A stretch of 64,000 nucleotides of DNA from positions 1 to 64,000 of the forward strand of contig CBDBDR010000014.1 in the NCBI GenBank assembly GCA_965203965.1, read 5' to 3'. Within the stretch, counting starts at the first letter, position 1. Each line of letters starts with the position of its first letter. The notes beneath the pieces are model-generated. The model had not been told where the DNA came from. It saw only the letters and a list, made by a program, of their open reading frames with translations, and made no database searches. Below, piece after piece: positions 1 through 64,000 of the stretch. Source of the stretch: Thermodesulfobacteriota bacterium (GTDB lineage Bacteria > Desulfobacterota_D > UBA1144 > Nemesobacterales > JAJCZQ01). The position numbers were made by a program, and so were the translations under genes.

Positions 1-79
1 AGATTGATTGCTACGTCCATAATAATTATAGGTAGTATCGTGGTAGCTTTTTGCCGTAGCACAGAAACAATAATCATTG

Positions 80-115
80 ATAAGACGTTTCGATCCGAGG
101 ATCTTCATCAGTTAT
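80..115 (-). ncRNA. Minimal type I hammerhead ribozyme motif (inverted copy)
   Basis: Exact reverse complement of 244-279. Confidence 0.85.
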
Positions 116-243
116 AAAAACAAAATAAGTCACTAAACTTAAATAACAATCTTCCAGGTGGTGTGGCATGAGGTGTGCATGTGACGAGTATGTTGAGATG
201 TATGTGTGCACAGGAGAAATGTTTAGTGTCTTATTTTGTTTTT

Positions 244-279
244 ATAACTGATGAAGATCCTCGGATCGAAACGTCTTAT
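244..279 (+). ncRNA. Minimal type I hammerhead ribozyme motif
   Basis: ATAA-CTGATGA-A-GATC(CTCG)GATC-GAAA-C-GTC-TTAT: catalytic core CUGAUGA/GAAA/UH, stem I ATAA:TTAT, stem II hairpin, palindromic ACGT minimal stem III. Confidence 0.85.
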
Positions 280-382
280 CAATGATTATTGTTTCTGTGC
301 TACGGCAAAAAGCTACCACGATACTACCTATAATTATTAATGTTTTATTTGTTATAAATTGTATTTTGTGTTGTTTTACCAG

Positions 383-975
383 ATCAAGCAGCTACTCTGA
401 ATTTGTCAACAGTCAAGGACAACTTGTCTGTCGGTAAACCAGCAAGATCTGATGCTTCATCGACCTCAAGCAGCACAGACTGGTCCTGGTAAGCAACGTC
501 GACTCATTTGATTTAATTTTCTCTCAGCGAGTATCCTCCGATTAAGACTGATCATGAACGTGCCAGGTACAAGCGTCTTTTCAACCGCGAGTACAGTGAG
601 TATCTGGAGGTGAAGAGAGCGACCGATGAGGTGCAGGAGGACGTGGCAAGACTCACAGCACAGCTCAACTCACTCAGAAAGGACACGGACGAGTTCAAGG
701 TTGTTAAACACTCAAGTGTGCTCATTGATGAAAGGAATTTTTTTGTCTTGCAGAAAGTGAAGAGAAAAATTAGAGATAAATATCTTGGAATTCAAGAGGT
801 AGGTAAATTTTTGCTAGCAGCCGTTAATCTGTTGTTTTTTTTTTTCTTGCAGGATAAAGATTATCAGAAAAGAAAGGAACGATTTCTTCTACTGCACTAT
901 AAACTAGCTCATGTAAAGAAGATGGTTATGGAGTACGACTCTCTACACGGACTCCAAGACCAAACACTCTCTTGA
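383..975 (+). CDS. ELL: 3' exons of RNA polymerase II elongation factor ELL-like protein (Occludin/ELL C-terminal domain); 5' part lies outside the window
   Basis: Exons ~383-488, 528-699, 754-798, 853-975 splice to EYPPIKTDHERARYKRLFNREYSEYLEV...DYQKRKERFLLLHYKLAHVKKMVMEYD. Confidence 0.8.
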
Positions 976-1161
976 TTATTATTATACGACAATTTTATGC
1001 ATCACTCACGAATCATCTGTTTTGTACATTCACTGCACTCTCTAAAACCACGAAGTTTGCCGCAGGCAGGCCGACATCACGTGAACAAGCTGGCATCTGC
1101 GCTGCTTGCACAGTTCAGATGCCTTGGGCGCGATTAAACATATTTGTAGTACTGCGTACTA

Positions 1162-1320
1162 GTTAAAGTACCGCTCCGAGTGCTCTACGCAATATAATAG
1201 CACGAGGGGCGTGGCGAGAGGCAAATAGAGCACGAGCCGAAGGCGAGTGCTCTATTTGTCTCGAGACACGACCCGAGTGCTATTATATTGCGTAGAGCAC
1301 GAGAAGAGCGGTGCTTTAAC
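1162..1320 (+). repeat. 159-nt imperfect palindrome/hairpin centred on GCC-GAA-GGC
   Basis: Arms pair around position 1240; most mismatches are G.A or G.T on the + strand, plus one AA bulge. Confidence 0.9.
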
Positions 1321-1927
1321 AGGTTTAGAGTGTGACCTTGTACAATTGCCATAAGGGATACTGCTAGCAGGCCGAAGACAGTCCAGTATAAACGCTACCA
1401 TTATGGGAATTTACGGAATTATACGGAAATCCGTACACGAGCACATGGTGGAAGGTAGCTGTGGACGAGAGCGCTGTGATTTCGACTTGGGAATATGATA
1501 GGAGCAGAGAATTCAACACCAGAAAAGAAGACGTGTCTTATTTATCTAACTACCAGTGGGCTAAAGCTATGAAGGAATCATGAATCAGTGAGGAACGACT
1601 TCACCGAACCTCGTGGATGAAAGTATCCATCGAACGTACATCAGCAGTGACGCCGAGCTACTTGCTACGCTGCCATGTAGCTACTTTCCGGTTTCATCCT
1701 GTCTTTGAGAAGCTGTAGCGCCCTGGATAAACCTGACGTCACCTACCATGCTAACGGCGTGGCCCTCCTATCTAGCTTTCTTCTGGCCTTTCGATCGCTG
1801 TTAAAGACACTGAATAGTCTCTGTTCGACATTGTTTTAGTATTTTATCAAAATGAAAGTTGTTTGTGTTTCATCGCATGTATTTTGTAATTAAATTCACT
1901 GCATATCGGCATGTTAACACCTGGTAG

Positions 1928-2032
1928 ATAGAGCACTGCGGTGGAAAATAGAGCACTGTAGAACAATGGGTTTGGGAAAATAGAGCACTGTTTGAACAAT
2001 GGGCAGTGCGTACTATGGAATATAGAGCACTG
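1928..2032 (+). repeat. Four direct repeats of ATAGAGCACTG (1928, 1948, 1980, 2022)
   Basis: Directly visible; the same core motif occurs in the 1162-1320 hairpin. Confidence 0.9.
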
Positions 2033-2195
2033 TCGGCGCCTTTGATCTTGTATGGTATCATACTCTAAGAGGTGATAGTGTACATTGGTAAAAATAACTG
2101 AGGCGATCTTCACAGGTTCTTATAGACGCAGTAGCGTCATTCATTCAGCAATACCTGAAGAAGATTCGAACAGCAGTTTGGAACGAAAAATCGCT

Positions 2196-4875
2196 ATGCA
2201 TGTAATTTCGCAAACAACGCTCGCTCTAGCATTTGTCTTGCTATGCAGAATCAATGGTACGTGAAAGTCTAAATCAACAGGGTCAGTGTGTCAATTGTTC
2301 ATTCATGTAGCGGTTATCTTTCCTGAGTCGCAGTCAGCGGCACCTGGTGACGTTGTGCTGTTTGAATGCATCTCGCAGGATTTCACTCTAGTCTGGCATA
2401 TTAACGGCAGCGAACTTAGCTGGAGCAACCTTCCTGTAGGTCACTGGGTCAATTCATCAGGCCTGGTAGTGCAGGCTAGACAAGAACTGAATGGAAGTAG
2501 ATATCAATGTGTTCTTGCAACTATTGGTATGACTGATGGAGGGTCTTTGTTTGTCACCAGAGAGGGGGTAACAAGGAGTCATGCTTCACTGAATGTCACC
2601 TCATCAGGTTAGCGTTATTTTAGAACGCCATGCTGTCTTTAGAAGCATGATATTGTTTTTCTAGTGCAGTCAAACATTATCCACACAGACAGATGTTGTG
2701 TAGGCTTATTCCCTGTTACCATTCGGAGAATGCTTGTAGATTGAACCTATTACAAATAATATACACAACACTTTAGTTAACCGCTCACATCTATCACGTT
2801 GGTATACACAGGAGATACAGCAGTGAACACTAACTACAGAAAGGGGATAGTGGTGACGTCAGTGGTTTACGATCAGGCAACTGACAGTTTAATGATCGAC
2901 TGGGAACCAACTGGATCATCCTACCAGCTGTACATCAGTAGCTGCACGCATTCTCTCTGGTTGCAGTCGCAGAGAGCGACCTGTGCACCTGTTCTCGTTG
3001 AAGGTATAATGAGGGCATTGGGCAACAACAGTGTGACTATTGATGTGAGAACTTGTGATCTCGAGGGTGAATGTGAGTTCAACCCTCCTCAAGGTGCAAG
3101 GGTCGATCAACAGACTTTGGTCAAATTGGAAATGAACAGCTCAGGTGCTGGCTTATCCGTACAGTGTGGTAAATTTCATGCACCTTTTTTCTTGTAGATT
3201 TAATTCCTCGAGAGCTTCCGGCCCTAACATTAAATCAGTCTAAGATACGGATTTTCCGGTCCAAGCTCTGGTCTCAGTGCACACGAGCTGGTCTGAGGAT
3301 TGCTGTATTTGATGCCACAACCAGAGTCAACTACACTCTCACAGAACTCATTTCTGATTTCAATACCATCTTTTTTCTCAGTGTGAAGTTTGTAGAGCCT
3401 GGTATTGAGATAAACACTGTATCATTGGGGACTACCCAAAGCTTAATCCGAGCACTGTTTGGGGAGTCAGTGAGAGAGATATACATACAAGAATACTGCA
3501 CTGATACTAGCTGTGATGGCAGGCTAACCACTACATTTGGAGACAAGATAAAACTGATTATAGATCCGGCCCAACCAAGCCAAGGTACAACTTAGTGCAA
3601 TGTTTGATTACTTCTCTACAAATGCATTTCTCCAGATGTCTTACAGACTTGCACATACACGGCTGAAGATATTTTGCGTAAGTGGAATATGCTGAGTAAC
3701 TATACATTAATGTTATGGTTTTTATTGTGAATAGGATCTCCAACACCAACCGTCGTAGAAATGATTCCAACCTCTACATCAGTTGTTGATAGACCAATGC
3801 CGACGTCAACTACGTCAACACCTATTCCTACTGTACGACCGACTAGTCAGCCTAGTATCCCAATTACGTTTTCACTAGGAGGTACATACATGTATCTGTC
3901 AGAACTATTTTCCTGTTGAAAAATATGTGTTTTTTGCCTAGCTATCATTGGTCTAGCCCTTGCAATAGTGATGTTGATAGCGCTGGTCTTAGGAGTTCCA
4001 ATTATTATTGTAGGAATCTTCAGTTGGAACAAACGAGTAAGTTACAAGTAGGTTAAATGCTGCATCACTCTTTTTTTTTCTTTTTTACGCAATAGAGAAA
4101 ATCTGGTAATGCACTTGCTGCTGGAAACAAACTGTATGATCAGCCTTTTCGGTCATCATTTCGACGCAGTCTGCCGGGTACTCCTAAGCTTTCATCACCA
4201 TCAAGACACAGTATCTGTGAGTCGCCAATCTCACCAACTTATTCTACCTACGTTGGTCGACCTCTTGCTAATGGGGACGCCAAGAATCCGCAATACCAGC
4301 TGGTAGCATTTGTAGAAGGACCACAGGCAGCAATGCACTCACCTCAGGGATCAATCTCATTTGGAGGACACTCGAGAAACCCAAGTAGTGTTGCACCTAT
4401 GGACAAGCATAGACAGTACGGTGGTGATTCACCAACTGGAACCAATACTGAGCCACAAACACCAGACTATATCACACAAATGAAGATCCCAGACTTGAAT
4501 CTTACAGAGCCCGTTCGTCGCTATGTACCAGTAGACCTTCTACCAGCTGCTTTTTCAGACTCCTTAGCAAGCACACCAATACCCAGGCATGATCAAGATG
4601 GCAACCAGCTCCCTCCTCGTCCTGGTGCTCCATCCCCTATGAGCATTCCTCCAATGTTCCACAATGGATTGCCAAAGGCTTATGACAGAGACAGGCCAAA
4701 TTCTGCTCAGCAAATGGCTCAAGCTCCTCCATATTTTAATCCACCAACATATCCAAATCAGCAATGGTCAGCAACCCTACCACGTCTTGGACGACCGCCT
4801 CAAAGTGATCTAGCAACAATCAATAAGACCGCAACTACACGTTCTGACGAGGATAGAATTTGGAATGTAGTTTAA
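2196..4875 (+). CDS. Single-pass type I membrane protein: signal peptide, Ig-like domain, FN3-like domain, Thr/Pro stalk, TM helix, long Pro-rich cytoplasmic tail
   Basis: MHVISQTTLALAFVLLC signal; phase-1 exons; Ig motif VVLFEC...LVWHING...LNGSRYQC; TM IIGLALAIVMLIALVLGVPIIIVGIF; terminal exon ~4096-4875. Confidence 0.75.
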
Positions 4876-5578
4876 TTCTCACCACTGAACAAATCAATGA
4901 TTTATATAACTCTCACAACAAATCAGCACATTGCTAACTTTTGATACCACTTAATAAATTACTTGCTGTGTGTTGTGTAGTGTACAAGCTATTTTGGTTC
5001 AATCAAAATTCTTTCCCTGAGTCAGTTGTGACAAAATTTGCTATTGTATCTACTGTGAAGAATATCTGAGATGCCTGCAGGCCTACTTGTACTAATAGAT
5101 ACTCGTGCGGCACCATTATAATCAATAGTTATAGTCATCACATAATTTGTGTCTCGTAATTACCTCACTGTGCATACAGTAGCCCATTTTTGTCTATAAT
5201 ATAATTATAAATCAGATATTTAATACCTAAGATGGGATCTACTCAAGTATTGCACTTATAATATACCTCAATGTTACTAATAATTATAAATATAATATTA
5301 TACCTCAATGTTAAATGCACGAATAGTTGGTGTCAGCTTCAGACTTATTTTGTAGATGTTAAGTAAATGTGCATTCGTCAGCATAACTGTAATTGCATTC
5401 CCATGCTCTCTTAGTTTGCATAAATTTTTGACTCCTCCAAATGAATGTTATTCCTGCGACTCTGCAGCTTGCATATGCACACAGCCCTAAGAACGGTCAT
5501 GAATACGATAATCAACTGGTTTAAATATTCATAGCTGAAATGTAATCCGGTAATCGGCGTCCATTTAAACCAAACCGC

Positions 5579-6529
5579 ATGCGTTTGAGTCGTTCTGCTT
5601 GGTGGGCTGTCATGGCGTCTTGTTTGTTGATCTCTGTCCTCTCGTTACTAGCGTTGTTGCACGTCTCCAGTGCAGCTAACGGCAAGGGGCCGTTGGTGAC
5701 GGACGTGGTAAGACTCCAACAGCATTGCACCGTTTACGCATCACGGCACGTGGTACCCTTTGTCTGCATTGTCTCAGGTCTACTTCGATATTTCCATCGG
5801 AGATAACCCTGTGGGAAGGATCGAGATCGGTCTGTTTGGTAAAACTGTTCCGAAAACCGTTAAGAACTTTGTCGCTCTAGCTACCGGAGAGGTAATTTAC
5901 CATGATTTGCAATGTTTAGACGAAAGTGTTACTGTTCACTCTCCACAGAAAGGGTTTGGCTACAAAAACAGCAAGTTCCATCGTGTTATCAAGCAGTTCA
6001 TGATTCAAGGTAAGAAGAGACAAAGAACCTTATCGCACTACTACACCTGTCTTTCTCATAGGTGGTGATTTCACCAATGGAGATGGAACTGGAGGTATGA
6101 CCAACCATTAATCAACCCTATGCATGGTTCTATTGTCCTCTCCTCAGGCAAGAGCATCTATGGAGACAAGTTCAAGGATGAGAACTTCAAGCTACAGCAT
6201 CATGGTCCAGGGTGGTTGAGCATGGCTAACGCTGGCAAAGACACCAACGGTTCACAGTTTTTCATCACCACTGTTAAAACATCGTGGCTGGATGGACGCC
6301 ATGTAGTGTTCGGAAGAGTTATAAAAGGAATGGTAAGGGGGTGCATATTTTGATTCTGGAATCTTCTATTTGTGTTTCTGGGATATATTTATCTTGTTGT
6401 TTTTAGGACGTCGTTAGTGAGATTGAGAAGACGCCCACTGGTAGCAGTGATCGACCCAAGGAAGATGTCACCATTACTGAGTGCGGTCGACTGGACACAG
6501 AGCCATTCAACTCTGACAAGGACTGGTAA
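5579..6529 (+). CDS. PPIB: Peptidyl-prolyl cis-trans isomerase B (cyclophilin B)
   Basis: Signal peptide; [16 protein letters not shown]...[14 protein letters not shown]...[16 protein letters not shown]...[20 protein letters not shown]...[10 protein letters not shown]; short introns. Confidence 0.95.
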
Positions 6530-6758
6530 AGAAGCCATTGGGAATGCTATTTTTGGACCCTTTTGACTACTAGTTTATTTTTCAAATTTCGCATGCTACC
6601 ATTTCCAGGTTTTTTGTATACATGTACTATAGTCCTAGTTTTAATAAATAGAATTCAATTGTTAGCAGTGACTATTCACAAGTATTGTTGAAAAGGAGCA
6701 TGAAAGAAGATTGAGTTACCTCAATGAGGAGGAAAAAAGCAGGCAATAGACTATGGCT

Positions 6759-8757
6759 TTAGACTAACAAAGGTCTTGAAGCTTGAATACCGAATTCCAT
6801 TACTCTCCAAGCCGTCTTGGGATCATAGATACTTGGGTCTCTACAGAGAGCCCATACATACAAGACACTGTCCAACTGCTCCTGTAGATAACAGTCAACA
6901 ATAGTAGCTATGATACCAGCTCACATTAGTATCTGTCTCTCCGCTTGTGATTGTGAGCTGCTGTGCGTTGAAATGTATGACTACTACTGGTCCTCTCTCA
7001 AGAACTTTACCACCAAGCACCTTTAGGGCAGTGATACATAGAAATACACAAACTTAACCACTAGTTCACACAAACCTCCATGTCTCTAATATCCAGTACC
7101 CTGTACTGAGCTGCTTTCACTGTAGCCCTTTGCTTGATAATGGCTGACAAAACATTAAATGCCTGATGGAAAGAATGACACAGTTGGTGGAAGTGTTATT
7201 TAGTCGATTTACCGCTTCGTGACACCAATCCTTGAGAACCTCCAGATCTCCTCGGAGGTACGATTCTAGGATGTTGGGAACAATTTCATGCTGGCACTCT
7301 ATGAGGAAAGGATCCATTCTGAAATTGCGATCGACCTTGTATATCTCCTCCAACACCTCAGCCATGTCAGATCGTGAAACCACTCCACCTAGTTGGTATA
7401 ACAAACTAGTGCTGTGCAACAAGTACGTTATACTGACCGAATGTGTCTCCCAATTCGATCAGTGACGACTCTGGATGCCCTCACAGCAATATTATCACTC
7501 TCATCGTACTTCATCTTGATATTATAAAACGCTGAGTACATACAGCAACTGAAATCCACCAAACACTTGATATAAGACACTCACTGTTGGATATAGGATT
7601 GTTCTCTCTCAATTCCTCCCATTTCTTTCTCCATTTTGATTGTCTAGTTATCGTCACATCTTTCGTCTCGCTACAAGGGTAACCTGTTTGTAGCAGCTGT
7701 GTTTGTGCGCCACGTGCAACTTACTCGTCTGCTGCGATGACGACGGAATCTTTAGTGTCTTGAGACGTGAAAGAAGCTCTATCAGATCGTTTTACGACCT
7801 CCTCTAAAGAAGAGATGGATATAAGAACACTAACGGAGCACGAGAGGCTACTACCTGGAGCTTTGTAAGGAGCCGATTCTTTGATAATGTCATCCAAGAG
7901 ATCCTCCTTCATTACTTCAGCACTCTAGTAGTAAGATAACAATAATGGTGGACATACTGAGAACCATACCTTGCTGACAGATTTATACACATCAGTCTGT
8001 CCGATGATCTCAGCTTGTTCAGATACCTTCTGTGCAGCTTGTTGAGCTGAGCGAGATATCTAGAGAGAAACAGATCGCTTAAACAGAGTTCACAATAATA
8101 GAACTACTGACTTGGGCTCCCACGTCCTGGCCCTTCTTTCCAATATCGGATTCAGATGCTCGCGAAAACACCTGTACCACAGTTATAGGAGAAGAAAACT
8201 GCTTAAATCACAGCAATACCTGTGAGCTCCTCTCTTTCAGTTTACCCCACCCAGCTCTAGTGCTGTCTACCGTATATAGAGTCACCTTGATGATCCACTC
8301 CTAAACAACGCATATTATAAGGCGGAGTTCACTCTCATGTGACAGTTTACTCACTCTTGTATTTGAGAACTGCTGTCGAAACAGTTTCACAGAATCAGAC
8401 TTAACTATTTTCGATCTTTCATCTTCAAATGCTTTCAAATTTTCTTGAATTTCTTTATCTTTTTCTAGACTCTTTCTGAGATTTTCTACAAAATTTCTGA
8501 ACAAGCCTCCATTGGAAGAAGAGCTGTACCACCGCACAGACTGAACAGTGATCTAGAAAGTTGAGATAAAATGCAGAACACAAGGACGGAAGCTAACTGG
8601 CTTCAATTCAAGTCTTGATTCCAGCATGCGAACTCACTCGTGACTTTGTATGCCTCTTTGCAGCACACAAGCATCTCACGTGACTCTTCTTGCTCAGCGG
8701 ACTAGCGAGCAGAGTGATCTGGACTCGCATACATGACGCAAGGTGTCTAGCTGCCAT
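6759..8757 (-). CDS. TIMM44: Mitochondrial import inner membrane translocase subunit TIM44
   Basis: SDMAEVLEEIYKVDRNF...IVPNILESYLRGDLEVLKDWCHEA; GPVVVIHFNAQQ; LYVWALCRDPSIYDPKTAWRVMEF; start codon approximate. Confidence 0.9.
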
Positions 8758-9012
8758 CACTCTAAATAACGCACACCAATGTCTACACGTGCGAGCAAAA
8801 TAGTTTTAACCCTCATAATTTATTACGAATTTCATAATAATAATAATTATTGTTACAAAGATATTACAACACAAAGTGGTGGCGGTGTAAGATACCAAAG
8901 TTGATTGTATGCAACATGTCAGTATGCGTGTGTTGAGAATGAAACGGAGTGTCCAAATAATTATTAGAACATTGCTAGCTGCAATATAATAATGTACCGG
9001 CTGTACATTATT

Positions 9013-10145
<1,133 letters not shown>

Positions 10146-11115
10146 TGGTTCGTTGTCAGACACGTAGACTAAACAAGAATAAGCTTGCTTCCAAGTACTA
10201 GCGCCACGACACTTGGCCTGTCGACTGTCCTGCCTGTTTCGCTATAATACTTTTTAATTTTACTTTTACCCACCATTACCGTATTATTAGAAAAGATTCA
10301 TTACGTACGTATACTTTTGAACGGTAACGTATTTCGGGTGCACATATCGGATCTAAGGGTGACTCGGCGATCACTGGACTAGTTTGTTAAATATATCTCC
10401 ATTTGAACAAAGCATAATAATAATCTTAAATCGTGCAATAAACGTGCACTTTAATAAATACAACATCAACAATTCATTACTGACTATGATAACAACTTTT
10501 ATTCGTATTATTTATTTTTGCTCACTGTGATTAGCCCCAGGCCCTGGGCTATTGAGCGTTATCCTCCATGAAAAAATACCTTACTCAAACCATTATTCAA
10601 ATGATATGTCTTATTATTAGTGATAAAGCTAGAGTATATTTCTAATGACATCTTACTAAAGGATGGTAGCGTTCACCAAACTGAGTACACTGCGGTCTAT
10701 CACGCACAACTCAATAAAGGTTCAACAAACAATAAACTGCACTTAAAGATTTTGAAAGAAGCTGCACTTTGAGTCTGCAAAAGTCTGTAGAAAAGGTAAA
10801 CTGACTGAGTATACAGAGATTTTATACTTCTTGCAATGAAGATTTGAATACATTAATGTGTCAATTAATTCACAGGTATTTATTCAGCTTTACTCTTGCA
10901 GAAAATAACAAAATCGCTGTAATACTACGGTGCCATTGATGAACTGGCATACATAATTGCCACCTGTTCAGTAGAAATTAGAATGAATCCATGTAGGATA
11001 CCTGTTGATTGGCATGTATTGTTCCGTTTGACGTGATTTAATGGTCTTAACACATTTACGCCAGCAGTTAACATCGCCAGATTGATCCGCGTGCATTGAG
11101 TGCTGCATGTCAGCA

Positions 11116-14100
11116 TGTATCAGAACCGTGAATCATCTCGCGATCGCTCAGCAGTACCTGTTACTACTTGCGGTTGGAGAAGTCCTGACAGTGAATTCCC
11201 ACCATCATCTACCCCGCCGCCTGTTTGGTCATGGTCTGATGCTTCACCAGGGAGACTAGGGCGACAGGTTTGTCGACGGTGCAGTTTGTCTTGCTGTATC
11301 TGTGCCGCACTGAATACTGAGTTGGGTGTCAATTTGCATAATTTACAAGCGGCATGGTAGCAGTGAGCATGTGTACGAGTTAGGATTGCTAGTGCAATTT
11401 TGCACTTTTATTCATTTTTTAAGTGTAGCATATTGTATTATAAAAAGATAATATGTGCAAAAATTCTCGCAGTCATCCCAACATATCATTGCCAAGTGGC
11501 AATGATAATAGATTGTGTATCACCACTTGCAGAAATGCATTTGGCTTTCCAATACACAAACCCAGATTTTACAAGCACAATTCAAGCCGATAAATTTTTC
11601 ATTGCTGACTCCACCCTCTTTTTAATTTGTGGAACAGAGCTTGTTTGTGTGCAAGAAAAAGGAAATGTTTAAAATGAATTATACTGTTGTAGTATATGTA
11701 TTCAGTTGGCATTCTAGTATTAAAATGCAGTGGCTAAGAATTTGATCAAAATGCAATATAAGGATATGGGAAAATCCAACTGATGGTTACAAGTATGTAC
11801 AGACAAAATTATTGATTTGGGAAGGACGTTCATTTAATTTATGTTTTTGTCATGTTTACAGCCACTGCAGAGACCTGATGTCGCTGATACACTGGTGCTG
11901 GATCTAAGAGATGGACAGAGCTATTTCTTGGAGTCTCTCTTCAGTTTACTGGAGAACTACGAGTGGGGCGACTGTTGGAACAACAAGATTCCTCTGCCCA
12001 TCATGATGTTTCAGCGATATATGGACACCTATCCTGACAAACTAGAGGATCTGTGCAACTATTCTGAACAGGTATACGGCATCATATTTGCACTTAGTCA
12101 ATCCATAATAAGAAATTTAAATCTAATGGAACAACAAAATTAATTACCATTCACTTCAAAAAAAAATATTCATATGTAACAACATGTTGGCACTGGGAAC
12201 TTGTAAAAACGTTTCCTTAATTGTCATGCTGTTTATATACATTTTACCTGTCACACTTTCCTATAATTAAATTTGAGTGTTTTATTTTAATTTGAGTGTT
12301 TTTTTATTGATTGCAGGCATCTCTTCTTTGTACAAAGCTTGTGCAAGCTTGCCTAGTCAATGAACTGGAACAGGTGCAATTTTTAAAGTTCACATGTGCA
12401 AGCCCAAAAATATGTCCTAAATTGTGGATTGAGTTACTTGAGGCTGTGGTAAGTTCATTCTCAAAATATTAGTCAAAATAGTGAATCTCATTGTGGTCTA
12501 CGTATTCATTGCAGCCAAATTCAGTATTCGTAAAGGCTGTACCAAGTCTTGCCCATCAGATTGGAAACACCACCAAACCACTGTTTGCAGATCTTCTGAA
12601 TTCTGCTGCCGAAAGAGTGCAAAAGAAGACTGTAGAAAGACTGATTGCTGTAGCTATGAAGAGTGAAATGAGAGCTTTGAGAATGTGCAGAACTGGATCG
12701 GAAGAAGTGAACGGAGAAGAGTTTAGGATAGATGCTGCTACTATAGTCCTCAAGAAGATGCTGGGGAATCTTGAAATATCAGGAAAAGCTGTTAGTGATT
12801 ATCTGATAGCATTATAAGTATAACTTTATGTACTTCTTCACTACATATAGATTGGACCAGCGGTTGACGTACTTATACAATATGATCCAGACCCACTACG
12901 AGTTGATTTGAGGATAAAGGAGAAGTGTGGAGTGGAGCTTGCTGAGGAGAAAGGCCCGGCATTCAGTGCTGTTGCTGTGAAACTATTTCACGAAGGATGC
13001 AACCGCCATCATCACAACAGACAAGAAATGATCAAGTTTCTTGCAGTTAGAAAGCACATTGGAGACTACACTGTGAGTTAATGCATTCTCCGGTAAATCA
13101 TCAAGTAAAGTGATTATGGTAAACATGCATTGTTGATGTTTCTGTCTTCAGCTAAAAGCTATCGTCACTAAAGAGGGTCAGGATGTACTTACTAAAGACG
13201 TGATAATGGCTTGTGCAGGAAATGGCTATGCCTGCACTTCTTGTGAGCTTTCCCTGCAATCTTCAAAGATTTTGTCTTCGAGTAATGAGCAAACCTTTCT
13301 GCACATTCTGGTAAGCACAAAGAATCCTTGCATATAAGAATACTTATCTTGTCTTCTTAGACTCATGCTCAAGATGCAAGAGTAGCTCTTGCAGCATTCA
13401 CTCAACTAACTCCTGACCTCTACTCCATCGACTGCATAGACAGACACAGCAACAATGTTCTTCACTTAGCGGGCATGAATGGTCTGACTGCACTCACTAA
13501 GTTGATTCTTGATCATGATCAAGGATACATTCGACTACTGTGGGCTAAGAATCTAAAGTGCGAGTATCCGGTGCAAGTGAGCCTTAGTAAACGAAACTAT
13601 GCTACTGCTGCTGTAATGCTAAGAGCAATGAATGATTGGTAAGGAGAAAATTATTACTAATAATTATTTGACACAATTAATCATAAAATAAAATAATTAT
13701 GATTACATTTTACAGGAGGCTTTTTGTGAGTACAAAGCAATCCAAGCCAATTATGAATTTCCAAGATTTGTTAATCGAGTTGTCCTGGGCTAAAACAAGC
13801 AAAAAGTTGTCAGCATTGAACTTGTAAGCTGTTTATTTGTGTAACGGACTAATGATTGTTTGGTACCCATAGCAAAGAATGCTTGCCAAAGCAGTTTGAC
13901 TATTTTGAACAAGAAAATCAGGAAAATCAAGGGGATCCAGGTGCACTACTTCCAACAAATCAGAAAAAGCAACAGGTAAAATTCAAATATACCCAGTTTC
14001 TCGAAGACTCACTTTGTGCAGATTGAGGAATGCATCCTAGCCATTCTGGATTCTACAATAGACCGACACAAAGGGTTGTTCCACTACGAGATACTGGAAG

Positions 14101-16243
14101 CAGACCAGAATGGGTGCACTCCAGAACAGGATAAAAGCAATCCATATGGGATGACTGGCTACAATCCCATTGGACCAAACTGCATTGAAATAGTAGCCAA
14201 ACAAGACTTGGAGGTAAATAAACATCATTGTTGGTGTACATTCCTTGCCCAAAACTCTGTCTCTATTTGAATCATTATCATTATCATCATTATCGAATCA
14301 TAATTGTTGTTCTGTTTTCATGCACAGGAAGTTGCTGGTCATGACAGTTTCAGATCACTGATCAAATTGAAGTGGAAGCTCTATGGATGGAAGCTATACT
14401 TGTTAGCAGCAGTCACACACGCTTGCATGTTATAATAATCATTCTCTTTTTCTGACAGGATCGTTCTCTTACTTTATCTGTTTTTCTTGACAATACTGAC
14501 TGTATCGCTGACCTTAGCTGCCGATAAGCAAGACCCGTCTGATTATTCCACCAGTCTCGACATGTTTCGGTTATTTTGCGAAGCATTAGTCCTTCTCACA
14601 ATATTTGTTGACATTGCTTTGGAGGTGATTGACTTCTGCACGAACTAGTGAGTAAACGATAGTGTATGTAGAACTGAAAATGATTCATCTTTTGCTTAAA
14701 ACAGTGATCGAAGGTTGAAGGTGTATTTCTCTGATTGGACTAACTGGCTGGACATGCTTGCAATCATCACAACATTTCTCATCATTCCGTTCCGATTCAT
14801 GAACTCGGACACACAGTGGATTTTTTCGTCTCTGACGTACGTATTTCACGGCATGCGTGTCTTTGAATACGCTATTATTTTACGGTACGCGATTCATACT
14901 ATTGTTGTACAAAATATTTAACATACCTTTCACATTTAAAGATTTTTCGGAGTGCATGTGGAAGTGTTGGTTCGTGTCATAATTCAAGATTTGAGTCAGT
15001 TTATGCTTGTTTTTGCTGTGTTCATGGTAACACTTGGAGGAGGACTCTTCCTAGCACTGCGTGGAAATCCCTGCACCAATCTTCAAAATGTTAATGTTAA
15101 TGGAACAGGCTTCGATAAAGCTATCAACACAAGCCTCTGTCTTTATCCAGATGAAACAAAGTAGGACATTTAAAAACCACCAGCATAGCTATTTGTATTT
15201 TTTCCACTACTAATAGAACACTGTTTCGGAGCTGGTTTACAGGCATTAGACTACTAGCTGAAGGAGAGACCGTCATTAGTCCATATGTGTTTGGTGATGA
15301 GGGATTTAGGTGAGTTCTATGCAGAAAAAAATCTATTAATTTTTTGATAAAAAAAAAGAGTATAATTTTTAAATGATCTGTTCATCTACTCTCCAGAGGT
15401 TTGGCTGCACTCCTATACCTGGTGTGGCTCTTCTTGGTGATTGTGATACTGTTGAACTTGTTGATTGCTCAGTTCACCACAAGCTACGAGGAGGAGTTGA
15501 GTAAAGCTCGTGTTTCCGTCACTCTGAACCGAGCTAAGGCTCTGAGCAGAATGTGGAATCCACTCTGGATGAAAGTGATAGTAAGTAGTACCCAAAATAC
15601 CCCACCGTTAAACTTTAAACGTACACAGATTCGATCCAAGGAAAGATTAAAGAAATTTGTCAGATTCTCTTACTACAAGCCTACTTCAACGATCTATGAC
15701 TTGGAAGGTATGTGTGTCAGAACATTCAGCATTGAGCACTCATAATTTTTGTCAACACAAGATGAGGACAAAGCAGTTAAACAGTTTGAAGAAGTGAATA
15801 TGTCTATTCAAACATCAACTAAGGCTCTTCACAAACACCTCACTGGTTAGTAATTTTAGAGGTGTGGATTTTCAAAATAAATTCTTTGTCTATTTTTGTC
15901 CTTTAGAAATGCAGACAACAATGACAAATAAAATGCAGAATGAGCTGAGAGACCAATCTCACTATCACACCGCTAAGGAAGATCAGTCTGAGACAATCAA
16001 CGAACTGCAAAGAGAGGTGAAGGAGCAAGCTACAGTCATTAAGCAGCAATCGGTTGTAATGGAGGAGCTGCAAGCAGCCATTATGAAGCAGACGCAGATG
16101 TTCAACGAACAACAAATACTCATGAGAGAGACGTGGTGAGATAGAGACAAGATGCAAGTGAAGATTTTGACAGTTTATTTTTTTTCAGGACTTCAGTAGC
16201 TGAGATGAAGCAGACTCTACAGTGCAGTATATATCAGACATAA
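11116..16243 (+). CDS. Ankyrin-repeat TRP-like (TRPV/TRPA-type) cation channel, paralogue 1
   Basis: Ankyrin-like NNVLHLAGMNG; LIKLKWKLYGW pre-S1; YFSDWTNWLDML S3; pore helix WFTGIRLLAEGE; S6 ILLNLLIAQFTTSY; C-terminal coiled coil. First exon (11116) tentative. Confidence 0.8.
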
Positions 16244-16727
16244 AAATTAATAATAATAAATTTTGTGGAATAATATAAAATTGTGTGTGGATTCAGTATA
16301 CAACAAAATTTAATCATTATCTATGAGATGCATGTACTGTGTGTGCATGACTTTTAGTGTTCGATTTGTAGCGGATACGAATGGTACATGTTTCTGAATG
16401 TCGTACATGTTGTACGCAATGTAGCAGGATGTACCAAAGTTTAATCTACCGCTTTGGATGATAGAAAACAAGGGTGCGACTGATGGGGTCACATTGCAGC
16501 TTTGAAATATCAGGGAACTATCTTCCTTTACATGGTATAACATGCCCATTCTGCCAGCATCCTACAACCTGTCAACTGTAAATATGTGTAGGAAATAGGC
16601 TTAGTAACAATATTCATTGTGTTCAGTTATACGATATTCATTGGTCAGTCATTGATTTAAGCATAGATGATTTAAGCAAAGCTCAGTTATTGTATACTGA
16701 ACACTCAGCCTTGGGAGTGACTCGACC

Positions 16728-19700
16728 ATGGCGTCTGTTTATATTCCTGTGGACGACAGCGAATCTGGAGAATACCCAGAATTGCTCGCTTGGACGGACA
16801 ACGATGCTAGAGTGAGCTTTTTTAGTCCCACACCGACGTCTCCACGTCGATCAAAATCTCGATCTCCAGATGCAGTTGCGGAGAAACAGGTTTGATCTTA
16901 GGAAACTGCACAGCTAGTGCAGAATTTAATTATCGATTGTGTGATGCATTACACTGACTAGCCTGGGCCTTGGTCTAGACATGCGAACTTCATGAATGAT
17001 GCAGAGTTAGTAATTAGTCCATTGAGACAGTGTGTACTTTCCTACAAAGCCTGAATGCATAGATGGTTCTCCTGGAGTTTCAGGTTGGCTTCAGTATCGA
17101 TAAACACCCACACTGCATGCTGCTGTAAATGGTATGCACAAATATTTAAACTGTGTTGAAGTTCATCAAGTTAGACAATCATGCACTGTGGTTTCATGGT
17201 ACAGGTTAATACCCTTCAAATTAAATTTTAGTTACTGCTTTGGTGGTCATTCAATGATGGCACCACGGAGTATACTCTGTACTACCTCTTAATGCAACAC
17301 AGGCAAATGGAATGTCAGATAATTTGATGCACAGTTTGAAAAATGGACAGAGCCAGTATCTGGAATCTCTGTTCACACTTGTGAAGCAGTGCAAGTGGGA
17401 TGTTGATCCAGGAAGCACGTTTGAACCACTGCCAATCACCATGTACCAGAAGTTTATGGAGTTGTATCCGCATAGGCTGGACAATCTTTGTTATCATTCT
17501 AAATATGTGAGTGCTGTGACTTCATCATAGAATAGTTCACAACCTAGGTCTTTCATGCAGGCTCCATTTCTAGGGACCAAGCTTATCCAGAGAAACTATC
17601 TCAATGAGAACGAGCAGGTAGACTTTCTAGTATACACATGCAACAGCCCTAAATGGGATATAAACCTGTGGATACCACTGTTGGAGGTTGTGGTAAGCTA
17701 TGAAGACAGACACAAGACATCATGATATCATATGTTTTTATAGCTTGAACCAGTCTTTCAGAAAGCATTGCCTAGAATCGAACACAAGATCGGTGACAAC
17801 ACTACACACTTGTATGCAGACATGCTGAATGCTGCTGCGGAACAGGAGGGAAGAATAGCCATCGAGAGGCTGGTGGAAGCTGCCATGTGGCATCACGGGA
17901 TCGAGAGCAGACCTGATGAAGTAGACAGAGGAGTTCATGACATAAACCGTGCCACTCAGGTCCTCAAACGCTTTTTGGAAAACACCGAAATCACCGGGAA
18001 AATGGTCAGTTATTTATTATCAAGACAACTTAACCTAAATTCTTCATCAGGTGAAACCAGCTATCGAAGCATTGATGGAGTACAAACCTGATCCTTTGAA
18101 GTTAGACAACAAAGAGAACAAATGTGCAGTAGAACTAGCAGATGAGAGAGGACCAGCATTTGCATCAATAGCTGTGGTCATGTTCCACGAGGGCTGTAGC
18201 ATTCATGACCACAATCGACAGGAGATGCTCAAGTTTCTGGCAAAGAGGAAGATCATTGGTGATACCACAGTGAGTCATAAGATATTGCAATCCAAGCAAT
18301 TTACCACTGCCTTAGCTCAAGGCAATTGTTAGAGTGAAAAAGGAGGATTTTCTTACCAGTGAACTGATCACAACTTGTGCTGGCAGTGGATGCATTGACA
18401 CATCGTGTGAACTAGCCTTGCAATATTCTAAGAGCTTTTCAAGAACTCATGAGCAGACTTTCTTAGAAATATTGGTAAGTGTATCGCACATTGATTTCTA
18501 GTTTGACTGTTGCTATAGATACATGCACGAGATGGCAATGTAGCAGTTGCAGCATTCACTCAACTAACTCCAGATCTCTACTCCATGGACTGCGTTGATA
18601 AGAAAGGCAACAATGTCCTCCACATAGCTGGTGAAAACGGATTCGCAATACTCACGGAGCAGATTCTAGATCAAGGCTACACTAGGTTGCTGTGGGCTAA
18701 GAACCTCAAGGGTGAGTATCCAGTCCAAGTGAGTCTGGCGGTCGGTAAGTTTGAGACTGCAGCAGTGTTTCTGAGAGCTATGAATGACTGGTAATGTGCC
18801 ATATTAGTGATGTGGGAGTTTATTATAAATATTCATATGTAGGAGACTGTGTGTGGTATCAAAACGAACAAATTGTGCACCTGCTGTGAACTTCCAGAGG
18901 TTGCTGTTTGAACTAGCTTGGGCAAAGTCATGCAAAAAACATCATGCTTTCAACTGGTAAACATGATTACCAATAAGATGTGTGTTTATAATATTTTTAT
19001 TGAATGCTGCTGTATAGCACAAGAGATTGCTTAGCCCGGCACAGAGATGAAGAAGAAGATGAAGCTGAACTAATGTCTGCAACTGATTATCACTTACCAG
19101 ATAGCCAAGACAAGAAGCATGTAATAGAGACTACAGTAATAGCAATGTACTCTTAACAACAATACAGATTGAGGACTGCATTATGGCTATACTCGATTCA
19201 ACGGTGGACAAGCAACATGGAGTGATCCACTATGACGTGTTAGAGGCGGACAAGAATGGTTACACACCTGATCAAGACAAGGGCTATCGTTCAAAAGAAC
19301 CAGGATACAATCCATCAGGTCACAACTGCATTGAAATTGTAGCAAAACAAGATCTGGAGGTAAGTGACAAGTGAACAATGTAACTGAAAATATTATCTGA
19401 ATTATTGTAGGAAATAGCAGCTCATAAGAGTTTTCATGGTCTCATCAAATTAAAGTGGCAGCAATTTGGATGGATCTGGTACCTGTAAGTCTAATGATCA
19501 CTGTCATTGCTGTTCATACCTTGTACAGTGTCTTGCTCACAGTGTATCTGCTGTTCTTTGGTCTACTGACAGTAGCTCTTGTGTTGGCAACTGATGAAGA
19601 AGAACCTTCCACCTATGACACACCACTCGCTAAATTTAGACTATTCTGTGAAGTGATAGTCATTCTTGGAGTGCTGTTGGACTTTATTGGTGAAATTGTT

Positions 19701-21297
19701 GACTTTTGTACCAACTAGTAAGAGTTCTGCTAATATCAGCATTTTTATTAACATCTGTTTCAGTGATAAAAGCTTCAGAAAGTATCTAACTGACTGGACC
19801 AATTGGTTTGATATGCTGGCTATTAGCATGACCCTGCTCATCATTCCATTCCGTTTTACTAACTTGAATGTTCAGTGGATTTTTGCAGCTCTGGCATACA
19901 TTTTTCATGGTTTACGGATTTTTGAATATGCAATTATTCTAAGGTACATCAGCAATATTGTTATCAATTCTTATCAGGATTTTGCTGAAGATTTTTCGGA
20001 CGCTATGTTGAAATTTTGGTTCGAGTCGTGATCCGTGATCTGACTCAGTTTCTGATTGTATTCATGGTGTTCATGATCACATTTGGAGGTGGACTCTTCT
20101 TTGCTATGCGTGGGGAGCCATGTCCATTTGTAGTCTCTACTAGTGATGTTCGACCTGAGTTCAATCCTCTAGTGAACACCAGCCTCTGTGTGCATCCTGA
20201 AGAGACTGGGTGAGTCTCTCGTCTCAATTTGACTGCTTACACCACTGTTTGATTGTACGCAGATCCATATATCGTATTTGGTTGACTGGTATTCGTCTTC
20301 TAGCTGAAGGAGAAAATATCATATTCCCATACTTGTTTCAGGATCGAGGTTTTAGGTATAAGCTACTATAGTGGAAATTTAAAATTATTATTATTTTCTA
20401 TAAAGAGGTCTAGCTGGGGCTATCTACATTGTGTTTCTGTTCCTGGTCGTCGTGATTCTGCTCAACCTGTTGATTGCTCAGTTCACCAAGAGCTACGAGG
20501 AGGAGATAGGAAGAGCTCACATTTCTGTCACTCTAAACCGAGCTAAGGCCCTGAGCAGAATGTGGAATCCACTCTGGATGAAAGTGATAGTAAGACTGAT
20601 GGTGATAATTTTATAAACTGTTTTAATTTTCCGTAGATTCGATATCGGGATTTCTTCAAAAGGTACACCAGGGTCTCGTATTATAGACCTACATCACACA
20701 AAATGGATCTTGATGGTAAGCATTCAATCTGTCATTTGCAACTTAGCGCAACTTTTTTAAAGACCCGGACAAGCTCAGTAAGAAATTTGAAGAAGTGCAG
20801 CAAACGATTTATCAGACAAACAAATCCGTTCACAAGCAATTGAAGGGTGAGTGTATTCACATGCAGTGAACATCATTATTTACGTCTCTTTCCTTTTTTA
20901 GGTATGCAAGATCAACTAGACAAACAAGCAGTTTTAAGTAAAACAATCATGGAGCAGACTGTCACTGCAAGAGAACATTCTCAGGAAAGGCACCATAGCT
21001 TAGAAACAAGCTTGCCTCCAGAACTTAAAGAACAAATCAGGAATAGTTCAATGGTGATCAGTGAGCTGCAGAGAGAAGTGAAGGAGCAAGCTACTGTGAT
21101 CAAGAAGCAAGCAACCATCATGGAGGAGTTGCAAGTAGCTGTGGTTAGACAGACAGAGATGTTCAGTAAACAGCAGCAGCGCATGAGGGAGACATGGTGA
21201 GAAATGAATGCAACAGTTCAACTGTATTTGTTTTTCCGCTTGTAGGATGTCAGAACTGACAGAAGTACTTCAAAGATTTTCATCACAAACAAATTAA
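16728..21297 (+). CDS. Ankyrin-repeat TRP-like cation channel, paralogue 2
   Basis: Exon-for-exon match to paralogue 1: NNVLHIAGENG, YLTDWTNWFDML, WLTGIRLLAEGE, ILLNLLIAQFTKSY, coiled coil. First exon tentative. Confidence 0.8.
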
Positions 21298-21604
21298 TCA
21301 CCCAGCACAGATTTTATTTTTTATTCAAAGAGTGCAGAGAGAGCCATATTTTATTTCACCGCTGTTATTATTCACAATTCAGTGTTTCATAGTCCATAAC
21401 TTGTATTATAAATTCACTTGTTGTATTCACGACATACTTACAAGTGCTTACAGAGCAAACAGTTATGATAAAAGAACTACGAGCAGCTATGATGAGACAG
21501 CAGTCAAGTGACTGCTGGTGATGAAGCTCCAACTTGTTAACAATAATTACAAAAAGATTTAAACGGTTACTACATGTACATAACTAAAACAAGATTATAA
21601 GTCA

Positions 21605-24022
21605 CTAGAGCTCTTGTTTCTTTCCCTTCTTCGTTTTCTTCGATTTCTTGGCTTCCTCTCCTCGCACCACTGGTGGTGATGAAGCATTGTCTTTCAAATA
21701 CTTAATAAAATCTGCCACTTCCCTTCCACCCTAAGTCGATACGATAACAGTGATAGCACATACAAGAGTCTCCTCATACCTCGTATTTCTGTGGGCTAGA
21801 TTTATTTCCCTTGGGAACCCAGAATAAGGTTGGGTAGCTGAGGATGAAATGAGTGAAATGATGGATTATTGATAAGCATTACTACTTACCCTTGCACTTT
21901 GTACATGGATGGATAGTCATTGGCTGTCGCATCAGATTTAGCAATAACAATGTTAGGGTCATCCGTCAACTGCAATAGTCAGCATCATAACACACGGGTC
22001 AACCATTCAACGTACCTTCTCTCCAAGTTCCTCCAATTTTGGTGCCAATGCTTTGCAGTGTCCGCACCAAGGAGCATAGAACTCTATGAGAACATCCTTA
22101 TCGGGGTCGTTGACAATGGCGTCAAAGTTCTTCCCAACCACAACCTACACAGAGAAGCAAGCAGCTAATCTCTAGTGTGGTCACCCAGTACAAAGGCTAT
22201 TTGTGATAGCACTACAGTTACCTTTACAGGCCCGTCATTGTCCTTTGGTACAGGTTCACTCTTCAAGTATGGTTCCAGTCCACCATCCAAGAACTCTTGT
22301 GCAAAAGCTTTCAAATTGTCGACACTAAAATCTTGTTCCATTGCGTATTTTTGACCCTTGGCGTCGTACAAGCCAACCACCACATCCTTCGGAGTGTGCT
22401 CGAAACCCAATGCACTCATTTCATGACCAAAAGCAGATCTATCAGAAACGGCAAAGGTGAGTTGGTCTGTGAATTCCTTAGCCGCCTTGATCACTCTGAG
22501 AAATGAAAAATTCATTAAAAAGACAAAATGACAAACAATTAAAAATTTACCTGTTTCTCCAGTAGTTGGTTCCTATGGTTGATGAACAACATCAATAATT
22601 ATAGCACATACATGTATTAATAATGAAAAACAGTACCTTTGGGATTCCTGACATAGTCAACAACAAAATACGCCACAACCAGTGGTTTCTTGTCTTCGTA
22701 AAACTTCATATTGTCGGTTGTGCGCACCCCGACAAGACCCATACTGTAATTGAGCAAGAAATGATGAGAGTGTGACAGCCATGTTGGATCTTACTGTTTA
22801 GACTTAACGAAGGTTTGTAATTCACGTGCGTTCGAAGCTCCTTCGTACACGATTCGTGATTCGTCCAACTTAGTTTGTAGTTGGGGAGGTTGAAAAATAA
22901 CGATTTGTCTGTCAGAGTAAAAAATCACATGACAGGCACATGATAGTCACATGACTCACTCATTATAGTTCCACTCATCACGCACTACAGATGGTACGAC
23001 ATGTGCAAATCGGAATGAATTACGAAGAGCATTGGCAGCCGACATAAATGCTTCTTTGAGCTTGCTCTCACCAGCGAAGAAACCTTTCCAGAGATGAGGT
23101 AAGGAAAGATGAACAGACAAACTTACCTACAACACTGTGTTCATCTCCTTTTAAAAACTTCTTCATTGACTCAACATCAGTAAGCTCTGAAGGAAGGAGA
23201 GAGAGGGTGTATGTGGTGAATGCATTTGGCAACCACAACAGTGAAATTCTCACTAAAATAGAACACAATAACTAGTTATGCATTCACACACACACACAAA
23301 GGCTCTTTTCAGTTGATCAGTTACAGGAAACTTGCAACTAGGTACCTTTACTGCTGGGGCCGCCCTGCTTTTTCATATAGCCAACAATTCCATCTGCAAA
23401 CAAAAAACAAAGTAAAAGTCTCAACGTGATAGTGAGTCAAGCGTACCAGATGATCGTGGACCATCATAGTCTGAACTGATTTCTCCGTTACGGAAAATCT
23501 TCAGTGTTGGGTACCCACTGACTCCATACTTGCTACACAGATCGTTGCTAGCTGGGCAGTCCACCTGGCAAGACACACACACAGTGAATCACTCGGAGCA
23601 CTTGTTGACACACAGATTCCCTACACTACTAACTACTCACTACTAAACCACAAATACCAAAATTAGATTCACTTTAAGATAGGTTACTCCACTTTGGTTG
23701 CTCATGCATCAGATATACTCTATCCGGTCTCATTCACCTTAGCTAGAGGAATGGGCGGGTCTTCTTTAGCCAGAGCGGTTGCAGCCTTTTCGTACTCGGG
23801 AGCAAGCCGTTTACAGTGCCCGCACCTACAAGAAACGGGTCAGAAAAGCTCTTGAGTAATGCTCCAACTCTCTTACCAAGGTGCAAAGAACTCTACAAGA
23901 ATGATATCCACGTCCACCGACTCGGCAAAGTTGGCGGCATTCAAGTCCAGGACATCACTGTCGCCATTAGAACTTGCTCTGCACGCCAACAACGCTGACA
24001 CTGCCAGAAACAACCACTTCAT
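21605..24022 (-). CDS. PDIA3: Protein disulfide-isomerase A3 (ERp57)
   Basis: Signal peptide; two WCGHCK sites; [11 protein letters not shown] signature; YLKSEPVP; Lys-rich tail ending KQEL. Confidence 0.95.
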
Positions 24023-24121
24023 CTTCTCTGCTATATCGCTCAGGCCTCTCAGAATACAGAGATTGGAGAGAATGGTTTGAAGAAAAGGGCTCGTTCCTTA
24101 TCACACGTGTGAACAGCTGGA

Positions 24122-24140
24122 CCAATCAAAACGAGCCACG
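24122..24140 (+). promoter_or_regulatory. ER stress response element ERSE-I (CCAAT-N9-CCACG)
   Basis: CCAAT caaaacgag CCACG, exact consensus, ~100 bp upstream of the PDIA3 ATG. Confidence 0.8.
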
Positions 24141-24774
24141 CGTCACGTGATTGCATAATTGTGGATATTCATGAGAAGAAACTTAGCAATATCATAACCT
24201 GTAATACAGTTTAAAATAATCATATTCAATGTTCTCACTTACTAGTTCAGATCAGTGCAGACTAGAGGCTACTTAGTGCTTTGATAGTGGCCCTCAAGAT
24301 GCTGCTAGTGCATGCACAAGAGCTAAACCCTTTCTTGATGATAACAGCTAATCTGCCCGGTGGTAGCTAGCTGATTGGCAGGCACTATAGACTGCAGCTA
24401 GAGAATGTCTCAAAATGCATGTGTTGTTAGCTAGTTCTCACTATTCTTTTAGATACTGTGCTTTTGAAATCCCATGTATGCATACAATATCAGCCCACCC
24501 ACGCAATTCTACGAGCCCCACCCATTCCTGCCAAGCCTCCAGCACGCTGATTCTGCACGAGCATAAAGGCTCGCATCACTGGACCATAGATAATACAGTA
24601 CTGTAATATCTATGACTGGACCAATCAACGTGATTACATAATCATGAATTATTATTATTTTTTTATGAAGAGGGAGAAATATCAACATAGAGAAATCTTG
24701 ATCAACAAACGAACATGTAACCTGTAAATAGAGTAACACAATATTTAGTAATGAAGGCAGCTCTTACTATAATG

Positions 24775-31495
<6,721 letters not shown>

Positions 31496-31700
31496 GTAGT
31501 TAGCTTGGTTCCAATAGTGTGGACTAACGGCCATTTAGCAGGGTTTCGGCTTCTTGCCTTGCTCTAAGCTGTTCCCGGGCAGCAAGGCCGCCAATTCTAA
31601 TTAATGCCCAATACAACCGTGAACGAAGAAATGCGGAACGGTTACGGAGTAACATTCAAAAATCACTGCCCGCCAATCCATTCCTGGTCCTTGATGAACT

Positions 31701-34428
31701 ATGGCGTCGTGTGAAGAAGAGCAAGAGAGGGCCAAGGCTGCTGCAGGACTAAAATTACGCTTAGAGTTGGAGAGAAAGCATACTACTTCTTGTCATGAAT
31801 TAATTGAGAGTGGGTTGGAGATAGAAAGAATCTACACCTTTCTTCTTAAAGAGCTAATGGAAGTCGAGGAAGATAAGATGAAAGAAATAGAGAGACGGAT
31901 ATCCACGAGTCAAGAGCATTCCAGAGTGCTGACCAAAGAGAGTGCAACAAAAAGGAGCAGTTTACTGGCTTCCTTTGTGGGCGGCAGCAGTATGCAAGAG
32001 GATGGTGTGATAGTGATTGAAGATGATAAACAGGTTTCAGTTGATGAGCCTTCGGGACCTGTGACAACGTCTACTCAACCACCTAGCAAGAAGCAAGTAC
32101 CAAAGATGAAAAACTTTTCACTGATAATCTCCAAATCTAAGAAAGTGACCAATGAAGATAGCGATGAGTCATCTCAGCGTCACCAAGTCTGTAGTCCTCA
32201 GAAGCAAGAAATTAGCTCACCAGTTCAGGTGATCTCTCCCAAGCAAAATAGAGTCAAGCAGCAACAACCTGAAAAGGAGAAAGAGATCAATGTTTCCTCT
32301 GAGTCGGAGGGCGCCACCAGTCCTGAAATTCCTATGCAGAACCAAGAGGAGGATTTTTTTCTCCACGTCATACCAAGGAGAAAGATTTACCAACGTCTTG
32401 TGGAAGACACTGATAATGAACCTAGTTTTGTAAAGGAAAGTCCAAGAAAGCTTACTTCTGGTAGTAGAATACCTCGAAGTAGCTATAGTTCCATTGGTGG
32501 ATTCAACTCTTGTTCAGTGGAAAAAGAAACGGTCGTTCCTTCTCAAAGAGCAGTGGCAGTATCTTCACCTACCAAGAAGCTTCAACCCCGTGACAAAGTT
32601 GCAGCCAAAAATGTTCCACAGCCGGTGAAGATTGCTAAAGAGACTAGCACAGAATCATCCTCTGAGAAAGAAGAAACAATAGTTACTTTGCCCAAAAGAA
32701 AGAGAAGAAATCGGCTTGTAACGCTGGAAGGTAGCGTAAGGACTAGTCCACATCAGAGAACAAGACGTAACAAGGAAGAGGAGGAAGAAGAAGCATTTGA
32801 TTTGAACCCCCAAAGCCCCAAACATCGTTCAAAAGGAAAGGAACTAGAAAGAGTGATTTCTTCCCCAAGAAGTGTGACGACCTCTTCGCCTGCCAAGAAG
32901 ATTCAACCCCATGACAAACCTACCAAAAATGTTGAGAAGGTTGCTAAAGAGTGTCAGGCTACCAAAACTACCACAGAATCGTCTTCTGAGGAAGAAGAAA
33001 CGATAATTACTTTCCCCAAAAGAAAGAGAAGAAATCGGCTTGTAACACTGGAAGACAATACTGCTCCACTTCTGAGAACAAGAAAAAGTAAAAAGCAAAT
33101 GGATGAAGAGGAGGAAGAAGTATTTGATTTGAACCCCCAAAGCCCTAAACCTCGCTTAGCGAGAAAAGTTTCTTCTCCGAGAACTATGTCAAGACCTTTG
33201 CCTACCAAGAAGCAAGGCAAGGTTGTAACAAGAAAAGTCACACAACCAGTAAAGGTTGCTAAAGACACTACCGCAGAATCACCCTCCGAGAAAGAAGAAA
33301 CTGTTATTTTGCCCAAGAGAAAGAGAAAGAATTTGCTTGCAACACTGGAGGACGGTGTAAGAACTAGTCCACTTCAGAAGACAAGAGCACGTACAAACAA
33401 AGAAGATAACAAGCAAGAGGAAGAAGCATTTGATTTGAACCCCCAAGACCCTGGATTGCCGAAGCGCAAAATGAGAAAGAATAAGTCAACTAAATCGAAA
33501 AGGGACGAAAACAGTCTTGCTACTGAGCCATCATCTCCTGTTAGACAAAGAGTAACATCACCTTCAGCTGTAAGACTGAGAAGTCGAAGAGCACAACATG
33601 AGAAACGACAAGAATTGGAAAAGGAGAGAAGGGAAGAGCCAAATGGACCAGAATCTCTCTCTACAGCTGAGCCGAGGTTGCAACATCAAAGAAATGATGA
33701 GGATGGAAGAGAAACCAGTAAGCCTGTTGGTGCAAGCTCACCTCCCTCTTTGCGAAGACGTAAGTCTAGATCTCCTAAGCGCTTAGTGCAAAGAGAGGAC
33801 AAAGAACCAGAGCAGAAGGGAAGAGAGGAGAAGGAGGTTGAATCGCTCACTCTCGCAAACACAGTCATGGTCCTTTCTCCTCTACGAGAGCGTATGCTTA
33901 GATCAAGGAAAGAGGAGACAGAAAATAGAAAGAGATGCACAAAAGTAGCTGGAAAATCCGTGGTTGAAATGGAAGGCTCTAAGAGAAGAAAAAACAAAAG
34001 CAAGCCAGAAGAGGCAAGTAAAGGGAGAGAGACATTGTCAGCAGCAGAACAACTATCAAGCCAAGTTGAGGAAAGAAGCAAAGATGAACGCATTATAATG
34101 CTACGACCTCCAAAACAGATTCCGAACAGGTAAGATAAAATCAATTATAAGTACCTCCATAAATAGGCATCTGTTTGCTTGATGAAAAGCGTGTGTGAAG
34201 CATTACAAATAAACCTTCGTACTTGTGTTTGAGGTTTGTAGTGAAGCCCTTTAACTGTTACTGTTATCATCTCTGTCCAGGCTCACCAGAGCAGCTGTGT
34301 CTAGCAATACCCTTCTTGATCACACATCAATATCCTTTGCCAAGGGAAGACGGACACTTCTTTCATCAACGCAAGCCTCGTGTATAATGGATTCGATGAT
34401 GTCCACATTCTGTGAACAAGACCTAGAG
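31701..34428 (+). CDS. Uncharacterised low-complexity basic/acidic protein with N-terminal coiled coil and three ~100-aa internal repeats; probably continues in small 3' exons
   Basis: 810-codon ORF ending at a strong donor (AG|GTAAG, 34129/34130) with in-frame exon 34281-34428; repeats of PKRKRRNRLVTLE...EEEAFDLNPQSP. Confidence 0.75.
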
Positions 34429-35403
34429 GTAAATAATTTTTGTATGAGATCTTTGCGTTGGGGTATGTACATATTTCTTAGCTCTGGTAGTATTCAAATT
34501 AGATTTTGCATACGAGCATTTTCCACTAATTCTGTTAACTGTCTAAGATATGCTGTAGCTAAATCACGTACACTAATAAATATCTTGAGAGCAAAGATAC
34601 TAATTGTTGCTTTGTAGTTTGTGTGGTTGCTCTGTTGAAAGGAGACTTTTCTCAGAAGTGTATCTGATTTAAGAACGACCTTTTGTTTTGTTTACCCTAG
34701 GGATACGCCCACACCATGTGTAAAATGTCCTTTCCGGACACAAAACATTGTAGTGACAAGCTTTGTATGGTGGTCATTATTCGATTTTCTAATTTTTTCT
34801 ACAGTCTAAGACGAGGCGACCGTCACTCAGAGTCAACACAAAAGGTTTTACTACTCCTCATCTGAGACTATCCCAAAGAGAGAAATCAAAATAATATAAA
34901 GACTATAGCTTTGTCTGCACACTCTATATTGCTTTGTCATAATAATATATCTATTTCAAACCGTTACCTCTATACCTGTCAAATACAACATCTTTTTTTC
35001 TAAGTTGGGAGGACAGGATTGTGTAAAGCATGGTCTCGGCACCACACCAAGCTTATGAGTATTGTCGTCCGCATTCTTGCCGTATGGCTGCATTGCTCAT
35101 TCATATTTTCAGCCTGTTTGGAAACCTTAAATCTAGTAGCTACGGTAACCGAGATAATCCACACCAAGAAACCTGAAACGAATGTAAAACAGGTTTCTGA
35201 ACCAGAACTGACTGTGTCTTTGATGTTCATAAATTATACAGCGTGAGAACTGTTCCAAGACCCTAGTATATATCTGTGTTGTATAGTTTTATTTTTTTTA
35301 ATTTTATGATGCTCCTGTACAGAAATGAAGATAAATACCAATGGACAAACATCTTGAAGTGGGAGTAGTTGATAAGGAATAAAATAAATAATAATTTTTG
35401 GTT

Positions 35404-38400
35404 TTAAGTGTAAAGAAATGATATCACCAGAACTATTAGTAGTGACAGTAGTACGTTAAAGTGTTTGTGTAGTGATGGGCCTGACGAGTACAAGTTTGAG
35501 CCTGGTGCATCGGAAGGACTAGATTGTGTATTGAGAGGTTGTGTGGTAGGTGGTCGAGTGGTAGCGCTCGTAGTGATGGATTGTGTGTTTGTGGTAGCTG
35601 GGCCTGGTGCATCAGAAGGACTAGATTGTGTATTGAGCGGTTGTGTGGTAGGTGGTCGAGTGGTAGCGCTCGTAGTGATGGATTGTGTGTTTGTGGTAGC
35701 TGGAGTTGGAGTGGATGAGGTCGCTGATGACTCAATGACGTTGGGGTCTATGGGCGCGGGAGTAGAGTCAGTTTCAGGTGTGACGAATACGGGGTCTATG
35801 GGCACAGGAGCAGAGTCAGGTTCGGGTGTGACGAATATGCCGATGTCTGGTAGTGCATTTGTGTCATTCAGTTCAGCTTGCATGAACGAGAGGATATCAT
35901 ATCTTGAAAGCTGGAGTAGGTTCATTTGACACATCGTGACAAATTCATTGCCCAGGTTAGTGAAGAGTTGATTATTGATGCGATTTGCAGTTTGAATAAA
36001 ACAGGAAAACAATGCTTGGTTTTGATCATCCTGACACTTCTGTTGTAGAAAGGCTGTCTTGTTTACTTGGGCATGTGATGGACAGCCTGTACTGCAAAGA
36101 CCATCTGCAGCAGCCATTTCATCTGCGTCAAATTGAGTGACCACACTGAGGTACCCTCCATAGTTTCGTATGATTGCAGAGAAGTTGAACCATGGAGCCA
36201 GGATGCTGGCTACAGTTCTGTTACTGTTAACATGCACTTGAGTGTCAATCATTGTCGGCAATGATCCAGCAGTGGTGTTGGTTGGTAGGACCTCTGATAC
36301 TACTGCTACATATGAATGTGTCAGGAAAGAATTACAAGATGTCTTTGGAAAAGTGATATTGACCTACAAAGGCAGAGAGAGAAAGCAAGCAACTTAGTAC
36401 AACCAAGCCCTATGAGTGAGCTGTAACAGCAGTATTGTTATATCAAGGTTACAGGGCTAAAAGGAAGCTAAATGTGTAGTGTGTTTACACAAGGCACGCT
36501 AAACCATTCAAGTGCACAGCCCATATCTAAAAGCTATCTTTTTAGCATGCATAACTTATGAGGCTTCAAACATATAAACACAGCTTGAGAAGAGGAGGTT
36601 TACTAGCAACTGAATGAACACCACAAGAAAACCATGAACTGCAAGAATACAATGAGATCATAATGCAGTGTTTTATGGTGATTCTATTGTTAACAGTTTT
36701 AGCACAAAATAGATTACTACTATAATTTATGCATGCTCAAGAATTAGTGAGGTCAATTACACACATTTTTGTGTCTAAATCACCTATTGTAACAAGAAAT
36801 CTAGGCAGTAATTGTCTTGAAAACCAGAGTACTTTATTATTAAGGGCTAATTACTGGAGAAAACACCACAACATTGTTATAGGGAGGAGTGAGGCATAGA
36901 GACGTTAATCGGCCATAAGGTGTGTGGTGATCAGAGCCAAAACAGGATACGGTAGTCTATTATGCATGTATACCACAAAGCTATACCAAATGAGCTGCAT
37001 GGGATAGCATGATGCTTAGTCCGTTAGCACGAACTCCACATGAACTCTGTTGTTTACGATCATAGGGATATGTTTTTATAACGGAGTTAGTCCCACTCAA
37101 AAGGCTGTTTTTAGTCATCCTGAACTCGTGCTATTCAAACACTAAAGAATACTAATACATACATGTGTATGTGCCTAGGAGACCGACAGCCACCTGTGCA
37201 TATCGAGACATAGCTATAAATATAGTTACCAGTTACTAAGCACTAAACAGGAGATACTAATATAGAAAAGAATTCAAACTATTTTCAACATCTGCGTGTC
37301 TTGGAAATGGTTTCAACTAAGTTTGCACACATTTTTCTCACAATCATGCTTCTGTGTTCACACAGTCACATGGATCAAAAGAATTATCAAGTGTTCTAAC
37401 CTTAGTAAGACGAGTGAAACTTGACTGAGCATTGTCAGATTCAGCAGTGACTTCAACTGTAACATCAGGATGGTTGATGAGGTACCACGATCCAGGCAAA
37501 GAGCATGCCTGGATTGTTTGTCCTCCCCATTGACGGAGATGAGAATGAAAGTACAAACTACATTGTCTGTGAGCTCGAAGTTTGAGTCTAGTACATACAG
37601 GTAGAGCAGAATCATTGTTAGGATCAGCTGGAATCACCACAGCATGGTTCATTGGAGTTACTTCAAAATTACTGGGCATTGGTGCGAGTGAACAGTTGAC
37701 ATCCGGTGGGTCTGTTGGAGGTGGTGTGGTAGGTGATGTGGCTGTAGTGGGTGTGGTTGTTGCTTGTGATGTACAGTTGTAGTGATCTCTGTCAGAGGAC
37801 AACTGGAGTGTGAAGCTGAGAATAGAAAGATTTTCGTCACGAGGGCACTCTTGCCGCGCTAAGCATTCCTCGGCAAGTTGTATACTAAGACAAATGATGG
37901 CTGGGTTCTCTTTCAACATGTTGTAATCATCTCGACAACTCATCCAGTTGCATTCAGCATTGACGCATCCTAAAAAGTGATAGAAGTTAACGAGTGTGTA
38001 CACACTGACACCTCTTCTAGTGGAGATCATTTTTTAAGGAGTGCCCGACATTTACACAGGTGTATGAAAACAGCTTTATCTACCGGACTCATCCAGTATA
38101 TATTAGGACTATGAGCTGTCTACCAGCATGCTATGTACACAGTATGTGTGGCTGATCTAGACCTGTGAATATGGTTTAATATTCACGACTCAAGTGACAA
38201 AGTGAGAGCCATTTGGACCCCCAAAGGCAAACATAAACACAAAGCGGTAAAAGTACACAACCACACAACATAGTCACTGCAGTAACCTCTACGGCTTTAT
38301 TGGAAAATAAATTTAGACTCCAAATTCCTTTGGTGGCTACTACCGTTTCCTCCAAAACAATTTTAGCTGGCCACATGTTGCACCAATGCAGCATGGTTGT

Positions 38401-38740
38401 GGGATTCAAGCAGTAACTGTACATTATTTGCAGTGCAAAACATCTTGAAACCCTCTATACTTAGTTAAGCTGTATTATTTTGATGGCTAGTCAGTATTCT
38501 AGGCAGCAGCACTGCATGCTCTACTGCTCAAAGGCATAGTGGATCTCTAATGCACATTTTGCAGCATCAAATGATCGTTCTACAAGGCATGCATCATGCA
38601 GTGACAGCGGTACTGTACAGACATACACGAATCGTCCAATGCAGTCATGGTGCATGACGATACCCACCTTGCTCGAGTCCAAGGTAAAGCAAGCACACGA
38701 GAAGTCCTCTCAACCAGCTATTGCAGTGCCTGAAATCCAT
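35404..38740 (-). CDS. Repulsive guidance molecule (RGM)-family-like GPI-anchored protein, divergent
   Basis: Exons 38668-38740, 37401-37969, 35404-36363; signal peptide; QCSLYFHSHLRQWGGQTIQACSLPGSWYLINHPDVTVEVT resembles the RGM vWD start; IIRNYGGYLSV...LCSTGCP resembles RGM-C; mucin stalk; hydrophobic C-terminus. Confidence 0.75.
35501..35703 (-). repeat. Coding tandem duplication, 102 bp x2 (34-aa Thr/Pro/Ser unit)
   Basis: PATTNTQSITTSATTRPPTTQPLNTQSSPSDAPG twice with near-identical DNA. Confidence 0.95.
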
Positions 38741-39166
38741 CGCAGGAAAACGTGAAGTTGCTTGCAGCACGGATGATTGTAAATCACAATGGCGAGTGGT
38801 TTATCCTCAGTCTGCACGGTGCTGGCTTTTTATTCTGTAAAATTAATGTAAGATCCGGATGTAGGAGTGCCAAGCCCATTCCCACCGGAAATTTCCACAT
38901 GTGTTGTACGGCGGCGCGACCGAAACGATTAACGTACGAGTCGAGGAGGAGGTGCTTGGGGTACGGTGTGAGATCACTGGAACTTGGTCAGACCAGCAGC
39001 TACGAGCAGTGCAGCCAAAGACTGCTAGAGATAGCCTGCTTGCTCAAACAAACGTGTAGGTAAGTTCATCACGACACGTTGGTTAGCATTCATTGACTGT
39101 AGTACATGTTACATGTCAATAGTGTAGTGTGTAGGTGGGAATCACGTGATCACTTCCTCAGCCAGA

Positions 39167-42686
<3,520 letters not shown>

Positions 42687-42956
42687 TGTAATGGATAGAA
42701 TCATTCCTGCAATTGACAACATCTAGTGTGTACAGTTGCCTCATCAAAAATTACGTCAGAAGGAACTAAGTGTATTTTTTCTTATTTTGTTTTTTTTATA
42801 GAGCAGATGTTTTGACTTGTGTATAATAAATTAAATTAATAATTATTTGAAGAGCAGTTTGTGCTTCGTAACATGTTAAAATTATTTTTGCACTAATAAA
42901 AAGTTATTGATGATGTATTCCCGTATATTCCCGTTCACCACGTTTATAAATCAAAG

Positions 42957-43364
42957 ATGGTGTCCGAAGCAGATCTCGACGTAGAGGAGCTGAACGTGAC
43001 CTCGGCAGTGCTGGTTGGCGCAGCGCACCACTATGGTCGATACTGCGTAAGGCAAAACGACGCCTTTATGGAGTGCAAGCAGCAGGAAAAGGATCCGAGG
43101 AAGTGTTTGGCCCAAGGAAGGGCGGTGACCAAGTGTGCTTTTGATTTCTTCAAGAAAGTTAAAGAAACGTGCAACGAGTCGTTCACAGCGCATTGGACGT
43201 GCTTGGATCATAACAATCAGATGCAGAGGTTCTGCAGGAAGACGCAGGCAAAGTATGATGGATGCATGCTGGAGAAAATGAACCTGGAAAGAGCGGGATC
43301 ACAAAGAGAGGAGTCCATTCGAAACGCAGAGGCTCTAGCAAAAGAACAATCAGACGCATCTTAG
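42957..43364 (+). CDS. NDUFA8: NADH dehydrogenase 1 alpha subcomplex subunit 8 (single exon)
   Basis: EELNVTSAVLVGAAHHYGRYC...FMECK...DPRKCL...; four CX9C pairs. Confidence 0.95.
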   Translation: MVSEADLDVEELNVTSAVLVGAAHHYGRYCVRQNDAFMECKQQEKDPRKCLAQGRAVTKCAFDFFKKVKETCNESFTAHWTCLDHNNQMQRFCRKTQAKYDGCMLEKMNLERAGSQREESIRNAEALAKEQSDAS

Positions 43365-43523
43365 GCTGACATGCATAATATGATATTTATAGTTCACTTA
43401 GCACTTGTAAAAAATAAGCGAAGTTCAATGCAATTTGAACATATTTACAAAAATTACTGTACAATAATCGATTAATTTGAAGAGAAAAAGATAGACTATA
43501 GACAAAGATGAGTGTCAGAGTTG

Positions 43524-53795
<10,272 letters not shown>

Positions 53796-53974
53796 GCAGC
53801 TAAGCCACCTCTAGGCTGTGACCTGCTTCCTTATACCTGCAACTAGCGCCTATGAGGCCAAGGCTAAGGCTCCATATACTCAGCTCTGCATGCACTGCAG
53901 AGGGATCAGCCTACTTTCTAATATTACTTTTGCCTTTTTGTTCAACTCTGACCTCCAACCGAGCCTCCAACAGT

Positions 53975-55098
53975 ATGGACCACGACACTGTCACAACCAA
54001 CTGTCCAGCCACGTCTGATCACAAGACCGGATCAGAAGATGTGTTGAGCGGAGGATTTGCAGAGCTCTCCGATCTAACTCCAGATCCACCAAAAATGCGC
54101 GAGATTTGTCCAAGATGCAGGTGACTTTACTCTAAACACGTGCACCTATTTACGGTAAGGTGATGATTTGTCTTTGTTTATTAGGCGTCCGACCACAGTG
54201 TGTATATGCTCTTGCTTGCCAACAGAACCAATCAAGACCTCGACTAAAGTCATTATCTTACAGCACCCTAGTGAGGTGTATTCATGCATGGTCCATTCAG
54301 TATATTGTGCACTAACGTTGTCGCGCATGTTCTATTCAGATTGACAGGTGTCTAGCGACTGTGCCTCTGCTGCAAGAATGCCTCACTAAAGACAGACTAA
54401 CAGTCATCAGAGGAAAGCGATTCAACCTGCAGAAGTGTGTGAATGTCACCTCATAATTCTCTCTAATTCTCTTCCAACCCTCTTACCAGACAACCTCTCC
54501 TTCAATCAGTCTTGTCCTCGCAACACACTTTACTACTATACCCAAGTCACAATGGTGAGTAGTCTACTGACCCCTCAGTACGTGACGAACTCTAATAATC
54601 CTCTCAGCGATAGAGCTAAGCTCCATTTCTCCTCCTAGCACTCCGCTCACCCTTCTAGTGATAGATGGTACTTGGGCCCAAGCACGATCTATGTACACAC
54701 AGAACCCATTCATCCAATCCATTAAACAGGTATAGCACCAACATGACGAACACAATGTTCCTGCTTCGTGTGTGTGCATAGCTACAATCACCATAACATG
54801 TTTCTTTATCAGGTGAAGCTATCCTGTACAAGCGATAGTGAGTACGTAATTCGAACTCAGCCCTCGAAGCACGGTCTGTCCACACTGGAATCAGTAGCGC
54901 ATGCTGTCGCTTGGTTAGACGGCACACCTGACATCATAGAGGTGAGCCGGTCTAATTGAACCATCAAAGATTGTTCCCCTGTACCAGATGCTTGTTCGAC
55001 CATTGCGGGCTCTCTGTCAGCATCAACTAGATCATGGCGCTGTGGTGCACCATAGCAAGGACCATCCTGACTACACCCCACCAGAACAATACAAGTGA
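53975..55098 (+). CDS. DTWD2: tRNA-uridine aminocarboxypropyltransferase 2 (DTW domain)
   Basis: REICPRCRRPTTVCICSCLP; IILQHPSE; LLYPS; IDGTWAQAR; SEYVIRTQP...LSTLESVAHA. Confidence 0.93.
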
Positions 55099-55279
55099 GA
55101 ACCATTTTATAGAACAGAGCTGATTGAACAGGTCACTTTCTTCATTCATAGAAAGCAACAAAGAAAAAAGACTGTCTTTTAATCATATAACCACCACTAG
55201 ACCTGTAACACTTTTTACACAGAAATAGCAAAGAAATGAAGCAAAAGAGAAGAGATAATTGCATGCCAAACCGTTCGTT

Positions 55280-55784
55280 CTAGTAAATGTCTTCTCCAGG
55301 TGGGAACTTGAGTTGGTCTCGGATAGGCTCCACCCACTTGTCCAAGATGTAGGGACTTTCTCCCACCTTCCAACCAGGAACATCTTTCATAATGAGCGCC
55401 TCCTCTGCTTCAAATGCTTTCATTGCCCGTAAAAATCTATGAAAAACAAAAAAAATTAATAAGACCCCCAAAAATATTTGCTGACACCTTCTATCCCGCT
55501 CTGCTTCTATAATAGGTTGTAGAAACAACCTTCCATTGAGCTTCTCTTTTTTGAGCTCTCTAAAGCAAAAGCTGAAAGTAAACCAAAAAGAGGTCGGATC
55601 ATGCATTGCACCTGTCCTCGTTCCTGGTATAATTAATGGCACAAAATCCCAATGCAATGACTGTGACTCCTCCTATAATAATCATCCAGCTTGAGGGACC
55701 ACGGTTGAGTGTGACACGCTTGAACTGAATGTCAGGATAACCGCCTTTGGGAGCACTATCTTGTCTGTACCTCAAGTCAGCCAT
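55280..55784 (-). CDS. NDUFA13: NADH dehydrogenase 1 alpha subcomplex subunit 13 (GRIM-19)
   Basis: YRQDSAPKGGYPDIQFKR...RGPS; LQPIIEAERDRR; EEALIMKDVPGWKVGES; 3 exons. Confidence 0.95.
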
Positions 55785-56327
55785 TGCTGCTGGAAGGCAA
55801 AGGCGGAGGCTTGGTCACATGACCTTCATAGAAAATATCACGTGTTTTCCGTATTGTCACGTGATTATACTTATCCCGGGCGTCTGGTCCGATTTCTCGC
55901 TGTAATACAGTCAGTCTTCCGAAGTGTCGTCACTACCGTACTAACTTTGTTTGTGAACCCACTGTCGTCCATCAACCGCTCAGCTCTTTGCTGCACACCA
56001 GTCTGCCTCTTCTCGACCGTCGTGTCGTTCAAATGAGCGACTGAGGTTGGTTCCCGCGTTCCAGTCACACTCACCTCTCTTCTGTCACCCCTGGTTAGCC
56101 CCTGTCTCTACTACACTTCTTCAAAGCGTGAGCTAGTGACGTGATTGTGGAGCGATAGAGACCTGTACAATAGCAACAGCGACTCTGACGCTCGTGGATG
56201 AACGTCATTGTGAGAGACTTTCGTGTTTTCTCTTCAGGTTACAAAGTACAGACAGAGGCCCAACAAGGGACACTTTCACACACCTCTTTAGCAACCCTTT
56301 CACTGACCCTTTTATGGACTTGATAGT

Positions 56328-61230
<4,903 letters not shown>

Positions 61231-61339
61231 TCGATAGTAATGATAAATAAACAATATCAACTAAACTGATCCTTCAAGATGTTAATTTTCTGTTCCATTT
61301 TTGTTGTGAATTAATACAACCTTATCTCTCTTGAACCCT

Positions 61340-61371
<32 letters not shown>

Positions 61372-61635
61372 AGAGCTCCTTTATCTATTCAGTAGCAACA
61401 ACAAACTTTGTGTCAAGTGTATTTATTGTGTACATGTCTTTCATTCACTTGTTTTGTTCGTGATAACTCATTCTCAATTGTACTATTACTCTCTGCAGAC
61501 ATAATTATTTTTCTTGTGTGATATACTTCATGTAGTTTCGTTGTATTTTTATTGTGTATGTATTAAAAAATAAGTACTTGTCATGAGGCAAACCATGAAA
61601 AAATTAAAGTCTTGTGAAAAAATTTAATAGTAGTA

Positions 61636-63174
61636 TTAGCTTTCGTACCAATTCATAGATCGTTCCAATGCTTTCTGCCAAAGAGTGTATGACTGTTTAA
61701 GTTCTTCACACATTGTTTCACTGCGGGGTTTAAAAATGCGGTCCAACTGCCAGAAGTTTTTCACCTCTTCTCGTGAGCTCCAGAAACCTGAACCAATACC
61801 AGCTACAAACACTGCCCCAAACACAGTCAGGTTGAGTGTCTTTGGACGATAGAGAGGCAGCTCCAGCAGGTCACTGGTCAGTTGCATCACTAGTGAATTA
61901 TTGCACACACCACCATCAACGCGGATTTTTTCAATAGGATAACTGACTTCTTCAACGGCTACATCATAGAGCTGCTTGCAGGTGAAGGCAAACGACTCCA
62001 ACATTGCTCGAGTGATGTGTTCTTTGCGAGTGTCGTAAGTCACTCCCACAATCGATGCAGCACAGTTTGGATCATTGTAAGGCGCTTGCATACCACTGAA
62101 ACACGGCACAAAACAAACACCACCAGAGCTCTCAACAGATGTCGCCAGTGCCATGGTCTCGGAAGGATCAGAGTAGAGACCGAATTTCTGTCCCCATTCT
62201 ACTACGCTGCCTATACTGGCAAAAAAACCTTCCGCAAAGAACACCAACTCGTCTCTTATCTTCCAGCCTATAGTTGGGTAGAAGCCAGTTACAGATGCAT
62301 GTGGTTTATTACCGGTATTGATACTCAGAAACATGCCCGTCCCAAAGGTACACTTGGCGTCGCCTGGCTCCCAACACATCTGGGCAAAGGCAGCACTCGT
62401 CTGGTCAGAGATCACACCTGTTATTGGTATGCCTTGTCCAAAGATGTGCGCCACACTGATGCCAAAGTCACCACCAGAGTCTCTGATCTCTGGAAGGATC
62501 GCACTAGGGATTTCCAGCAAAGACAAGAGCAAATTTGACCAGTCCATTGTGTATGGATCGTACATGACAGTGGTCGAAACGTTCGAGTAGTCAGTAGCAT
62601 GCACCTTTCCCTCTGTGAGCTTCCATACTATCCACGTGTCTACGGTTCCGAAACACACCTCTCCTTTCTCAGCTATTTCTCTCACGCCCTCCAAGTTGTT
62701 CAGCAACCAGTGAAGCCTGATTGCGGACATGCCAGTTATGAATGAAATGACACTAGCCGCAAGGAATCTCTTGCTGCGTGTGAAGAAATGCAGGAAAGAT
62801 GATGCCGCTTGAATTGTCTTCTTCTTCATTGACTCGTTCCAGCGCTCGCAATCCTTTGCAGCACGTCGGTCCTGCCAAGTGATAAAGTTGCACAGTGGTT
62901 TGCCTGTCTCACGTTTCCAAAGCAAAATCGTGTTCCGTTGACAAGTGATTCCCAAGCACGCTGCAGCGGGTTCCAACGACGCTTGACGCAGAGTAACCTT
63001 AACTACTTCCTTGAAGGACCGCCATAATTCCTCGGGGTCTATCTCACAAGCACCAGGTGTTGGGTGGATCACCTTGACTGGGAGCTGGTGTTTGGCGATG
63101 ACTTGGCCGTCTCTCTTAACAGCAACGCATTGTATGTTGCTCGTGCCTATATCCACGCCAAGAGTGTACGCCAT
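61636..63174 (-). CDS. GK5: Glycerol kinase 5 (FGGY family), single exon
   Basis: LGVDIGTS; GITCQR; NFITWQDRR; GK5-type FLHFFTRSKRFLAAS insert; FGTVDTW; ATDYSN; VDGGV. Confidence 0.92.
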   Translation of the reverse strand: MAYTLGVDIGTSNIQCVAVKRDGQVIAKHQLPVKVIHPTPGACEIDPEELWRSFKEVVKVTLRQASLEPAAACLGITCQRNTILLWKRETGKPLCNFITWQDRRAAKDCERWNESMKKKTIQAASSFLHFFTRSKRFLAASVISFITGMSAIRLHWLLNNLEGVREIAEKGEVCFGTVDTWIVWKLTEGKVHATDYSNVSTTVMYDPYTMDWSNLLLSLLEIPSAILPEIRDSGGDFGISVAHIFGQGIPITGVISDQTSAAFAQMCWEPGDAKCTFGTGMFLSINTGNKPHASVTGFYPTIGWKIRDELVFFAEGFFASIGSVVEWGQKFGLYSDPSETMALATSVESSGGVCFVPCFSGMQAPYNDPNCAASIVGVTYDTRKEHITRAMLESFAFTCKQLYDVAVEEVSYPIEKIRVDGGVCNNSLVMQLTSDLLELPLYRPKTLNLTVFGAVFVAGIGSGFWSSREEVKNFWQLDRIFKPRSETMCEELKQSYTLWQKALERSMNWYES

Positions 63175-63246
63175 CGATCACTGCACTCCAAGGAAGCTGA
63201 ACACGCGGCCCAAAGAGGAAGTGATTAGCGGGAAGGCGGAGCAAAC

Positions 63247-63260
63247 GTCGTTATAGAAAC
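63247..63260 (+). promoter_or_regulatory. Candidate RFX X-box GTCGTT-AT-AGAAAC
   Basis: Fits RYYNYY-AT-RRNRAC; 24 bp upstream of the UBE2U-like ATG in a 109-bp bidirectional intergenic gap. Confidence 0.5.
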
Positions 63261-63283
63261 GCTGTCAACAAGCATCCTGAAGC

Positions 63284-64000
<717 letters not shown>

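Follow-up and report, generated by a model that had tools for sequence, protein, structure and literature searches.

A strand-specific DNA hairpin with tandem G.A pairs at the end of a high-copy, non-autonomous mobile element in animal DNA from a bacterial genome bin

The movement of animal rolling-circle transposons as single-stranded DNA is an inferred process, and the end signals of these elements are usually short palindromes, which are silent on the strand that is acted upon and on the structure that is recognised. Canonical Helitrons begin with 5'-TC and end with CTRR-3', insert between A and T, and carry a hairpin at the 3' end. Elements of the IS200/IS605 family (IS608) have strand-specific imperfect hairpins at both cleavage sites, generate no target-site duplication, form circle junctions, and have their ends recognised structurally on one strand only. 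At the level of DNA structure, tandem G.A pairs in a YGAR context are known to adopt the sheared form and to be stable in DNA.

Among eukaryotic elements, the HINE and Helentron groups have a layout that matches the locus described here. These elements are described as having subterminal inverted repeats, a stem-loop beside one end and central repeats, as lacking a target duplication and as occurring in tandem copies (PMC4067079, PMC7492417). HINEs are reported to have insertion at TT, terminal Ts, inverted repeats of approximately 11-15 bp, and a palindrome of 5-10 bp located 8-35 bp from the 3' terminus (PMC4067079, PMC7492417). The d(GNA) triloops are described as very stable in DNA and as strongly dependent on their closing pair (PMC3201870). 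Both d(C-GNA-G) and tandem sheared G.A pairs in 5'-YGAR-3' are familiar as biophysical model systems or as satellite repeats (PMC3201870, PMC11014236).

The stretch of DNA analysed here (64,000 nt, "the window") corresponds to contig C14, one of the 17 contigs in a 1.99-Mb assembly. Only one of these, the 1.5-Mb contig C17, looks bacterial, and it represents the bacterial chromosome; contigs C1 to C16 comprise approximately 480 kb of eukaryotic, animal-like DNA, in an assembly for which a contamination figure of 0.07 is quoted. The eukaryotic character of the window is seen in its short open reading frames and visible introns, and Pfam domains detected in it are Rav1p_C, RGM_C, SNF2, FGGY and Occludin_ELL; a reverse-transcriptase element is also present among the host contigs. 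The last exons of the host gene with the Occludin_ELL domain lie at 529-975 on the + strand (PF07303, E 1.6e-10 and 6.2e-07), and in this region a contig from public run X5, which is considered an RNA run only by guess, is spliced from 485 to 527. None of the listed runs that contain this stretch is recorded as RNA. The 913-bp mobile element described below was searched for in 60 relatives of the bacterial genome and had no match outside G000. On the basis of the introns, the animal-like domains, and the absence of the element from the 60 bacterial relatives and from C17, we conclude that the window belongs to the genome of an animal host and was binned together with that of a symbiont or associated bacterium. 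The features of the window should therefore not be attributed to the bacterium, though the genome is filed as bacterial. The earlier note on this DNA, made from the sequence alone, had guessed at a marine invertebrate, which fits a contig that is eukaryotic rather than bacterial. Amid this intron-rich animal DNA lies an uninterrupted open reading frame of 512 amino acids (61636-63174, - strand) with FGGY_N and FGGY_C sugar-kinase domains, which is either an intronless host gene or possibly an acquired one.

The hairpin occupies positions 1162-1320 of the + strand (159 nt). It had been described as containing eight CGAG tetramers, each facing another on the folded strand, and this description proved exact. 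CGAG starts at 1177, 1203, 1215, 1233, 1244, 1262, 1274 and 1300, and CTCG occurs once, at 1260. With 142 CGAG and 133 CTCG in the whole window, about 0.34 CGAG would be expected per 159 nt, against the 8 observed. When folded as DNA, the + strand forms a single hairpin of -67.4 kcal/mol, which none of 200 shuffled sequences equalled (mean -20.5 kcal/mol, z-score -17.2). The four CGAG/CGAG sites appear in this fold as 2x2 internal loops, and the remaining deviations from perfect pairing are two single G.A mismatches, one G.T and an AA bulge, all of the kinds previously claimed and with the bulge where it had been placed. The apex, likewise correctly located, is a GAA triloop (1238-1242) with C1238-G1242 as closing pair (GCC-GAA-GGC); other copies have GCA or GTA at this site. 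The - strand folds less well, at -59.6 kcal/mol, which is 7.8 kcal/mol weaker than the + strand and in the direction that had been expected of the complementary strand.

Logan contigs of four public runs were aligned on positions 1-3000 of the window. One contig from run X2 (389 nt, depth 102.6) joins position 1155 directly to position 2069. It skips 913 nt with an ambiguity of 1 nt, has no differences from the window over 849-1155, and has the depth of single-copy sequence. At most 1 nt is shared between the two sides of this empty site, which means that the insertion lacks a target-site duplication. Contigs from run X1 span both filled junctions. The empty site identifies the hairpin as the terminal part of a mobile insertion. 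The unit is accordingly larger than 1162-1320 and extends over 1156-2068. Contigs of run X5 align to 381-687, 851-984 and 1434-2069, and none aligns to 1001-1400.

The depth of the insertion differs greatly from that of its flanks. In X1, the single-copy flanks have a depth of about 2, compared with 58 at positions 1434-2068; in X2, the corresponding depths are about 100-140 and 3565. The bin 1201-1300, within the hairpin, reaches 3024 in X1, 10518 in X2 and 11539 in X11, a run with another organism label. Overall, the k-mer depth of the insertion is approximately 30-fold to more than 1000-fold that of the flanks, figures which we read only as "repeated many-fold", since summed contig depth is not equivalent to copy number.

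The entire 913-bp insertion (1156-2068, + strand) is a non-autonomous mobile element; it begins with GTACTAGTTAAA, ends with CTCTAA, and contains no long open reading frame according to the list of open reading frames. All of its parts are given here on the + strand. A 6-nt leader, GTACTA (1156-1161), separates the 5' end of the element from the foot of the hairpin, which is followed by a 4-nt spacer, AGGT (1321-1324, as read from the sequence). The spacer leads to the left subterminal inverted repeat (1325-1346), the core of which, TTAGAGTGTGA, is complementary to the 3' terminus of the element: it matches the reverse complement of 2058-2068 at 10 of 11 positions, past which the match continues more weakly. 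A 17-nt repeat, GGAAAATAGAGCACTGT (repeat family D1), is present in four direct copies at 1923-2033. The right inverted repeat and 3' terminus (2046-2068) ends with CATACTCTAA and includes the palindrome GTATG-GTAT-CATAC, located 5 nt from the 3' end. The stop codon of the Occludin_ELL gene lies approximately 180 nt upstream of the insertion.

The host contigs, approximately 480 kb in total, contain 14 hairpins with this CGAG/CGAG, C-GNA-G design. A BLAST search of window positions 1-6000 against the host contigs returned self matches only, so the family is invisible to sequence similarity alone, and gapless palindrome scans recovered only two copies, because bulges break the palindromes. Ten hairpins were identified on contigs C1, C4, C6, C11, C14 and C15 by a seed-cluster inverted-repeat scan combined with folding, and self-comparison of the hairpin regions revealed a tandem twin at C1:2015-2157, bringing the total to 11. 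Three further copies (C15:55897, C11:7522 and the partial copy C1:31914) were obtained with a covariance model, R1, built from the six alignable copies and used to search the whole assembly at E up to 1. The 19 matches of this model were confined to host-like contigs, and the bacterial contig C17 had none. For the window copy, the match covered 1160-1320 and was limited to the + strand (E 1.8e-16, 71.8 bits); the copy at C1:13552-13687 was likewise matched on its CGAG strand alone (76.8 bits). Both were matched over the full model, and neither belongs to the set from which the model was trained. For the training copies, the opposite strand scored 60-70 bits lower. Three copies on C6 were missed by the model at E up to 1 and are counted as members of the family on architecture only. 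Between the depth of approximately 30-fold to more than 1000-fold and these 14 hairpins, the sequence is clearly not single-copy.

The RNAalifold consensus of the six alignable copies has 59 pairs, 23 of which show double compensatory changes in at least one sequence, and the apex-proximal CGAG/CGAG site is unchanged in all six. Pairing in the hairpin is thus upheld by compensatory change. Every full-length copy starts with TAGTTA or a one-letter variant of it (TGGTTA, AGGTTA), followed by NNNTTTAKA-like sequence. Sequence patterns were also used as queries in other datasets: ACTAGTTAAAN{6,9}CCGAG, which is too unspecific, occurred at 39 loci in viral contigs and at least 115 in genome contigs, and CGAGACACGNCCCGAGTGC at 27 loci in metagenome contigs. 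A hairpin scan of these viral, genome and metagenome loci found no family member among the matches listed, and we regard them as chance matches.

Several repeats were observed in the vicinity of family members or in the course of the scans. The three hairpin copies on C6 lie within 3 kb (C6:9263-12158) and form a subfamily with an extra outer module; one is truncated at its 5' end and has lost the apex, another is cut at its 3' end, and the third is inverted and has a mutated apex. On C4, about twelve tandem units of 82 bp, 95-97% alike (C4:16396-17422), are found approximately 200 nt before the hairpin copy C4:16043-16189, and this array may be the satellite-like central region of an adjacent member of the hairpin element family. 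A minisatellite of about 1 kb with units of approximately 20 nt (CTCTAACTCTACATG-like) at C1:24040-25070 shares GTGCTCTA with the hairpin but has no relation to the element. At C2:21697-23289, long arrays of C-rich periodic repeats appeared as pseudo-palindromes in the scans.

Both ends of the element can be placed in three subfamilies, and in all of them the inverted repeat found 4 nt after the hairpin mirrors the very 3' terminus: 10 of 11 positions match in the window copy, 22 of 23 in a second copy at C1:13548-14102, and 12-13 nt (TTAGACCATAGC) in group A. The second copy is 555 nt long, is also opened by the 12-mer GTACTAGTTAAA, and interrupts a reverse-transcriptase reading frame, which continues into an RVT_1 domain. 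Removal of the 555 nt brings CAT and GAA together and re-establishes the frame, and no base is duplicated; as 555 is a multiple of three, this restoration is consistent with the boundary and does not constitute proof of it. The counterpart of the spacer is GTGT in this copy and TGAT in the group-A copies, which have ATAATA as leader. At C1:2008-2769, two group-A units of 371 nt each, 95.7% alike, follow one another head to tail; they meet at GGTCTAA|ATAATGGTTAGAC, a junction that folds as an extended hairpin of 186 nt. The 3' end is CTAA in two of the three subfamilies (window and group A), and the C1 copy ends with ACAA. At the two resolved insertion sites, CTGC|GAGG in the window and CCAT|GAAT on C1, the bases next to the element are C|G and T|G. 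In the orientation of the G.A strand, the element consists of a 6-nt leader, a hairpin of 130-190 nt, a 4-nt spacer, the subterminal repeat and an internal region, which contains short tandem repeats in some copies. The hairpin stems are broken every 8-26 nt by CGAG facing CGAG and are capped by C-GNA-G.

The mismatches in these hairpins have a consistent polarity. In representatives of six subfamilies, the mismatches of 1x1 and 2x2 internal loops are purine-purine in 32 cases, pyrimidine-pyrimidine in one and A.C in three, and GA lies opposite GA in 10 of the 11 2x2 loops; this is not the pattern of mismatches placed at random. Since the copies were oriented partly by their CGAG content, the 1x1 loops provide a fairer test of polarity, and these alone comprise 11 purine-purine, one pyrimidine-pyrimidine and two A.C mismatches. 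The 1x1 mismatches, the GNA apex and the polarity of the element are all independent of the CGAG-based orientation, and every copy yields the same strand when its orientation is taken from where the hairpin lies with respect to the inverted repeat. Five of the six representatives have a C-GNA-G apex (GAA, GCA or GTA). At one site, CGAC/GGAG, the closing pair is swapped with retention of the G.A pairs, an argument for structure as opposed to the literal tetramer. The two strands do not fold equally well either: in nine of ten full-length copies the CGAG strand has the more stable fold, by a margin of 2.7-11.7 kcal/mol, the exception being the decayed copy C15:55897, with a slightly better fold on the other strand. 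In all relatives identified, the G-opposite-A pairs stay on the same strand, and this suggests that the G.A strand folds while it is single-stranded during movement of the element. The earlier note proposed that selection had favoured folding of one strand, for instance in the end hairpin of a mobile element. This proposal has in silico support from copy number, polarity, covariation and the empty site, with the single-stranded state itself standing as the step that we infer.

Our main interpretation, to which we assign a probability of roughly 0.6, is that a high-copy, recently active, non-autonomous family of elements without target-site duplication has the hairpin as its terminal recognition structure, and that these elements use a single-stranded or circular HUH route. 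The enzyme class and the nick site in this interpretation are, like the single-stranded state, deduced from the architecture of the ends. The element would move via a single-stranded or circular intermediate, presumably with the help of a rolling-circle transposase of the HUH type, of the Helitron/Helentron kind. The hairpin would snap shut on the G.A strand, after which the 3' end of the element could pair with the repeat that follows the hairpin. The two ends of the element, ..AA on the 3' side and the leader GTACTA or ATAATA on the 5' side, would thereby meet in an internal loop between two helices, facing the 4-nt spacer (AGGT, TGAT or GTGT), and this loop is a plausible site of cutting and joining. 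The head-to-tail junction on C1 may be the same meeting of ends in duplex form.

We class the element as one that works like HINE/Helentron elements and is probably related to them, though not as a proven member. As in HINE and DINE-1, there is no target-site duplication, according to both the empty site and the restored frame of the C1 reading frame; the terminus is an inverted repeat of the subterminal sequence just inside the stem-loop of the opposite end; and the elements are non-coding, high in copy number, found head to tail and equipped with short internal tandem repeats. The stem-loop, 6 nt from a terminus, is positioned as in HINE, but its size and design differ, being 130-190 nt long with spaced tandem G.A pairs and a GNA triloop, in contrast to 5-10 bp. 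Instead of TT, the only two resolved sites show C|G and T|G, and terminal Ts are found at one end only, as on the HINE strand just the 5' end starts with TT. Furthermore, the top strand by the HINE convention would carry C.T rather than G.A mismatches, so that either the functional strand is not the one marked by this convention, or the design acts on the opposite strand. The motifs TTAGAC, GTCTAA, TAGTTA and TAACTA are all absent from the supplements of PMC4067079. In a search for Rep/helicase partners, PF14214 had no match and PF05970 had weak matches on the bacterial contig C17 only, with none on the host contigs, of which approximately 480 kb are too little for either result to be informative.

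Other known systems resemble the element in fewer respects. Canonical Helitrons share with it the absence of target-site duplication, the asymmetric ends, the 3' CTAA of the window and group-A copies and the small 3' palindrome of the window copy, but the 5' end here reads GTAC or ATAA instead of TC, neither pair of flanking bases (C|G, T|G) is A|T, ACAA forms the 3' end of the C1 copy, and the dominant hairpin is at the opposite end; with the 5'-TC and A|T target lacking and the CTAA end present in only two of three subfamilies, we rejected this assignment. IS200/IS605 elements (IS608) are similar in having a strand-specific imperfect end hairpin, no target duplication and a junction configuration, but they are prokaryotic and their hairpins are approximately 20 nt long, whereas the present family occurs in animal DNA and not on the bacterial contig C17. 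The C-GAA-G, C-GCA-G or C-GTA-G apex and the CGAG/CGAG sites are exactly the motifs of the extra-stable DNA mini-hairpins; a repeated transposon-end design is not described for these motifs in the literature searched, and a limited search found no description of a transposon end composed of tandem G.A pairs and a GNA triloop. Replitrons, which are described from plants, algae and protists, were set aside.

The main rival of this interpretation is a transposon that acts on double-stranded DNA, by means of a DDE transposase or a Crypton-like tyrosine recombinase. The hairpin would then be an inverted array of binding sites, CGAG a directional duplex motif, and the G.A pairs would never form. Elements mobilised by tyrosine recombinases generate no target duplication and form circles, in agreement with such a mechanism. 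In the window copy, the core of the 17-nt repeat, ATAGAGCAC, also builds the hairpin stem, with 9-mers common to 1179-1249 in both orientations, so that a stem motif recurs in four direct copies close to the opposite end; in the C1 copy, a different stem motif of 16-17 nt is likewise common to its internal repeats, as would be the case for subterminal transposase-binding sites. The interior of the group-A units, however, has no stem motif in common with the hairpin, and a pure sequence motif leaves unexplained the excess of single purine-purine mismatches (11 versus 1), the GNA triloop closed by C-G in five of six representatives, and the swapped closing pair of CGAC/GGAG with its G.A pairs kept. 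We consider this rival rather unlikely.

It is also conceivable, at considerably lower probability, that the hairpin acts as RNA, either as a small-RNA precursor or as a structured part of a retroposed unit, with tandem G.A pairs stabilising an RNA stem. The RNA fold of the hairpin is strong and has the same strand bias as the DNA fold (-114.8 kcal/mol for the + strand and -101.2 kcal/mol for the - strand; 0 of 200 shuffled sequences as good), so energies alone cannot separate DNA from RNA, and the window copy is located just 3' of the stop codon of a gene. Rfam covariance models gave no match on 1162-1320 at E up to 1, however, and the exact empty site with neither tail nor duplication, the terminal inverted repeat and the head-to-tail junction all point to transposition at the DNA level. 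Copies are moreover found in both orientations and inside another transposon, which also speaks against an RNA function.

The hairpin might also be read as a palindromic miniature element of the piggyBac type, in which GTTAAA...TTTAAC would represent TTAA target duplications, since a TTAA motif marks each hairpin foot of the window copy (1163 and 1316) and of the C1:13552 copy. This is very improbable in general and is refuted for the window copy by the empty-site contig, which places the boundaries at 1156 and 2068 rather than at TTAA and the length of the insertion at 913 bp rather than 159; the feet of group-A hairpins, TTAGAC...GTCTAA, contain no TTAA at all. The last alternative, a decayed perfect palindrome or a chance feature, accounts for a hairpin that both strands can form and for nothing further, and it is refuted, in agreement with the earlier note, by the excess of CGAG, the GA/GA tandem mismatches, and the recurrence of the design in sequence-divergent subfamilies with compensatory changes in their stems.

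Returning to a terminal recognition structure for single-strand transposition, a more specific version of it, which we offer tentatively and with some doubt, is that these elements represent an undescribed branch of eukaryotic single-strand (HUH) transposons, in which a long DNA hairpin with sheared G.A pairs and a GNA triloop is recognised and joining takes place in the internal loop formed upon pairing of the 3' end. The end signal is large, and its architecture is conserved across divergent subfamilies. It combines three motifs that are stable on one strand only, namely tandem G.A pairs in a YGAR context, single purine-purine mismatches and the GNA triloop, and could thus serve as a readout of the functional strand. 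If this were true, the strand that serves as transposition intermediate could be told from the sequence by its mismatch chemistry alone, and by the HINE convention it would here be the "bottom" strand; the arrangement of the ends provides a concrete and testable model of how they may be cut and joined.

A second foldback, unrelated to the hairpin, is located at 20-339 of the window, with arms of 119 nt that are 99% complementary and a centre of 82 nt. It has high depth in the runs, and other copies have other centres (joints from 74 to 249, 285 or 286, and from 106 to 247). A match to Rfam family MIR869 is below threshold (87 bits versus a gathering score of 330), and the foldback is probably a miniature inverted-repeat element.
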